In this document: piece by piece, positions 1-64,000 of the stretch | How the letters are laid out: each line of letters starts with the position of its first letter | Position numbering within the stretch: position 1 is the first letter of the stretch | Assembly: GCA_963662405.2 (NCBI GenBank) | Contig: CAXXKT010000001.1 | Location: 1-64,000 of the forward strand | Origin: Syntrophales bacterium | GTDB lineage: Bacteria > Desulfobacterota > Syntrophia > Syntrophales > UBA2210 | DNA length: 64,000 nt | Direction: 5' to 3' | Program-made: the position numbers and the translations under genes | The notes under the pieces: generated by a model | Seen by the model: the letters and a program-made list of their open reading frames with translations, nothing else | The model's database searches: none | Told to the model about the DNA's origin: nothing

Positions 1-728
1 CCCTCGATCCGGTGACCGGTGCCATCGGGCGGGAAGGGATCCCCTCCACCACCAACCCCCTCGACCGGCACGCGATGGAGGAGGCTCTCCTCATCCGTGA
101 GCAGTGCGGCGGAACGGTCACGGCCATCACGATGGGCCCTCCCCCGGCGCGAAAGGCCCTGGAAGACGCCCTCGCCATGGGGGCCGACCGGGGAGCGATC
201 CTGTGTGATCCGGCCTTCGCCGGTGCTGACTCGCTTGCGACGGCGTACATCCTCGCAGCGGGGATCCGTGCCCTCGGACCTTTCGATCTTGTCCTCTGCG
301 GAAACGAATCGGTGGACGGGGCGACGGGACAGGTCGCGCCGCAACTCGCCGAATTCCTGGACATCCCCCACGTCACCTACGCGCGGAAGATCACCCGAGA
401 GGGAGAAAAGTCCGCCCTTGTGGAACGGGCAGTGGAAGGGGGATATCTGCGGGTCAGGGTGTCCCTTCCCGCGGCGATCTCCGTCCTGAAGGGGATCAAC
501 CGGTACCGTCTCCCCACGGCGATGGGGATCATGGCGGCGGCGGATCGGGAGATCATCGAGATGGACTGTTCCGTGTGCGAACCGGCCGGCGGAATACTGA
601 CGTCTCCCACGAAGGTGACCGATGTCTTCGAGTCATCCCTGAAACGGCACGTGACGATGCTCGGGGGGACGCCGGAGGAGGCGACCCGGGAGCTGCTGCA
701 CCGGCTGCGCGAAATAGAGGCCCTCTGA
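1..728 (+). CDS. etfB: Electron transfer flavoprotein beta subunit (5' truncated by window)
   Basis: NPLDRHAMEEAL, TMGPP, AMGADRG, GADSLATA, DGATGQV motifs; coupled to etfA (TGATG overlap). Confidence 0.93.
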   Translation, partial: LDPVTGAIGREGIPSTTNPLDRHAMEEALLIREQCGGTVTAITMGPPPARKALEDALAMGADRGAILCDPAFAGADSLATAYILAAGIRALGPFDLVLCGNESVDGATGQVAPQLAEFLDIPHVTYARKITREGEKSALVERAVEGGYLRVRVSLPAAISVLKGINRYRLPTAMGIMAAADREIIEMDCSVCEPAGGILTSPTKVTDVFESSLKRHVTMLGGTPEEATRELLHRLREIEAL

Positions 729-1720
729 TGAGACAGATCCTGCTGTGGGTGGAGACGAGAGAGGGAGAAATCGCGGAGGCTTCGCTGGAGGTCCTTCAAA
801 AAGCAAACCGGCTCACCGGAAACATAAACGGATCGGTCGGGGCAATCCTGATCGGTGACGGATGCCGGAGAGCAGCGGGGGATCTGATCCATTACGGCGC
901 CGACCGGGTGTGGCTCGTCGAAGATCCCCGCCTTGCCCTCTACCAGAGCGATCCATACGCGCGGATCGTCAGCGATATCATCAGGGAGGCCGCACCCGAG
1001 ATCGTCCTGATGGGGGGGACATCGATCGGGATGGACCTCGCGCCGCGGGTAGCGGCGCAGTTGAAAACGGGACTCACCGCCCACTGTATCGATCTTTCCA
1101 TCGAAGAAATCGACGGGGAGGAGCAACTGATCCAGGTAGTCCCCGGGTGGGGGGGACAGATGATGGTGAAGATAACCTGTCCGGAACACCGCCCCCAGAT
1201 GGCCACCATCCGCCCCGGCGTCATGGAGAAAGGAACGGCGGACCCCTCACGGACGGGTGAAATCACCACGGTCAACCCTGCGATCACCGAAGGCGATTTC
1301 AGGGCGAAGACCCTTGAGATGGTGAAAGAAGAGAAACAGGAGACGCCCCTGGAGGATGCACGAATCGTCGTCTCCGGGGGATTCGGTCTCTATGGATCAG
1401 GTGGATTCGAGCCGGTGGAGCGATTGGCGGCCGCACTCCATGGGGAGGTGGCGGGTACCCGCCCCGCCTTCGATCAGGGGTGGATCCCCGAATCCCGGAT
1501 GATCGGGCAGAGTGGCAAGACGGTCCGGCCGGAGCTCTTCATCAGCATCGGGGCCTCGGGTGCCATGCATTACACGACCGGATTTCTCAAATCCAAGGTG
1601 ATCGTGGCGATCGACCGGAGCCCCAGCGCCCCCATTTTTGATATTGCCGATTTCGGGATCGCGGACGATCTGAACCGGGTCATCCCGTCCCTGATCGAAG
1701 AACTGGAGAATCAGGAATAG
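728..1720 (+). CDS. etfA: Electron transfer flavoprotein alpha subunit
   Basis: VVSGGFG, IGQSGKTVRPELFISIGASGA, APIFDIADFGI motifs; ATG at 728. Confidence 0.93.
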   Translation: MRQILLWVETREGEIAEASLEVLQKANRLTGNINGSVGAILIGDGCRRAAGDLIHYGADRVWLVEDPRLALYQSDPYARIVSDIIREAAPEIVLMGGTSIGMDLAPRVAAQLKTGLTAHCIDLSIEEIDGEEQLIQVVPGWGGQMMVKITCPEHRPQMATIRPGVMEKGTADPSRTGEITTVNPAITEGDFRAKTLEMVKEEKQETPLEDARIVVSGGFGLYGSGGFEPVERLAAALHGEVAGTRPAFDQGWIPESRMIGQSGKTVRPELFISIGASGAMHYTTGFLKSKVIVAIDRSPSAPIFDIADFGIADDLNRVIPSLIEELENQE

Positions 1721-1748
1721 ACGCCAGAGAGAACAAGATAGGAGATGA

Positions 1749-2882
1749 ATGAATATGTTTGAATTGACAAAACAGCAGGAGATGTTGAGAGACATGGTCC
1801 GCGAATTCGCGGAGGCCGAACTGGCCCCCAAGGCCCTGGAACTGGACCGGAAGGGCGAATTCCCGCGTGACCTCGTCAAGAAACTGGGGGAACAGGGTCT
1901 CATCGGCATGGCCGCCTCAAAAGAGGTCGGAGCGGCCGGGATGGGATATCTCGCCGGAACCCTGGCCATCGAGGAACTGGGGCGGGTCTATCCCTCTCTT
2001 GCCTTTCTCCTTGAGGTGAGCCAGGCACCGATCTACGCCATCGAGCAGTACGGGACGGAAGAACAGAAACAGAGATACCTCCCCGATGTGATCAAAGGGG
2101 ATAAGATCATGTCGATCGCCGCCACGGAGGCGACCGGTGGGTCCGTCCTGGCCAAACCCGCGACGGAGGCGGTGGCGGACGGCGACGGGTATGTTATCAA
2201 CGGGCGGAAGGTCTACATCACCAACGGCGGCGTGGCCGACCACTGCGTGGTCCTCGCCAAGACGGGTGAGAAGACCAGCACCTTCATCGTGGATAAGGAC
2301 AATCCCGGGTTCATCGTCAGTCGCCGGCAGGAGATGACCGGATTCAAGGCGGTCGATGTGAGCGAGATCTCCTTCAATGACTGCCACGTCCCGAAGGATG
2401 CCCTGATCGGCAAGGAAGGGGCCGGACTGGGGGTCGCCATGAACGCCTTTTCCGTCAACCGGCCCGCGATCGGGGCGATCGGCCTCGGTATCGCCCGCGG
2501 CGCCTTCGAAATCGCCGTCAAATATGCCAAGGAACGCATCCTCAACGGCCGGCCGATCACCGCTATCCAGGCCATCCAGTTCATGCTGGTCGATATGGAG
2601 ACCCAGATCGACGCGGCCAAATGGCTCATCTACTACCCCTGTGCCATCCTTGATCAGGGAGAAAATCCGCAGACGATCGGGAAACACGCCGCCCGCGCCA
2701 AGGTGGTCGGCGCGCAGGCCGCTCTCGATGTGACCCAGCAGGCGATGCAGATCCTGGGAGGATACGGGGTCAGTCCGGAATACCACCTCCCCCGGCTCCT
2801 CAACGACGCCCTGGAACTCTTCCCCGCCGAAGGGACATCGCAGGTGATGAAGGTCATCCAGGCAGGAGCGATCGTACGATGA
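1749..2882 (+). CDS. Acyl-CoA dehydrogenase
   Basis: TEATGGS, INGRKVYITNG, AMQILGGYG, EGTSQV motifs. Confidence 0.92.
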   Translation: MNMFELTKQQEMLRDMVREFAEAELAPKALELDRKGEFPRDLVKKLGEQGLIGMAASKEVGAAGMGYLAGTLAIEELGRVYPSLAFLLEVSQAPIYAIEQYGTEEQKQRYLPDVIKGDKIMSIAATEATGGSVLAKPATEAVADGDGYVINGRKVYITNGGVADHCVVLAKTGEKTSTFIVDKDNPGFIVSRRQEMTGFKAVDVSEISFNDCHVPKDALIGKEGAGLGVAMNAFSVNRPAIGAIGLGIARGAFEIAVKYAKERILNGRPITAIQAIQFMLVDMETQIDAAKWLIYYPCAILDQGENPQTIGKHAARAKVVGAQAALDVTQQAMQILGGYGVSPEYHLPRLLNDALELFPAEGTSQVMKVIQAGAIVR

Positions 2883-3736
2883 CGGCACGATATCTTGAAG
2901 GAAAGGTTGTTGCCGAGGCCGTGCTCCGGGAGGTCGGGCAGCGGGTCACGACTCTGAAAAAGCGGGGGATTATCCCCGGCCTGGGGACGATCCTGGTGGG
3001 GGACGACCCGGCGAGTGCCGGGTACGTCCGCAAGAAGCACGAGGCGTGCGGTGAGCACGGCTTTGCCTCTTTCGACCGACAGATTGCCGGTGATGCATCT
3101 CAGGAGGATCTTCTTGACGCAGTCCGTGCATTCAACGAGGATGACCGGGTCCACGCCTTCATCATCCAGTATCCCGTCCCCGGGGGCTTCGACTACTCGG
3201 AGGCGATTGAGACGATGGCCCCCGAGAAGGACGCCGACGGTCTTCACCCCGTGAACCTCGGCAGGCTGGTCCTCCAGGAACCGGGGCCGATACCCGCCAC
3301 CCCCGCCGGGATCCAGGCCATGCTTCGCCACTATCAGATCCCCGTCAAGGGACGGGAAGTCGTGATCGTGGGGAGGGGTTCCACCCTGGGACGTCCCCTC
3401 GCCCTCCTGATGACACTGAAGCAGGAGGGGGCCAACGCGGCGGTAACGGTCGTCCATACCGGTGTCGACGATATAGCCCATTATACGAAACGGGCGGATA
3501 TCGTGATCGCCGCGGCGGGGGTCCCGAGCATCGTAACGAAAGAGATGGTCCGGCCCGGGACCGTGGTGATCAGCGGGGGGATTACCTGGGAAGGAAAGCG
3601 GCTCGTCCCCGATGTGGACGAATCGGTCGCCGAGGTGGCAGGATGGATCACCCCCCGGCTCGGCGGGGTCGGCCCGACCACGATCGCCATGCTCCTGAAA
3701 AACACCCTGGAGTGTGCCGAGCGACAAACAACATAA
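2879..3736 (+). CDS. folD: Methylenetetrahydrofolate dehydrogenase/cyclohydrolase
   Basis: ILVGDDPASAGYV, KDADGLHPVNLGRL, PATPAGI, GGVGPTTIAML. Confidence 0.92.
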   Translation: MTARYLEGKVVAEAVLREVGQRVTTLKKRGIIPGLGTILVGDDPASAGYVRKKHEACGEHGFASFDRQIAGDASQEDLLDAVRAFNEDDRVHAFIIQYPVPGGFDYSEAIETMAPEKDADGLHPVNLGRLVLQEPGPIPATPAGIQAMLRHYQIPVKGREVVIVGRGSTLGRPLALLMTLKQEGANAAVTVVHTGVDDIAHYTKRADIVIAAAGVPSIVTKEMVRPGTVVISGGITWEGKRLVPDVDESVAEVAGWITPRLGGVGPTTIAMLLKNTLECAERQTT

Positions 3737-3766
3737 CCGTTAACCGGGTGAAAGGATCACGATATC

Positions 3767-4216
3767 ATGGCCAAATCAGTCGCCGTACAGGCGACCCTTA
3801 CGAATGAGATGCTTCAATTCACCGGGGCTGCCGGTGATAATCCTGAAATCGTCTTCAACTATCCTCCGCCCATGGGGGACGGGCCGGGGTATAATCCCCT
3901 GGAACTGCTCCTGATGAGTCTTGCCGTGTGCAGCTCGACGGCGAGTGTGATCCTGCTGCGGGGAATGAAAAAGACCGTATCAGGGGTCTCCGTCCATGCG
4001 CAGGGGACACTGAAGAGGAAACCGCCCACATCGTTTGAAAAGGTTGCTCTGGAGTTCATCTTCACGTCGCCCGATGCGACGGACCACGACGCTCGGGAGG
4101 CTGTCCGCCTTGCGGAGGAGACCTACTGCCCCGTCTGGGCAATGCTCAGGGACAGCGTCGCGGTCGCCTCCACCTGCACCGTGATGACACCGGAGGAGCA
4201 GATAAAAACCGCATAA
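3767..4216 (+). CDS. OsmC family protein
   Basis: NPLELLLMSLAVC...YCPV two-Cys pattern. Confidence 0.85.
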   Translation: MAKSVAVQATLTNEMLQFTGAAGDNPEIVFNYPPPMGDGPGYNPLELLLMSLAVCSSTASVILLRGMKKTVSGVSVHAQGTLKRKPPTSFEKVALEFIFTSPDATDHDAREAVRLAEETYCPVWAMLRDSVAVASTCTVMTPEEQIKTA

Positions 4217-4249
4217 GGGTTGCCGGAATCGGCATCGAGGCGGGGTTGC

Positions 4250-4834
4250 TCAGAGAGCGACCCCGTTATTTTGTGCGTTCGCGAGATCATCGGGGGTGTT
4301 CACGTTGAGAAACATCCGCCCGTCGGGATCGAATGATGCGGCCGCCTTTGAAGAGATCTCCAGGACGCGCGCCTTCCGATAGAACCCGGTAATCTTCAGG
4401 CGATTCTCATCGATCCTTCGTTTCATCGCCGCCATGCACCGCCGTGAATAGATCGCGTGGAGGGGCTGAAACCCCTCCGGTTGCACGGGGACGACCACAT
4501 CGTACCCCGCGCTCCTTTCCTGCATGGAGCGAATGAAATCGATGTTCAAAAAGGGCATATCGCAGGGGCAGACGAAGGCCTGCTCGCACGACGCGTGGAA
4601 GAGACCGGTATAGATCCCCCCCAGCGCCCCCTTTCCCTTGATGATATCGGTGACGATCGTGAGGTCGAACTCGAGATACGCGAGGGGATCGTTGGTAACC
4701 AGGACGATCTCTTCAAAGAGCTCCCTGAAGATCCGTATCGTCCGATCGATGATCCGTTCCTCGCCTACCCGCATGAATGCCTTATTTTCTCCCATGCGGG
4801 TGTTTTTCCCACCCGATAGTATGATTCCCGTCAT
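4250..4834 (-). CDS. mobA: Molybdenum cofactor guanylyltransferase
   Basis: ILSGGKNTRMG.NKA, GALGGIYTGL, CDMPFL, PLHAIY, NVNTPDD. Confidence 0.9.
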   Translation of the reverse strand: MTGIILSGGKNTRMGENKAFMRVGEERIIDRTIRIFRELFEEIVLVTNDPLAYLEFDLTIVTDIIKGKGALGGIYTGLFHASCEQAFVCPCDMPFLNIDFIRSMQERSAGYDVVVPVQPEGFQPLHAIYSRRCMAAMKRRIDENRLKITGFYRKARVLEISSKAAASFDPDGRMFLNVNTPDDLANAQNNGVAL

Positions 4835-4853
4835 TACACCATGCTGCCTTCTG

Positions 4854-6017
4854 TTACTTGCACGTTGCGAGGATCGAGTTGATCACCTCTTCGGTATAGT
4901 CTTTGAGCCCCCAGAGCTCGGCGAGGGCGGAGGCGTTCCCGGCGATCTTCCCGATATCATCCGCGGGGATCTTCGCCTCTCCCAGGGAAACAGGTGCCCC
5001 GATGGAGGAGAACCACCCTTTTAACCGCGCTATCCCGGCAACCCCGGCTTGGAGATCATCACCTTCTTTGATGTCGAAGACGTTCCGTGCCAGCCGGGCG
5101 AATTTCGCGGGGGACTTTTCAACCGCGTATCGCATCCATCCCGGGAGAAGAATCGACAGCCCGGCGCCGTGTGCGATATCGTACATCGCGCTCAGCGAAT
5201 GTTCCATCATATGAGCGGGGAGACCGATCCGCCCCATCCCCGCCGTGGTCGTGCCGTTGAAGCCCAGGATGGCGGCCCACATCATATTCGCCCGCGCGTC
5301 ATAGTCCTCAGGATCCTTCAGGATGGCTTCCGTGCTCTCCATAACCGTCTTCATCAACCCTTCCACGAGCCGATCCTGGAGAAAGCTGTTCGGCTCCGTG
5401 TTGACAAAGTACGGTTCCAGCATGTGCGCGATCGTGTCGACGGCGCTGTACGCGCTGTAGGCGGGGCTGAGTGTGAAGAGGACCGTCGGATCGAGGATGG
5501 AGGTCTTCGGCTGGACAAAGGGGGAGCGAAAGCTGTATTTCTGGCTGCTGTCCTCCCGGGTAATGACCGCCGCCGGATTCATCTCCGACGCGCTGGCCGA
5601 GATGGTCACAACGGTCAGAATAGGAAGCGCGCTCCGGACCGCCTTCGTGTACACGAAGTATTCCCACACGTCATCGTCCGTCAGCGCACCCGCCGCGATC
5701 GTTTTCGCCGTGTCCATGACACTCCCGCCCCCAACCGCGAGGATCACATCGACCTTTTCCCTTTTCGCCACCTCGATTCCCTCGAGGGCACAGGACAGGA
5801 CCGGGTTTGACTTGACACCGGAAAACTCGACCAGCTCAAGACCGGCTTCCCTGATCGATGCCACAACCTGGTCGTAGACACCGTTCCGTTTGATGCTCCC
5901 CTGGCCATAGATCATCAGGACCTTCCTGCCGAATTTTCCGATCTCCTTGCCGATCTTTGCTATCTGACCTTTCCCGAAGATGATCTTGGTCGGATTTTCG
6001 AATACAAAGTTTTGCAT
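4854..6017 (-). CDS. Iron-containing alcohol dehydrogenase (butanol dehydrogenase-like)
   Basis: MQNFVFENPTKIIFGKG, AVGGGSVMD, HMMEHSLSAMYDIAHG; start placed at ATG 6017. Confidence 0.9.
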   Translation of the reverse strand: MQNFVFENPTKIIFGKGQIAKIGKEIGKFGRKVLMIYGQGSIKRNGVYDQVVASIREAGLELVEFSGVKSNPVLSCALEGIEVAKREKVDVILAVGGGSVMDTAKTIAAGALTDDDVWEYFVYTKAVRSALPILTVVTISASASEMNPAAVITREDSSQKYSFRSPFVQPKTSILDPTVLFTLSPAYSAYSAVDTIAHMLEPYFVNTEPNSFLQDRLVEGLMKTVMESTEAILKDPEDYDARANMMWAAILGFNGTTTAGMGRIGLPAHMMEHSLSAMYDIAHGAGLSILLPGWMRYAVEKSPAKFARLARNVFDIKEGDDLQAGVAGIARLKGWFSSIGAPVSLGEAKIPADDIGKIAGNASALAELWGLKDYTEEVINSILATCK

Positions 6018-6208
6018 TACACCACTCCCCTTGGATTGTATTTTGTTCCCTTGAAGGGGTAGTGTATACATGCGCGCCGGTGATCTGTCAACGAACCAAA
6101 CGTCTCTTTGACTTGCCGGTGGGATTGTAGTAATGCTCCGTGCTGTCGCCATCCGGACCGATGATTTGATTCGACGGGAATTTTGGGCGTACGGGACAAG
6201 CCATACCT

Positions 6209-6934
6209 ATGAATGCTGACGGAGACACCACCCCCCGGGGGGGAATACTGAAAGACGGCATGATCGGCGCATGGCCCATCTGCCTCGGCTACCTCGCCAT
6301 CGGCCTGGCCTTCGGCGTGATCGCCCAGAAGGCGGGGCTCAGTCCTCTGGAGATCGGCCTCATGTCCGTCCTCGTCTACGCGGGAAGCGCCCAGTTCATC
6401 GCCGTTTCCATGCTCTCCGCCGGGGCGGAATTCGCCCCGATCGTGATCACCACCTTCACCGTCAATCTGCGCCATATACTGATGAGTTCCTCCCTGTCTG
6501 CATCTCTGCGGAATCTCGGCACAGGACCGCTCTCTCTCTTCGCCTACGGGGTAACGGATGAGAGCTTCGCCCTCAACAGCGCCAAGTTCAGGGAGGGACG
6601 ATGGGACTGGCGACGCGCCCTCGTCCTCAACCACACGGCGAACCTCGCCTGGATCGTCTGTACGGTGGCGGGGGGATTCGGCGGTCAGTTCATCCCCGCC
6701 GGGGCCTTCGGGATTGACTATGCCCTGATCGCCATGTTTATCTGTCTCCTCATCTTCCAGATCAGAGGGGGTCTGTACGTAGTGGTGGCCGTGGTCGCCG
6801 GTCTTCTGGCCGTCATCCTCTCGCTCCTGATCCCCGGAAACAGCTACATCATCATCGCCTCGGTGATCGCGGCGGCCCTGGGGGTCGTCTTCAAACGGGG
6901 ACGCCTCTTCTCACGCGCGGAGGGACAACCATGA
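6209..6934 (+). CDS. azlC: AzlC family branched-chain amino acid exporter permease
   Basis: YAGSAQF, VNLRHILM, TDESFA motifs. Confidence 0.88.
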   Translation: MNADGDTTPRGGILKDGMIGAWPICLGYLAIGLAFGVIAQKAGLSPLEIGLMSVLVYAGSAQFIAVSMLSAGAEFAPIVITTFTVNLRHILMSSSLSASLRNLGTGPLSLFAYGVTDESFALNSAKFREGRWDWRRALVLNHTANLAWIVCTVAGGFGGQFIPAGAFGIDYALIAMFICLLIFQIRGGLYVVVAVVAGLLAVILSLLIPGNSYIIIASVIAAALGVVFKRGRLFSRAEGQP

Positions 6935-7254
6935 TACACACCGGCTACCTGTACATTCTGATCGGGATGGGGATCGTCACCTATGTCCCCCGGTGGCTCC
7001 CGCTGGTGTTCCTGTCGAATCGGCGCCTGCCGGTCTGGTTCGAGGAGTGGCTCGATCTGATCCCGGCGGCGATCCTGAGCGCCCTGATCCTCCCGATCCT
7101 GATCACCACGGGGGAACCCCGGCGGCTCGACCTGCTGCGTCCCGAACTCGTTGTGGCGATACCGACCTTTCTCTTTGCCGTCAAGACGCGCTCACTGGCG
7201 GGAACCGTCGTGGTCGGGATGTCCCTCTTCTGGCTCGCCGGAAAGATCCTGTAA
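6931..7254 (+). CDS. azlD: AzlD domain protein
   Basis: VTYVPRWLP, IPAAILSAL; overlaps azlC stop. Confidence 0.85.
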   Translation: MIHTGYLYILIGMGIVTYVPRWLPLVFLSNRRLPVWFEEWLDLIPAAILSALILPILITTGEPRRLDLLRPELVVAIPTFLFAVKTRSLAGTVVVGMSLFWLAGKIL

Positions 7255-7272
7255 GGAAAGTATGAGACCTGT

Positions 7273-8142
7273 ATGATCGTGTATGTGAAACTCATCCTGG
7301 CCGCCGTCTTCTGGGGCGGAACCTTTGTCGCCGGGCGAATCGTCGCGCAAGTCGTCGGCCCTTTCAGCGCGGCGTTCCTGCGCTTCGCCCTCGCGTCGCT
7401 CTTTCTTGTCTTCATCACCAAAAAGCTGGAGGGGGGACTCCCCCGTCTGAAAAGAAACCAGATTATTCCCGTTATTCTTCTCGGCATGACCGGCGTCTTT
7501 GCCTATAACGTCCTCTTCTTCCTCGGCCTGCAGAGCGTCATGGCGAGTCGCGCTTCCGTGATCATCGCGATAAACCCGATATTCATCGCCCTGTTCGCCG
7601 CCCTCTTCTTCAAGGAACGGCTGAGGGGAATCAACGTGACCGGGATCTTTCTGTGCGTCACGGGCGCGATCGTCGTTATATCGCACGGGGTACCCCAGAC
7701 ACTCCTCCACGGTAACGTGGGACGGGGAGAACTGTACATCCTCGGCTGTGTGGGAAGCTGGGTCCTCTACTCCCTGATCGGCAAGCACACCATGCAGGAG
7801 ATCTCCCCTATTGCGGCCGTCACTTACTCCTGCCTGATCGGCGGGGCGCTCCTCTTTGCACCCGCCTGTCTGGAGGGGCTCTTTCAAGATGCCGCGGGAT
7901 ACCGCTGGATAGACTGGATCGGGATCGCCTACCTCGGGTTTTTCGGTTCCGTTTTGGGATTCACCTGGTATTATGAAGGGATCCAGGCAATCGGCGCCTC
8001 ACGGGCGGCGGTATTCATCAACTTCGTCCCCGTCAGCGCCGTCATCCTCGCCTTTTTCCTCCTGAGGGAAGCGCTCGATATATCCCTCATCATGGGCGGC
8101 GCCATGGTCATCACTGGCGCATATCTGACGAATCGCCGGTGA
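7273..8142 (+). CDS. DMT/EamA family transporter
   Basis: FWGGTF...LRF, about 10 hydrophobic segments, GASRAAVFINFVP. Confidence 0.88.
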   Translation: MIVYVKLILAAVFWGGTFVAGRIVAQVVGPFSAAFLRFALASLFLVFITKKLEGGLPRLKRNQIIPVILLGMTGVFAYNVLFFLGLQSVMASRASVIIAINPIFIALFAALFFKERLRGINVTGIFLCVTGAIVVISHGVPQTLLHGNVGRGELYILGCVGSWVLYSLIGKHTMQEISPIAAVTYSCLIGGALLFAPACLEGLFQDAAGYRWIDWIGIAYLGFFGSVLGFTWYYEGIQAIGASRAAVFINFVPVSAVILAFFLLREALDISLIMGGAMVITGAYLTNRR

Positions 8143-8148
8143 AGAAGT

Positions 8149-9291
8149 TCACCCACGGTCCGTTGTGTGCGACTCGGCCCCGGGACCGTCTTCCCGGTCG
8201 TCGAAATGCGTGATTCGATTGCGTCCCTTTTGTTTGCTGCCATAGAGGGCCTCGTCGGCCTGTTCCAGTAAGATCGTTGGGTTATGTATGGCGATACCCA
8301 CGGTGGCGATCCCCATGCTGACCGTCAGGAAAGCACCACCCGGATGGGGAATGGCCGTCTTCGCCAGATCTTCCCGGATCTGGTCCGCCACGGTATGCGC
8401 CCCCCTTTTGTCCGTGAAACCCAGTATGATCAGGAACTCCTCTCCCCCATACCGGCAGACCCAATCCGTATCCCGGCTGATACGTTTTTTCAACAGGAAC
8501 CCGAATCGCTGGAGGCACTGGTCCCCCGCCAGATGGCCATAGTGGTCGTTGTACTCCTTGAAGTGATCGATATCGATGATGATGATGGAATAAGGGGTAT
8601 GTACCCGCGTATAGGTGCCGTGGACGAATGACAATCGCTCCTTGAGGTGCATCCTGTTATACAACCCGGTCAGATGATCTGTTTCGGAAAGACGCATCAA
8701 CTGCTCGGATTTTTTTTCATTCATGGCCCGCTCCTCCTCATAGGCCTTTTCAAAGGCGACGAGGAGGATGGCGGCAATGACAAACACAACCGGGACATTG
8801 ACCATCCAGTCAAGAAACTGTTCGTGAGGCGTCATTCCCTTAAAGACCTCGGGGTGCAGCCGATAAAGCGCAATCAGCGCCAAATTGATCGCAATGGTGG
8901 CGACATTCAGGATGATCCGCTCCCTCCCGTCGGTAAGATAATTGAGAAAGATCAATATCAGGAGAGAGTATGTGACGGCGGGAGATTGCAGGCCGGAACT
9001 CGACAGCCAGCTCAAGGGGAGGATAACAAAGATCAGGCCGTATATGCCGATCCGGTGAACAACCCCTAGCCGGGTTCGCCGCAGGGCGAAACAAAACAGA
9101 ATGGCCGCGAAGATTGCCATGGCAACCCATTTATAATTAAAAAAGAAATCCAACTCACGGACAAGATTGGTCACAACGGTTACAACGCATAAAACGGCAA
9201 AAAACACCAGCGTGGACAGGAACACGCGTTCCTTCAGGGGATAATCCTTTTTATACCGCGACAATTGAAATTTTCCCATCATATCAAACAC
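8149..9291 (-). CDS. Membrane-anchored diguanylate cyclase (GGDEF)
   Basis: N-terminal TM helices; DIDHFKEYND, RxxD I-site (RDTD), RYGGEEF. Confidence 0.9.
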   Translation of the reverse strand: MFDMMGKFQLSRYKKDYPLKERVFLSTLVFFAVLCVVTVVTNLVRELDFFFNYKWVAMAIFAAILFCFALRRTRLGVVHRIGIYGLIFVILPLSWLSSSGLQSPAVTYSLLILIFLNYLTDGRERIILNVATIAINLALIALYRLHPEVFKGMTPHEQFLDWMVNVPVVFVIAAILLVAFEKAYEEERAMNEKKSEQLMRLSETDHLTGLYNRMHLKERLSFVHGTYTRVHTPYSIIIIDIDHFKEYNDHYGHLAGDQCLQRFGFLLKKRISRDTDWVCRYGGEEFLIILGFTDKRGAHTVADQIREDLAKTAIPHPGGAFLTVSMGIATVGIAIHNPTILLEQADEALYGSKQKGRNRITHFDDREDGPGAESHTTDRG

Positions 9292-9414
9292 TTTCCAAAC
9301 CGTTTTGTTTCAGTTACGCCGTGATAGCTCGGCGAAAGCAATCTTGCCCACCACCGCTCTATCGATTGAAACAGAGAGGCAATGCGTGCAAGCGGGCCCC
9401 GGTAACAATGATTT

Positions 9415-10086
9415 TTAGAAGCCTATCCAACGGGTATTGACGTCGAGAGACACACGATCCGTCTCCACATGGTTGGCCGGAAAATCCCCATCAGGATATC
9501 CCACGGCAATGGCAATGATGATCCGTCTGTCCCCCGGTATCCCGGCAATCTCCCTCAGAACTTCCGGGTACAAGACACCCTGATCCTCGATGCAGGTACC
9601 CAGACCGAAGTGAAGCGCGGCCAGGCAGAGATTCTGCAACGCCGCCCCAAGATCAAGCAGGGGGGAGGACTCGCTGAGCGCGGTATCCGTCAGGAGAAGA
9701 ATGCCGACGGGCGCATCGAAAAAGCGAAAACCCCGCTCCATCCACGCCGCCCTCGTTTCTTTATCCTCCCGAGGGATACCCATGAGCCGGAAAAGCTGCT
9801 TGGCCAACTCGACCTGGCGCTCCCGGTACACACTGTCGTTGGACCAGCTCACCACCTGATGATCCGGCCGCGCCGGTTTTCCCCTATGCAATTTGTCGAC
9901 AAGTGTCGATCGGACCCTCATCAGTGCATCACCCGTTATGACGGCAAATTCCCACGGCTGGGTGTTCATCGCCGATGGCGCCCTGCAGGCCGCTGCAAGG
10001 ATGGCGGCAATGGTCTCTTTCGGAACAGGATCGGGTCTGAATCCTCTGATACTCTTTCTCTGATGAATCGCCTCAATAATGTCCAT
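9415..10086 (-). CDS. Nitroreductase family protein
   Basis: RKSIRGF, APSAMNTQPW, GLGTC. Confidence 0.9.
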   Translation of the reverse strand: MDIIEAIHQRKSIRGFRPDPVPKETIAAILAAACRAPSAMNTQPWEFAVITGDALMRVRSTLVDKLHRGKPARPDHQVVSWSNDSVYRERQVELAKQLFRLMGIPREDKETRAAWMERGFRFFDAPVGILLLTDTALSESSPLLDLGAALQNLCLAALHFGLGTCIEDQGVLYPEVLREIAGIPGDRRIIIAIAVGYPDGDFPANHVETDRVSLDVNTRWIGF

Positions 10087-10266
10087 ATGGTCCCTCCTTC
10101 ATATGCTCCCCAGCTTCCGTAGGATTAGTCAATCTCTTTCCTAAACACAAGAAAAACCCCGAAATTCGAAAATGAACAGCGCTGGGGCCTTCACCCCTAA
10201 TCGGCAACGCGATAGATTCGCCGGTAAAAACATGATATCATTCCTTACAAAAAAGGAAGAAACCGT

Positions 10267-11409
10267 ATGGATTCAATCTACCTCGACTATAACGCCACCA
10301 CCCCCATCGAGCCCGAGGCGGCGGCCGCCATGCGGCCCTGCCTTGACGACCTCTTCGGCAATCCTTCAAGTTCCCATATGGTTGGGTTCCAGGCGAAAAA
10401 GGCCGTCGACGAGGCCCGAAGTCGCGTTGCGGCTCTCATCGGCGCGAAGCCGGGGGAGATCATCTTCACGAGCGGGGGAACGGAATCGAACAACCACGCC
10501 CTGAAGGGAATCGCATCCGCGTACCGTCCCCGGGGGCGACACATCATCACATCGGCCATCGAGCATCCCGCCGTCACGGAGGTCTGTCTCTATCTGGAAA
10601 AGCAGGGATTCTCCGTTACCTATCTCCCCGTGAACGAAGAAGGCCTCGTCAGTGTGGCCGCCGTCGAGAAGGCGATCACCACCGGGACGATCCTGATCAG
10701 CATCATGCACGCCAACAACGAGGTGGGGACGATCCAGCCGATCGCCGATATCGCGGCCATCGCCGCGAGGCGGGCCATCATCCTCCATACCGACGCGGCC
10801 CAGACCACCGGCAAGATACCCGTCGACGTGGGTAAGCTCGGCGTCGATCTCCTCTCCATCGCGGGCCACAAGCTCTACGGACCCAAGGGGATCGGGGTGC
10901 TGTACATCCGCGAGGGAACGGTTATAGAAGAATTCATGCACGGCGCGGGACATGAACGGGGCCGCCGCGCGGGGACGGAAAACCTCCCCGGTATCGTCGG
11001 TCTCGGTGCCGCCTCGGAGGTCGCGCAGCGAGACCTTTCGGAAAACAGGGGCCACATGGGGGAAACCCGCGACCTTCTCTTCGACCTCCTCCGGGAAACG
11101 GTCCCCGATATCCGGCTGAACGGCCATCCCGAACAGCGTCTCCCCAACACGCTCAATATCGGGTTCAAGGGGATCGAGGCGACCGCTCTCGTCGGCGATC
11201 TGGCCGGCAAAGATATCGCTGTTTCGGCGGGGGCGGCCTGTCACGCCGGTGTCACAACCCTCTCTCCAACACTCGCGGCGATGCGGGTCCCCATGGAGTA
11301 CGCCCAGGGCACAATCCGGTTTTCCGTCGGCAAGGCAACAACCCGGGAAGAAATCGAGCGGGCGGCGGCCGCCGTCGCGGAAAGCGTCGCGAACCTGAGG
11401 CAGCCATGA
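10267..11409 (+). CDS. Cysteine desulfurase/selenocysteine lyase family (class V PLP enzyme)
   Basis: YLDYNATTP, TSGGTESNN, HKLYGPKG, SAGAACH. Confidence 0.9.
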   Translation: MDSIYLDYNATTPIEPEAAAAMRPCLDDLFGNPSSSHMVGFQAKKAVDEARSRVAALIGAKPGEIIFTSGGTESNNHALKGIASAYRPRGRHIITSAIEHPAVTEVCLYLEKQGFSVTYLPVNEEGLVSVAAVEKAITTGTILISIMHANNEVGTIQPIADIAAIAARRAIILHTDAAQTTGKIPVDVGKLGVDLLSIAGHKLYGPKGIGVLYIREGTVIEEFMHGAGHERGRRAGTENLPGIVGLGAASEVAQRDLSENRGHMGETRDLLFDLLRETVPDIRLNGHPEQRLPNTLNIGFKGIEATALVGDLAGKDIAVSAGAACHAGVTTLSPTLAAMRVPMEYAQGTIRFSVGKATTREEIERAAAAVAESVANLRQP

Positions 11410-11494
11410 AGGCAGCCATGAAGCCGGAAGGCACCGGTCGCACTCCCGGTGAACGGAAAACGCTGCCACGCACAGCGATGGCCGGATGCAGAGG

Positions 11495-12415
11495 TTATGA
11501 ATATTTTCCCACCCATTTCCTGATCTGATCGATGGTGGCCGTGGCCCCACCACAGACCACGACCAGAACCGTTTCGAATCCTTCAAGGACCGGCAGATTC
11601 TCATAGACAACGGCAAGGCTCGCACCGCAGGCCGGTTCGACCAGCATACGGTGATCGGCGAGGAACCGTTCGCAGGCGGCAAGGGCGCTTCGATCGGACA
11701 CCACGACGCCCTGAATAGGGTGTCTCTTGGCGGACTCCACGGCCCTCTCGCACACGCGCTTGGCACCCAGAGACGTCGCAACGCCGGTGATCCGTTCCAG
11801 CTCCACCGGATGCCCGGCCGCGAGGGCTTCGTGGAACGACGCGGTGCCCTCTGTTTCCACGGCGAAAACGGGGATATCGTCCCATCCGTTGCGGTGAAGC
11901 CCTTCCACCACACCCGAAAGCAGCCCGCCGCCGCCGACGGACAGCACAATCGCGTCGGGAACGAGACCGGAACGAACGACCTCATCGATCAGCGTGGCGT
12001 GCCCCTCCCAGAGGAGGGGATCGTCAAAGGGGTGCAGGAAGGCATCCGTTGCACCGATCAGCGATTGGGCATAATCGTTGGCCTCCTGCCATGACACCCC
12101 CCGCACGATCACGTCGGCTTCTTCCCGGTGCAGGAGTTCTTGTGCCCTGTCCGTGGTTGTCTCCGGGACGACGACGGTGACCGGCACTCCGAGGGTCCGG
12201 CCGGCATACGCGACGGCCAGACCGGCATTGCCGCCGGATGACGAGATAAACCGCCGGGCTCCTCGCGCCATGCAGGTTTCACACGCATGGGCGATGCCCC
12301 TGATCTTGAAGGAACCGGACGGTTGCAGCGCTTCGAGCTTGAGCCAGACCGATCGCCCCGCGATCAGGCTCAGCGATCGGGATGCAACAAGGGGTGTTTC
12401 AATGTAGAGTGTCAT
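11495..12415 (-). CDS. PLP-dependent serine/threonine dehydratase-like enzyme
   Basis: QPSGSFKIRG, SSGGNAG, SVGGGGL, VEPACGA. Confidence 0.88.
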   Translation of the reverse strand: MTLYIETPLVASRSLSLIAGRSVWLKLEALQPSGSFKIRGIAHACETCMARGARRFISSSGGNAGLAVAYAGRTLGVPVTVVVPETTTDRAQELLHREEADVIVRGVSWQEANDYAQSLIGATDAFLHPFDDPLLWEGHATLIDEVVRSGLVPDAIVLSVGGGGLLSGVVEGLHRNGWDDIPVFAVETEGTASFHEALAAGHPVELERITGVATSLGAKRVCERAVESAKRHPIQGVVVSDRSALAACERFLADHRMLVEPACGASLAVVYENLPVLEGFETVLVVVCGGATATIDQIRKWVGKYS

Positions 12416-12453
12416 CGTACCTCATACCATAAGAACGGGATTCGCGGTCAGTG

Positions 12454-13140
12454 TCAATTTTCCGGTCCCGGCATACGTGCCCGGAAATACAACAGGGTGC
12501 CATTTTCGGCGGGAATGGCCTCATAACTCAGGCCATGTCCTTCACATATGCCGCGCAGTTCATCCTCCGAATATAATGTGCCCCTGATTCTACCTCGTAC
12601 CGTGTTTCGCTTCGGCACGGGAACGCTGCAGAAAAGCAGAGCGCCGGGGGCTGCCACTCGTTTCAATTCTCGAAAAACCTTCTGAATATCGTTGAAGAAA
12701 TTGAGCGAGAGGATGCACAGCACAACATCAAAGCAGTTATCATCGAAGGGAAGGCCATCCGCACCCGTCACATAGAACTCCGCATTGGTGAATCCGGCAT
12801 CCCTGAACCTCTCGACCGCCTTCCTCAGGAGACCCGGGCTGATATCGGTGCCGGTATATCGGTTATCATTGCGCAGGAAATTGACGGCGCTGCCGCTGCC
12901 GGTTGCCAGTTCGAGGACACGCTTTCCACGGACGCCCCGCAGCTCTTTGCCGAGTATTGCATAATGCCGGTCCATATCCCCGCCGAATTTTCTGGGGAAG
13001 ATGGATTTTTCCATGATGAAATCATACAGAAACGAAGCGGCGTCTCCCAGCCAGGGCTTAAACTTCAAGAGGGCACCGTCATTCCCAACGACATGGTGCA
13101 CCCCCTTCTTTTTCACGACCTGTATTTCATTTTTGATCAT
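12454..13140 (-). CDS. Class I SAM-dependent methyltransferase
   Basis: VLELATGSG, GTDISPGLL, LPFDDNCFD; start uncertain (13140 or 13155). Confidence 0.8.
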   Translation of the reverse strand: MIKNEIQVVKKKGVHHVVGNDGALLKFKPWLGDAASFLYDFIMEKSIFPRKFGGDMDRHYAILGKELRGVRGKRVLELATGSGSAVNFLRNDNRYTGTDISPGLLRKAVERFRDAGFTNAEFYVTGADGLPFDDNCFDVVLCILSLNFFNDIQKVFRELKRVAAPGALLFCSVPVPKRNTVRGRIRGTLYSEDELRGICEGHGLSYEAIPAENGTLLYFRARMPGPEN

Positions 13141-13335
13141 TCCATACCCCTGCATGCAAGACCCGCCCCCTGTTTTGCACCCGGGCCATCCACTCCGGAT
13201 GTAAAAAGGACTCTTCAATCAGTATCCGCCGTTCGCTCGCGGGGATGAGTTTCTTCCGCACCATGATGACATCATGCAGATCCAGGTCATACCCGGTGAT
13301 GAGGGAGAGATGATGGAAAAAAGAGGGAGCTGGCT

Positions 13336-13977
13336 CTATTGCGGGGAATGGGCCTTTTCCATGCTCTCTATAATAATCTCCGCGGCAATCCGTGCGCCTA
13401 CCCCGGGGGCTGCGGGGCACTTCTCGCGGGCGCCGGATGTATTAAACGCAGCCATCTCTTCAGGACCGGAAAAGGGATCATAGGGCCTGCCCAACAAGCG
13501 TTCCTGAATCTCCGGACATAAAAGGCTGCCCATCTCCTTCTCAAAACGTTTTATAAATTTCCGCGCGGCGATATAATGCGAGGCATTTTCATAATCGCCC
13601 AGATCTTCATCCGAGAAATAGAGCCCGAGGGCCGTCAGTCCGCCGGACACCGGTCCGCAGATCCCCCCTGTCATGGCAATACCGGGGAATGAGGTCAGTC
13701 CCCTGATATTTTCCATGTTACCCAGACCAAATTCCTCCAGGAGGGCCAGACACGACCCCTTGGCGCAACTGCGTGTCAGATAGCAGTATTCCTCACCCCT
13801 CTGTTGGACCCGATTCAGTATCTCTTCTTTTTGTTGTATTATCTCGTCGCTCTGCAACTCCTTTTTCGGAACACCCTTTTCAACGAGATCCCTGAACCGC
13901 CTCTCAAGAGCCGCCACATCCCAATCCCGATCAACCAACGCCGCAACCTTCTCCTGTAATTGTTGCATGTTTTCCAT
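13336..13977 (-). CDS. C-GCAxxG-C-C family redox-active protein
   Basis: SCAKG...GGICGPVSG...LLCPEI...KC pattern. Confidence 0.75.
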   Translation of the reverse strand: MENMQQLQEKVAALVDRDWDVAALERRFRDLVEKGVPKKELQSDEIIQQKEEILNRVQQRGEEYCYLTRSCAKGSCLALLEEFGLGNMENIRGLTSFPGIAMTGGICGPVSGGLTALGLYFSDEDLGDYENASHYIAARKFIKRFEKEMGSLLCPEIQERLLGRPYDPFSGPEEMAAFNTSGAREKCPAAPGVGARIAAEIIIESMEKAHSPQ

Positions 13978-14050
13978 AGGTGACAGTCTCCATTCCGATT
14001 GTTGTGTGAGGGGGTCCCCGTTGTGAAAAAGGGGGTATCCCTGTTGACCA

Positions 14051-14242
14051 CTATTCGTATTTCTTAAAACCATACATTGCAACCAATGTTGCCCGTTCAC
14101 CATCGGGGAGAGATGTCATATAGCCCCTCCATCCCGGGCACCAGCCGATGTGCCATCTCCATACCCTGCCCCAGAATGACTGGGGATTATTATCATATTT
14201 CGCCCTGAAACGACATTTTTCACACCTGTATCGGGCCATCAT
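14051..14242 (-). CDS. Small hypothetical protein (CxxC...WCPGW)
   Basis: 63-aa ORF with SD (AAGGAAG), co-oriented with neighbours. Confidence 0.6.
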   Translation of the reverse strand: MMARYRCEKCRFRAKYDNNPQSFWGRVWRWHIGWCPGWRGYMTSLPDGERATLVAMYGFKKYE

Positions 14243-14333
14243 GAATCTTCCTTTTCATAGATACTTGCATTTATTAAATAAAATCGATGGCGCCTCCCCT
14301 TGTTTCAAATACGGAAAGCCGCTCTATCACTCC

Positions 14334-14999
14334 TCAGACGAAACAGCCGGCGGCCAGGGCGATGAGGAGTTGACCGCCGTAATAGGATGCCAGGCTGAAG
14401 CGATTGTATTTCCATGGCCTCCAGAAACGGTTCGCCGCCAGGATCATGTCCGAGATATAGAACAGCAGTGATCCCATCAGAATCATCACAGCCTGGCTTC
14501 CCCCAAATACGGGGCTCGCCACCGTCGCCCCGGCCCTGTTGACCATCACCGAGATCACCACGATGTACACGATCACCGGCCCCTGCATCGTTCCCAGATT
14601 GGGACGGATCAGGAGGTAGAAACCCACGCCAAGCCCCAGCAGCAGGCCCGCCGAAAGGAGATCCCGGGCCAAACACACCCCCAGCAGCGTGAAGACAACC
14701 GTATAGGCAATGTGGGCCAGCAGGAACAACCCCAGGCCGATTGTGAAGGCCCGGCGGTTGTCCGGAAGCATCAGAGCGATATCCCCGCCCAGCGACAGAA
14801 GCAATCCGACAGTCACGCCGACCGTGTACGTGAGGTTTCCGCCGGGTTCCAGGAGCGACAACAGCGCGACAGCGATCACCAGCACGGTGGAGAGCGGCTT
14901 GAAGATGTAAACCTGCCGTTGTTTTTCAAGGATCTCCGCCCGGATCAAAAGGGCAACGGTGACAACCAACACAGGGATTACAAAAAGCGATGGATTCAT
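14334..14999 (-). CDS. YhhN/lysoplasmalogenase family membrane protein
   Basis: FKPL, GGDIALM, FLLAHIAY, LFYISDMILA, YYGGQ. Confidence 0.85.
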   Translation of the reverse strand: MNPSLFVIPVLVVTVALLIRAEILEKQRQVYIFKPLSTVLVIAVALLSLLEPGGNLTYTVGVTVGLLLSLGGDIALMLPDNRRAFTIGLGLFLLAHIAYTVVFTLLGVCLARDLLSAGLLLGLGVGFYLLIRPNLGTMQGPVIVYIVVISVMVNRAGATVASPVFGGSQAVMILMGSLLFYISDMILAANRFWRPWKYNRFSLASYYGGQLLIALAAGCFV

Positions 15000-15099
15000 T
15001 GATTTTCCCCCCGTAGAAGAAAGAAAATGCCCTGTTGCCCGGTTCCCCCTAACCTCGTCGCTTGAGCTGATGACGTATCAGCTCTCAACCGGAGAAAGG

Positions 15100-15156
15100 G
15101 CCAAACGATGGCATCAGCAGCGACGGTTAGGAGTCGGCTGCATCCTGTCGCTATTA
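15100..15156 (-). other. Degenerate attC site
   Basis: 57 bp; minus strand GATGCAGC...GCTGATGC L boxes, R' GTTTGGC; R'' mutated (AGC instead of AAC). Confidence 0.45.
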
Positions 15157-15269
15157 CGTCGTGTCATGAGGGCTCACTTCCCGAATAAACATTCTTTTAG
15201 CCTTCTCACCGAACCTGATATCGTCGTCGAAAGAGAAGGGGGTCAACACTGTTTGTGATAACAGTCCCA

Positions 15270-15545
15270 CACGGAGCAGCGGATACGTTCCTTATTCGCC
15301 TCGAAGATCTTTTACCCAATGCCTTTAACCTTCATAATATCTTCAGGCACCTCCAACGGATGGCCCTGCCGGTACTCGAGATTTCTTTCCGCCAGGGCTT
15401 CACCGACGTATTTCAGGGTCATCAGTTCTTCCTTCGTCGCGGTGTTGATATTTATCTTTCCCTCTGTAGCGTTGACCATGGTGACCATAACGGCAAGAAA
15501 CAAAGAAAAAACGATTGAGAACAGTGTGTGCTTTTTCGGGTTCGT
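15270..15545 (-). pseudogene. ComEA-like helix-hairpin-helix protein pseudogene
   Basis: Signal peptide, KININTATKEELMTL, IMKVKGIG followed by in-frame TAA then KIFEANK; no ATG after the SD. Confidence 0.7.
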
Positions 15546-15882
15546 GGGTTCTCCCTTGCCAGGAGAATGCCTACATTTCCGCCTATGAAAAGTAAAATAT
15601 ACAACCGAAAACGAGTTAGCAAGGGAAAATCCCAACCCAAGTCAAAATAAATCTGGCCGCTTTTTCTTGGATTCCGGTTCAATGGGTCTTTCCGGCCTCT
15701 GAACGAACCAAAAGGTGAGGAGGTACCTCAGAGATGGGGAAAGCAACACGATAACTGTCGAATATAACAGGCCTTCCTGCACGGAGTGACAAGCTCAAAG
15801 TCATTCGTGATGAACTGGCCTCGGGCGAGTCCCGGTGGATATTATGCCTTCAGATAGATATTGCCTCCGAAAGCAGGATGGG

Positions 15883-16031
15883 AAAGGGGACAGATTTATG
15901 TTTTTTTTGGCCTGCCGGTTGTGCTCACGTTTGATGACCAATTGGCGGCAATTCTCCCAAACTATTTGTGCTCGCCTTGACGTAAAAACATATCATCGAC
16001 CCCACAGGGTTTCAAATTAGGTCCCCTTTTT
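15883..16031. repeat. MITE-like segment bounded by inverted GGGGAC motifs
   Basis: AAAGGGGACAGATTT (15883) ... AAATTAGGTCCCCTTT (16014). Confidence 0.5.
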
Positions 16032-16050
16032 CTCTTCCTTTCATCCGCTG

Positions 16051-17292
16051 CTATTTCAGTGTGTCAAACCATTGCTTTGCCAGGAACGTGCCGATAAAAA
16101 TTGAATCCACATGGCTAATACCCGGGCCCATGTCGATAAGCTGCAGATCAGCCGCTCCCAGGGAAATCATTTCATTATAAGCTATTTCCGACACGGCATA
16201 AGGCGCCTGTTCGTCATCCCGGGCGTGATAAAGCCGGGTGGGGGTGATGGGGCCAAAATTGCACGTCCTGTTCAGTTCCATCTCCTCGTAGATGCGATGA
16301 GTCCCCGAATTGACAGACACGAGAAATTCCTCCTGAAGAAGCCCCGGGAGGGTTTCGGGGAGCATCTCGTACATTTCGTCCCCGGTATAAGTGCCGTTGT
16401 CTATGTCCGTGATGGTGGTGTTATAGGGTGGAATAAAGATATCGTCCAGGGTGTCGTCGGACCCGTATATATTCATGTATGATAGAACCAGATGGGCCGC
16501 CAGGGGTGAACACGTTCGTGGACTGTTCTCATACCAGAAATCCCAGCACACCGTAATATCGTAGGGGCCTGCAATGGGGGCCGAGCCGGTAAGTTCGAAA
16601 GCCTGTTCGGAATCGGTGGTCTCCAGATATTGTTGCAGCGCCATTGTCGCATGGCCGCCTTCCGATAACCCGCAGATGAAGAGCTTACCGCTGGTGGTAA
16701 CACCCAGATCGCCGCATAATTCTTTCACGGCTTTCAGCATATCGGCCCCGCATTGGGCTACAGATTCTTTGTGAAAATAAGGATGATTCACTGCGGATAT
16801 TCCTTGGCCGATGTAATCGGGCAGGGAGATCACATAACCATGGGCGGCGAAAAGTGCGCTGCAGATCGCCGCCTCGTCGCTCCTCTCGAAGTTGGAGGGC
16901 ACGTCGGCATTATTGAACTGGGTGCCATGGTGATATTGAACGACGGGATAGACTCCATCGGCGGGGGACGGCAGGGAAACCAGGCCGGAAACCGCAATCA
17001 ACTGCCCGTCGATATCGGTGGTATAGTATTCGATGGCGTACACATCAACACCCGTTGACGAATTGAGCAGCTCTTCGACATCAATGCCCCAGGGCGCATA
17101 ATATCCTGCTACCACGAAGACTGCGTCATCTGCCGTAAAAAAAGCAACCAACTCCGCGCCAATCAGCTTTCCTGCATAGCCATTTGAATCACCGCCTCCA
17201 CCAGTATCCGACGAAGAACATCCCGTAAAGAAAGCCAGAAACAACCACATGAGAACAAGGACAACGTTGGAAACAAATTTGTTTTTTTTCAT
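16051..17292 (-). CDS. Lipoprotein, secretory lipase-like alpha/beta hydrolase
   Basis: Lipobox FTGC; YHHGT, PDYIGQG, GLSEGG nucleophile elbow, GPYD. Confidence 0.85.
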   Translation of the reverse strand: MKKNKFVSNVVLVLMWLFLAFFTGCSSSDTGGGGDSNGYAGKLIGAELVAFFTADDAVFVVAGYYAPWGIDVEELLNSSTGVDVYAIEYYTTDIDGQLIAVSGLVSLPSPADGVYPVVQYHHGTQFNNADVPSNFERSDEAAICSALFAAHGYVISLPDYIGQGISAVNHPYFHKESVAQCGADMLKAVKELCGDLGVTTSGKLFICGLSEGGHATMALQQYLETTDSEQAFELTGSAPIAGPYDITVCWDFWYENSPRTCSPLAAHLVLSYMNIYGSDDTLDDIFIPPYNTTITDIDNGTYTGDEMYEMLPETLPGLLQEEFLVSVNSGTHRIYEEMELNRTCNFGPITPTRLYHARDDEQAPYAVSEIAYNEMISLGAADLQLIDMGPGISHVDSIFIGTFLAKQWFDTLK

Positions 17293-17308
17293 TAACTGAC
17301 ACCTATGA

Positions 17309-17431
17309 TCATTGATAAATCGTTTTATCTTCTGTCACCTTTTTCTTAATAACCCGCTCGCAGCGTTCCTGTTCAGTCTTGCTGGGCGACTGGGCCCGGA
17401 AGGAGAAGGTGCTTTCCCAGTCTCTCGCCAA
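17309..17431 (-). pseudogene. N-terminal remnant of a nucleotidyltransferase (CD-NTase-like) cassette gene
   Basis: Directly after attC R': (M)ARDWESTFSFRAQSPSKTEQERCE, resembles CD-NTase N-termini from memory; stops after 40 codons. Confidence 0.45.
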
Positions 17432-17464
17432 TGTAACTATCCCTATCCATTACCATGCAACGAG

Positions 17465-17530
17465 TCATAACGTGCGGATAACTTGCCGGGCGCGTCGTTT
17501 TGCCCGGTCAAGTTTACCCGCACGTTCTGT
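17465..17530 (-). other. attC site
   Basis: ACAGAAC-GTGCG-GGTAAACT...AGTTATC-CGCAC-GTTATGA hairpin with extrahelical bases. Confidence 0.85.
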
Positions 17531-17534
17531 TCCA

Positions 17535-17650
17535 CTATTCATAGTGAGTATACATACGAATAATTTTAATGACTGTCTCGTCGTTTAAAGCCTGATAAAT
17601 CAAATGATGCTGAATATTTATTCGCCGTGAATATGCACCCGCCAAGTCAC
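17535..17650 (-). pseudogene. yoeB: YoeB/Txe toxin, C-terminal remnant
   Basis: GDLAGAYSRRINIQHHLIYQ...KIIRMYTHYE*; N-terminal half deleted. Confidence 0.8.
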
Positions 17651-17881
17651 CAATCAAGTTTCTCACTGCATTCCTCCAATGGTGTTACCAAGCCCTCACG
17701 GATGGACTCACGCATGCCAGGAATATTTAAAAGGTAAATGGTTTCTTGAATTGAACGCCAGTCATCCTCTGATACTAAAACGGCATTTCCCCGTAATTAG
17801 AATAGGTTCGTGGGAGACAGAAGTTTGGTCAATAAGGCGATACAGTTTAGTTCTTGCCTCCGTAGCTGATAGTGTCGGCAT
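17647..17881 (-). pseudogene. yefM: Phd/YefM antitoxin, frameshifted
   Basis: MPTLSATEARTKLYRLID...HEPILITGK, frameshift, AVLVSEDDWRSIQETIYLLNIPGMRESI...LDW*; own TTGACA promoter at 17927-17932. Confidence 0.8.
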
Positions 17882-17965
17882 AATTTCACCCTGCTTTTTG
17901 TGCAAAGAACGCTATTGCGTACGTTTTGTCAAGGTAATTTTACTGGTTGTCAGGAGCACGTAATC

Positions 17966-18500
17966 TGTCCGGTTTACAATAGCCACCCAGAGGAGGTGGT
18001 TATGAGACGGGCGGAGAGGCGATTAACACAGGGGGAAGCGGCGCGGATGTTGGGAGTGTGCGATCGAACATTTCGGCGTTACATCAATCGGTACGAAGAG
18101 AGGGGGGGGTAGACGGGTTATTGGATAAACGGCTAACGCAGGCATCATCACGTCGAGCCCCGGTGGATGAAGTTATAGCGCTTGCCCGGCAGTATGAAGG
18201 TCGTTACCGTGGCTGGAACGCTAAGCATTTTCATTCATGGTATCGGCGTGACGGAGGGGTCAGAAGCTACACTTGGGTCAAGAACACACTTCAATTGGGG
18301 GGGGGCTGGTTCCCAGGGCTACCAAGAAGGGCACACACCGAAGCCGTCGTGATCCTTCCCCCTTGCCGGGCATGATGTTGCACCAGGATGGCAGTACCCA
18401 CGAGTGGGTACCGGGAAGAAGTGGAATCTGATCGTGACAATGGATAACGCGACAGCAGAGCACTACCGTATGCGTTTTGTTCAGGAGCAGCGTGAGGCAC
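17966..18500 (+). mobile_element. ISNCY-like transposase remnant
   Basis: RRLTQGEAARMLGVCDRTFRRY, RSYTWVK, GMMLHQDGSTHEW across frameshifts; truncated. Confidence 0.7.
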
Positions 18501-18614
18501 TGCAAAGGGTAGCGTAACAGGGGAATATCGATACCCTCATGAATCGAAATTGCGAACATTACTTGACGTGACCCCCGGCAAGCCACCGAATAATTCCTGC
18601 TCATAATTTTCTAA

Positions 18615-19350
18615 GGGTCTTGACTAGAACAGCGGTTTATTTTTGAAGTTCTTTAACAACAATTTATAGATATCGGTGTTACGGTTGTTGAACCGGAACT
18701 CACATTCCTTGAGATGCAGGTAAAAGGTTGATTGTGGAATACCATGGAACTTCATCAGCCTCCGTTTTGCGAATGACCAGAAGGATTCAATGCCATTGAT
18801 GTGGCTTTTCCCCCTGGCAAATTCATTGGCTCCGTGATGAACACGGTAATGCTTTTTGTATCCCAAGTCAACCAAACCATCATAGCCTCTCCAACTATCT
18901 GAATGTATGACACTATTCGGTTCAACTTTGCCCCTGATAATGGCCTGGAGAGTCTTCCTGGCGCAATCGGGAACGATTTCGGTATAGACACTGCCTTTTC
19001 GTTGCAGGATACCGAATACAGGGGTTTTTCTCCCGGCCCCACGGCCTCGTTTCCCTTTGATACGTTTTGCACCGAAATATGATTCGTCAACCTCGATTTC
19101 ACCCTGAAATGGTGATTCTTCTTCGCACAGATCAGCTATACGTTGACGAATCAAAGACAGATATCGATTCACCGTATTTCTATTGAGTTTTGTTAAAAGA
19201 GCGATGGTTTGAGCATCCAAATCGAAGGCAAAATACTTCACGATCTCTCTAAATTTTGCCTCTGAAATTTTGGAATTTTTTACATACTTGTTACTTATTG
19301 ACATGACTAGACTCTTAACATATTTCCGTGTGCTGTTCTAGTCAAGACCC
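18615..19350 (-). mobile_element. IS1595 family (IS1016 group) element, 736 bp
   Basis: 19-bp TIR GGGTCTTGACTAGAACAGC; 8-bp TSD TTTTCTAA (18607-18614, 19351-19358). Confidence 0.92.
18624..19304 (-). CDS. IS1595 family transposase
   Basis: EVDESYFG, HSDSWRGY, HINGIESFWS, LKECEFRFN. Confidence 0.93.
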   Translation of the reverse strand: MSISNKYVKNSKISEAKFREIVKYFAFDLDAQTIALLTKLNRNTVNRYLSLIRQRIADLCEEESPFQGEIEVDESYFGAKRIKGKRGRGAGRKTPVFGILQRKGSVYTEIVPDCARKTLQAIIRGKVEPNSVIHSDSWRGYDGLVDLGYKKHYRVHHGANEFARGKSHINGIESFWSFAKRRLMKFHGIPQSTFYLHLKECEFRFNNRNTDIYKLLLKNFKNKPLF

Positions 19351-19402
19351 TTTTCTAATTCAAGGCGACTCGTTTGATTCCCTGCACAGAGTATTATTTT
19401 GC

Positions 19403-19459
19403 ACTTAACGACGAAATCAGCGGGGGGCGTAGCGAGTCTATTATATTGAAATGTTAAAT
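19403..19459 (-). other. attC site of the MFS cassette (left arm degenerate)
   Basis: R'' ATTTAAC contains the MFS stop and near-matches the cassette core GTTAAAC; R' GTTAAGT; 57 bp. Confidence 0.6.
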
Positions 19460-20638
19460 GCTTTTATTTCCTTTCCCCGCTTTTTGTGGCAATCCGAAAG
19501 CGAGTATCAGTGCTGATACAAGCGAGAGGCTTGCCCCGAAGGCGAAGGGAACCACAGAGCCGAATATATTCCAGAGAAATCCGGCTATGACACTTGCCGG
19601 AAGGAGAGCAATTCCCACAATCGTTGAATGAAGACCGAGCATGGTTCCTTTCAATTCTTTTGGTGCGATTTCTGAAACAAAGGCACGTTCGGCACCTGCC
19701 GTCATTGCGGTGAATATTCCGTATAACGCGAAAGCGACAACTATGATTGTCTTATTCGGAGCCCAGGCAAAGCCGGCATATACAAGCGCGAAAGTCAGGT
19801 AACCGGCAACGAGTAGACGTTTCCGCCCGATGCGGTCTGATCTTTTGCCGAACGGTACGGCAAACAGTGACGACACCATGTTATATACGAAGTAGAGAAG
19901 GACTATAGATGCAGGATCGAAACCCACGTTCCCGGCCTTGAGGAGCAGGAAGGCATTCGATGAGTTCCCGAGTGTAAATACGAAGACAACTACAAGATAA
20001 AGTTTTAAACGCTTATCAAGATTCTTTAGCTCGTTGAAAACATGAAGCGGTTCCCTGGCTTCACATGATTCCCCTGTTTCTTTGATAAAGATAAACATGA
20101 CAAGCGAAGCGATTGCCGGAATGCACGAAAGCAGGAATAGTTGTTTGTAGGCGTACTCCCCCTTCCATGTCATCATGATGAAGAAAGCTATCAGTATTCC
20201 GGCAGCAGAACCGGCCATATCAAGCGTTTTATGAATACCGAACGAATGGCCAAGTTTATCTGAATCACAGCTTTCGCTTACGAGTACGTCACGAGGCGCT
20301 GTCCGTACGCCTTTACCAAAACGGTCTATTACCCGCGCGGCAAGGATACCCTGCCAGGAACCGGCAATGACAAGAGCCAGCTTGTACACTAACCCGGCTG
20401 CGTAACCGAAAAATGCAATGGGCTTTTTCTTCCGGTACTTGTCTGTAATATAACCGCTGAATACCTTAAGGATACTCGCAAGGCTTTCCGCAATTCCTTC
20501 GATCACGCCGACAATGGCGGGTGTTGCACCGGACACCGCCGTCAGATACAGAGGAAGCAACGGATAAACCATCTCCGTACTTAAATCCGCAAAAAAACTA
20601 ACGAGCCCGAGTAAAATCACATTATGTTTCATTTTCAT
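19454..20638 (-). CDS. MFS transporter (cassette gene)
   Basis: About 12 TM segments, FSGYITDKYRKKK, DRFGKGVRTAPRD, SDRIGRK. Confidence 0.9.
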   Translation of the reverse strand: MKMKHNVILLGLVSFFADLSTEMVYPLLPLYLTAVSGATPAIVGVIEGIAESLASILKVFSGYITDKYRKKKPIAFFGYAAGLVYKLALVIAGSWQGILAARVIDRFGKGVRTAPRDVLVSESCDSDKLGHSFGIHKTLDMAGSAAGILIAFFIMMTWKGEYAYKQLFLLSCIPAIASLVMFIFIKETGESCEAREPLHVFNELKNLDKRLKLYLVVVFVFTLGNSSNAFLLLKAGNVGFDPASIVLLYFVYNMVSSLFAVPFGKRSDRIGRKRLLVAGYLTFALVYAGFAWAPNKTIIVVAFALYGIFTAMTAGAERAFVSEIAPKELKGTMLGLHSTIVGIALLPASVIAGFLWNIFGSVVPFAFGASLSLVSALILAFGLPQKAGKGNKSI

Positions 20639-20645
20639 TTGTCCT

Positions 20646-20703
20646 GTTTAACATGCGGCGCATGACCTGCCCCGAAGGGGACAAGTCCATCCGCTGGTTC
20701 GGG
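20646..20703 (-). other. attC site
   Basis: CCCGAAC...GCGGATGGACTTGTCCCC / GGGGCAGGTCATGCGC...GTTAAAC stem with two extrahelical bases. Confidence 0.7.
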
Positions 20704-20785
20704 AGGCGCTGCGCGCCGAGCGAACCAGCTCAGAGCAGCCGCCGCATGTTCAGTGGGTATTGAGCGGTCTTATCGCGGAGCGTCC

Positions 20786-20842
20786 CCTGAACGAAATTCT
20801 CAGCGGCGAGTGAAACGAGTCCGCTGAAGAAAAATATTGGCT
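20786..20842 (-). other. attC site of the vapBC cassette (R'' AAC changed to AAT)
   Basis: AGCCAAT-ATTTT-TCTTCAGC...GCTGAGA-ATTTC-GTTCAGG. Confidence 0.7.
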
Positions 20843-20844
20843 CA

Positions 20845-21228
20845 TCATTTTTTATATGCCGGCTTCAAGGCCTTGAACATTGGGTAGTGTTTCACATTCA
20901 GTGTTTTCAGCTCGGCTTGTTCTACTTCAGCTGTTGCAGCCAAAATTGCATCAGCGAGTCCAACTCCATGTGACTTGCCGAAATCACGCTTGTAAAGCCC
21001 TCCTATCTTCGCAATCTCTGAGGTAAGAGGTACAACATGAAATAGAGAAATAAAATTGTCCAATACGGCCAACTCGTTATTACCTTTTACTCCGGCATAC
21101 AACTCTGCAACGACTATTGGGGAAAGGATGATTTGAGAGGAAAACTTATCAATAAACGCAATCGCCTTGTTATAGCCGCGTAAAAAGTCGATAAATATGT
21201 CGGTATCAACAAGAATCGAATTTGGCAT
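20845..21228 (-). CDS. vapC: PIN-domain VapC toxin
   Basis: LVDTDIFID, AELYAG, LADAILAATA, TLNVKHYP. Confidence 0.9.
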   Translation of the reverse strand: MPNSILVDTDIFIDFLRGYNKAIAFIDKFSSQIILSPIVVAELYAGVKGNNELAVLDNFISLFHVVPLTSEIAKIGGLYKRDFGKSHGVGLADAILAATAEVEQAELKTLNVKHYPMFKALKPAYKK

Positions 21229-21233
21229 AGTTT

Positions 21234-21464
21234 CTATCTATCCCATTCTGATCGGATTGCCCGGAAGTCGGGAAGGTCTTTACGATTTTTCCAAATTCCT
21301 GCTGCTTTTTTGAGTGCCGTCTTTGTTTTATTTTGACCAGCTTGGTCAATAAGGCGATCCAAGGCCTCGCGAATGATTTCGCTTTGTTTCTTTCCTAAAT
21401 TCTTAGCAATTATAGCCAGTTCGGTACGCTGTTTGTCAGTCAGATATATTTGAGTTCGTATCAT
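21234..21464 (-). CDS. CopG/ribbon-helix-helix antitoxin
   Basis: MIRTQIYLT...SEIIREALD...AAGIWK..DLPD; directly upstream of vapC. Confidence 0.85.
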   Translation of the reverse strand: MIRTQIYLTDKQRTELAIIAKNLGKKQSEIIREALDRLIDQAGQNKTKTALKKAAGIWKNRKDLPDFRAIRSEWDR

Positions 21465-21477
21465 ATTGCCTCCCCCT

Positions 21478-21525
21478 TCACGATGTATACATCACACATA
21501 TACATCGTGAGTTGGAATTAGTCAA
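21478..21525 (-). promoter_or_regulatory. TA cassette promoter with palindromic operator
   Basis: TTGACT-N17-TATATG overlapping the inverted repeat TCACGATGTATA...TATACATCGTGA. Confidence 0.65.
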
Positions 21526-21582
21526 GACCAACGAAAAGCTCACTTGCCGGTGTAGGCGGCCAGGTGAAGTGTTTGGTTAGGC
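21526..21582 (-). other. attC site (copy 1 of duplicated unit)
   Basis: GCCTAAC-CAAAC-ACTTCAC...GTGAGCT-TTTC-GTTGGTC. Confidence 0.75.
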
Positions 21583-21646
21583 TAACTTTCTAATATTATT
21601 AAACACTCATAGATATAAAACCACAAATTTATTTTGATGAATTAAG

Positions 21647-21983
21647 TGTTGAGTGCCAGGACATCGTTTACGGTTTTATGTGCCAAGACATCGTTGACAG
21701 TCAGCGATATTATCGCAGTTTGTAGTCAAATTCCTCGACTTGGATTTTATCGAGGAAGAGTTTCAGTTTTTGTTCTTTGACATCGATAGTGGCAACCACA
21801 TATTCAAATATTGTCTCAGGTGGAACGGGAAAACATTCTCCAAAAATGTCTATTTTGAGATCGCTCCTGATGAGCCGCACGACGTGATATCTTCCTGTCA
21901 GGGGTTTCTTTAATCGGTGTGTGGGAGGATTATCGTCCGCCGGAAACCGGAGTTTGGTATGTGCGGCTGAAAGTGCCTTGGAA
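21647..21983 (-). mobile_element. IS481-like transposase C-terminal fragment and element end
   Basis: ...GRYHVVRLIRSDLKIDIFGE...YVVATIDVKEQKL...*; TGT end with repeated GTGCCARGACATCGTT motifs. Confidence 0.5.
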
Positions 21984-22626
21984 TTCCGGGGACACCTTAC
22001 TTATCTCTCTTTTTAGGTCCAGGTTTTTGAGGTTTAAGCCTTCGGCCTAAAAGGTGTTCCATTGTCCCAATAAAAGAATCAGTTCCTAAGGGCCGACCGG
22101 TTCATTCGTGTTTTCTAAATAACGCTATTTCCTGATCCTGAGCATCAAAGGACAAGAAGTCTTCCCAAGGCTCTTTTACTATTTCCAGCAATGGCTTTGT
22201 TTTTACAAGAATATCATCTTTACCTTTCATATGTGGTCTGGCACTACTCCATTGCCAGTCTTCAGGCTTTTTTACCAAGCCCGCCTTGACCGGATTTAAT
22301 TCTACATATCTCGTACATGCCAAGAGATACCCCTCATCCATGATAAAAAATGAAAGCCTTCCCTGCTATAAGTGCCCACGCCATCCTTCACGAAAATTGA
22401 TCCGTCTTGTGTATCTTCTGTGCGCTCCACCAATTGCCTGATTCAAACCTTCCTTTGTTTCAGATACAATAATCAATCGTTGAAAAATGTGTGCTTCTGC
22501 CTGTTTTCTTAGTGTGTTACATGATGCGGGATTCCCGGCGCTATTGCTCTTGCTATTCGTGCCATGTTTAGAATCAATCAAACTGGCTGGCTTTTGTCAA
22601 TAATTAAGTAAGGTGTCCCCGGAACT
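21984..22626 (-). mobile_element. RAYT (Y1 HUH transposase) pseudogene, 21997-22565, flanked by 20-bp inverted repeats
   Basis: MARIARAIAPGIPHHVT*, HRRYTRRINFREGWRGHL*QGR, RYVELNPVKAGLV..PEDWQWSS, TGRPLG; IR TTCCGGGGACACCTTACTTA at both ends. Confidence 0.85.
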
Positions 22627-22633
22627 CTACTTA

Positions 22634-23317
22634 TTAGTCTCTTGGATATTCCAAAATATTGATACCTTCTCTAGTTAGTTCATTCAATGCGTTGTTGGCG
22701 ATCCATTGAGCACTTTTTGAGTTTATCTTTTTTATTTCTTTAGCTGTTGCAATTGCTTTCCTGTTTAAATTAGAATTTCTTTTGCCTATTTGTCGTAGCG
22801 CCCAATTTACAGCTTTCTTAACAAAATTTCTTTCATCCGTCGATTCTTGCTTGATAATAGGGAAAAATTTTTCGAATTTTTTGTCATTGCTTGACTTATC
22901 ATGAAATACAAGGTGTGCCATCAAGGTGAAAGCCGCTCTCTTTTCATATTCGTTTTCACGTTTGCACCATTCAAATACTTTCTTGTACGCAAAAGGAGTT
23001 TTTACAAATAAAGAACTGCAACAGATATCACAGATATCCCAAGAATCGAATTGTTTCAACCACTTCTCCATTTGTGATTCTGTTACTCTTGCCGGTTCGT
23101 CGATAATACTGGCAAGTTTTTTTGCTTCATGAATGTCTGAATCATATAATTTCAATGCAAGAGCGTGGTCTATACCAATTTCTTGTGCCATTTTTCTTAA
23201 ATCTTTCACCATTATTCCGTAGGCATTTTTTGCTAAACTTCCTCGATTACGTTTTCCCTCGGCGATTTGAGGATTAGCTAATTTTTCTAATTGTTTCAAT
23301 ATTTTTGAATGATTCAT
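22634..23317 (-). CDS. DNA alkylation repair protein (AlkD-like, cassette gene)
   Basis: FDSWDICD, KRAAF, DERNFVKKAVNWALRQIGKRN; ATG just after attC R'. Confidence 0.85.
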   Translation of the reverse strand: MNHSKILKQLEKLANPQIAEGKRNRGSLAKNAYGIMVKDLRKMAQEIGIDHALALKLYDSDIHEAKKLASIIDEPARVTESQMEKWLKQFDSWDICDICCSSLFVKTPFAYKKVFEWCKRENEYEKRAAFTLMAHLVFHDKSSNDKKFEKFFPIIKQESTDERNFVKKAVNWALRQIGKRNSNLNRKAIATAKEIKKINSKSAQWIANNALNELTREGINILEYPRD

Positions 23318-23323
23318 TTTTAA

Positions 23324-23380
23324 GTATAACGAAAAGCTCACTTGCCGGTGTAGGCGGCCAGGTGAAGTGTTTGGTTAGGC
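23324..23380 (-). other. attC site (copy 2 of duplicated unit)
   Basis: Identical to 21526-21582 up to the GTT; R' GTTATAC. Confidence 0.75.
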
Positions 23381-23541
23381 TAACTTTCTAATATTATTAA
23401 ACACTCATAGATATCAGACCACAAATTTATTTTGATGAATTAAGTGTTATGTCCCCCGAATTCCCATTAGCTGGTAAGATTTTTTCGAAAAAATCAATCC
23501 GTCCCCTTTTACTGCCTTTTGCTCTCATCTACTCTTACGTT

Positions 23542-24249
23542 TTAATAGAAGTTATACTGAAGGCTTAGAAAGAATGAGGCTATTTTCGGTTCTACCATGG
23601 TTTTATCAGAAAGAACGCCACGTATCGCATCGATCTGTGTTTCCCGATATCTGGTTTGCTCATATCCCATTTTTGCCGTAAATTGCGCCGTGATGTCATA
23701 GGCCAGCCCCAGTCCCAGTGTATACCCAAAAAGACGCCGACCGGCATTGTAATTGGTCGATGTGGGGGAAGACTTAACAAAATCAAAATCACCATAGGCC
23801 AGACCTAGCTTGCCAAAAACGGACAGGCCCTTATACAGATAGACCCCGGGCATCAGGTCCATACCCGCTGAATAATTTATGGTATTGGTGAATCTGCTTG
23901 AACCGGCTGACAACTCGAATTCACCATCATACACGTCAAAAGAAACCTGTCCCCCAAGGTAGAATGCCTCCCAGGGTATTTGATAGCCGAGGAACAGGCC
24001 ATAAGCATTGGCAGTGTACTTATTTTTGAACCGGGAGTCTTCCACGAGAGCCCCATTTGCCAAGCGGGTGAAACCGGTCTGCATATTGATATCCTGATTT
24101 CCGTATTTGAACCCCATAAAGACGTGGCCTGGTGTATTGGCATTCTCGCTGGCAGCATCTCCGGCATAAACAAGGCCTGGCGAAACGATCAGGGGTAAGA
24201 GAATAATTGCATAAACCGCAAGGCGAATGGATATCATTTGAAGTTTCAT
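23542..24249 (-). CDS. Outer-membrane beta-barrel protein
   Basis: Signal peptide, alternating beta strands (GLGLAYDIT), C-terminal LQYNFY. Confidence 0.75.
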   Translation of the reverse strand: MKLQMISIRLAVYAIILLPLIVSPGLVYAGDAASENANTPGHVFMGFKYGNQDINMQTGFTRLANGALVEDSRFKNKYTANAYGLFLGYQIPWEAFYLGGQVSFDVYDGEFELSAGSSRFTNTINYSAGMDLMPGVYLYKGLSVFGKLGLAYGDFDFVKSSPTSTNYNAGRRLFGYTLGLGLAYDITAQFTAKMGYEQTRYRETQIDAIRGVLSDKTMVEPKIASFFLSLQYNFY

Positions 24250-24309
24250 TGTATCTCCTATAAAAAGTCAATTCATGGAGAGCCTGTCAAACAGGCCCAT
24301 GGTTAAAAT

Positions 24310-25422
24310 TTAAACGGCCAAAGCATAACACCTCGCAACCTTACTCATCTCTACATATTTCGGGTCTGGCAGCATTTTCGATGGATCAAACGGCTCCCCC
24401 TTCTTCAAGATGGCATATACAATAGTGCTCATCTTTCGCGCCGTCGCTATTACGCTCTTCCCGGTTCCCTTGTTCTCTTTCATGGCTTTGTATTTGTACA
24501 TAAGCCAATATCCATCGGTTTTATTCCGAAGCCGTAGCATCCCCATTACCATTTGCACAAAAGCCGTCCTCAGTTCCACGGGGCCTCGCTTGGTAATATG
24601 ACCATGGCGAATGGTCTTGTTGGAGTTTTGAACCCATGGTACCAAACCGGCATGAGCAGCATACTGCTTGGCGCTCTCATATCGGTTGATGTCATCGGTA
24701 TAAGCCCGAATCGTCGCTGCTGTTATTATTCCAACGCCAGGAATCGTTTGCAACAGAGCAACATCCTCGTCTTCAGAAACAAGATCAGATAATACGCGCT
24801 CAAGTCCTTTGACCTCGGATGCAATTTGGTCTATTGTACCAAGAAGCGGTTTTACCGCTCGGGCAGCGTTTCCGTAACTCCTATGGTCCGCGAGACCGTC
24901 AAGGATTCGCTGCCTTTCTTTTTTGCTCTGCAGCTGTCCCCGCCGACTCTCTATCCCATATCCAAGCAATAAACCGTGTATCTGGTTTTTCAAGGATACC
25001 AAAGCTTTCACCAGAACAGAACGTGACTTGAGAAGCCTTCGAATGTCCTCGCTTTCCTGCGAACAAAGAATGGACTCGGGAAGCATATCTTTCTCAAGAA
25101 ACTCAGCCAATGTGCGGGAATCATGCTTGTCAGTCTTTTTTACTGACTCATTTACAACCTTGAATTTCAAGGTGTTCACTATCTTGACCTCAATCCCCGC
25201 CTTCAAAAACCGGTTGCGAAAGTGTCGGGTGTTCCCTGTTGATTCCACCGCTGCCGTGACCTCGTAACCGCCCTCATTCCAGTTGGACACCTTCATGATA
25301 AATGCCCGGTAACCTCGATCAGTCGTCGGGTAGATGCCCGACTCCTGAACACTCCGATCTTCACTCAAACAACAAACGGTAAACTGCGTCTTGTGAAGGT
25401 CAACCCCGATACTCATCTTCAT
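24310..25422 (-). CDS. IS110 family transposase (DEDD bridge recombinase)
   Basis: GVDLHK, VESTG, KTDKHDS, LQTIPGVG, AGLVPWVQNS, GHITKRG; SD GAGGAGG before ATG 25422. Confidence 0.93.
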   Translation of the reverse strand: MKMSIGVDLHKTQFTVCCLSEDRSVQESGIYPTTDRGYRAFIMKVSNWNEGGYEVTAAVESTGNTRHFRNRFLKAGIEVKIVNTLKFKVVNESVKKTDKHDSRTLAEFLEKDMLPESILCSQESEDIRRLLKSRSVLVKALVSLKNQIHGLLLGYGIESRRGQLQSKKERQRILDGLADHRSYGNAARAVKPLLGTIDQIASEVKGLERVLSDLVSEDEDVALLQTIPGVGIITAATIRAYTDDINRYESAKQYAAHAGLVPWVQNSNKTIRHGHITKRGPVELRTAFVQMVMGMLRLRNKTDGYWLMYKYKAMKENKGTGKSVIATARKMSTIVYAILKKGEPFDPSKMLPDPKYVEMSKVARCYALAV

Positions 25423-25429
25423 AGAACGC

Positions 25430-25625
25430 CTCCTCACATCTTGGACAGCGCCTGTCAGGTGAATTGGTCCCAATCTCCTATTCGATCTCGAAGATCATTG
25501 AATGTTGCGGCTACAGCTCTTCATTCTCCTTTGCGGTCTCGAAGACCAGTAAACATGTCGAACAGTAGCCTTGCTGCCCAAAACTATAAAGTTTCAAACA
25601 GTGTATCCCAATTCACAGCTCATGA
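25430..25625 (-). ncRNA. Putative IS110 bridge RNA
   Basis: Two TTCGA-capped hairpins (GGTCTTCGAGACC, GATCTTCGAGATC) flanked by segments matching target and donor junctions; closing stem GGCTAC/GTAGCC; ends approximate. Confidence 0.7.
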
Positions 25626-25913
25626 AGACTTTTTATCATTCCTCCTTTTAAAAGTTATGTGTTGTGTCCCTCGAACTTACGAACTTTTTAATAATTAAGT
25701 AAGGTGTCCCCGGAACTTGGAACTCTTAATGCTATCGCTACCGTTACATGCCAATATTAACAATAAGAAGATAACCCATAGTGTTTTTGTGATACCACTG
25801 AAAATATTTATTATTTTTGACATGTTAAGTTTCGAAATACTAAACATCAATAAAATACCTCTCCTAAATGGGGGTAGGGTTACCTATGGTGTCTTGGGGG
25901 CATCTCCCACCGC

Positions 25914-27089
25914 TCAAAGGGGAGAGTTTACAACCATTGCTAACAATCCATACATCATACTGAAAACCTTCTTATGAGCCAAGGAATGATTCCCAGCGGT
26001 AAACACAATCACCATATCCTGATCGGGATAAACAAAGATGCGCTGGCCGCCCCAGCCGTCCGCCACGGGTAATTCTTTTTTTTCACCATTTATTTTAATG
26101 GTATACAGCCACCACTGGTATCCATACCCTGTTAAATATAATGGATATAGGTTGATATGTCTTTTTGTTGCTTCTTCAACCCATCTGGCAGATACAATTT
26201 GGCGCCCCTGCCACTTACCCTTATTCGCAAAAACATATCCCAGTTTTGCCATATCCCTGGGACGAAGGGACAGGCCACCATCTGTTCTGAGTACTTCCTG
26301 TTTATCATCCCAGTACCCCCATTCATATTTTTGGATTCCCAGCGGCCCGAACAAATGCTTCTTGGCGAAATCTTTGACCTTCATATGCGACCTTTTTTCA
26401 ATGATTCGGCCCAGTAAGATGGAAAGTCCGCCATTATATGTAAATATTTCTCCCGGTTCTTCTGTTATCGGCCTGCTGAGAATGTACCGGATAATATTCT
26501 CTCTTTCCGGCCCCAGCATCTCCCAGTATGGATTTCTGCTGTCGCTGTACAGATATGTCGTCTCATCCCAGTCAAAACCGGCAGACATGGATAACACATG
26601 TCTCAGTTTAATCTTTCTGCCGTTATCACCAAGCAATTCCCTGTACTCAGGAAAAAAAGAAATAAGTTCTTCATCCGCTCCTTTGACCAGTCCCTTATCC
26701 ATGGCGATACCGATTAACGTGGATGTCACGCTTTTGGTCACCGACATAACACTATGCAGGTCATCACGGGTAAACGTTTTTTCACTTTTCATATAATCGC
26801 TACCTGTGAAATACTCTTCCAAAACGAGTTTCCCATTTTTAACAATCAGTATGCTATGAATATCTTTATAGTCATCATTTAAAATATTTTGAACAAGCTC
26901 AGCCAGCAATGTTTCATCGAGATTGACCTCTGAAAGAGTGGCTGTCTGCCATCCATCATGGATTTGCTCGGGCACAGTATAGTGATACAAAATCGCGGGA
27001 TCTCTTTTGACTGAAACACCGGAACAGGCTGAAACAAGAACTGTAAGAATAACAATGTACAATACTTTTTTTAGTCTTTCGATTTTCAT
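25914..27089 (-). CDS. Lipoprotein serine hydrolase (beta-lactamase class C-like fold)
   Basis: Lipobox VSAC; SVTK, FTYN, LRPRDMAKLG, YGYQWW, GWGGQ. Confidence 0.88.
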   Translation of the reverse strand: MKIERLKKVLYIVILTVLVSACSGVSVKRDPAILYHYTVPEQIHDGWQTATLSEVNLDETLLAELVQNILNDDYKDIHSILIVKNGKLVLEEYFTGSDYMKSEKTFTRDDLHSVMSVTKSVTSTLIGIAMDKGLVKGADEELISFFPEYRELLGDNGRKIKLRHVLSMSAGFDWDETTYLYSDSRNPYWEMLGPERENIIRYILSRPITEEPGEIFTYNGGLSILLGRIIEKRSHMKVKDFAKKHLFGPLGIQKYEWGYWDDKQEVLRTDGGLSLRPRDMAKLGYVFANKGKWQGRQIVSARWVEEATKRHINLYPLYLTGYGYQWWLYTIKINGEKKELPVADGWGGQRIFVYPDQDMVIVFTAGNHSLAHKKVFSMMYGLLAMVVNSPL

Positions 27090-27103
27090 GTTCTTTCCTT
27101 TTT

Positions 27104-27333
27104 TCATTCCTTCGGATAGCCTACTGTTTGAACCAGGACGACTTTTGGGTCGCTGTTCAGCTTCATGGCCTCGGCCAGTTCCTCCCGCTCGACATAACCG
27201 CGGACCACGGTGGCCAACCCGGCGGAAGCGCAGTAGAGATACACATTCTGGGAGATAAAACCGGTGTCTGCGGACGAATAGACAGTTGACTTTCATCGTC
27301 CATTCCAAAACTGAATTTCGAGTGATCAGCCAC
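27104..27333 (-). pseudogene. SagB/nitroreductase family C-terminal fragment
   Basis: VADHSK, frameshift, ADTGFISQNVYLYCASAGLATVVRG...QTVGYPKE*. Confidence 0.7.
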
Positions 27334-27357
27334 ATGTTCAGGGGACGCGCAGCGTCC

Positions 27358-27453
27358 GCTGAACACCAGCATAACCGGCCTTTTTCGCAGAGAGTAGAGA
27401 GCGAAGCGAACGAAACGGCGCGAGAAAGGTCCGAGTTTATGCATTTGTTATGT
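27358..27453 (-). other. attC site (96 bp) of cassette 3
   Basis: ACATAAC-AAATG-CATAAAC...GTTATGC-TGGT-GTTCAGC; R'' complements cassette core GTTATGT. Confidence 0.88.
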
Positions 27454-27488
27454 GTGATATGTAGATTCTCTAACCATTAATTTATCAT

Positions 27489-28224
27489 GGGTCTTGACTA
27501 GAACAGCACACGGAAATATGTTAAGAGTCTAGTCATGTCAATAAGTAACAAGTATGTAAAAAATTCCAAAATTTCAGAGGCAAAATTTAGAGAGATCGTG
27601 AAGTATTTTGCCTTCGATTTGGATGCTCAAACCATCGCTCTTTTAACAAAACTCAATAGAAATACGGTGAATCGATATCTGTCTTTGATTCGTCAACGTA
27701 TAGCTGATCTGTGCGAAGAAGAATCACCATTTCAGGGTGAAATCGAGGTTGACGAATCATATTTCGGTGCAAAACGTATCAAAGGGAAACGAGGCCGTGG
27801 GGCCGGGAGAAAAACCCCTGTATTCGGTATCCTGCAACGAAAAGGCAGTGTCTATACCGAAATCGTTCCCGATTGCGCCAGGAAGACTCTCCAGGCCATT
27901 ATCAGGGGCAAAGTTGAACCGAATAGTGTCATACATTCAGATAGTTGGAGAGGCTATGATGGTTTGGTTGACTTGGGATACAAAAAGCATTACCGTGTTC
28001 ATCACGGAGCCAATGAATTTGCCAGGGGGAAAAGCCACATCAATGGCATTGAATCCTTCTGGTCATTCGCAAAACGGAGGCTGATGAAGTTCCATGGTAT
28101 TCCACAATCAACCTTTTACCTGCATCTCAAGGAATGTGAGTTCCGGTTCAACAACCGTAACACCGATATCTATAAATTGTTGTTAAAGAACTTCAAAAAT
28201 AAACCGCTGTTCTAGTCAAGACCC
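27489..28224 (+). mobile_element. IS1595 family (IS1016 group) element, second copy
   Basis: Same TIR and length; 8-bp TSD TTTATCAT (27481-27488, 28225-28232). Confidence 0.92.
27535..28215 (+). CDS. IS1595 family transposase
   Basis: Protein identical to 18624-19304. Confidence 0.93.
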   Translation: MSISNKYVKNSKISEAKFREIVKYFAFDLDAQTIALLTKLNRNTVNRYLSLIRQRIADLCEEESPFQGEIEVDESYFGAKRIKGKRGRGAGRKTPVFGILQRKGSVYTEIVPDCARKTLQAIIRGKVEPNSVIHSDSWRGYDGLVDLGYKKHYRVHHGANEFARGKSHINGIESFWSFAKRRLMKFHGIPQSTFYLHLKECEFRFNNRNTDIYKLLLKNFKNKPLF

Positions 28225-28920
28225 TTTATCATTTACCCATCGCCTAAAAGACGATAACTGTTCCTCTGTGTGAAAGTAATGTTCTCCATTTTCTAAAACT
28301 TCCAGATCGGATTTAAACTGATTTGAAAATGAAGAAATAGTAATAAAATCTGTCAAATTATCTTCAGAACCATACAAGATCGATGTAGGAATTTTCCATT
28401 CAGCAATGGGATGTTTTTTCACATATGAATAATAATCCCAATAAAGTACTTCACCTATGGGTGTTACTATCTCTTTTTCTTTCATAAGTTTTTCTTCTGT
28501 AATATCAAACCATTTCATCATGTTGATTATAACAGACTCCATATTAACCACTGGAGACAGGAACATTGCTTGCCGCAATTTCTCATGCATATATGCCAAA
28601 AGGCTGAAGTATGCTCCTATGCTGCATCCAAATACACTCACATTATTTGATAGAGATTTTGAGTATTTCATTATTGTATTAAGATCTTCCACGCAATTTT
28701 GAACCTTGCAGAGTGTCGTTTCACTTTTACGATCTCCATGTTTCGGTAAATCAAAGCTCAAAACTTGATATCCTGCTTTAACCGCTTCTTCTGCAAAGAC
28801 AATTATTACGTCATCAGCCTTATTGGACATATTCCCGTGTATGGCAACAAATATCTTTTCTGATTTATCTCCCCATAAAATGGTTGGAATATTAACTACT
28901 TTTAGATCAGACCTGTTCAC
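28216..28920 (-). CDS. Alpha/beta hydrolase (cassette 3), last 10 codons displaced by IS
   Basis: IHGN, FDLPKHG, GCSIG, YGSED, GEHYFH. Confidence 0.85.
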   Translation of the reverse strand: MNRSDLKVVNIPTILWGDKSEKIFVAIHGNMSNKADDVIIVFAEEAVKAGYQVLSFDLPKHGDRKSETTLCKVQNCVEDLNTIMKYSKSLSNNVSVFGCSIGAYFSLLAYMHEKLRQAMFLSPVVNMESVIINMMKWFDITEEKLMKEKEIVTPIGEVLYWDYYSYVKKHPIAEWKIPTSILYGSEDNLTDFITISSFSNQFKSDLEVLENGEHYFHTEEQLSSFRRWVNDKGS

Positions 28921-28981
28921 AATAGAATCCTTGGCAACAATAAGTTACAAATTTTTTAAACCATCAACCGATATCAAAAGC

Positions 28982-29041
28982 ACATAACCTTGCTACTCAG
29001 CCGCGCGGGTTATTGCGTCGGCTTAATTAGCCTGGTTAGGC
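28982..29041 (-). other. attC site of cassette 2
   Basis: GCCTAAC (contains stop codon)...CCGACGC/GCGCGG...GTTATGT. Confidence 0.85.
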
Positions 29042-29701
29042 ATGGTTTGACATGCTGAACTTGGACCTCAGTTTTCGCCACAAAGCGTGTAGGTTCACGC
29101 CAACACCATAAAAGTTGGGTCGCAGTTCGAGAATCGGATCACCGGGTGCAGTGAAGCTTGTGGTCTGCGGATCCGCCGCCGATGTGATTGTGGAACCGAG
29201 GGCCATCAGACGGTCCTGGAGTTCACCGCGAATGTTTGCGAGCACACCAGCAATCTGAGCTGGATTGAAGCTGAATCTGGTGATCTCGAAACCTAAATGC
29301 TGCCTGATCAATTCGGCGCGATGAGGATCGCGGTACGAAAGCGAGCCGGTTTTACATTGAAGTTGTTCTAGTTCCTCAACGCCGAAACGCAATCGATCTT
29401 CGTTCAGAAACTCCGCCTTGGGGTCGCTCATTATGTGAACGTTCCCATGTTCGTCAGTAAGTTGTCCTCCGATGCTGCGATACTCTGGCACGACATCCTC
29501 TTCCCTGAGGGCCGAGTTGGTGTTGAAGTACCCATACAACTCAAGCCTAAGCCATCGATCGAACTCCGCTTCCCTCAACTGGACCGCAAGCTTCCTCGCC
29601 TGAGCCATAGACACACTCAGCGGCCGCTCAGAGAGCCTATCAATCAGCTTGGAGATGCTTTTAGAGACTCGCGCGTACCCATATGTTTCTCGGTTCCCCA
29701 T
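29036..29701 (-). CDS. AbiTii-like domain protein (cassette 2)
   Basis: ARKLAVQL...FDRWLRLELYGY...VPEYRSIGG pattern recalled for AbiTii. Confidence 0.65.
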   Translation of the reverse strand: MGNRETYGYARVSKSISKLIDRLSERPLSVSMAQARKLAVQLREAEFDRWLRLELYGYFNTNSALREEDVVPEYRSIGGQLTDEHGNVHIMSDPKAEFLNEDRLRFGVEELEQLQCKTGSLSYRDPHRAELIRQHLGFEITRFSFNPAQIAGVLANIRGELQDRLMALGSTITSAADPQTTSFTAPGDPILELRPNFYGVGVNLHALWRKLRSKFSMSNHA

Positions 29702-29705
29702 ATAA

Positions 29706-29769
29706 GCCTAACGGCCAGCATCAGTGGCGCGGGCGATAGCCCGCGTCCACCTGGATGCTGTGGTTAGCA
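29706..29769 (-). other. attC site of cassette 1
   Basis: TGCTAAC...GCATCCAG...CTGATGC...GTTAGGC with canonical extrahelical C and A on the top strand. Confidence 0.9.
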
Positions 29770-29774
29770 GACCT

Positions 29775-30413
29775 TTAAGGTATTATTATTCTTTCGCCCT
29801 CCGTAAATTCCTTTGTAACAGTATTACCGTCGAACCTATATTCGATAGTCAGTTTCTTTACGGTCCCATAATCGGGGTCACCTTTTATTTGGTTAGAGGC
29901 CATTACATTCAACTTGTTGCCCACGATTCTTTTTCTTAGTTCTTCAGTCACATCCACGCTCGCCTTTGATGTCCAATACACTGCTTTGAGGATTTCGAAC
30001 TGTGACTCACCCGAGGGTATTTGTGTGTCGACGATTAAGGTCTCAACTATTTCTTCTTGATTTGATTTTTTTAGGGATTTTACTGTGCCTGAGCCTTTGA
30101 TTTTCTTAATTGTTGTGAATGATTGACAATGAAAGTAAAGAGCGAATAAAGCAAAAATAAATGTTGTGCAGATAAAAACGTATAACAGTATATCAAGTAC
30201 ATTGGTTGTCTCTTGTGCTAACTGTATTCCTGTAGCTCTTGTTAGGATAACAGATATAATTCCACCGGCAGTCAAGGAAGCCAACACGCAAAAAATGTCG
30301 CCGAACAGGCTTTGGCTTTTTACATTTTCCAAATCCTCTTCGGTGGTCAAATAGTAAGTAACGTTGCGACCCTTGATTTCGGACGTTATTAATTTGTCAG
30401 AAGTATCTGCCAT
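29775..30413 (-). CDS. 2-TM membrane protein with C-terminal DUF3395/SUEL-like domain (cassette 1)
   Basis: Two TM helices; ILKAVY...VDVT...GDPDYGTVKKLTIEY. Confidence 0.6.
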   Translation of the reverse strand: MADTSDKLITSEIKGRNVTYYLTTEEDLENVKSQSLFGDIFCVLASLTAGGIISVILTRATGIQLAQETTNVLDILLYVFICTTFIFALFALYFHCQSFTTIKKIKGSGTVKSLKKSNQEEIVETLIVDTQIPSGESQFEILKAVYWTSKASVDVTEELRKRIVGNKLNVMASNQIKGDPDYGTVKKLTIEYRFDGNTVTKEFTEGERIIIP

Positions 30414-30426
30414 ATATATCTCCATC

Positions 30427-30460
30427 TGCTAACGGTGTTTATATTGTTTCTGTATAAAAA
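30427..30460 (-). other. attI site
   Basis: GTTAGCA core (30433-30427) complements the first attC R'' TGCTAAC; no attC hairpin upstream. Confidence 0.7.
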
Positions 30461-30492
30461 CCAAACATAGCTGAAGCAGCTACGTAATACAT

Positions 30493-30520
30493 ATTTTAAT
30501 TACGGAAAAAATCATTACAA
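30493..30520 (-). promoter_or_regulatory. Candidate cassette promoter Pc
   Basis: TTGTAA-N16-TAAAAT pointing into attI. Confidence 0.4.
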
Positions 30521-30601
30521 CTTACTGTAATACAAAGAGTATTATGAAAAGCGTCGTTTATTTAGGCGTGTTATACAGAAACTATGTAATACACTCCTTG
30601 T

Positions 30602-31637
30602 TCACCAAAGCGTGTCTGCGGGACTTCGCACCCCCTTTGGTCCCTGATTAAGCACATGAGTATAGATCATCGTTGTCTTGATGTCTTTATGTCCGAGTAG
30701 TTCTTGAATCGTTCTGATATCATAACCGCTTTCGAGAAGATGCGTCGCAAATGAATGGCGAAATGTATGACAGGTTGCCCTTTTCACTAATCCTGCTTTT
30801 TTTACCGCGGTATGCACCGCACGCTGGATTATTGTTTCATGAACATGATGTCGCCCGCGTTCTCCCGTGGTTTCGTTGTGCCACAGTTTTTCTTGTGGGA
30901 ACACCCACTGCCACCGCCACTCCCTATCGGCATTGGGGTATTTTCGTGCCAGCGCATCAGGCAATATGACTTTCCCATAACCTTGTTTAACATCATTTTC
31001 ATGGATCTTTTTAGTTCGCGCCAAATGTTCTATCAGTCTGTCTTTGATCGAAGAGGGTAACATGGTAATACGATCTTTATTGCCTTTTCCGTCACGTACC
31101 GTTATGTAATTCTTATCGAAAATCAATGTCCTGTACCCTCAGACGGAGACATTCCATCAATCGTAGTCCACCACCGTACATGATAGACACGATTAACCAT
31201 TTATCTCCTTCAAGGTGCCGTAAAACATTCTTTACTTCATCACGTGTCATGACAACGGGCAGGCGAACCGGCTTTTTCGCCCGAATGACACTACCAAGAT
31301 CGCCAATCTCACGGCCGATGACATGACGATACAGGAAGAGAAGCGCGCACAGAGCCTGATTCTGCGTGGAAGCACTCACTTTTTCCTTTACCGCCAAGTG
31401 GGTAAGGAATGCATTGATCTCTTGTTCTCCCATCTCACCAGGGTGTTTTACATTATGAAAATATATGTATTTCTTAACCCAATGACAGTAAGTCTGCTCC
31501 GTTCGTCTGCTGTAATGCCGTGCGCGCAAGGCAAGACGCAGGCGGTCGAGCAGTTTCGGCTGTTTGTCGGATTTTTCAGCAGATCCGCCAGCCGAGAAAC
31601 TCCCGAAACGTGTACCTCGTTTTGTTGTTGTTCCCAT
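30602..31637 (-). pseudogene. intI: Integron integrase with a 1-bp insertion frameshift near 31119-31122
   Basis: [36 protein letters not shown], IntI patch [43 protein letters not shown]. Confidence 0.92.
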
Positions 31638-31711
31638 TTTCACTTCCTTACATGTTGCTTCACGAAATACGATACGAAAGATTTATTCCGCACAACGGAA
31701 GTGATGAAACG

Positions 31712-31745
31712 AAAATACCCCGCCTCAGTCGGTGAAGCGGGGTAT
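31712..31745 (-). terminator. Intrinsic terminator upstream of intI
   Basis: ACCCCGCTTCA-CCGAC-TGAGGCGGGGT-ATTTT. Confidence 0.6.
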
Positions 31746-31827
31746 GTGGTCAGATCATAGGGGCCCTTTTTTTCTGTAAAAAGCACAACCCGGTTATGAA
31801 TTATGTCTGAAAGAATATAACGCTTGG

Positions 31828-31855
31828 ATACTACCTCCGTTATGAGATTTGTCAA
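31828..31855 (-). promoter_or_regulatory. sigma70-type promoter
   Basis: TTGACA-N16-TAGTAT. Confidence 0.55.
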
Positions 31856-31924
31856 GGTTTTTCACCCTCACTAGAGAAACATTGGGGTGGCTGTTTCCCC
31901 GGTGTTAAATCCCTTTTTGAAATT

Positions 31925-32296
31925 CTATGAATCCCCTCCCCTGCTCAGGTTCCGGGCGAAAAGGACCGTTTTTCCAATGGCCGCTCCCATGCACAGCAGG
32001 ATCGGGGCGACCGCCAGTAACCCGCTCTGTATCGGATTCTGGAACTCGTTCATGGGGAATACGAAATACAGGGTCCCGATGCATATAAGCGGAACGGACC
32101 ACGCGATACACTGCTTCCCGCCGTACCGGTTGATCGCGTACCAGTTCTCATCGGATTCGAACGCCTGGGACAGCCGGAATCCGTACAGCCTGTTCATCGG
32201 CACCTTCTTCGCCACAAGGGGGACACTGACGAGGATAAACACCACCCCGCAGGTAATGTTTGCGATGCCCAATAGTGTCGCCTGGCTTTCCATCAT
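31925..32296 (-). CDS. SdpI family membrane protein
   Basis: PMNRLYGFRL..AFESDENWYAINRYGG. Confidence 0.75.
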   Translation of the reverse strand: MMESQATLLGIANITCGVVFILVSVPLVAKKVPMNRLYGFRLSQAFESDENWYAINRYGGKQCIAWSVPLICIGTLYFVFPMNEFQNPIQSGLLAVAPILLCMGAAIGKTVLFARNLSRGGDS

Positions 32297-32327
32297 TGCT
32301 CTCTTCTCCGATTCGAAAGGCCCTCCA

Positions 32328-32920
32328 TCAGCACCGTGGATCGGGCGACCGGAAGGACACCATGAACCAGGTGATAACCGAGCCGAGACACGCGCCCGCT
32401 ATCACATCGCTCGGGTAATGGACCCCCAGGTAGACCCGGCTCAACGCGACCAGGGAGGCCACCCCGAAGATCGCCCATCGTCCCCGTCGAAACCGCCCCG
32501 CCAGAACGACCGCGATCATGAACGCGTTGTTCGCATGACCCGAAGGGAATGACCCGCTATGGTGCAGATGCCGGGTTTCGTCCGACAATAGCCGCACGGT
32601 TTCGGCCTGCGCCGCAAAGGGCCGGGGTCGCTGAATCAGGTGTTTGAGGCCGCCATACACCCCGACGTTTACCACATATATCACAGCCATAAAGAGGCAG
32701 AAGGATCCGGCCGCCTTTATCATCGCGCTCCGGGGCCTGTTTCTGAAGCGGGGGCCAGCTGGAAGGACATGACCAGGCCGATACCGCCAATCCACAGCCA
32801 CACGACAGACAAATCGCCAAGATGCGTGACGAGAGGCATGATCACATCAAGAACGGGATTCGAGCAGTCCCTGTTGATCCAGGAAAGGACTGTTCTGTCA
32901 AGCTGGAGAATATTGATCAT
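32328..32920 (-). pseudogene. PAP2 family phosphatase, frameshifted near 32730-32750
   Basis: N-terminus (LDVIMPLVTHLG) in one frame; KHLIQRPRP, SFPSGH, SRVYLGVHYPSDV in another. Confidence 0.75.
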
Positions 32921-32988
32921 ATAGCCTCATCCTTTTGATATCGTGACGCGATTTCTACACGCGCATAATGGTGAACAGTCGTGTTCAC

Positions 32989-33276
32989 TCAGCACCCTTC
33001 AACGGCGATCAGCAGGCCGGTTGCCGCTCCCGTTCGCAGCTTTTTGACCTCCCGGTACTCCGGGGAGTTATACCAGTCCTGTGCCTTCCGAAGCGAAGGA
33101 AACTCTATCAGGACAATCCGTTTGCCTTGATCTTCACCTTCGAGAACGACGGTCTCCCCGCCACGGGCTCGATACCGGCCCCCGTGCGCGGCGATCACCC
33201 CCGGAGACTCTTTGAGATAGTCTTGAAATTTTTCCCAATCGGTCACTTCCACTTGGACAATAACGTATGCCGGCAT
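32989..33276 (-). CDS. DUF1330 family protein
   Basis: MPAYVI, HGGRYRARGG, LIEFPS, WYNSPEY. Confidence 0.85.
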   Translation of the reverse strand: MPAYVIVQVEVTDWEKFQDYLKESPGVIAAHGGRYRARGGETVVLEGEDQGKRIVLIEFPSLRKAQDWYNSPEYREVKKLRTGAATGLLIAVEGC

Positions 33277-33311
33277 GTCATAGCTCCTTCCGTGTTACAA
33301 ATAAATTCTGA

Positions 33312-34190
33312 TCACCGTGTATGTATAGCTTTTTTGGCGACAATTGCAATATCGGGAGACTCGGGAGAAAAAGGTGCCCCCGCGACATCAGAGTAGAACT
33401 CCGCGACCTCAAATCCGCTCTGTTCAAACTCTTCCCGCAACGTGTCCCGGCTGAAATACTGGAGCCAGTTATATATGACGCGGGCTCGCGCCTCTTCAAT
33501 GATCGTATATTTATCGAGCGTGACCTTTTCCTGTTCGTATTTGAATATGTTCATGAACCCGTAATACTCTTCGGGAGACCAGAAGTGATCGAGGAGATTG
33601 CGCTCGCACAGGACGGCCTCCTTTCTGCGGTTGAACTCATTGAACGAATGAACATCCAGGAGAACCGCTCCTCCGGGCTTCAGGAATGCGTGAAACCGGG
33701 CAAGGAGCGTTTTCCTCTGTGACGGGCTGAGCGCGCAAAAATCGCAGAAGATCATCGTAATGAGATCGAATCGTTTCTCCGTTTCAAACTCCAGATAGTT
33801 CCGCTGGCAATAGTCAATATTCAATCCTCTCTGTTCGGCGACCTCCCGCGCGTACCGGATCGACCGCGCGGAGAAATCGATCCCGGTTACTTCGGCACGA
33901 TGCTCCGCGAAGGGGGTCGTATAGAGCCCCGGACCACACCCGAAATCGGCGATACCGGTATGGGCGCCGATGCCAAAGTGCGACACGACCCATCGGACAG
34001 AACGGTCGATGAACCCTTTATTGCGGGATGAAAGATCGATGTTCTCATCCAGATGATACGCAAGCATCTTCTGCGACGTATACTCGTCCGTCCAGAGCTG
34101 ATCCGCGGTGTAGAACTCGAACGGCGCGGGGCGCGCGTTTATGGTTTCCAGGGCATCGATCACAGATGGCTTCACTGTATTTTTTCGCAT
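33312..34190 (-). CDS. Class I SAM-dependent methyltransferase
   Basis: DFGCGPGLY, GIDFS. Confidence 0.85.
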   Translation of the reverse strand: MRKNTVKPSVIDALETINARPAPFEFYTADQLWTDEYTSQKMLAYHLDENIDLSSRNKGFIDRSVRWVVSHFGIGAHTGIADFGCGPGLYTTPFAEHRAEVTGIDFSARSIRYAREVAEQRGLNIDYCQRNYLEFETEKRFDLITMIFCDFCALSPSQRKTLLARFHAFLKPGGAVLLDVHSFNEFNRRKEAVLCERNLLDHFWSPEEYYGFMNIFKYEQEKVTLDKYTIIEEARARVIYNWLQYFSRDTLREEFEQSGFEVAEFYSDVAGAPFSPESPDIAIVAKKAIHTR

Positions 34191-34286
34191 AACGGGTGGA
34201 TGGCTTGCCTTAAAGGGGTTCAGACTATCCCCAGGTTCAAGATACGCTCCGCACAAAGGGCAGTCGGCGAGAGCGGCTGGTATCCG

Positions 34287-34604
34287 CTAGAGATAATCCT
34301 TTCGCGGAGGGCTGAAGAAATCCAATACTTCGCCAGGTTCTATGATTTCAATGCTATGCGCAACGTCGCGAGGAATAGAATATGAATCTCCCGGACCAAT
34401 CTCGGCCACGACATTATCTATGATAATTCTGTACCTTCCAGAAATCACATACCCGCTCTGTTCGTTCGGGTGCTTATGTAACGGGGGATTGTCCCCTTTC
34501 TTGTAAAGCATTTTTGTTACCATTGACTCCGGGCCATGAGAGAGCAAAACAAAATCCACCCCCAGGAAACTCCTCCGCTGTGCCTCGTTCGATTGAACTA
34601 TCAT
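34287..34604 (-). CDS. Cupin domain protein
   Basis: HKHPNEQSGYVISG, GDSYSIP..VAH, FSPPRKDY. Confidence 0.85.
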   Translation of the reverse strand: MIVQSNEAQRRSFLGVDFVLLSHGPESMVTKMLYKKGDNPPLHKHPNEQSGYVISGRYRIIIDNVVAEIGPGDSYSIPRDVAHSIEIIEPGEVLDFFSPPRKDYL

Positions 34605-34713
34605 CTCGCCTCCCTATTGGTGTTCCAAATCATTTGCTGCGGATGACCTACCCCGACAGAGTCGATTCAATCAAGAGGATTTATGTGTTTGGGCACACTC
34701 TGAGCCGCCTCGA

Positions 34714-35211
34714 TCAAACCGTGTCGGCATACAACGTGCGCCCCAGGACAAACAAGACCGGAATAGAGGCCGCGATCCCCAGCGCGACTGCCGGGCCGGC
34801 CCAGTAGAAAGTAGGCAGTTCGATCCGGCCCTCGGAAAGGGCGCGGCTCAGATATAAAATGCCAAGGGGCAGGTTCAGGACGAGCGCCGTGGCGGTTCCG
34901 GGCATGTACCGCCGCAGAAAGACCGATCCGAAAACGTGGGGAATGAAGACATTGAGAACCATGGCCAACACACAGCCAGCCATCAGATACGCGCTGACGC
35001 TCCCGGCGGCCGTAAGAGACGAGGAAACCATAAAGATAACCAGCAGCGCGGAAAGGACAATGACGGCAAAGCGAAACACACGAGGGGCCACCGGTGTATG
35101 CCACCTGCCGGCATGGACCGACCAGGCCGGAAGCCACATCGCCTCCTCCGTGTTGTGAATCAATACCCCCACGGTAAACAACCATCCCAATTGTGTCAGA
35201 GACATATGCAA
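34714..35211 (-). CDS. HXXEE domain membrane protein
   Basis: HNTEE, YMPGTATA. Confidence 0.8.
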   Translation of the reverse strand: MHMSLTQLGWLFTVGVLIHNTEEAMWLPAWSVHAGRWHTPVAPRVFRFAVIVLSALLVIFMVSSSLTAAGSVSAYLMAGCVLAMVLNVFIPHVFGSVFLRRYMPGTATALVLNLPLGILYLSRALSEGRIELPTFYWAGPAVALGIAASIPVLFVLGRTLYADTV

Positions 35212-35285
35212 CCGGACCTCTCAATCACCTGAAACCGTTCACCCTTCCCGACGCCCCACCGCTTTCTCATTCTCGTTATATCCCA

Positions 35286-35900
35286 TTATCTGTCGGTCAT
35301 CGCAAGCTTCACTCCCAGTATGGCAAAGGTCGCTGCGAAAGATCGCTGCAGCCAGCGTATGAACCGGGGAGAGTTCACGACGTATCGTCTGATACTATGT
35401 GCCGAGATGCCGTACATGATAAAAATGATCAACGTCATGGCCATGAACACCATGCTGAGGAGGATCATCTGCGCGGTTGGCGACAAATCGTGGGGGGAGA
35501 TAAAAAGGGGTAGGAACGCCACGAAAAATATGGATAATTTGGGATTCAGGATATTGATCAGGAATCCCCTTCGGGCAATCCGCCATAATCCGTTTCCTGA
35601 AGGAGGGGCGTCGAACCGCAATGCGCCCGTTTCGTGCCACATGGACCAGGCAAGGTACAGCAGATAGAGCGCCCCCGCATATTTGAGCGTCTGGAACGCC
35701 ACGGCACTCATGTGCAGTATCGCGGACAGCCCGAGGATACTCGCCGACAGATGGGGGATGATCCCCGCCGTACAGCCGCAGGCGGCGGCAAGGCTCGCCC
35801 GCCAACCTAAAAAGAGACCATTCGAAACCGTATAGATCACCCCGGTCCCCGGTACCAGGACAACGATCAGCGAAGTTATCAGAAATTCCGTATTCCACAT
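35286..35900 (-). CDS. LysE family translocator
   Basis: VPGTGVIY, GALYLLYLA, NILNPK, FLPLF. Confidence 0.88.
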   Translation of the reverse strand: MWNTEFLITSLIVVLVPGTGVIYTVSNGLFLGWRASLAAACGCTAGIIPHLSASILGLSAILHMSAVAFQTLKYAGALYLLYLAWSMWHETGALRFDAPPSGNGLWRIARRGFLINILNPKLSIFFVAFLPLFISPHDLSPTAQMILLSMVFMAMTLIIFIMYGISAHSIRRYVVNSPRFIRWLQRSFAATFAILGVKLAMTDR

Positions 35901-35937
35901 CGCCGTCTTCCCTTTTTCCTGTTCACAAGGCGTCCCC

Positions 35938-37023
35938 TTATTTCTTCCAATCCGACGCTGCAGGGTAGTCGGGAACTGAGGTCGCGTGCTTCACGGCGTT
36001 GATAATGGCTGTTTTCATGGCCTCTGCCGCGGCCGTTCCCGCCAGATTCACGATATCCGCCGATGCAGCCCTCGAAGCACCCTCCTGAGAGGGAACCGAA
36101 ACGGCAAAAATCGTATCCCCGTCATACATGGTATGGGCCGGGTTGATGGCACGCGCCATCCCGTCATGCGCCATCCGGGCAACCTTTTGCAACTGGGCTT
36201 TCCCAAGCGGGATATTGGTGGCCACCATCCCGATAGTGGTGTTGGTCCCGGGAAAGATATCCTGTATCTCCTGGGCAAGGACGACTTTAACCGATGACTG
36301 AAACGTTCCTGCCTCGTCCCCCCGGACACCGGCTATGATTCGATCACCCTCAATCACATCGCCCAGCGCATTCACCGCCACCAGCGCTCCCACCAGTACG
36401 CCTCCGGGCAGACGAAGCACGGCGGATCCCAACCCGGATTTCATGGCCCTGCTTTTACCCAGGAATTTCCCCACGGTGGCGCCGGTCCCCGCGCCGACAT
36501 TCCCCATTTTCACCGGTGAATGGTCCGCCTTCTCACAGGCCTGGAATCCCCACTGTGCCGACGGCCTGACCGTGGGGTTTCCGATGTCGAGGTCAAAAAG
36601 GACGGCCGCCGGTACAATGGGCACCACGATCCCCTCTCCCACGGGAAAACCGATATGCTCCCGTTCCAGACAGGCCATGACGCCGGATGCGGCATCCAGA
36701 CCGTAGGCGCTGCCTCCGGCAAGGACGATGGCATGAACTTTATCCACCAGGTTCACCGGATCCAGCAAATCCGTTTCGCGGGTCCCCGGCGCGGAGCCCC
36801 GTACATCCACCGCCGCGGTGGCGCCCCCGGTCGCGAACCGGACCACGGTGCACCCCTTCAGGCTTTTCGTATCCGTGTAATGCCCCACGCGGATACCCGG
36901 GATCGCGGTGATGGTGCAATTTTCCGATTCACTGCCCGCCGCCGCTACGCCCCGGAGCGGCACGCACAGGAGCAGGAGGATCAACAGGACAACACTCAGA
37001 TTGTTACCAAGATATCGATTCAT
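35938..37023 (-). CDS. P1/S58 family peptidase (DmpA-like) with signal peptide
   Basis: GSAPGTRETDLL, GGSAYGL, GNVGAGTGA, TNTTIG, HTMYDGD. Confidence 0.88.
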   Translation of the reverse strand: MNRYLGNNLSVVLLILLLLCVPLRGVAAAGSESENCTITAIPGIRVGHYTDTKSLKGCTVVRFATGGATAAVDVRGSAPGTRETDLLDPVNLVDKVHAIVLAGGSAYGLDAASGVMACLEREHIGFPVGEGIVVPIVPAAVLFDLDIGNPTVRPSAQWGFQACEKADHSPVKMGNVGAGTGATVGKFLGKSRAMKSGLGSAVLRLPGGVLVGALVAVNALGDVIEGDRIIAGVRGDEAGTFQSSVKVVLAQEIQDIFPGTNTTIGMVATNIPLGKAQLQKVARMAHDGMARAINPAHTMYDGDTIFAVSVPSQEGASRAASADIVNLAGTAAAEAMKTAIINAVKHATSVPDYPAASDWKK

Positions 37024-37247
37024 TATCTTCCTTTCTCGACACGAATCCCTTCAGACCGGCCCCTTCGAACACCCTGGTGATCATCCCTTCACCGGACCGG
37101 ACCGCGTTCATAGAATCAGGTATCGTAAATCATTTAAAACGTTTTCGCTATCGTTTTAGCAGCAATCGGCAAGGAGTTTCAAGAAATACCGATGTTCCCG
37201 GTCGAGAACCGTTTCGGGAACAAAAGGATATCCATGGCATGCGCCCT

Positions 37248-37877
37248 TTAGCCGCCCGAGTCCCGGTTCGCAGCCAGGGCACGCATACAGGACTTCAGTG
37301 AGGCTATCGTATCTTCCGCGCTGGTGAAGAGGAGGGCACGGATACCGACATCCCAGGCGCCGTTCAGGGCTTCTTCATCATCATCGATCAGCAGTGCCTC
37401 GGCGGGGGCGACATCGAGCCTCTTCAGGGTGAGTTCATAGATCTCCCGTTCCGGTTTGACGGTCCGTTCCATGCATGAGAAGGTGAAGACGTCAAACATG
37501 GGATAGTTCAGTTCCCGGCAGTAACGGGCGGCCGGTTCCTCCGCGTTCGACAGGAGCGCCGTCCGGAATCGGTTTCCCTTCAGGAGGGCGACCATGTCGA
37601 ACATCTCCGGTCGGGGAACGTACGCCCTGCGGAACGCCTCACCCCAGAGAGAGGGAACACGCGGAGGGGACACCTGCAGGTCACCGCACGCCCTCCGCCA
37701 GAATTCTTCCTCCGAGATCTGTCCTCGGAGAAAGGGAGGATAGTGTGTCTCCCGCACCTCGGCGAACCGCGCCGCCGGGACACCCAGGGTGGCGCTGCAG
37801 TATGCAACCAGCGCGGGAGTGGGATTGTCGATCAGGACCCCTCCCCAATCAAAGATGACCGCCTTGATACCATTCAT
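37248..37877 (-). CDS. HAD family phosphatase
   Basis: FDWGGVL, LSN, KPEREIY, IDD. Confidence 0.88.
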   Translation of the reverse strand: MNGIKAVIFDWGGVLIDNPTPALVAYCSATLGVPAARFAEVRETHYPPFLRGQISEEEFWRRACGDLQVSPPRVPSLWGEAFRRAYVPRPEMFDMVALLKGNRFRTALLSNAEEPAARYCRELNYPMFDVFTFSCMERTVKPEREIYELTLKRLDVAPAEALLIDDDEEALNGAWDVGIRALLFTSAEDTIASLKSCMRALAANRDSGG

Positions 37878-37943
37878 GACCCGATCCCCCGGGGTTCACG
37901 ATATTCGTTCCTTCAATCCCGGCTCTCATCCGGGAGCATTTCG

Positions 37944-38186
37944 TCAGCCCACGATGCGCAGGGCGAGGTAAGGGACGAGGTTGAACAGGATGATCCCGAG
38001 TTTAAACAGGCCCATTCCCGCATAGTGGATGGTATCGAATCGGTCGACCGGGATGGCAAACCACCTGCCGTGCAGCCGGTACATCCAATCGTGGGCCAGG
38101 ATATAGATCAGGGACCACAACAGCAAAAGGCCGATATTGATGACCGAACACCACGCCAGCATGCTCCGTGTCAGTTCCATGGTCAT
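37944..38186 (-). CDS. Small membrane protein (DUF6868-like)
   Basis: WCSVIN...HGRWF...IHYAGMGLFKLGIILFNLVPYLAL. Confidence 0.7.
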   Translation of the reverse strand: MTMELTRSMLAWCSVINIGLLLLWSLIYILAHDWMYRLHGRWFAIPVDRFDTIHYAGMGLFKLGIILFNLVPYLALRIVG

Positions 38187-38211
38187 GATTTCATCCCCCC
38201 CAGGCACACAG

Positions 38212-38386
38212 CACAAAACCCCGCCTCTGTGTGAGAAACGGGGTTCTGGTATAATTCGTCCATATGCTCCTCTTTCCATGAAATGAAAAGAAGCAAGCCA
38301 CGATTCCGTCATATACTTCCGATAACACTTTTTTCCATACTACATTGCCGAAAGGGTTGTCAAATTGTTCGTGTTCTCTTTCCGCC
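38212..38386 (-). ncRNA. Candidate sRNA/leader unit A (promoter, hairpin, terminator)
   Basis: Paralogous to 39279-39454; TTGACA/TAGTAT, terminator CCCCGTTTCT...AGAGGCGGGGTTTT. Confidence 0.45.
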
Positions 38387-38513
38387 GTCCTCCCGAACGG
38401 CACTGACCGAACTTCATGCCCGGGGGATTCGATCCGACGGGGTTCCTCTCAGGGAGAAAAGGGTGGCGAATCGGGGGTCAATGCCTTAAAAGGACTTCCT
38501 GCCTAAGAAGATC

Positions 38514-39140
38514 TCAATCTTTTTCCAATACGAAGAATCGGTGATAGGTATTCTGAGGTACTGTGCGATTGACGATGATCCGGAACCCCGCACGCTCAAT
38601 ATCCGCCACGATTCTCTTCAGCGGATATCCCCGGACACCGATTTCCCAATAATGATTCCGTCCCGCCGGTTTTTCATACGGCGGATATCGACCGATATCC
38701 CGGAATATACCTATGTAGGCATCTTTTTTCATCCAAGGCAGATGTAACTGAAAATCAAGATACTTCCTGCCCTGGGGAAGCGAGAGGAGAACATGCTTCC
38801 GGGCTACCCGGTAAAACGATCGAAGGCAGGGGAGAAACTGATCGTATTCCAGGTGTTCGAGCACCTGAAACGATGCGATCAGATCAAACGACTCTTCCTT
38901 GAACGGCAGTGTCCTGATATCGGCCGTAATATCGGCGGCGACATCTTTGGATATGTCGCAGGTCAGCATAGAGTATCCCAGTGCTCGCAGGGTGGACGAC
39001 ATGATCCCGTCGCCGACACCCAATTCAAGGATGGTATCCGGCCGGCATTCCGAAATATACTGCATCTGCCAGTAGTAACTGACCCACCGGTTGTATTTGA
39101 TCCGTTTGTAGTATGTATCATCACTTCTGGAGAGGATCAT
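38514..39140 (-). CDS. Class I SAM-dependent methyltransferase
   Basis: LELGVGDG, LPFKEESFD, QVLEHL, HYWEIG. Confidence 0.82.
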   Translation of the reverse strand: MILSRSDDTYYKRIKYNRWVSYYWQMQYISECRPDTILELGVGDGIMSSTLRALGYSMLTCDISKDVAADITADIRTLPFKEESFDLIASFQVLEHLEYDQFLPCLRSFYRVARKHVLLSLPQGRKYLDFQLHLPWMKKDAYIGIFRDIGRYPPYEKPAGRNHYWEIGVRGYPLKRIVADIERAGFRIIVNRTVPQNTYHRFFVLEKD

Positions 39141-39278
39141 CGTTATTGCCTCAATACCGTTGAAAATCGATGGCGACCGTTCTCCTCGCACATCTCATAC
39201 CGAAAGTCGGTACGTATCCGTTGATAGACAGCCTTGACACCAACAACTCCCCTGACATTAACAGCCCCGGTCCCACGA

Positions 39279-39454
39279 CACAAAACCCCGCCTCTGTCTG
39301 AGAAACGGGGCCCCGATATCCCCAAACCACATGCTCCCCTTCTCGCAAGATGAAGAGGGGCACGCCAGGATTACGACGCGTACGCACTAAAACGATTAGT
39401 TTTCTTACTACAGTGCCGAAACAGTTGTCAAACTCTTCATATCTTCTTTCCGCC
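39279..39454 (-). ncRNA. Candidate sRNA/leader unit B
   Basis: Paralog of 38212-38386. Confidence 0.45.
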
Positions 39455-39496
39455 AATTTCTCGAGTTCTCGATTGGGTTCAATACCGCATATACAA

Positions 39497-39521
39497 CGAA
39501 AGCCGGGACTATATCCCGGCT
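39497..39521 (-). terminator. Terminator-like hairpin downstream of gldA
   Basis: AGCCGGGA-TATAG-TCCCGGCT-TTCG. Confidence 0.55.
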
Positions 39522-39597
39522 CACATCGGCAGTGCAGGCCTTTCGGGAAAATCGCCCGTACGGAAACGCCCGGCACTGTGTAAAATAATTGTTGCTC

Positions 39598-40689
39598 TTA
39601 CCCTTTTCGGCGAATGCCTTCCGCATTCGCCATTTTCAACGAAGCGACCACATCTTGCGCGGTTACCGGGATCAATTCATTGTGAACGGATTGCTTCGCC
39701 CCGCAGGCAATCTCGGCAACCTTCATCAGATCATCGTCCGACACGCCGTCGAGGCCGATATCGGCGAACGTCGAGGGCAGACCGACCGATCGACAGAAAG
39801 AATAGACCTCGTCGATGGTTTCCTTCGGCTTGTCGGTGAGGAAAAGAGAGGCAAGGACCCCGAGGGCGACCTTCTCGCCGTGATAATACCCATGGCACTG
39901 CTCAAGCGCCGTCAGGCCGTCATGGATTGCATGTGCCGCGGCAAGACCACCGCTTTCAAATCCCAGACCGCTCAGGAGGGTATTGGCCTCCGTGACGTGT
40001 TCCAGCGCGGGGGTAACGACCTTCGCTTCACATGCCATTTTGGCCGCCATGCCATGTTCGATAAGGAGATCATAACAGAGACGCGCAAGGGTGAAGACCG
40101 CCGCCGACCCGGCGCCCCCGGCCATATTCCGGGCATGTTTGATCATACACGATTCCGCCTCGAACCACGTGGCCAGCGCGTCACCCATCCCCGCCACCAG
40201 GAGTCTCACGGGCGAACGGGCGATGATGTCCGTATCGACCAACACGACATCGGGGTTTTTCCGAAGGACCAGAAGGCGTTTAATGCGTCCCGTCTCACGG
40301 TAGATCACCGACAGGGCACTGCACGGGGCATCCGTCGAGGCAATGGTCGGGACCACGATGACCGGACACGAGAGATTGTGGGCAACCGCCTTGGCCGTAT
40401 CCAGGGTCTTTCCCCCGCCGATCCCGATGATTACGTCACATGCCGCGTTCTTCGCCAGATCACCCAACCGGTCGATCTCTTCATCCAGACATTCACGCCC
40501 GAACCGCTCGGCGACAATCGGAACGGCGGCCTCCAGCTCTTCCCTGAGGGGGGGAAGAACGGTGTCAAAGGATGAGGGACTGCAGATGAGAAACCCCTTC
40601 GTCCCATAGCGGGGGATCAGTTTGGTCAGACGCGCGATAGCGCCGCTCCCTTGTACATATCGTCCGGGGAAAATAGTGGTCGTAATCAT
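39598..40689 (-). CDS. gldA: Glycerol dehydrogenase
   Basis: PGRYVQG, GGGKTLD, STDAPCSALSV, GFESGGLAAAHAIH, HGEKVA. Confidence 0.9.
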   Translation of the reverse strand: MITTTIFPGRYVQGSGAIARLTKLIPRYGTKGFLICSPSSFDTVLPPLREELEAAVPIVAERFGRECLDEEIDRLGDLAKNAACDVIIGIGGGKTLDTAKAVAHNLSCPVIVVPTIASTDAPCSALSVIYRETGRIKRLLVLRKNPDVVLVDTDIIARSPVRLLVAGMGDALATWFEAESCMIKHARNMAGGAGSAAVFTLARLCYDLLIEHGMAAKMACEAKVVTPALEHVTEANTLLSGLGFESGGLAAAHAIHDGLTALEQCHGYYHGEKVALGVLASLFLTDKPKETIDEVYSFCRSVGLPSTFADIGLDGVSDDDLMKVAEIACGAKQSVHNELIPVTAQDVVASLKMANAEGIRRKG

Positions 40690-40804
40690 ACCGTATACCT
40701 TTCCTGTGAGATGATTGTGGGCGGAGCATACCATCGGTCCGCTTCGAAAGCAATCACCTCGGATTCACCTCAACCGGCACGAGAAGATACTGTCTCTCCC
40801 GTCC

Positions 40805-41944
40805 CTATTTCAAGAGCTCCCGCGATATGACCAGCTTCATGATCTGGTTGGTCCCCTCGTAGATCTGGGTGATCTTTGCATCCCGCATCATCCGCTCGAA
40901 GGGATATTCACGCATGTATCCGTATCCGCCGGCAATCTGAAGGGCATCGGTGGTGACCTTCATGGCGACATTCGAGGCAACCAGTTTCGAGGAGGCGGAC
41001 AGGTAGCTCTTGTTCGGATCGTTATTATCAATCAGGCGTGCGGCCTGATAGACGAGGCTCCGTGCCGCATCCAACTCCGCCGCCATGTCGGCCAGCATCC
41101 AGCTGATCCCCTGAAAAGCGGCGATCGGTCTGCCGAACTGGACCCGCTCTTTGGCATATTTGGCGGCCAGTTCCAAGGCCCCCTTGGCGACGCCGCAGGC
41201 CTGTGCCCCGATGACGGGGCGTGAGGTATCGAGGGTCTTCATGGCGTAGATGAACCCCTTCCCCTCCTCGCCGATGAGGTTTTCCGCCGGGATCTCGACA
41301 TCTTCAAAGAGCAACTCTCCCGTGGGGGACCCCTTGATCCCCATCTTCTTCTCCCACTTCGCCACGGAAAAGCCGGGCGTGTCGGTGGGAACGATGAAGG
41401 CACTGATCCCTTTAACACCTTTCGAGGAATCGGTCATGGCAAAGACCGTCAGGAGATTTGCCACGGGACCGTTGGTGATGAAACACTTGCTCCCGTTGAT
41501 GACGTAGGTGTCACCCTTCTTCACCGCACGGGTCGACATGGCACCGGAATCGGAACCGGCCCCCGGTTCGGTCAGACAGTAAGAGATCAGGACCTCCCCC
41601 GAGGCGACGAGGGGACCATATTTCTTTTTCTGTTCTTCGGTCCCGCCGATGAGGATCGGCTCCCATCCCAGCGATTGTCCCTGGACGATGAGCGACGAAC
41701 TGACGCAGGCACGGGCGATTTCTTCGACGGCAAGGCAGGTATAGAGATGTCCCTGATCGGCACCGCCGTACTGCTCGGGGACGGACAGGCCCAGGAGCCC
41801 CATATCCTGAAATATCTGTTTCAGATCCCAGGGGAATTCTTCTTTTTCATCGATCTCGGCAGCACGCGGCGCGACCTTCTCATCAACCATTCGCCTGAGC
41901 TGCTCGACAAACATCTTTTGTTCTTCGTTATCTAATAGATACAT
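40805..41944 (-). CDS. Acyl-CoA (butyryl-CoA-like) dehydrogenase
   Basis: LTEPGAGSD, NGSKCFITNG, ERVQFG, GGYGYMREY, YEGTNQI. Confidence 0.92.
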   Translation of the reverse strand: MYLLDNEEQKMFVEQLRRMVDEKVAPRAAEIDEKEEFPWDLKQIFQDMGLLGLSVPEQYGGADQGHLYTCLAVEEIARACVSSSLIVQGQSLGWEPILIGGTEEQKKKYGPLVASGEVLISYCLTEPGAGSDSGAMSTRAVKKGDTYVINGSKCFITNGPVANLLTVFAMTDSSKGVKGISAFIVPTDTPGFSVAKWEKKMGIKGSPTGELLFEDVEIPAENLIGEEGKGFIYAMKTLDTSRPVIGAQACGVAKGALELAAKYAKERVQFGRPIAAFQGISWMLADMAAELDAARSLVYQAARLIDNNDPNKSYLSASSKLVASNVAMKVTTDALQIAGGYGYMREYPFERMMRDAKITQIYEGTNQIMKLVISRELLK

Positions 41945-42024
41945 GTTAACTCCCTTCTCAACACCGGCCGTTCGTACCCGACCTTCGCATAAAAATCGTT
42001 TTTACTGATTATCGATCTCTCCGT

Positions 42025-42498
42025 TTACACCGACAAGGTCCAACCCGTAACCGGCGCCCGTTTCATCATGAGTTTTTTGTATCCGGACTGAACGACCACG
42101 TTATCCTGATTCATGACTTCCAGGTAGAGGGTAATGATCCCTCTGTCAAGTTTGCTCGTGCTCTCTTTCTTCTCTGTAACCCTGAAATGGACCTGGATGG
42201 TATCGCCGAAGAAGACCGGTGCACGAAATTTCCATTCGTCAACGCTCAAAAAGGCGATGGCCGTTCCTTCCAGGTATCCCGTCCGGAAAAGGAGACCGTG
42301 AGAGATCGCCAATATCAGAAGTCCATGAGCGATCCTCTTGCCGAACTGATTCTGTTTCGTAACCTCGGCACTCGTATGGAGTTCGTTGTAATCGCCGCTC
42401 ATGGCCGCAAACATGACCACGTCGGTTTCGGTTATCGTCCGGGTCGGGGTGACATACCCCTCATTTTCAACCCATTCGTCAAAGTACTTTCCACTCAT
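42025..42498 (-). CDS. MaoC family dehydratase
   Basis: RTITETD, SGDYNELH, RIAHG, PVFFGDT. Confidence 0.88.
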   Translation of the reverse strand: MSGKYFDEWVENEGYVTPTRTITETDVVMFAAMSGDYNELHTSAEVTKQNQFGKRIAHGLLILAISHGLLFRTGYLEGTAIAFLSVDEWKFRAPVFFGDTIQVHFRVTEKKESTSKLDRGIITLYLEVMNQDNVVVQSGYKKLMMKRAPVTGWTLSV

Positions 42499-42562
42499 CT
42501 ATCTGCTGTTTCCTTTCCAGCGTCAGCACCGCGCATCACCCCGCCGCGTTCGCAGGGAATGC

Positions 42563-43270
42563 TTATCCGACACCGAGAAGCTGCTGTTGAAGTTCCGCAT
42601 CATCTCGTAATACGTGCGGATCTCCCTCGAATATAATCCGTCCCATCTCCATAACGTAACAGACATCGAGAAACTCCAGGAACTGGGGCGAAAACTGTTC
42701 CACGACAATCATGCTGATGTTGTGTTCCTTTTTGATCTTGAAGATCATCGAAATCAGGTGTTCCGCAATCAGCGGCGCCAGTCCCTCCGTCGGCTCGTCG
42801 AGGAGGATCAGGTCGGGATCACCCATCATGGTTCGGGCGACCGTGAGCATCTGTTGCTCGCCGCCGCTCATCTCGCACCCCAGGTTGTTTTCGAGGATCT
42901 TGAGTTTGGGGAAATAGTCATAGACCTCCTTGAGATCCCATTTAACCGTATCCTTCTTCGCCTTTTTCCCGACGATCAGGTTCTGTTTGACCGTCAGATT
43001 GGGAAATATGGCCCGGTCCTCGGGGACAAAACCGACCCCCTTATTCGCTATCTGGTATGCCGGAAGTCCGCTGATATCCTCGCCGCAGTACAGGATCTGC
43101 CCGTCATACCGGGGCGGGTTCAGTCCCATGATGCTCCTGAGCACCGAGGTCTTGCCGGCGCCATTGCGACCGAAGAGCCCGATCAGTTGTCCCTCTTCGA
43201 TCTTCAGGTTGATATCAAACAGGATATGGGCATCGCCGTAGAAACTATTGACATTTTTAAGCTCAAGCAT
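42563..43270 (-). CDS. livF: Branched-chain-type ABC transporter ATPase
   Basis: GRNGAGKT, MSGGEQQM, LDEPTEGLAP. Confidence 0.88.
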   Translation of the reverse strand: MLELKNVNSFYGDAHILFDINLKIEEGQLIGLFGRNGAGKTSVLRSIMGLNPPRYDGQILYCGEDISGLPAYQIANKGVGFVPEDRAIFPNLTVKQNLIVGKKAKKDTVKWDLKEVYDYFPKLKILENNLGCEMSGGEQQMLTVARTMMGDPDLILLDEPTEGLAPLIAEHLISMIFKIKKEHNISMIVVEQFSPQFLEFLDVCYVMEMGRIIFEGDPHVLRDDAELQQQLLGVG

Positions 43271-44015
43271 TGTCTCTCTCCCCTAGATACGCCTTCTGAA
43301 CCTGCGCATTATTCGAAATCTCATCTTTCGTCCCCAAGGCGAGGACCGCACCCTGGTTCAGGACCAGGATCTTGTCCGAGATGGTGAAGACCGCGTCCAT
43401 ATCGTGTTCGACGATGATCAGTTTCATATCTTTTTTGAAATCTTCCGTGATCAACTGAATGATACGGACCCGCTCACCCTTCGCCAGGCCGCTCATGGGC
43501 TCATCGAGGAGGAGAACATCCGGCTCGGTGGTCAACGACATCGCCAGGTCCAGGATCTTCCGGTCGCCGTGGGAAATGGCCGTTACCACCTGATCCTTGA
43601 TGTCGATCAGGTGGACCCGTTCCAGGATCGCCAGTGCCTTGTCACGGACCGTTTTGTTGTTCAGAAAATTACGGAAGAGATTTCCCTTGAATCCCAGATT
43701 ACTCTGGACACCAATGCGCATGTTATCGAGGACGGTCATCTCCTCAAAGAGACTGACCACCTGGAATGAGCGGGATATCTTGTGCCGGATAATCTTCTCG
43801 GGGGGCAGTCCCGTAATATTCGTCCCTTTATACAGGATCTTCCCTTCATCCGGTTTGTGAAAGCCGGTCAACAAATTGAAAAACGTCGTCTTTCCGGCCC
43901 CATTTGGTCCGATGATTGAAAGGATACCCTCTTCTTCTATTTCGAGATCCACATGATCAGTCGCCACCAGTGAACCGAATCGCTTTGTCAAGCCTGTGAT
44001 GGAAAAGAGTGACAT
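43263..44015 (-). CDS. livG: Branched-chain-type ABC transporter ATPase
   Basis: GPNGAGKTT, LLDEP, EHDM, AYLG. Confidence 0.88.
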   Translation of the reverse strand: MSLFSITGLTKRFGSLVATDHVDLEIEEEGILSIIGPNGAGKTTFFNLLTGFHKPDEGKILYKGTNITGLPPEKIIRHKISRSFQVVSLFEEMTVLDNMRIGVQSNLGFKGNLFRNFLNNKTVRDKALAILERVHLIDIKDQVVTAISHGDRKILDLAMSLTTEPDVLLLDEPMSGLAKGERVRIIQLITEDFKKDMKLIIVEHDMDAVFTISDKILVLNQGAVLALGTKDEISNNAQVQKAYLGERDNA

Positions 44016-44078
44016 TGTCTTTTATCCTCTTGTCTGTATCGTGCATTATCCCGGCATGGCCATGGTAATGCATGAAAT

Positions 44079-45014
44079 CTATTTATTTTTAAACATCCCC
44101 AGCAAACCCGTCGGGAATGCAAGGATAATCACGACAAAGGACAGGCCGTACAGGAGTGCCCAGTGGTCCCAGAATGCGCTGATCAGTTCTTTCGCCAACA
44201 GGAATATGATGCTGCCGACGATGGGACCGTAAAAGCTTACCGTACCGCCACCCAGAAGGGTCGCAATCACGACATCTCCGGACTTCGTCCAGTCCAGAAT
44301 ATCGGCAAAAGCCGATTGAGTCAGGAAACAGTAGAGGCTCCCCGCCAGACCGGCGAAAAGCCCGGAGATGAGATAGACCCTGAATTTATAACTTCCCGTA
44401 TTGTACCCGAGATACTGCGCGCGAACAGGATTCTGGCGAATCGCCTTCAATGACATCCCGAAGGATGAATCGGCGATCATGCGGATAATGATCGCACAGA
44501 CAACAAACACCGCAAACACCAGATAATAGTAGGTGGTCGAATCGCTTATGTCGAGCCCCATGGCCGATGTTCTTTTAATACCCATCAACCCCGACTCACC
44601 GCCGGTCACCTCGTCCCAGCGCCAGCAGATGCCGAAGAGTACCTGTGTAAAGACAACCGTCAGGAGGGCAAAATAGGTGCCCTTTTTATTCCTGATCACA
44701 TACCCCAATACCCCGGCAAAGAGACAACCCGTCAGCGCCCCGATGATAACCGGGATGACAAACCCGCCGTTATCGAAAAAACGCAGGAACACAATAGCCG
44801 CGCCGTACGACCCCACGCCGTAGAAGGCACCGTGCCCGAACGACGGCAGACCGGTATACCCGAGACACAGGTTAAAACTCAGGGTAAAGATAAACCACAG
44901 AAGCAGCTCCGTCCCCAGCGATGTGAAATTCCCGATGTAGGGCAGCACGGGGTAAAGAAGGAATATGAGAAAAATCCAGAGATATGGATCTTTAAGTATC
45001 TTATTCATGTGCAC
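44079..45014 (-). CDS. livM: Branched-chain-type ABC permease
   Basis: GYTGLPSFGH, YFALLT, TGGESG, LLGG. Confidence 0.86.
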   Translation of the reverse strand: MHMNKILKDPYLWIFLIFLLYPVLPYIGNFTSLGTELLLWFIFTLSFNLCLGYTGLPSFGHGAFYGVGSYGAAIVFLRFFDNGGFVIPVIIGALTGCLFAGVLGYVIRNKKGTYFALLTVVFTQVLFGICWRWDEVTGGESGLMGIKRTSAMGLDISDSTTYYYLVFAVFVVCAIIIRMIADSSFGMSLKAIRQNPVRAQYLGYNTGSYKFRVYLISGLFAGLAGSLYCFLTQSAFADILDWTKSGDVVIATLLGGGTVSFYGPIVGSIIFLLAKELISAFWDHWALLYGLSFVVIILAFPTGLLGMFKNK

Positions 45015-45085
45015 GTAACCTCCAATTGAGCATCATCGAATGCGTCATATATCGCCGACAATGCCGTACCCACCATTTGATCTTT

Positions 45086-45958
45086 CTAGTCGGCGATATT
45101 CTGTTCGCCGAAAAATCCCCGGGGCCAGAAATAGATGACCACACCGAGGAGCACATAGGGGACGATGTCGACGAAACGCGGAAAGACCAGCGTCATCAAC
45201 GCCGATGTGACCCCCACGAGCAGGCCCGCAACAACGGTTCCGGGGATGCTCCCAAGCCCACCCATCAATACGATCAAAAAGGAGGGCATGAGCACCGAGG
45301 ATCCCATCCCCGACTTGATGCTCCATATGGGGGCGGCCAGGATGCCGGAGAGGCCCGCCAGCGCGGTGCCTAATATAAAGACCGTTGTCCTCAGTTTCGG
45401 CAGGTTATGCCCCAGGGCCCCGATCATCTCACCGTTGAACATACCGGCCTTGACAATGGCCCCGAATTTCGTCTTACTGATCAGGAGCCAGGTGCCTCCG
45501 ACCATGACGGCGGCGAAGATGCCGATAAAGATACGGTATTCCGAATATATGAAGTCCCCTATGATAATACAGCCGTTTGCAAAGTCAGGGGCACTGACGT
45601 TATGGGCGGCCGGGCCGAAGATCATCCTGATAAGCTCTTCAAGGGCGATGGAAAAACCCAGCGTTATCAGCAGGCCGAAGAGGGGATCCAATCCGTAGAC
45701 CCTCCGTATCAGGAGGCGTTCTATGAGAAATCCGATGGCGGCGACGAGGATGGGGACAACGACAATGGTCGGCCAGAACCCGATAGCATCCTTGAGCAGC
45801 CAGAAAAAGTAGGCGCCGAAGGCGAACATGACGCCATGGCAGAAATTGATGACACCTGAAACACCGAGTACCAGGCTGAAGCCCAGCGCTACCGCTGCAT
45901 ATACGAGGCCGAGAACGACACCGTTCAGGAGAAGGGATATGATCAGTACACTATTCAT
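45086..45958 (-). CDS. livH: Branched-chain-type ABC permease
   Basis: ALGFSLVLG..INFCHG, GGLGSIPG, PRGFFG. Confidence 0.86.
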   Translation of the reverse strand: MNSVLIISLLLNGVVLGLVYAAVALGFSLVLGVSGVINFCHGVMFAFGAYFFWLLKDAIGFWPTIVVVPILVAAIGFLIERLLIRRVYGLDPLFGLLITLGFSIALEELIRMIFGPAAHNVSAPDFANGCIIIGDFIYSEYRIFIGIFAAVMVGGTWLLISKTKFGAIVKAGMFNGEMIGALGHNLPKLRTTVFILGTALAGLSGILAAPIWSIKSGMGSSVLMPSFLIVLMGGLGSIPGTVVAGLLVGVTSALMTLVFPRFVDIVPYVLLGVVIYFWPRGFFGEQNIAD

Positions 45959-46037
45959 GGTGTAACCTCTGTTCGCGGTTGCAGGGTGAGTCCCCGGAGC
46001 TTACGGTACCGGGGCCCTCACCCATACAAACGACACG

Positions 46038-47276
46038 TTATTTTTTACAGCTTACATCGACAGGATTCTCTTCCTTCGTCCGAGCAACATCGATCGCGGG
46101 GACAACAGCCTTGATTTCCATGATATCCGTTCCCTCGGCCTCGGTATTTCCCTTACCCAGGACAACCGACGTCATGAACTGGTGGTCCCACGGCCTGACC
46201 CACGTGGGGGTCGCGCGCATATTATCCTTAAGGGTCAGACCTTCCATTGCGCAGATAACCTTTTCCACATCATCAGCCGTCCCCGCCTTCTTGATTGCCT
46301 CAAGGAGAACCTTCATGGAAAGCCACCCGTTATAGCTTCCGTTATCCAGCACGGGGCAGGCGGCGGCAGGGTACTTCTTTGCGAAGGTCTCGGTCCACGC
46401 ACGGGTCTCAGGAGTCTCGTTCCAGCAGACCTCGGTCATGAAGTAGGGTTGGCGCTCCTTCTTGTCCAGCGGCCACATATCGACATACTCCATCAGGGTA
46501 TACCAGACATTCATCTTGTCGTAGATCTTGTATTCGGCAAGCTGCTTCATCAAGGCAACGTTGTCGAACCCGGCGCAGGTGATGACGAGGACATCGGCCC
46601 CGGAATTCCGCACCTGCAGGAGCTGGGAGCTGAAATCACGCGTTCCCAACGGAACCTTGATCTCACCGACTTCCTTACAACCCAGGTCCTTCATGGCATT
46701 CCGTGCCCACCTGGTTCCCGAATGGCCCCATGAGTAATCATGGGTAATGAAGTACCACTTTTTTCCGAGATTATCAGAGACATACTTGGCACCACCCCGA
46801 ACGAGGATAGCCATACTGGGGGCGGAACGGAAGACGTTGTGCCGTGCATTCTGTCCGGTCAGTGTATCGGAATTACCGTTGGTCGCGATGTACAGGACAT
46901 TCTTTTCCTCGGCAACGGCACCGATTGCGGTTGCAACCGAGCTGCTCACCGCACCCATCATGAACTTGACACCATCCACCTCGATCAATCTTCTGGCGCG
47001 CCTGGCTGCCGTATCAGGATTTGTTTCGGAATCCGCCGTAATCAGCGTCACGGGACGTCCCAAAACCTCTCCACCGTACTCATCGAGGGCAATCTGCATA
47101 CCGGCCCTTTCAAGGGCCCCATGATCACCATAGTTTCCCGAAACGGGACTTACCAGACCGATCCTGATGGGTTCCACCCCGAAGGCAGGGGACACCAGCA
47201 ACCCGCCAATGACCAATGCACACAGCACCAATACAAACGCGCCACCCAATCTCATACTTCCCTTTGCTTTCATCAT
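46038..47276 (-). CDS. ABC substrate-binding protein (LivK/J-like)
   Basis: Signal peptide, IRIG..PVSG, GEVLGRPV, DYSWG, DFSSQL. Confidence 0.85.
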   Translation of the reverse strand: MMKAKGSMRLGGAFVLVLCALVIGGLLVSPAFGVEPIRIGLVSPVSGNYGDHGALERAGMQIALDEYGGEVLGRPVTLITADSETNPDTAARRARRLIEVDGVKFMMGAVSSSVATAIGAVAEEKNVLYIATNGNSDTLTGQNARHNVFRSAPSMAILVRGGAKYVSDNLGKKWYFITHDYSWGHSGTRWARNAMKDLGCKEVGEIKVPLGTRDFSSQLLQVRNSGADVLVITCAGFDNVALMKQLAEYKIYDKMNVWYTLMEYVDMWPLDKKERQPYFMTEVCWNETPETRAWTETFAKKYPAAACPVLDNGSYNGWLSMKVLLEAIKKAGTADDVEKVICAMEGLTLKDNMRATPTWVRPWDHQFMTSVVLGKGNTEAEGTDIMEIKAVVPAIDVARTKEENPVDVSCKK

Positions 47277-47501
47277 ACACTCCTCTTTCCCTAAAGGTAT
47301 TCGTAACATCTGTTACCAGCATACCGGCATTGGTTGTTCCCAATCCCGGCAACTCACCGTTGAGCATATCCAGCATCTTAAAAGGCGGACAATCCCGAGA
47401 TCGGGAACCCTCTATCCGCAGCATTCATCTCCCGCAGACCGCTTGGCCTGCGTATACAATTACAAAAGGCGCCGGAGCCATGTATAACGTCGGTGAGACA
47501 T

Positions 47502-47517
47502 TGCAATATTGATACCA
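47502..47517 (-). promoter_or_regulatory. sigma54 promoter for the transporter operon
   Basis: TGGTAT-CAATA-TTGCA (-24/-12). Confidence 0.65.
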
Positions 47518-48215
47518 CGCCAGAGAGATGTTCAATAGAAATTGTAATTCCGGTATGTTAGAGAAACTTCCGCGTGAGAGGATCCGTAAACAGCTTCAAT
47601 TCAGCTGAGGATTTATCATAAAACAGGAAACAATAACAGATGGTTATACAGCACTTCCTCTTTGTACCCACCGGGTGTTCAGACCGGCCCGGATGCAGAT
47701 TATCAACGGCCCCATCACGCCGGGGCATTCATTGATTATCCTTTATGTGCGGCAGGTTAGGGCAAAGAGTGAAAACCGCCGCATCCTTCTGGTGCGATAA
47801 TACACCGGAGGGTGCGCATGCCGATAACATGCCGTATTTAAGGTGATTATTATGATCTTCCCGTATCACATGGTGCATATTGTCACCGATACACCGTGTC
47901 GACGCATCACCGCACAGGAGTAACAGGCGGATCACGTGATACCTGCAAAGCGGTGAGTAGGGTGATGCCGGTACGGCGCTGAACGGCCCGATACCCCCTT
48001 TTTATCTCGCTTCCAGCCGTGGCAAGAATCAAAACATGAGAGGCCCTTCTCACCCGCTTTACCACAGCGTCACACACGATACCCTCCCCGCTCCGTCGAA
48101 ACCACGTTTACCAACAGGCCCTTTAATTACAATCACATTGAACGATATTCCGCCTCAATCCACGGGAGAAAGGCCTGCCGCTGAATCGTTACACCGCTGC
48201 AGCATATATTCCCGT

Positions 48216-48231
48216 TGGCATCAATTGTGCA
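48216..48231 (+). promoter_or_regulatory. sigma54 promoter for the crotonase operon
   Basis: TGGCAT-CAATT-GTGCA. Confidence 0.65.
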
Positions 48232-48310
48232 GAAGGAGGCATGTCAATGGATATCCCGGGTATGGGGATGAAAAACGCACGCTCCCTTTGCGGAGCAGGG
48301 AGAATAGCAG

Positions 48311-49093
48311 ATGTCTTATCACTACGTACTATTAGAGAAGGAAAGTGGAATCGGGGTGCTTTCCATAAACCGCCCTGAAGCACTCAATGCCTTGGACATC
48401 AACGTCATGAAAGACCTGAAACGGGCAATCGGTGATATCGCCGAAGACGATGAGATCCAGGTCCTGATTATCACCGGGGTTGGGGATAAGGCCTTCGTAG
48501 CCGGGGCGGATATCAAGTTCATGCAGAAGCTCACTTCCCTCGAGGGGCGGGCATGGGGGATGCTGGGACAACAGATTTTCAGGGCGATTGAAACACTGGA
48601 GAAACCCGTCATCGCAGCGATAAATGGATTCTGCCTCGGAGGGGGGTGCGAGCTTGCCATGGCTGCCGATATCAGGATCGCCTCGGAGAAGGCACGATTC
48701 GGGCAACCCGAGGTGGGGCTGGGTATCATCCCGGGACACGGCGGAACACAACGACTGCCAAGACTGGTAGGAGAAGGGAGGGCCATGGAGATCTGCCTGA
48801 CGGGAGAGATGATTGATGCCCAAGAGGCCTATCGTATTGGCCTCGTCAACCACGTCTACCCACCCGAAGAACTGATGGAAGCGGCAACGGTAACGGCCCG
48901 ACGCATCATGAAGAACGCCCCTGTCGCCGTCCGGCATGCCAAGGTCGCCATCAACAGAGGTATGCAGGTCGACATCGATACGGCCATGACCATCGAGGCC
49001 GATCTCTTCGGCATCTGTTTTTCCACCCTGGATCAAAAAGAGGGAATGGATGCCTTTATCACCAAGAGAAAGGCCGCATTTCAGGGGGAATAG
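48311..49093 (+). CDS. crt: Crotonase (short-chain enoyl-CoA hydratase)
   Basis: NRPEALNAL, FVAGADI, GGGCELA, GQPEVGLGIIPG.GGTQRL. Confidence 0.9.
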   Translation: MSYHYVLLEKESGIGVLSINRPEALNALDINVMKDLKRAIGDIAEDDEIQVLIITGVGDKAFVAGADIKFMQKLTSLEGRAWGMLGQQIFRAIETLEKPVIAAINGFCLGGGCELAMAADIRIASEKARFGQPEVGLGIIPGHGGTQRLPRLVGEGRAMEICLTGEMIDAQEAYRIGLVNHVYPPEELMEAATVTARRIMKNAPVAVRHAKVAINRGMQVDIDTAMTIEADLFGICFSTLDQKEGMDAFITKRKAAFQGE

Positions 49094-49203
49094 GAACAGG
49101 GTGCCGGAAAAGACGGGCAAGATCTCGCGCCCCGAACAGGGCACCGAAGCACCACCGGTACGTGTGGGAGGATCGGACAAAATACTTTCGTGGAGGATAT
49201 TCA

Positions 49204-50499
49204 ATGAATTGGGAGAAGATATATCAACAACGCGTCGTCACTGCCGAAGAGGCGGTTTCTCATATCAAATCGGGCGATCGGGTCGTCGTGGAACATGCCG
49301 CCGGAACCCCCGAATTATTGTTGAAAACAATGGTCGATCACAAAGAGGCATACCGGGATGTCGAGATAGCCCACCAGATTGCCATGGGGCATTCGCTCTA
49401 CTGCCTGCCGGAATGTCAGCCTCACTTTACGCACAACTCCCTCTTCGCCGGGGCGACATCCCGCGAGGCGATCAAGGAGGGACGGGCCTTTTTTACCGCC
49501 GTGCACAACAGTGATCTTCCGCGGCTGTTCCTGGAAAATATCCTGCCCGTGGACGTGGCCCTCTGCATGGTCTCTTCGCCCGACGAGCATGGGTACTGCT
49601 CCTTCGGTGTTTCCATCGACTATACCAAGGCGGCCGCCGAGAGTGCAAAGCTCGTGATCGCGGAGGTCACGCCGAATATGCCCCGGACCCTGGGGGATGG
49701 ATTCATCCACGTATCAAAGATCGATTACATCGTGGAATGCGACACGGCGCCCTTGATCCTCGAACCCCCGACGATCACCTCCATCGACGAGGCCATTGGC
49801 GGGTACTGTGCCGAGTTGATACGAGATGGGGATTGCCTCCAGCTTGGTATCGGTGCGGTTCCTGATTCCGTCCTCGGATTTTTGGAAGAGAAGAAGGACC
49901 TGGGGATACATACCGAGATGTTCTCAGACGGTGTCGTTGATCTGGTGGAAAAGGGAATCATCACCTGTTCCCGAAAAAACCGCCACCGGGGGAAAATGGT
50001 GGCCTCCTTCTTTATGGGAACTGAAAAGCTGTATCAGTTTATCAATAACAATCCCACGGTCGAAGCCCTCCCCTTTGATTACACGAATGCCCCCGAGATC
50101 ATCGCGAAGAACGACAACATGGTCTCGGTCAACTCGGCGCTACAGGTCGATTTTACCGGGCAGGTTGCATCGGACACGATCGGCTACCGGCAATACAGCG
50201 GCATCGGAGGCCAGGCCGATTTTGTACGCGGGGCCACTCATTCACGGAACGGTCGCTCCATCCTGGCATTCCATTCCACCGCGGCAGGAGGCACGGTATC
50301 CCGGATCGTATCCCACCTGGACGAAGGTTCCTGCGTCTGCACAAGCAGGGCCGATGTTCACTACATCGTGACGGAGTATGGCATTGCCGATATGCGGGGG
50401 AAGACGGTGCACCAGCGGGCAAAGGCGCTTATTTCCATTGCCCACCCCGACTTCCGAGATGAACTGAGAAAAGAATTTGCGGGTATATACAAGGGCTAG
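49204..50499 (+). CDS. 4-hydroxybutyrate CoA-transferase (acetyl-CoA hydrolase/transferase family)
   Basis: LQLGIG, IHTEM, YSGIGGQADF, VTEYG, IAHPDFR. Confidence 0.85.
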   Translation: MNWEKIYQQRVVTAEEAVSHIKSGDRVVVEHAAGTPELLLKTMVDHKEAYRDVEIAHQIAMGHSLYCLPECQPHFTHNSLFAGATSREAIKEGRAFFTAVHNSDLPRLFLENILPVDVALCMVSSPDEHGYCSFGVSIDYTKAAAESAKLVIAEVTPNMPRTLGDGFIHVSKIDYIVECDTAPLILEPPTITSIDEAIGGYCAELIRDGDCLQLGIGAVPDSVLGFLEEKKDLGIHTEMFSDGVVDLVEKGIITCSRKNRHRGKMVASFFMGTEKLYQFINNNPTVEALPFDYTNAPEIIAKNDNMVSVNSALQVDFTGQVASDTIGYRQYSGIGGQADFVRGATHSRNGRSILAFHSTAAGGTVSRIVSHLDEGSCVCTSRADVHYIVTEYGIADMRGKTVHQRAKALISIAHPDFRDELRKEFAGIYKG

Positions 50500-50534
50500 A
50501 AAATACTCGATTTGAAACAAGGAATACCGCGCAG

Positions 50535-51683
50535 ATGAAACAGATGTTCAGTACGACACCACGGATTATCATGGGGCTCGGGTCGATCAGCGATACCGGG
50601 GATGAGATCAAGCGACTCGGGATCGAAAAGGTCCTTATCGTCACGGGGACGAGCGCCACCGCCGGCAGGGCAAAATCTCTCGAGGCCTCCCTCAGGAAAG
50701 CGGATGTGAAATTCGCCTTCTTCGACGGGGTGGAACCTGAGCCCCGCTACGAGACGGTAGCCGACTGTGTCGATATGATCGCGCAAGAACGGGCACAGCT
50801 CATTATCGGCATGGGGGGAGGCAGTCCCATGGACCTGTGCAAGGTCGCGGCCGTGATGACCACCAACCCCGGACCGGTGATGGATTACGTAGGGGTCGAT
50901 CTGATCCCCAACCCGGGATTGCCGACCTTCCTGGTCCCGACAACCGCCGGGACAGGGAGCGAAGTAACACCGATCGCCATCCTCTCAGACGAAGGGGAAA
51001 AACTGAAGATGGGAATCGTCAGCCCCTATCTCTATCCATCCGTTGCAATCCTGGACCCCGAACTCACCATCGGACTCCCCCCCCCTGTCACAGCCGCCTC
51101 CGGCATAGACGCCCTGATTCATGCCGTTGAGGCCAGGACCTCGATCAACGCGAGCGGGATAACGGATCTATACGGTGACCGAGCCATACGCTTGATCATC
51201 GATAATCTGAGAGATGCCTACGCGAACGGGGGCGACATACAGGCACGCTCTGCGATGATGGAGGGGGCCCTCCTGGCGGGGATGGCCTTTGCCAATGCGG
51301 GGGTAACGGCGGTCCATGCATTTGCATTCCCGATCGGGGCCGGTTTCCACATCCCCCATGGTATTGCCAATGCCCTCATGTTTCCCCATGTCATTCGCTT
51401 CAATATGGTGGGGAATCTGTCGATATTTGCATCCTTAGCGGCGCCGCTCGGTATTCCCCGAGAAGGACTCGGTGACCGCCAGGTAGTCGAGCGGGTCATT
51501 GCCGCGATCGATCACTTGGCGGAAGATCTTCACATCCCGCGCCACCTGGCGGATTTTGGCGTCACGGAAAAGGATATTCCCTCTTTGGCCCACGGGGTCA
51601 TGAAGGTGACGAGGCTGCTGGCCAATAATCGAAGACCGGTGTCCTACGAAGATGCACAGATGATCTATACCGCCGCCCTCTAA
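50535..51683 (+). CDS. Iron-containing alcohol dehydrogenase (possibly 4-hydroxybutyrate dehydrogenase)
   Basis: GGGSPMD, PTTAGTGSE, DALIHAVE, VHA, PHG; substrate inferred from context. Confidence 0.85.
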   Translation: MKQMFSTTPRIIMGLGSISDTGDEIKRLGIEKVLIVTGTSATAGRAKSLEASLRKADVKFAFFDGVEPEPRYETVADCVDMIAQERAQLIIGMGGGSPMDLCKVAAVMTTNPGPVMDYVGVDLIPNPGLPTFLVPTTAGTGSEVTPIAILSDEGEKLKMGIVSPYLYPSVAILDPELTIGLPPPVTAASGIDALIHAVEARTSINASGITDLYGDRAIRLIIDNLRDAYANGGDIQARSAMMEGALLAGMAFANAGVTAVHAFAFPIGAGFHIPHGIANALMFPHVIRFNMVGNLSIFASLAAPLGIPREGLGDRQVVERVIAAIDHLAEDLHIPRHLADFGVTEKDIPSLAHGVMKVTRLLANNRRPVSYEDAQMIYTAAL

Positions 51684-51735
51684 TACTCCTCCCCCTATGG
51701 CCGGGCGCTATGCGCCCGGCCATAATAATCCACGG

Positions 51736-53190
51736 TTACTTACCTTGCTCGACACCGCTGAGCTTCTTGGCAACCTTCTTCTTCTCCTCCAGATTCACCT
51801 GCCGTGAGATCATGATCCGCTGCGCCTGCGGCGAACCCGCACCGTGCATCGACTCGGTCAGATACCCCACCGCAGCCGTCCCCAGCGTGATGTTCTCGAT
51901 CAGACGCAGCATCCGCATCCGGTCTTCCGTGGAGACGGCCGTGCTGGCCCGGTAGTATTTCTCAATCCATTTCCCGATCTCGGGGGATCGGAAGTCTTCT
52001 TCCGAGGGAAGGGTCACCATCAGACCGCCCGCAATGTCCTGCGCCAGACGCGCGATCTCGTAGGGAAACCGCGTCACGTTCTGCTTGCACACGTTCGCCA
52101 GGAGGGTGTTGACGTAGTACGTCCCGCTCGGCTCCTTGTGCCCTTCGGACGCACAGGCAATCGATCCACAGAAGAGGGTCTCATTGAGATGGTTCATCTC
52201 GATGATCTTGTCCTTCACGTGGGAGGCCTTCTGGGCACCGTTGTACTCGGCGATACACTGGGTCGCGCCGATGAGGACATCGCCCACACCCGCCTTGCAG
52301 GCGTAGCTCTGACGATGGTAGGAGGCGAACTGCTCCACCAGCTGGCCGGCGAATTCCCATTCCTTGTACATGAAGACCCGCTCCCAGGGGACGAAGACAT
52401 CATCGAAGACGACCAGGGCCTCATGGCCGCCGTAGAGCTGGTTCCCCCGGTCCATGGTACCCGCTTCCAGTTTCCGCGTGTCGCACGACTGACGCCCCAT
52501 GATGTAGGTGATCCCCTCGGCATCGGCGGGGAGCGCAAAGGAGATGGCATAGTCCTTGTCCTCCTCGCGCATGCTGATGGTCGGCATGATGATGATCTCG
52601 TGGGAGTTGACCGCACCGGTCTGGTGGCACTTCGCACCCCGCACCACGATCCCGTCTTTCTTCTCTTCCACCACGTGCATGAACATGTCCGGATCGTCCT
52701 GCTGGTGCGGGGCCTTGCCCCGGTCTCCCTTCGGATCGGTCATGGCGCCGTCGCAGGTCAGGTCGCCCTCCTGGACGTATTCCATGTATTTCAGGAAACG
52801 CTTGTTGTACTCGGTCCCGTGCTTCTGATCGATATCGTAGGTGGTCATGGACAGGGCGTTCATCGCGTCCATCCCCACGCACCGCTGAAAACAGCAGCCC
52901 GTCAGGGAGCCCAACAGCCGCCCCATCTTGGACTTCTTCACCAGGTCTTCCGTGCTCTGGTGGATATGCGTGAACCGGTTGACCTTCTTCCCCGTAATAT
53001 GAGAGGTCGCCGTCATCAGGTCCTCGTACTCCGGATAGTGGGCAAATTCATACGTCGCCGCCACCGCGTTCATCGACGGACGGATGATCGGATTGTCCAC
53101 CACGTTCTCCACCTTCTTCCCGAACATCCACACATTAAAATGCAACTTCCTCAAACTCTCCTCGTACTGCTTCGCGTTCATCATTGACAT
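51736..53190 (-). CDS. abfD: 4-hydroxybutyryl-CoA dehydratase
   Basis: CFQRCVG, AMTDPKGDR, YHRQSYACK, ESMHGAGSPQAQ. Confidence 0.9.
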   Translation of the reverse strand: MSMMNAKQYEESLRKLHFNVWMFGKKVENVVDNPIIRPSMNAVAATYEFAHYPEYEDLMTATSHITGKKVNRFTHIHQSTEDLVKKSKMGRLLGSLTGCCFQRCVGMDAMNALSMTTYDIDQKHGTEYNKRFLKYMEYVQEGDLTCDGAMTDPKGDRGKAPHQQDDPDMFMHVVEEKKDGIVVRGAKCHQTGAVNSHEIIIMPTISMREEDKDYAISFALPADAEGITYIMGRQSCDTRKLEAGTMDRGNQLYGGHEALVVFDDVFVPWERVFMYKEWEFAGQLVEQFASYHRQSYACKAGVGDVLIGATQCIAEYNGAQKASHVKDKIIEMNHLNETLFCGSIACASEGHKEPSGTYYVNTLLANVCKQNVTRFPYEIARLAQDIAGGLMVTLPSEEDFRSPEIGKWIEKYYRASTAVSTEDRMRMLRLIENITLGTAAVGYLTESMHGAGSPQAQRIMISRQVNLEEKKKVAKKLSGVEQGK

Positions 53191-53302
53191 AGCTTTTCTC
53201 CTGTTTCTGTATTCTGCCACGACGCCCAAGTCCCCTCGAGCAGGCAGGGCAACTGCACTGCAATCAGGAGGATACGCATCCGCATCCTCCGAGAGAGAGA
53301 CC

Positions 53303-53318
53303 TACAATTTCCGTGCCA
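53303..53318 (-). promoter_or_regulatory. Probable sigma54 promoter for abfD
   Basis: TGGCAC-GGAAA-TTGTA (imperfect -12). Confidence 0.5.
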
Positions 53319-53402
53319 TAACCCCCATGTCCCCCGAGACAAAGCCGGGCCGCGGGATCGCGGCCTGAGACAATCGATCCCCGTACGATCCAACCCGTTT
53401 CG

Positions 53403-55151
53403 TTATGACGGATCGCATCGCTTCAGCTTACGGGTAATGGTGGAATGATCGAGGCCTAATGCAGCCGCGGCCTTACGCGCGCTGCCATGTACCTTGATCG
53501 CATTTTGGATGATAGCCGTCTCTATCCGCTCGATATGCTCCTTTAAGGTAACCCCGGGTTCGATGTCCGTCAACTTCATGGCATTTGCCTGGATCTCATC
53601 GGGGATATCCTGCGGGATAATTCGGTCATGGAGGGAAACTACCACCAGACTCTCGATAACATTGGCGATTTCCCGAACATTCCCCGGCCAGGAATACGAA
53701 AGCAATGCCTTCATGGCCTTATTGTCTATAACCCGCTTCTTGTTATATTTTTCGTTGAAATAATTGACGAAGAAGGTGATCAGATAGGGGATATCGTCTT
53801 TCCTCTCCCGCAGGGGAGGTATCTCTATGGAGACCACATTCAAGCGATAGTACAGATCCGCCCTGAATCGATTCTCGGCAACCATCTCCTTCAGATCCCG
53901 ATTGGTAGCACAAATGATCCTCACATCAACCTTTTTTGAACCCGTACCACCGACTCGCGTAATCTCGAGATCCTGCAACACCCTGAGGAGTTTCGGCTGG
54001 AGGGACGGCGGCATGGACTCCACTTCATCCAGGAAAATGGTCCCGCCGTCTGCAACCTCAAACATCCCCATTTTCCCCTCTTTTCTCGCTCCGGTAAAGG
54101 CACCCCGCTCATAACCGAACAGCTCGCTCTCCAGGAGGGTCTCCGGTATGGCACCGCAGTTGATCTTGACGAACAGACCCTTTTTAAACCGCAGAGACAT
54201 CTTATGGACCTCTTCCGCCAAACGGTCTTTTCCGACCCCCGTTTCCCCCGAAAAGAGAACGGTCGCATCGGTTTTACTGACTCGATTGACCAAGTCACAG
54301 ATATTCTGCATCGACTTGGATACGGCAATGAAGTCCTTCCCGAACGAAAAGGACTGCTGAATGGTTTTGAGCTTCTCCTTGTATGCGAGGGCCATCTCCA
54401 ATGAATCCTCCAACTGCTGCTGCAATTGTATCAACTGGGTCATATCACGATCGTTGGTCACCACCATGATGATGTTTCCCTCTTCATTGAAGACGGGGTT
54501 TCCCGTCACCAGCAATTCCTTTCCGGACCACAGTTTTTGCTTGAGTGTCTGTCTCTCTCCCGTCTCCAGGACCCTGAGGGTAACACTCTCGTTAAAATAG
54601 CCCTCCTTGACAAGGTCTCGCATATTATGCCCGACGACATCACTCCGGTTAATACCGGTCATCTCCTCATACGCCGAATTCACCATGAGCGTATTCGCCT
54701 CGCCGTCGGTGATATATATCCCGTCATACGATGACTCGATCACAGCCTCAACCGGTTTGAGGAGGTTTTTGTCTCGGGTGATGTCTTCGCTATCCATGGC
54801 GGTGTCATATAAAACGAAGATACCGACGATCTCTTTGCCCCATCGTATCGGCACCCGATCACATATGACAGCAACCCGCTTGATCTTCGTATATATGCGC
54901 GTCTGGGTCTTCCCCGTCCGCAGGGCATCCAGGATCTGCCCGGAGGATTCCTTGTCGAGCCGAGAGCAATGAAGGCGCTCGGGCGCACCCTCCCGTTTCA
55001 GATGGAAAAAGGAGCGGGCCATGCCGTTCGCGTAGATCAGATAGCCTTCTCTATCAAAGACGGTGACCGCCAGAGGGAAATCATACCACCCCTTCCTGAT
55101 CATATCCTCATTGGTGGGGAAACCATGTCCCGGTGGTTGATTTTCTTTCAT
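53403..55151 (-). CDS. PAS-domain sigma54-dependent transcriptional activator
   Basis: GETGVGK, GAFTGA, FLDE, WPGNVRE, C-terminal HTH. Confidence 0.92.
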   Translation of the reverse strand: MKENQPPGHGFPTNEDMIRKGWYDFPLAVTVFDREGYLIYANGMARSFFHLKREGAPERLHCSRLDKESSGQILDALRTGKTQTRIYTKIKRVAVICDRVPIRWGKEIVGIFVLYDTAMDSEDITRDKNLLKPVEAVIESSYDGIYITDGEANTLMVNSAYEEMTGINRSDVVGHNMRDLVKEGYFNESVTLRVLETGERQTLKQKLWSGKELLVTGNPVFNEEGNIIMVVTNDRDMTQLIQLQQQLEDSLEMALAYKEKLKTIQQSFSFGKDFIAVSKSMQNICDLVNRVSKTDATVLFSGETGVGKDRLAEEVHKMSLRFKKGLFVKINCGAIPETLLESELFGYERGAFTGARKEGKMGMFEVADGGTIFLDEVESMPPSLQPKLLRVLQDLEITRVGGTGSKKVDVRIICATNRDLKEMVAENRFRADLYYRLNVVSIEIPPLRERKDDIPYLITFFVNYFNEKYNKKRVIDNKAMKALLSYSWPGNVREIANVIESLVVVSLHDRIIPQDIPDEIQANAMKLTDIEPGVTLKEHIERIETAIIQNAIKVHGSARKAAAALGLDHSTITRKLKRCDPS

Positions 55152-55206
55152 CGTGCCTCTCGTCGTGCTCATTTTTGCCCAGCCGACACACAAGAATGCG
55201 CGTCGT

Positions 55207-56277
55207 TCACCGTGCCGTGGGCTCGTAGATACAGAGCGGTTCCTCGGCCAGCCAGTCACCGGTGGCCTCGAACGCGCGGGCACGGCATCCCCCACACACC
55301 TTGAGAAACTGGCACCGGCCGCACTTTCCCTTATACTTGCTCAGGTCTCTGAGATCATTAAATATTTTAGAGTTATTCCAGATCTCCTCGAAACCCATTT
55401 CCGTGATCCGGCCGCAGTCGATCTCGAGAAACCCGCAGGGCTGAACCTGTCCGGTATGGGAGATGAAGCAGAATGAGCTCCCCCCCATGCACCCCCGGGT
55501 CATCGAGTGAAAGGGCTTCTCACCGTCCTGCGGTTTGAGCTTCCTTTCCTTGTTCCCCTGATGGAAGATCCGGTAGTACTGGGGGGCACAGGTGGCCTTG
55601 AGTTGAATGGGCGAGGTGAATCCCTGTTCGTAGAACCAGCCGAGCGCCTCTTCGTAATCTCCCGCCGAGATCTCCTGTTCGGCCATCTCCCGGCCGCGCC
55701 CCGTCGGCACCAAGAGGAAGATATGGTGCCCCGCCGCCCCCACCCTGATCGCGAGATCATAGATCTCCTCCATACGATCCAGGTTGAACCGGGTGATGGT
55801 GGTATTGATCTGGAATTCCATCCCCGCCCGCCTGAAGGCGTCTATCCCCGCCATCGCCCCTTCGAAGGCACCGGGAACCCCGCGGAAGGCATCGTGGCTG
55901 GCGGCATCGGGACCGTCGAGACTGATGCTGATCCGCTGCACCCCGGCATCGATCGTCCTGCGGGCGATCTCATCGGTAACGAGGGTGCCGTTGGTCGCGA
56001 GGACCATGCGAAGACCCTTCTCTGTCCCGTAGGACGCGATCTCAAAGATATCCTCGCGAAAATAGGGTTCCCCCCCGGTCAGGATAATCACCGGTGAGCT
56101 GAAGGCGGCGATGTCATCGATCAGTTTCTTACACTGAGCGGTATCGAGCTCTCCCTCATAGGGGCCGTATCTTGAGGAAGCACGGCAGTGGACACAGGAG
56201 AGGTTGCATCCCCGGGTCACCTCCCAGGCGATCATACGGAGCGTGTGGGGAAGGATGAGCGATTCGCGAGAAACCAT
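55207..56277 (-). CDS. ahbD: Heme b synthase, radical SAM/SPASM
   Basis: AWEVTRGCNLSCVHCRA, KATCAPQY, SPASM cysteines; heme operon context. Confidence 0.85.
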   Translation of the reverse strand: MVSRESLILPHTLRMIAWEVTRGCNLSCVHCRASSRYGPYEGELDTAQCKKLIDDIAAFSSPVIILTGGEPYFREDIFEIASYGTEKGLRMVLATNGTLVTDEIARRTIDAGVQRISISLDGPDAASHDAFRGVPGAFEGAMAGIDAFRRAGMEFQINTTITRFNLDRMEEIYDLAIRVGAAGHHIFLLVPTGRGREMAEQEISAGDYEEALGWFYEQGFTSPIQLKATCAPQYYRIFHQGNKERKLKPQDGEKPFHSMTRGCMGGSSFCFISHTGQVQPCGFLEIDCGRITEMGFEEIWNNSKIFNDLRDLSKYKGKCGRCQFLKVCGGCRARAFEATGDWLAEEPLCIYEPTAR

Positions 56278-56280
56278 GGT

Positions 56281-57270
56281 CTATTCCGTCGAAGCGGCCG
56301 AACGCAGCAACTCGGCCGCCTCCTGTGCGAAGTAGGTAATGATGATGTCCGCCCCGGCCCGCTTGATCGAGAGCAGGGATTCCATCATGGCCCTCTTCCC
56401 GTCGAGCCACCCCCGTTCATCAGCCGCCTTGATCATGGCAAACTCACCGCTCACGTTGTAGGCGGCCACGGGGAGTTCAAACTCATCTTTCGCCAGCCGG
56501 ATAATATCGAGATAGGGAAGCGCCGGTTTCACCATGATGATGTCGGCCCCCTCCTCGACGTCGAGGGCGATCTCCCGGAGCGCCTCCCGGCTGTTGGGGG
56601 GATCCATCTGATAGGAGGTCCGGTCGCCGAACTGCGGGGCGCCCTCCGCGGCCTCCCGGAAAGGACCGTAAAAGGAGGAGGCATATTTGGCCGCATAGGC
56701 CATAATGGGGATATCACTGAAGCCGTCTTCATCGAGGGCGTCGCGGATCGCCAGGACCTGCCCGTCCATCATCGCCGAGGGCGCCACCAGGTCCGCCCCG
56801 GCCTGGGCGTGTGACCGGGCCGTCCGCGCGAGGAGTTCCAGCGTGGCATCGTTATCCACCGTCTCGCCGTCGAGGGCCCCGCAGTGCCCGTGGCTTGTGT
56901 ATTCACAAAGACACACATCCGTGATGACCAGGACACCCGGGACTTCCTCCTTGACCCGCCGGACCGCCTGCTGGATAATCCCGTCTTCGACCCAGGCACC
57001 GGAGCCCTCCGCGTCCTTCGTCTCGGGGATCCCGAAGAGGAGGATCGCGGGAATCCCCAGCCCCCTCACCCTCTTCGTCTCCTCTATAAGACCGTCGACA
57101 GACAGTTGGTAGTTTCCCGGCATGGAGGGAATGGGGTTCTTTACCCCGCTCCCGTGGGTCACAAAGAGGGGGAAAACCAGGTCGTCTACCGACAGTCGGG
57201 TCTCTCGGATCATCCTCCGGAGATTTTCATTTTTTCTCAGCCGCCTCGGGCGGTAATCAGGAAAGTTCAT
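56281..57270 (-). CDS. hemB: Porphobilinogen synthase
   Basis: [24 protein letters not shown]. Confidence 0.95.
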
Positions 57271-58454
57271 ACGGCACCTCGTATTTCTTCATTAGTCAGG
57301 TAACAGGCCGGATCGGGAGCCCAGAGGTCCCCCGTCGCCGCCTCGGCGCGGGCGCGAAAGTTTCCCCCGCACACATCGAGCCACCGGCAGGTCGCGCAGC
57401 GACCCGTTACGTAGGTCTTTTTATCTTTCAGTTGTGCCATCAGCTCGTTGGAGGTGTCCGTCCATATCTCGCTGAAGGGACGGTTCTTCACATTGCCGAA
57501 GGAGATCTCCCGCCAGAACTGATCCGCATATACCTCGCCGTCCCAGCTGACACACCCGATCCCGCGTCCGGAGTTGTTTCCCTCGTTCATCTCGAGGAGT
57601 CTCAGGACCTCGGCCGCCCGCTGGGGGTCCTCCCGGAGGAGGCGCAGATAGAGGTAGGGGCCGTCGGCGTGGTTGTCCACGGTCAGGACCTCCGTCGGCA
57701 TCCCCCGGTCGAAGAGGGCACGCGTCCGGTCCATGATCAGATCGACCACCTCCCGCGTTTCGTTATGCGGCAGGTCCTTGTCCATCAGGGCCGAGCCCCG
57801 CCCCGAATAGACGAGGTGGTAGAAACAGACCCGGGGGATCTGTTCCTTCTCGATAAAATCGAATACCGCGGGGATCTCACCGCTGTTCTCCGCCGTGATC
57901 GCGAAACGGACCCCCACCTTGATCCCCACGTCCTGGCAGCTTCTGATTCCCCGAGTGGCGGCCTCGAAGGCCCCTTTTACCCCGCGGAACCGGTCGTGGA
58001 TCTCTCCGATCCCGTCCAGGCTGATCCCGACATAGGAAAGACCGAAACCGGCAAGGGTGGCGGCCGTTTTTGCGGTAATGAGGGTTCCATTGGTCGAGAT
58101 GACCGCCCGCATCCCCTGTCCCACGGCGAAGTCGATCAGCTCGGGCAGGTCTTTTCTCATCAGGGGTTCGCCCCCGGAAAAGAGGACCACGGGTGAACCG
58201 AAGGAGGCGAGATCCGCCAGCAAGGTCTTCCCTTCCGCGGTGCTCAACTCATCTTTATAGTGCCTGTTCTGGGAGTTCGAATAGCAATGGACACACTTCA
58301 GGTTGCACCGCCTCGTGGCATTCCACACCACCACCGGTCGCTTGTCCCGGGAGAACTGGAGGAGGTGCGAGGGGAGCCGGTCCGACTGTGCCCCGTATCG
58401 GAGGACATCGGAGGGTTCTACCGCCCCGCAGTACAGTTTCGAGATTCCTATCAT
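57267..58454 (-). CDS. ahbC: Fe-coproporphyrin synthase, radical SAM (NirJ1-like)
   Basis: [28 protein letters not shown]. Confidence 0.88.
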
Positions 58455-59995
58455 TGTCTTTGTTTCCCCTTCGCTAATTCGTTCTCGATCCCCTCGACCA
58501 GACCGGGGATCGAATAGGGCCCCTGCATGATATCCACGTGCAGGCCGACTTCCACGCAGGCACGCTCGGTGACGGGGCCGATACAGGCAACCCTGACATG
58601 ACCGGGGATCGCCTCCCGGCCACCGACGATATCGATAAAGTTATGCACGGTGGAAGGACTGGTAAAGGTCAGGGCATCCACCGCTCCCTTCGCCATCAGT
58701 TCACGGATCTCGCTGCCGTCTCCGCCCGGGGATACGGTCCGGTAGGCAACGGCGACGTCCACCCGGGCGCCCTTCGCCGAGAGTCCCGCGGGGATAACGT
58801 CCCCGGCGATTTCGGCGCGCGGCAGGAGGACCCTCTTGCCTCCCATATCCATCTCTCCGAACGCCGCGACGACCCCTTCTGAGAGATACTCGTCGGGGAC
58901 GAGGTCAACGGGGATATGGTATCCTTCCACGCAGGCCTGCGTGGCCGGTCCGATGGTGCCGATCCGGATTCCCCGGAGATCGCGTATGTCGCCCCGTACA
59001 GCCGAAAAACGGTCGAAGAAGGACCGGACCCCGTTCGCGCTGGTGAAGATGATCCAGTGGTACTGTTCGATACGACGGATGGCGCGATCCAGGTCGCCGA
59101 AGTCTTCCGGCGGGGCGATCTCGATCGTCGGAAAGGAGATGACCCGCGCCCCTCTTTCGCGCAAAAGGGTCGCAAACTCTTCCGCCTGCCTCTCCGGCCT
59201 CGTGATGACGATCCCCTTTCCGAAGAGAGGGCGTTTCTCAAACCACGCCAGGCGGTCCCTGAGACCGACGACCTCTCCCACGACACAGATCGCGGGGGGG
59301 GCAAAGCCATGCTCCTCGGCCCGGGCGGCGATATCGGCGAGGGTCCCCGTCAGGGTCTCCTGGTCCGGGGTCGTTCCCCACCTGATCAGGGCGACCGGTG
59401 TGGCAGGGTCCTTCCCTTCGTTCATCAGGGCGTCCGTGATCCGGGGGAGATTCCGCACCCCCATCAGAAACACGAGGGTCCCCACCGTGGATATGCCTTT
59501 CCAGTCGATACTGCTCCCGCCCTTTGTGGGGTCTTCATGCCCCGTCACGAAGGCGACCGTGGAGGTGAGGGCCCGGTGCGTGAGGGGAATTCCGGCATAG
59601 GCGGGCACGGCGATCGCCGATGTGATCCCGGGCACTACCTCGAATGAAACGCCCGCTTCTCTGAGAAAATCGGCCTCTTCCCCTCCCCGTCCGAAGACGA
59701 AAGGATCGCCCCCTTTGAGTCTGGCCACGGTCTGTCCTTTCATGGCCTCTTCCACGAGGACCCGGTTCAGGTCTTCCTGAGTGATACTGTGCCGCCCTCC
59801 GATCTTTCCGACGTAGATGAGGCGCGCAGCCTTCCCCGCCCGCCGCAGGATCTCGGCGCTCACGAGGTAATCGTACACGACCACATCGGCCTTCTCCAGG
59901 CACTCCGCCCCCCGCATGGTCATGAGGCCGGGGTCACCCGGTCCCGCCCCTATGATGTATACCATTCCCGGCTTTCCTATATCCGATTTCGACAT
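58451..59995 (-). CDS. cobA: Uroporphyrinogen-III C-methyltransferase / synthase fusion (CobA-HemD)
   Basis: [23 protein letters not shown]-terminal ITRP, FTSANGV, FTSPST. Confidence 0.92.
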
Positions 59996-60011
59996 CACGT
60001 CCCCAGTGGTT

Positions 60012-60989
60012 TTATGTATATACCTCATCCAGGACTTCCCGCCCCCCCCGGGAGAGGATCCGCTCCGCAAGCGTGAGACCCATCTCTTCCGCGTCTGAAC
60101 TGTCCCCCCTGATTTCGTCCATGATCATCACGGTTCCGTCAACGGAACCGACAAGACCTTTGACAATCAGCCTGTCCCCCTGTTTGTGAGCGATACCGGC
60201 AATCGGTACCTGGCACCCTCCGCCCAGGCGCCGGAGAAACGCCCGCTCGGCGGCACTTTCCACCACCGTATCCGGGTGATTGAGGGGATCGACCAGATCG
60301 CGGATCACCCTATCATCCTCCCGCACCTCGATCCCCAGGACCCCCTGGCCCACCGCAGGCATCATGATCTCTATGGGGATATACTGCGAGATATCCGCCC
60401 CACGGCCGACCCGTTTCATCCCGGCGGCCGCGATGATGATCCCTTCCAGGTCCTCTGTTGCGATCTTCCGTATCCGCGTATCGATGTTTCCGCGGATGGG
60501 AACCACCTCTATATCCGGCATCAGTTTCCTGAGCTGCATCCCCCGCCGGAGGGACCCGGTGCCGATCCTCGCCCCCTGGGCCATTCCCTCGATCTTCCGT
60601 CCCTCCCGTGAAACGAGTACATCCCGCGGGTCTTCCCGCTCCGGCACGGCAGCTATCATCATGCCGTCGAGGAGTTCCACCGGGACATCCTTCATGCTGT
60701 GAACTGCCAGAGCGATATCACCGTTGAACAACGACTCTTCGATCTCCTTGACAAAGATCCCCTTCCCGCCAATCTCCACCAGGGAGACATTCTGCATCCG
60801 GTCCCCGCGCGTTTTGATGGGGACGACTTCGATGAAAAGCTCAGGGTACATTTTTTTCAATCGATCCGCAACCATCTTGGCCTGGGCCAGGGCGAGATCA
60901 CTCCCCCGTGTGCCTATCCGTATCGTATCTATGGTACCGCTCCTTTCGCACTGTATAAGAATGTAACCATTCGCATCATCCGGCTCCAT
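60012..60989 (-). CDS. hemC: Hydroxymethylbilane synthase
   Basis: IGTRGSDLALAQ, GKGIFVKEIE, VHSMKD, GGGCQVP; start uncertain. Confidence 0.93.
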   Translation of the reverse strand: MEPDDANGYILIQCERSGTIDTIRIGTRGSDLALAQAKMVADRLKKMYPELFIEVVPIKTRGDRMQNVSLVEIGGKGIFVKEIEESLFNGDIALAVHSMKDVPVELLDGMMIAAVPEREDPRDVLVSREGRKIEGMAQGARIGTGSLRRGMQLRKLMPDIEVVPIRGNIDTRIRKIATEDLEGIIIAAAGMKRVGRGADISQYIPIEIMMPAVGQGVLGIEVREDDRVIRDLVDPLNHPDTVVESAAERAFLRRLGGGCQVPIAGIAHKQGDRLIVKGLVGSVDGTVMIMDEIRGDSSDAEEMGLTLAERILSRGGREVLDEVYT

Positions 60990-61110
60990 CTCTCATCGAC
61001 CGTTACGTCGCGGTCTTTATAAAAAGGTCTATACCACACATTCCCCCCGATTTGGTCCACCCGTTGCATTCAAATCCAGCCATTCGGGTCCTTCTTGGAA
61101 ACAGACCCCT

Positions 61111-61929
61111 TCAGGAAAGGAACGGCAGTATGTCGTACAGCGTCACCCTTCCCGGATCTTTTTTCTTTTTCCTGCGGTCATTGAATCGGTGGATACCCTG
61201 AAACGGCCTTCCGGTAATCCCCTCCTCAATACCGTCATAGACGACGTCCTCCGTATAGGTCTCTCTGAAGGTCCGACAGACGGGTTCCGCGCATGATGTC
61301 CCCATGTCTTCAATGACAGACACAAGCAACTTGAGAACCTCACGCGAAGCGCATCGGACGGGTGATTCCCACGGCCTTCCCATCTCGAAATCGCAGTGAT
61401 ACAGGACACCCTGAGCAAGAATGATGTTCCGGGTATTCGCGTCGATATGAAAGAGCCGGTTGTCGCCGGTACGGAGTGCAACCCGGTGGCGGCCGCCGGT
61501 GTCCAGGAAGAGTGCGGCCAGTTGTTCCTGCTTTTCAGCCGCGCCGAACCGCTCCGACCGGATAAATTCCCTGATCGTCATCCCCTCGATATATCGCGTG
61601 GTCAGGACGGGGAGATGTGATAACTCAGCAAAAGGGTTCTCGGTGATGGCCGGGACGCCATAATCGTTTTTTTCCCAGTGCCGGAGGACCTCCTTCTCAA
61701 AGTCCCTCCGACGGGACGGTGATCGGTATTCAACGGGCTGTCTCATTCCGAGACCATCGAGAGCCCTCCTGATCTCATAGGACACCCGCGGTTCTTTCGG
61801 ACCGTACACCTTCACGAAAAGATGATCCCCGCCGAAGGGAATCTTGTACGCGGCGTTCGTGTGGGCAGACCGAATCCGGTACTGTTCAAATTCGTCCCGC
61901 AGATCGCGCCGGCTACTTCTGGAAGACAT
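61111..61929 (-). CDS. Hypothetical protein with kinase-like motifs
   Basis: FVKVY, HIDANTRNII, CDFE resemble LPS/sugar kinase motifs. Confidence 0.55.
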   Translation of the reverse strand: MSSRSSRRDLRDEFEQYRIRSAHTNAAYKIPFGGDHLFVKVYGPKEPRVSYEIRRALDGLGMRQPVEYRSPSRRRDFEKEVLRHWEKNDYGVPAITENPFAELSHLPVLTTRYIEGMTIREFIRSERFGAAEKQEQLAALFLDTGGRHRVALRTGDNRLFHIDANTRNIILAQGVLYHCDFEMGRPWESPVRCASREVLKLLVSVIEDMGTSCAEPVCRTFRETYTEDVVYDGIEEGITGRPFQGIHRFNDRRKKKKDPGRVTLYDILPFLS

Positions 61930-62545
61930 ATATCAAATCCTGACTGAATACCGTCGGCCACAGTTTGGCACGGATGGTATGCTTGGGGGTGGTTAAACGG
62001 TGCAACCGAAAACCGGCACGCGCAACCATCCGCTGAAAGTCGGGACCGGTCTGGAAGTTCACGTGAGCCCCCGATATGGGCGGAAAGGTGCCGAAGAGAA
62101 ATTTCAGACGGTGGTGATAGTAACAGATGTTCGGGATCACCCCGATAAACCAGCCGCCATCCGTGAGCAGCTCCCGCACCTGTCCGACAAACCGCTCCGG
62201 GTCCTGGAGATGATGAACGATCCTGCTGGCGATGACAAGATCCATCGGCTCCGGGTAAGAGGGGAGCCCTTTGTTGAGATCACATACCGTGATGGTGCTC
62301 GTATCGAAATCGTACAGTTCGAACGCCTTCTTCGATATCTCTATACCGTATGCATGATACCGTTCCCCAAGCCTTTTGAAGACATGTCCCGGACCGACAC
62401 CACAGTCCAGGATCCGTGCCTCCTCTTCCCCGAGAAGACCGGCCGCCGTTTCAATGATCGAACGGTGGACATCGGTAAACTGATAGTGTCCCTTATCCAC
62501 CCGATCTTCCCAGTATTTGTCATATCCCGAAGCGATGTCCGTCAT
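61913..62545 (-). CDS. Class I SAM-dependent methyltransferase
   Basis: LDCGVGPG, GIEIS, CDLN. Confidence 0.82.
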   Translation of the reverse strand: MTDIASGYDKYWEDRVDKGHYQFTDVHRSIIETAAGLLGEEEARILDCGVGPGHVFKRLGERYHAYGIEISKKAFELYDFDTSTITVCDLNKGLPSYPEPMDLVIASRIVHHLQDPERFVGQVRELLTDGGWFIGVIPNICYYHHRLKFLFGTFPPISGAHVNFQTGPDFQRMVARAGFRLHRLTTPKHTIRAKLWPTVFSQDLIYVFQK

Positions 62546-63561
62546 CTTTTTCCTTTCAGTTCGCCTAAGACCCATTCGAATATCTTACGCATCTGCTGTT
62601 CATATGTATAGTCGGCCAGGACCCGTCTCTGACCCGCAAGGGCGATTGTTCTCCTCTCCTCTTCGTGATCCAGGTAATATCGCACCTTTTCCACCATCTC
62701 ATCATCCGTATCGAACACATCCATCTCTCTCCCGACATCGTATATACTCTCGATACCGGATGTCCTCCTGCAGAGATAAAAACCTCCGCACCCCATCACG
62801 GCAAAGCTTCGATTGCTCAGGTATTTCCCTTTGAAAGGGGTATCCGCATCCTGGCCGACAAAGATCTTGCTGTGCCGAATGACATCCGCAAAATCCTTCA
62901 TATACGCCTCGCCCCCCGTCCATGAACGATGCACGCCCCCGTAAAAATATTTTAAATTCCTCATCTGTCTGCAGAGTCGCGGCCCCCACCACTTGACATC
63001 GATCCCCTCTTTCCTGAGCCGGGCAATCAACTGGGACCGCTTTGTATAGATCGGTTTCCCCATGGAGCCAATCATGGCGGCATCCGCATAATATGAGGAA
63101 GGTACCGGTATACCGGGCACATCCGTCAATCCGAAAAACTCGGGGGCAAACCCCTGGTGTATCCAGGTGACATGCTTTATCCCCTTGTCCAGGAGGGAAA
63201 ACATATTGTGGTCCGCGTTCACCACCACACAATCAAAGGCCCGCGCCAGGGGAACCATCCACTCCTCAAGCGAGAGCATGGTAAACCAGAGGATGGTAAC
63301 ACACCCGCATTGTTTTACCTTTGCGGCAAAATCAGGCGAAAACCTTTCTCCCTTCAGGGTAAAGAAAAAATCCGGTTTTTCGGCTGCAACGATGCGCAGG
63401 ATATCGTGTTCATAATCGGGGTGTGTCCGGTAATCGTATCCGATCACCTTATATCCGAGTCGTTCTATCCCCGCAATCATGTATCTGCCCGAGTTCAAAG
63501 GTTCATCGATAGGACCGCAGAACAGGACCTTCCCGGACCGTTTCACTCCATCCGTCATCAT
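62542..63561 (-). CDS. Glycosyltransferase (CgeB-like)
   Basis: SNRSFAVMGCGGFYL, EKVRYYLDH.EER..IA..G..RV...YTY. Confidence 0.8.
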   Translation of the reverse strand: MMTDGVKRSGKVLFCGPIDEPLNSGRYMIAGIERLGYKVIGYDYRTHPDYEHDILRIVAAEKPDFFFTLKGERFSPDFAAKVKQCGCVTILWFTMLSLEEWMVPLARAFDCVVVNADHNMFSLLDKGIKHVTWIHQGFAPEFFGLTDVPGIPVPSSYYADAAMIGSMGKPIYTKRSQLIARLRKEGIDVKWWGPRLCRQMRNLKYFYGGVHRSWTGGEAYMKDFADVIRHSKIFVGQDADTPFKGKYLSNRSFAVMGCGGFYLCRRTSGIESIYDVGREMDVFDTDDEMVEKVRYYLDHEEERRTIALAGQRRVLADYTYEQQMRKIFEWVLGELKGKR

Positions 63562-64000
63562 ACCGGTTTTACCTTCTTCATTCCTTCCTTCCGAGATGAA
63601 AAGATCCGTCTGATCGCCCACATCCAATGCCACCGCGTCATCCCCCGGGAATCATTGACGAGGGTCATGACACGCGGACAGGTGAACGGCTCTTCCAGGG
63701 GAATCTCGTTTTTACCCTTCTGTATCAGAAACTTCTCAGGGGCCTTTTTCTCTCTTCGTTTCAACCGGCGTATGCGTTCGTCTTCGCTCAGCTGCACGGT
63801 AACGTAGATGTCCGCACAGTCCAGGAAACGGCTCGGTATCCAGTTGGAAAAGATAATAACCGGTGCATCGGTGGACTCCAGGGCACGACCAGCCATGCCC
63901 TTCGCAATCCGGATCTTTTCCCATTCCAGTCGCCAGAACCGGGTCGAATAGATCGTATTGTCATCAATGACCAGAATGTCTCTCCGGCGAATGGGGCCGA
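63558..64000 (-). CDS. Hypothetical protein, possibly P-loop kinase-like (5' end outside window)
   Basis: Frame appears open to the window edge; overlaps the glycosyltransferase start. Confidence 0.5.
   Translation of the reverse strand, partial: GPIRRRDILVIDDNTIYSTRFWRLEWEKIRIAKGMAGRALESTDAPVIIFSNWIPSRFLDCADIYVTVQLSEDERIRRLKRREKKAPEKFLIQKGKNEIPLEEPFTCPRVMTLVNDSRGMTRWHWMWAIRRIFSSRKEGMKKVKPV

Follow-up and report, generated by a model that had tools for sequence, protein, structure and literature searches.

The element and its insertion site

The window, by which we mean the whole 64,000-nt stretch of DNA that was analysed, carries a 1387-bp IS110-family element at 24255-25641 on the minus strand, running from GAATGATAAAAAG at its left end (25641) to TTTTTATAGGAG at its right end (24255). 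Downstream of it lies a beta-barrel gene (ORF 23542-24249), which has Pfam matches to OMP_b-brl and OmpA_membrane. The initial annotation had set the boundaries at 24247-25650; this span does contain the element, and it also takes in the host ATG and the host Shine-Dalgarno (SD) sequence. The limits themselves are ambiguous by 5 nt because AGGAG is common to both sides. The main features of the locus are as follows:

25642..25648, minus strand: left target, the host SD AAAGGAG, with the left end of the element directly after it; AAGGAG in 9/9 copies and AAAGGAG in 8/9; matches the left target guide
24255..25641, minus strand: whole insertion sequence; similarity among the nine genome copies stops exactly at these bases
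25423..25641, minus strand: upstream non-coding region encoding the predicted bridge (seek) RNA; kept in 62 distinct relatives
25627..25636, partner 24260-24269, no strand assigned: subterminal inverted repeat, 10 nt, perfect
24310..25422, minus strand: transposase (bridge recombinase), 370 aa; Pfam PF01548 and PF02371
24255..24271, minus strand: right end TTGACTTTTTATAGGAG, with a -35-like TTGACT and then the replacement SD AGGAG; conserved in relatives
24247..24254, minus strand: right target, the spacer ATACA and the ATG of the beta-barrel gene

The transposase matched PF01548 (E = 8e-19) and PF02371 (E = 3e-20), corresponding to a RuvC-like DEDD domain plus a Tnp domain, and scored 228.9 bits against NCBIfam NF033542 (cut-off 140). 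When it was aligned to IS621 and ISCro4, D8, E60, D98, D101 and the Ser of VQNSNK fell opposite the IS621 catalytic residues, in an alignment that is weak in its N-terminal part (5.5-7.9 bits) and reaches E = 1e-18 in the Tnp domain. Judged by these domains and catalytic residues, and by a non-coding region with matching loops, we assign the element to the IS110 family in the ISfinder sense. Its non-coding DNA is distributed unevenly, with 219 nt upstream of the transposase gene (25423-25641) versus 55 nt downstream (24255-24309). Searching 23500-26500 against Rfam at E<=1 gave no family. We found no intrinsic terminator in the stretch that leads from the transposase stop codon to the right end, and a count of four promoter-like sequences was not above shuffles (2.4 ± 1.4).

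The inverted repeat starts 5 nt from each tip, which gives terminal extensions of 5 + 5 nt, or of 7 + 3 nt when an AG core is counted to the left; the crossover may fall at any point within AGGAG. The right end read ATAGGAG in 127/128 parsed relatives. In a circular form of the element, TTGACT would stand 17 nt before the TAAAAA of the left end, and the circle junction may hold a promoter.

Deleting the element in silico yielded AAAAGGAG-ATACA-ATG, which confirmed the earlier proposal that its removal restores the ribosome-binding site (RBS) and start codon of the beta-barrel gene. A matching arrangement was found in a metagenome contig (run X4, record 13), which shares the start of the barrel gene as far as 24259 and beyond that point does not resemble the element; in gene sense it reads ...AATAAAA-AGGAG-ATACA-ATG, and it shows the site naturally unoccupied in a close relative. 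A search for the orthologous empty site in seven same-genus genomes (completeness 88-100%) found no DNA matching the start of the barrel gene. The element's own genome holds nine copies, 100% identical except for one SNP in a single copy (L009), and no solo ends or miniature copies.

The guide RNA and its covariation with flanks and ends

Folding of the upstream RNA, which the initial annotation had proposed as a check, was backed by comparison across 62 distinct relatives, where 93.4% of cells were paired and 25/41 pairs showed compensatory change, while slid controls reached at most 41% paired. The stem, loops, hairpins and short motifs named earlier (AAAGGAG, CATTC and ATAGGAG) were all present where they had been placed:

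25565-25570 and 25509-25514, minus strand: GGCTAC/GTAGCC stem
25548..25557, minus strand: target loop 5′ strand, CATGTTTACT / CAUGUUUACU; CAU invariant, the next three bases being the putative right target guide, which would read NNN-ATG
25535..25547, minus strand: target-loop hairpin GGTCTTCGAGACC; 98.7% paired, compensatory change in 4/5 pairs
25526..25532, minus strand: left target guide AAAGGAG, the target loop 3′ strand; positions -7 and -6 covary with the left flank
25500..25504, minus strand: right donor guide CAUUC (DNA CATTC); complement of GAATG, the 5 nt with which the element begins
25484..25496, minus strand: donor-loop hairpin GATCTTCGAGATC; 100% paired, compensatory change in 3/4 pairs
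25475..25481, minus strand: left donor guide AUAGGAG; same sequence as the 7 nt that end the element, and invariant in 62/62

The donor loop lies within a multi-branch junction closed by a basal stem and does not form a stem-loop of its own. A helix that joins 25573-25582 to 25440-25449 may mark a processing or switch point. Across relatives, the right donor guide was perfectly complementary to the left end in 99/104 loci, which included six variants of the pentamer. Together with the constancy of the right end, this bears out the claim that the donor guides match the predicted circle junction ATAGGAG-GAATG.

About 130 relatives, from five or more phyla, were examined for their flanks. The pooled set joined the 50 of 77 genome loci that were parsed to the full 80 metagenome loci retained out of 260 relatives; regular expressions served to extract the flanks, and any locus that failed to fit them was discarded. 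Alignment of homologue flanks against guides had also been suggested in advance, and it did reveal covariation. We compared the left target guide with the left flank in 87 distinct pairs representing 18 guide types, and observed a match of 0.76 at guide position -7 versus 0.27 with guide types shuffled (p = 0.0002), and of 0.96 versus 0.61 at position -6 (p = 0.0004). All seven positions matched in 68/90 distinct pairs, and six of seven in a further 20. Since guides and flanks covary across relatives and the fold shows compensatory changes, these matches exceed chance. The same data speak against the idea that the site is chosen by the recombinase protein, or by a host factor bound at translation starts, with the RNA matches being incidental: guide positions -7 and -6 follow the flanks, the donor guide follows the left end, and the family is RNA-guided where it has been tested, according to the portions consulted of three reports (PMC11208160, PMC11208158, PMC11187229). 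Nothing specific favours such a protein-based choice beyond the fact that AGGAG is invariant in both guides and targets, so that no covariation test is possible there, and we regard it as extremely improbable.

On the other strand of the target loop, the three bases beside CAU (v1, v2 and v3) matched positions -1, -2 and -3 of the ATG, with an excess of +0.20, +0.21 and +0.10, respectively (p = 0.001, <0.001 and 0.02). The contingency tables were those of Watson-Crick pairing, and off-diagonal pairs of v and ATG positions were null, except for one at p = 0.039. This signal persisted at sites with a spacing other than 6 (p = 0.001-0.04) and under within-clade permutation (p = 0.0001). With about 50% matching per position against a background of about 30%, it is a bias rather than a strict rule. 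The middle of the strand, v4-v7 (TTACT in this copy), showed no covariation in any register tried, and a continuous guide running from the core to the ATG is therefore unsupported.

It is the ATG, and not the crossover point, that sets the register of the v1-v3 covariation. When we anchored the target-loop 5′ strand at the junction instead, covariation was not convincing: shifts of -1, 0, 2 and 3 gave p = 0.07-0.36, and a shift of 1 gave p = 0.009 solely because of the one position that it shares with the ATG register at a spacing of 6. We also rejected CAU as a handshake guide for the ATG inside GAATG, as CAU is constant even among relatives with GCACG or GAACG at the left end. The invariance of CAU puts its role beyond the reach of covariation. 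In the predicted fold, its CA pairs with an invariant UG inside the RNA in 62/62 sequences, so CAU could be structural.

Target sites and the proposed reading of the start codon

In the element's own genome, AAGGAG preceded all nine copies, and an ATG lay 5-9 nt downstream in eight (spacings 5, 5, 6, 6, 7, 7, 8 and 9); the ninth, at C2:378265, has no ATG nearby. The ATG at 5-9 nt opened an ORF of at least 71 aa in 7/9 copies, while 254/917 (27.7%) of free AAAGGAG sites resembled gene starts (binomial P = 0.0026). An ATG at 3-10 nt was found in 8/9 copies compared with 280/917 free sites (P = 0.0005). The transposase gene was co-oriented with the downstream gene in all copies; one copy (C1:2112892) lies inside a 524-aa open frame of the other strand. 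Among 93 distinct pooled sites, 89 had an ATG at 3-10 nt, the spacing being 6 in 50 sites and 5 in 17, over a range of 3 to 12. A bridge-RNA element programmed for translation-initiation signals and tolerant of spacer differences, as initially envisaged, is supported by these sites and by the guide covariation. The fixed spacing of five nucleotides proposed with it is not general, and a rule confining the copies to SD-N5-ATG sites would be broken by 7/9 copies.

Two readings of how the ATG comes to lie near the insertion were weighed. In the first, the target loop performs a split, gapped recognition, with the SD read beside the crossover, NNN-ATG read at a flexible 5-9 nt, and the spacer looped out. 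In the second, only the SD half is read (an NNAGGAG half-match), CAU is structural, and an ATG is near since surviving AAGGAG sites are mostly real RBSs, selection having removed insertions inside genes and tolerated those that rebuild an RBS. The CA-UG pairing in all 62 sequences, the silence of v4-v7, the wide range of spacings and the own-genome copy without an ATG all fit this second reading, as does the insertion at half-matches that is reported for IS621 (10.64898/2026.08.31.748434); that partial matching suffices in IS621, as stated there, also agrees with our overall interpretation. The second reading further fits a genome of one host (Spirochaetia) in which free TAGGAG..ATG sites also peak at a spacing of 6 (23/90 by hand count, among the 100 matches listed of 203). 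As a reversed-pattern control gave 162 matches against 203, most of these free sites arise by chance, and we therefore dropped the spacing as proof that the ATG is read.

Against reading of the SD half alone, v1-v3 covary with -1 to -3 of the ATG position by position and by Watson-Crick rules, and this signal survives within-clade permutation. Moreover, among ten sites that lacked an ATG or whose nearest ATG opened no 50-aa ORF, an ATG lay exactly 6 nt away in five (P = 2e-7), and a GTG or TTG gene start without ATG occurred at 0/93 sites compared with 24/199 free gene-start-like AAAGGAG sites of the own genome. Insertions at intergenic AAGGAG sequences that are not RBSs would also escape removal by selection. 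We consider the SD-only reading unlikely. We put split, gapped recognition at slightly less than even odds; this geometry is undescribed for bridge or seek RNAs. Guide reading at a variable distance from the crossover is without precedent in the IS621 structures, as far as the consulted portion of their description goes (PMC11208158).

Our overall interpretation, to which we give a probability of roughly 0.8, is that this is a recently active IS110-family (IS1111-like) element aimed by its own upstream bridge/seek RNA at translation-initiation signals. The donor loop would hold the joined ends of the excised circle, with AUAGGAG matching the right end and CAUUC pairing with GAATG of the left end. 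The target loop would read two host translation signals: its left guide the SD, and its 5′ strand, through the invariant CAU and about three programmable bases, the start codon together with the preceding three bases, the start-codon half being read 5-9 nt further on and most often at 6. Recombination, probably at AG and following physical pairing of the guides, would then put the element between SD and ATG, co-oriented with the host gene. Since ATAGGAG closes the right end, the host gene would keep AGGAG at its original distance from the ATG, and this rebuilt RBS may be of benefit. Host transcription would continue into the guide RNA and the transposase gene.

Relation to known elements and significance

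The target class itself is already known, by the consulted accounts, from IS900 and IS901 of Mycobacterium avium, which insert between the SD and the start codon (Doran 1997 and Inglis 2003, as cited in PMC2942039), as did the present element in 8/9 copies and 89/93 pooled sites. Reverse-complemented, the IS900 motif CATGNNNNNNTCTCCTT reads AAGGAGA-N6-CATG (PMC8141618). The motif is written in element orientation, and host signals are used by the hed frame, which is encoded on the other strand from the transposase; the IS900 transposase must therefore point against its target gene, whereas ours points in the same direction, and the hed arrangement was not encountered here. The consulted portions of the IS900 and IS901 descriptions mention no guide RNA, and we judged the likeness by description.

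IS621 and ISCro4 (Durrant 2024, Hiraizumi 2024; PMC11208160, PMC11208158), which the initial annotation took as its model, resemble the present element, as described in the consulted portions, in having a two-loop guide RNA upstream of the recombinase gene, in the left and right guides that flank a hairpin in each loop with the core inside the guides, and, by our alignment, in the DEDD and Ser catalytic residues. The model falls short in the order of the guides, which is reversed here, the top-strand complements (CAUG.. and CAUUC) lying 5′ and AAAGGAG and AUAGGAG lying 3′, whereas the left and right target guides of IS621 occupy nt 50-58 and nt 77-80 (PMC11208158). The IS621 donor loop forms its own stem-loop rather than part of a multi-branch junction, the strongly read half spans 7 nt here against the 4 nt read on that side by IS621, the other half is apparently read at a variable distance from the core here, unlike in IS621, and the IS110 type proper has no subterminal inverted repeats, in contrast to the perfect 10-nt repeat of this element.

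Such repeats are instead shared with IS1111-type elements (ISEc11, ISKpn4 and ISPa11; Siddiquee 2024, PMC11187229). In the consulted portion of that work, their terminal extensions are 7 and 3 nt, the same as here if the AG core is counted to the left, their seekRNA carries the top-strand complement 5′ of the bottom-strand complement, again as here, and they have a circle-junction promoter, which is putative in our element. They differ in that the repeat is usually 11-13 nt, in that the targets are attC, REP or short linear sites and not ribosome-binding sites, and in that the non-coding region lies downstream of the transposase gene rather than upstream as in the IS110 type, an upstream position being found in few IS1111-type exceptions such as ISMtsp17. 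We class the ends and guide order as IS1111-like rather than IS621-like, though the RNA lies upstream of the transposase. Our literature search, with the supplementary per-guide motifs of PMC11208160 outside its scope, retrieved nothing linking a bridge or seek RNA to SD/start-codon targeting.

These results offer an RNA-level explanation for insertion between RBS and start codon, long known from some IS110-family elements. They point to naturally occurring guides adapted to targets that are universal, abundant and little damaged by insertion, in an element that would rebuild the RBS it splits, ride on host transcription, and bring together traits by which the IS110 and IS1111 types were considered to differ. 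Should the start-codon half truly be read at varying distances, bridge recombinases would be less bound to a fixed geometry than has been assumed, with a bearing on their off-target prediction and design. Split recognition, if true, would make every SD-led, ATG-started gene in any bacterium a safe landing site, which would account for how the clade came to span several phyla and for its MITE-like derivatives.

Insertion sites of the element

The genome of this Syntrophales bacterium (GCA_963662405.2; 3.80 Mb, 3 contigs) carries nine copies of the insertion sequence, which are identical save for one SNP. Similarity between copies stops at GAATGATAAAAAG on one side and at TTTTTATAGGAG on the other, and this delimits a 1387-bp element at window positions 24255–25641, with perfect 10-nt subterminal inverted repeats lying 5 nt from either tip. 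The gene that places it in the IS110 family is:

24310–25422, minus strand: transposase ORF of 370 aa, with Pfam domains DEDD_Tnp_IS110 and Transposase_20

The product scored 228.9 bits with NCBIfam NF033542 ("IS110 family RNA-guided transposase"; cut-off 140), and the IS621 and ISCro4 recombinases, whose structures are solved, aligned to it with E ~1e-18. In this alignment, which is weak in its N-terminal part, D8, E60, D98, D101 and the Ser of VQNSNK fall on the catalytic residues that passages of the structure paper (PMC11208158) give for IS621.

All nine copies are preceded by AAGGAG, and eight of the nine by AAAGGAG. The right flanks vary, reading ATACA-ATG, TTAAAAAT-ATG, GAAGAC-ATG and TAAAT-ATG in four of the nine copies and AGGACAC-ATG, AAGGAAG-ATG, GGAACT-ATG and GAGGTATTG-ATG in others, with one copy lacking a nearby ATG. 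In seven of nine cases the ATG opens an ORF of 71–239 aa in the direction of the transposase; the copy at C1:2112892 lies within a 524-aa open frame on the opposite strand, yet has an ATG 6 nt away, and that at C2:378265 is located where a 125-aa frame ends, without a nearby ATG. Among free AAAGGAG sites of the same genome, 254 of 917 (27.7%) are gene-start-like and 280 of 917 (30.5%) have an ATG at 3–10 nt; occupied sites are enriched in both respects (P=0.0026 and P=0.0005, respectively).

A marine-sediment metagenome contig (run X4, record 13, depth 3.4) follows the start of the adjoining beta-barrel gene to 24259 and is then unlike the element. It reads an uninterrupted ...AAAAAGGAG-ATACA-ATG and is a natural empty site. 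The sequence features named in the initial annotation were all found in place, and its observation as a whole, that excision restores the ribosome-binding site and start codon of this gene and that an upstream RNA carries matching guides, was confirmed. Its interpretation stands overall, with corrections to spacing, guide continuity and closest family.

The left flank at 25650–25730 contains repeated GTTCG / GGGACAC-like units, and contigs from metagenome run X1 have a variant join there; in one contig from run X3, a right-end segment of 41 nt is joined to a GGAATTCC-type repeat. Elsewhere in the window, a 226-aa ORF from the ORF list (27535–28215, plus strand) may, we presume, be another transposase.

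Proposed guide RNA structure and Shine-Dalgarno recognition

Comparison of 62 distinct sequences shows that relatives conserve the 219 nt from the left end to the transposase ATG. We propose a structure of five helices enclosing two guide loops:

25608–25616 with 25459–25467, minus strand: basal stem
5′ hairpin
GGCUAC/GUAGCC arm, with inner GUUC/GAGC and CA/UG pairs
Two terminal hairpins
Target loop: 5′-CAU GUUUACU-[hairpin]-GC AAAGGAG A-3′
Donor loop: 5′-CAUUC AAU-[hairpin]-GA AUAGGAG A-3′

Across the 62 sequences 93.4% of cells were paired, against 41% at most in slid-partner controls, and 25 of 41 pairs showed compensatory change. Rfam contained no family matching the guide RNA region. The 5′ strand of the target loop consists of an invariant GYUCGNCAU followed by seven bases, v1–v7. 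An alternative helix (25573–25582 with 25440–25449, minus strand) would pair the 3′ arm of the 5′ hairpin with bases that immediately precede the Shine-Dalgarno sequence of the transposase gene, with 92.6% of cells paired and compensatory change in 9 of 10 pairs (62 sequences). It is incompatible with the 5′ hairpin, forms a crossing pair of helices with the basal stem, and may act as a switch between a guide-RNA fold and an mRNA fold.

Two further motifs were observed. On the minus strand at 25635–25609, insertion leaves the host Shine-Dalgarno sequence in front of GA-ATG and an 8-codon frame that closes with TGA; this ATG is probably dispensable, since it is lost in relatives with left end GCACG or GAACG. 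Inside the transposase ORF, at ~24879–24898 (minus strand), GGTCTCGCGGACC-ATAGGAG, a hairpin and then ATAGGAG, resembles the 3′ half of the donor loop; ~25 relatives of ~68% identity or more have it too, with a changing loop and a retained AGG codon, and it is absent from more distant relatives.

A genome scan yielded 77 loci of 31–91% identity from Desulfobacterales, Spirochaetia, Treponema, Leptospira, Dehalococcoidales and Dysgonomonadaceae MAGs and one MAG labelled Gracilibacteria; L022–L071 were parsed, and L072–L098 (truncated or at most 37% identical) were excluded. From a metagenome scan we took 80 of 260 relatives, all of which were parsed. Regular expressions recovered the left target guide from 113 of 139 loci and the right flank from 120 of 139, with L060 corrected by hand.

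The left target guide was compared with the left flank in 87 distinct pairs comprising 18 guide types. Position -7 matched at 0.76, versus 0.27 with guide types shuffled among site sets (p=0.0002), and position -6 at 0.96 versus 0.61 (p=0.0004); positions -8 and -9 showed no covariation with the left flank, and positions -5 to -1 are an invariant AGGAG. Guide and left flank agreed at 7/7 positions in 68 of 90 pairs and at 6/7 in 20 of 90. The right donor guide was perfectly complementary to the element's first 5 nt at 99 of 104 loci, which involved six different pentamers, and the right end was ATAGGAG at 127 of 128. Judged from these comparisons, Shine-Dalgarno targeting by the RNA is close to certain. 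At L071, a 52%-identical relative with guide UUGAGAG, flank TTTAGAG and right end ATAGGAG, the bases common to target and donor are reduced to GAG; a crossover at the final AG would fit this locus.

In the Spirochaetia genome, the full element at L030, L031 and L037 (partly L036 and L040) lies directly behind a miniature element ~110–150 nt upstream, which starts AGGAG|GAATGATAAAA, ends ...TTTnTATAGGAG, and has the insertion-sequence tips without a transposase. The miniature element resembles a MITE-like derivative, with a second insertion at the ribosome-binding site that it had rebuilt, which accounts for the TTATAGGAG in 9 of 15 left flanks from this genome. At L060, the final ~30 nt of the right end (...TTTTTATAGGAG) are tandemly duplicated downstream of the transposase, before the host ATG.

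Covariation on the start-codon side

An ATG lies at 3–10 nt in 89 of 93 distinct sites. The fixed 5-nt spacing first proposed does not hold: after GGAG, the spacing is 5 in 17 of these sites, 6 in 50, 7 in 9, 8 in 7 and 9 in 3. Crossover-anchored registers for v1–v7 gave no convincing covariation. Anchored on the ATG, v1, v2 and v3 matched positions -1, -2 and -3 with an excess of +0.20, +0.21 and +0.10 (p=0.001, <0.001 and 0.02), and off-diagonal guide-site pairs were all null, with one exception (p=0.039). Reverse-complement mapping gave p=0.0002, compared with 0.02 for forward, 0.76 for reversed and 0.78 for complement-only. The signal persisted at sites with spacing other than 6 (p=0.001–0.04) and with shuffling restricted to within clades, delimited by their donor hairpin (p=0.0001), and the contingency tables were Watson-Crick (v3=C with G, 5/6; v1=U with A, 18/30; v1=A with T, 8/15). 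Covariation of guides with homologue flanks was seen at -7, -6 and v1–v3. Several points speak against reading of the start codon. The match per position at v1–v3 is only ~50%, and v4–v7 showed no covariation that would support the continuous guide originally envisaged. In 62 of 62 sequences the predicted partner of the CA in CAU is an invariant UG, which puts any role of CAU beyond the reach of covariation.

Two other observations favour reading of the start codon. At ten sites the nearest ATG opened no ORF of 50 aa or there was no ATG, and in five of these an ATG stood exactly 6 nt away (P=2e-7 under chance, calculated post hoc). GTG or TTG gene starts lacking ATG are absent from the 93 sites; they make up 24 of 199 free gene-start-like AAAGGAG sites in the Syntrophales genome, and other hosts may differ. 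Free TAGGAG..ATG sites of the Spirochaetia genome also peak at spacing 6 (23 of 90, counted by hand among 100 listed of 203 matches), so the narrow spacing is not independent evidence for reading of the ATG; by a reversed-pattern control most of these free sites are chance occurrences. We favour direct reading of the start codon by the RNA, at about three chances in five.

Known systems and a proposed insertion mechanism

The target class is already known: PMC2942039, citing Doran 1997 and Inglis 2003, places insertions of IS900 and IS901 of Mycobacterium avium between Shine-Dalgarno sequence and start codon. Passages of a 2021 paper (PMC8141618) report the IS900 motif CATGNNNNNNTCTCCTT, which is the reverse complement of AAGGAGA-N6-CATG, and a hed frame, antisense to the transposase, without its own ribosome-binding site and start codon; together these point the IS900 transposase against the target gene, whereas that of the present element runs with it. 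IS621 is not the closest model. In the parts of PMC11208158 that describe its loops, the bottom-strand guide lies 5′ of the hairpin (nt 50–58) and the top-strand guide 3′ (nt 77–80); both loops here have the reverse order, which is that given for IS1111-type seekRNAs in passages of PMC11187229. If the AG core is counted on the left, the tips become 7 and 3 nt, equal to the IS1111 figures there. In common with the IS110 type, however, the RNA precedes the transposase gene, and the same passages mention a few IS1111-type exceptions with upstream RNA. Read on the opposite strand, the target would be CATGTTTA-CT-CCTTT, and its core would be CT, like that of IS621. Our literature search found no paper tying bridge or seek RNA to ribosome-binding-site targeting, with zero mentions in the main text of PMC11208160.

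We propose that the donor loop would bind the joined ends of the circle, while the target loop would bind the Shine-Dalgarno sequence and, with a looser fit, the start codon and the three preceding bases. The tolerance of a poor right half is consistent with the "half-match" recombination reported for IS621 in the abstract of 10.64898/2026.08.31.748434. In the circle, as read from the sequence, the right-end TTGACT would stand 17 nt before the left-end TAAAAA; both are conserved in relatives, and junction promoters are reported in passages on IS621 (PMC11208158) and ISEc11 (PMC11187229). Recombination at the common AG would then place the element between Shine-Dalgarno sequence and start codon, co-oriented with the gene, and its right end would provide an AGGAG as far from the ATG as the original one. 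The stretch from the transposase stop codon to the right end contained no intrinsic terminator, so that expression of the host gene by read-through would be possible.
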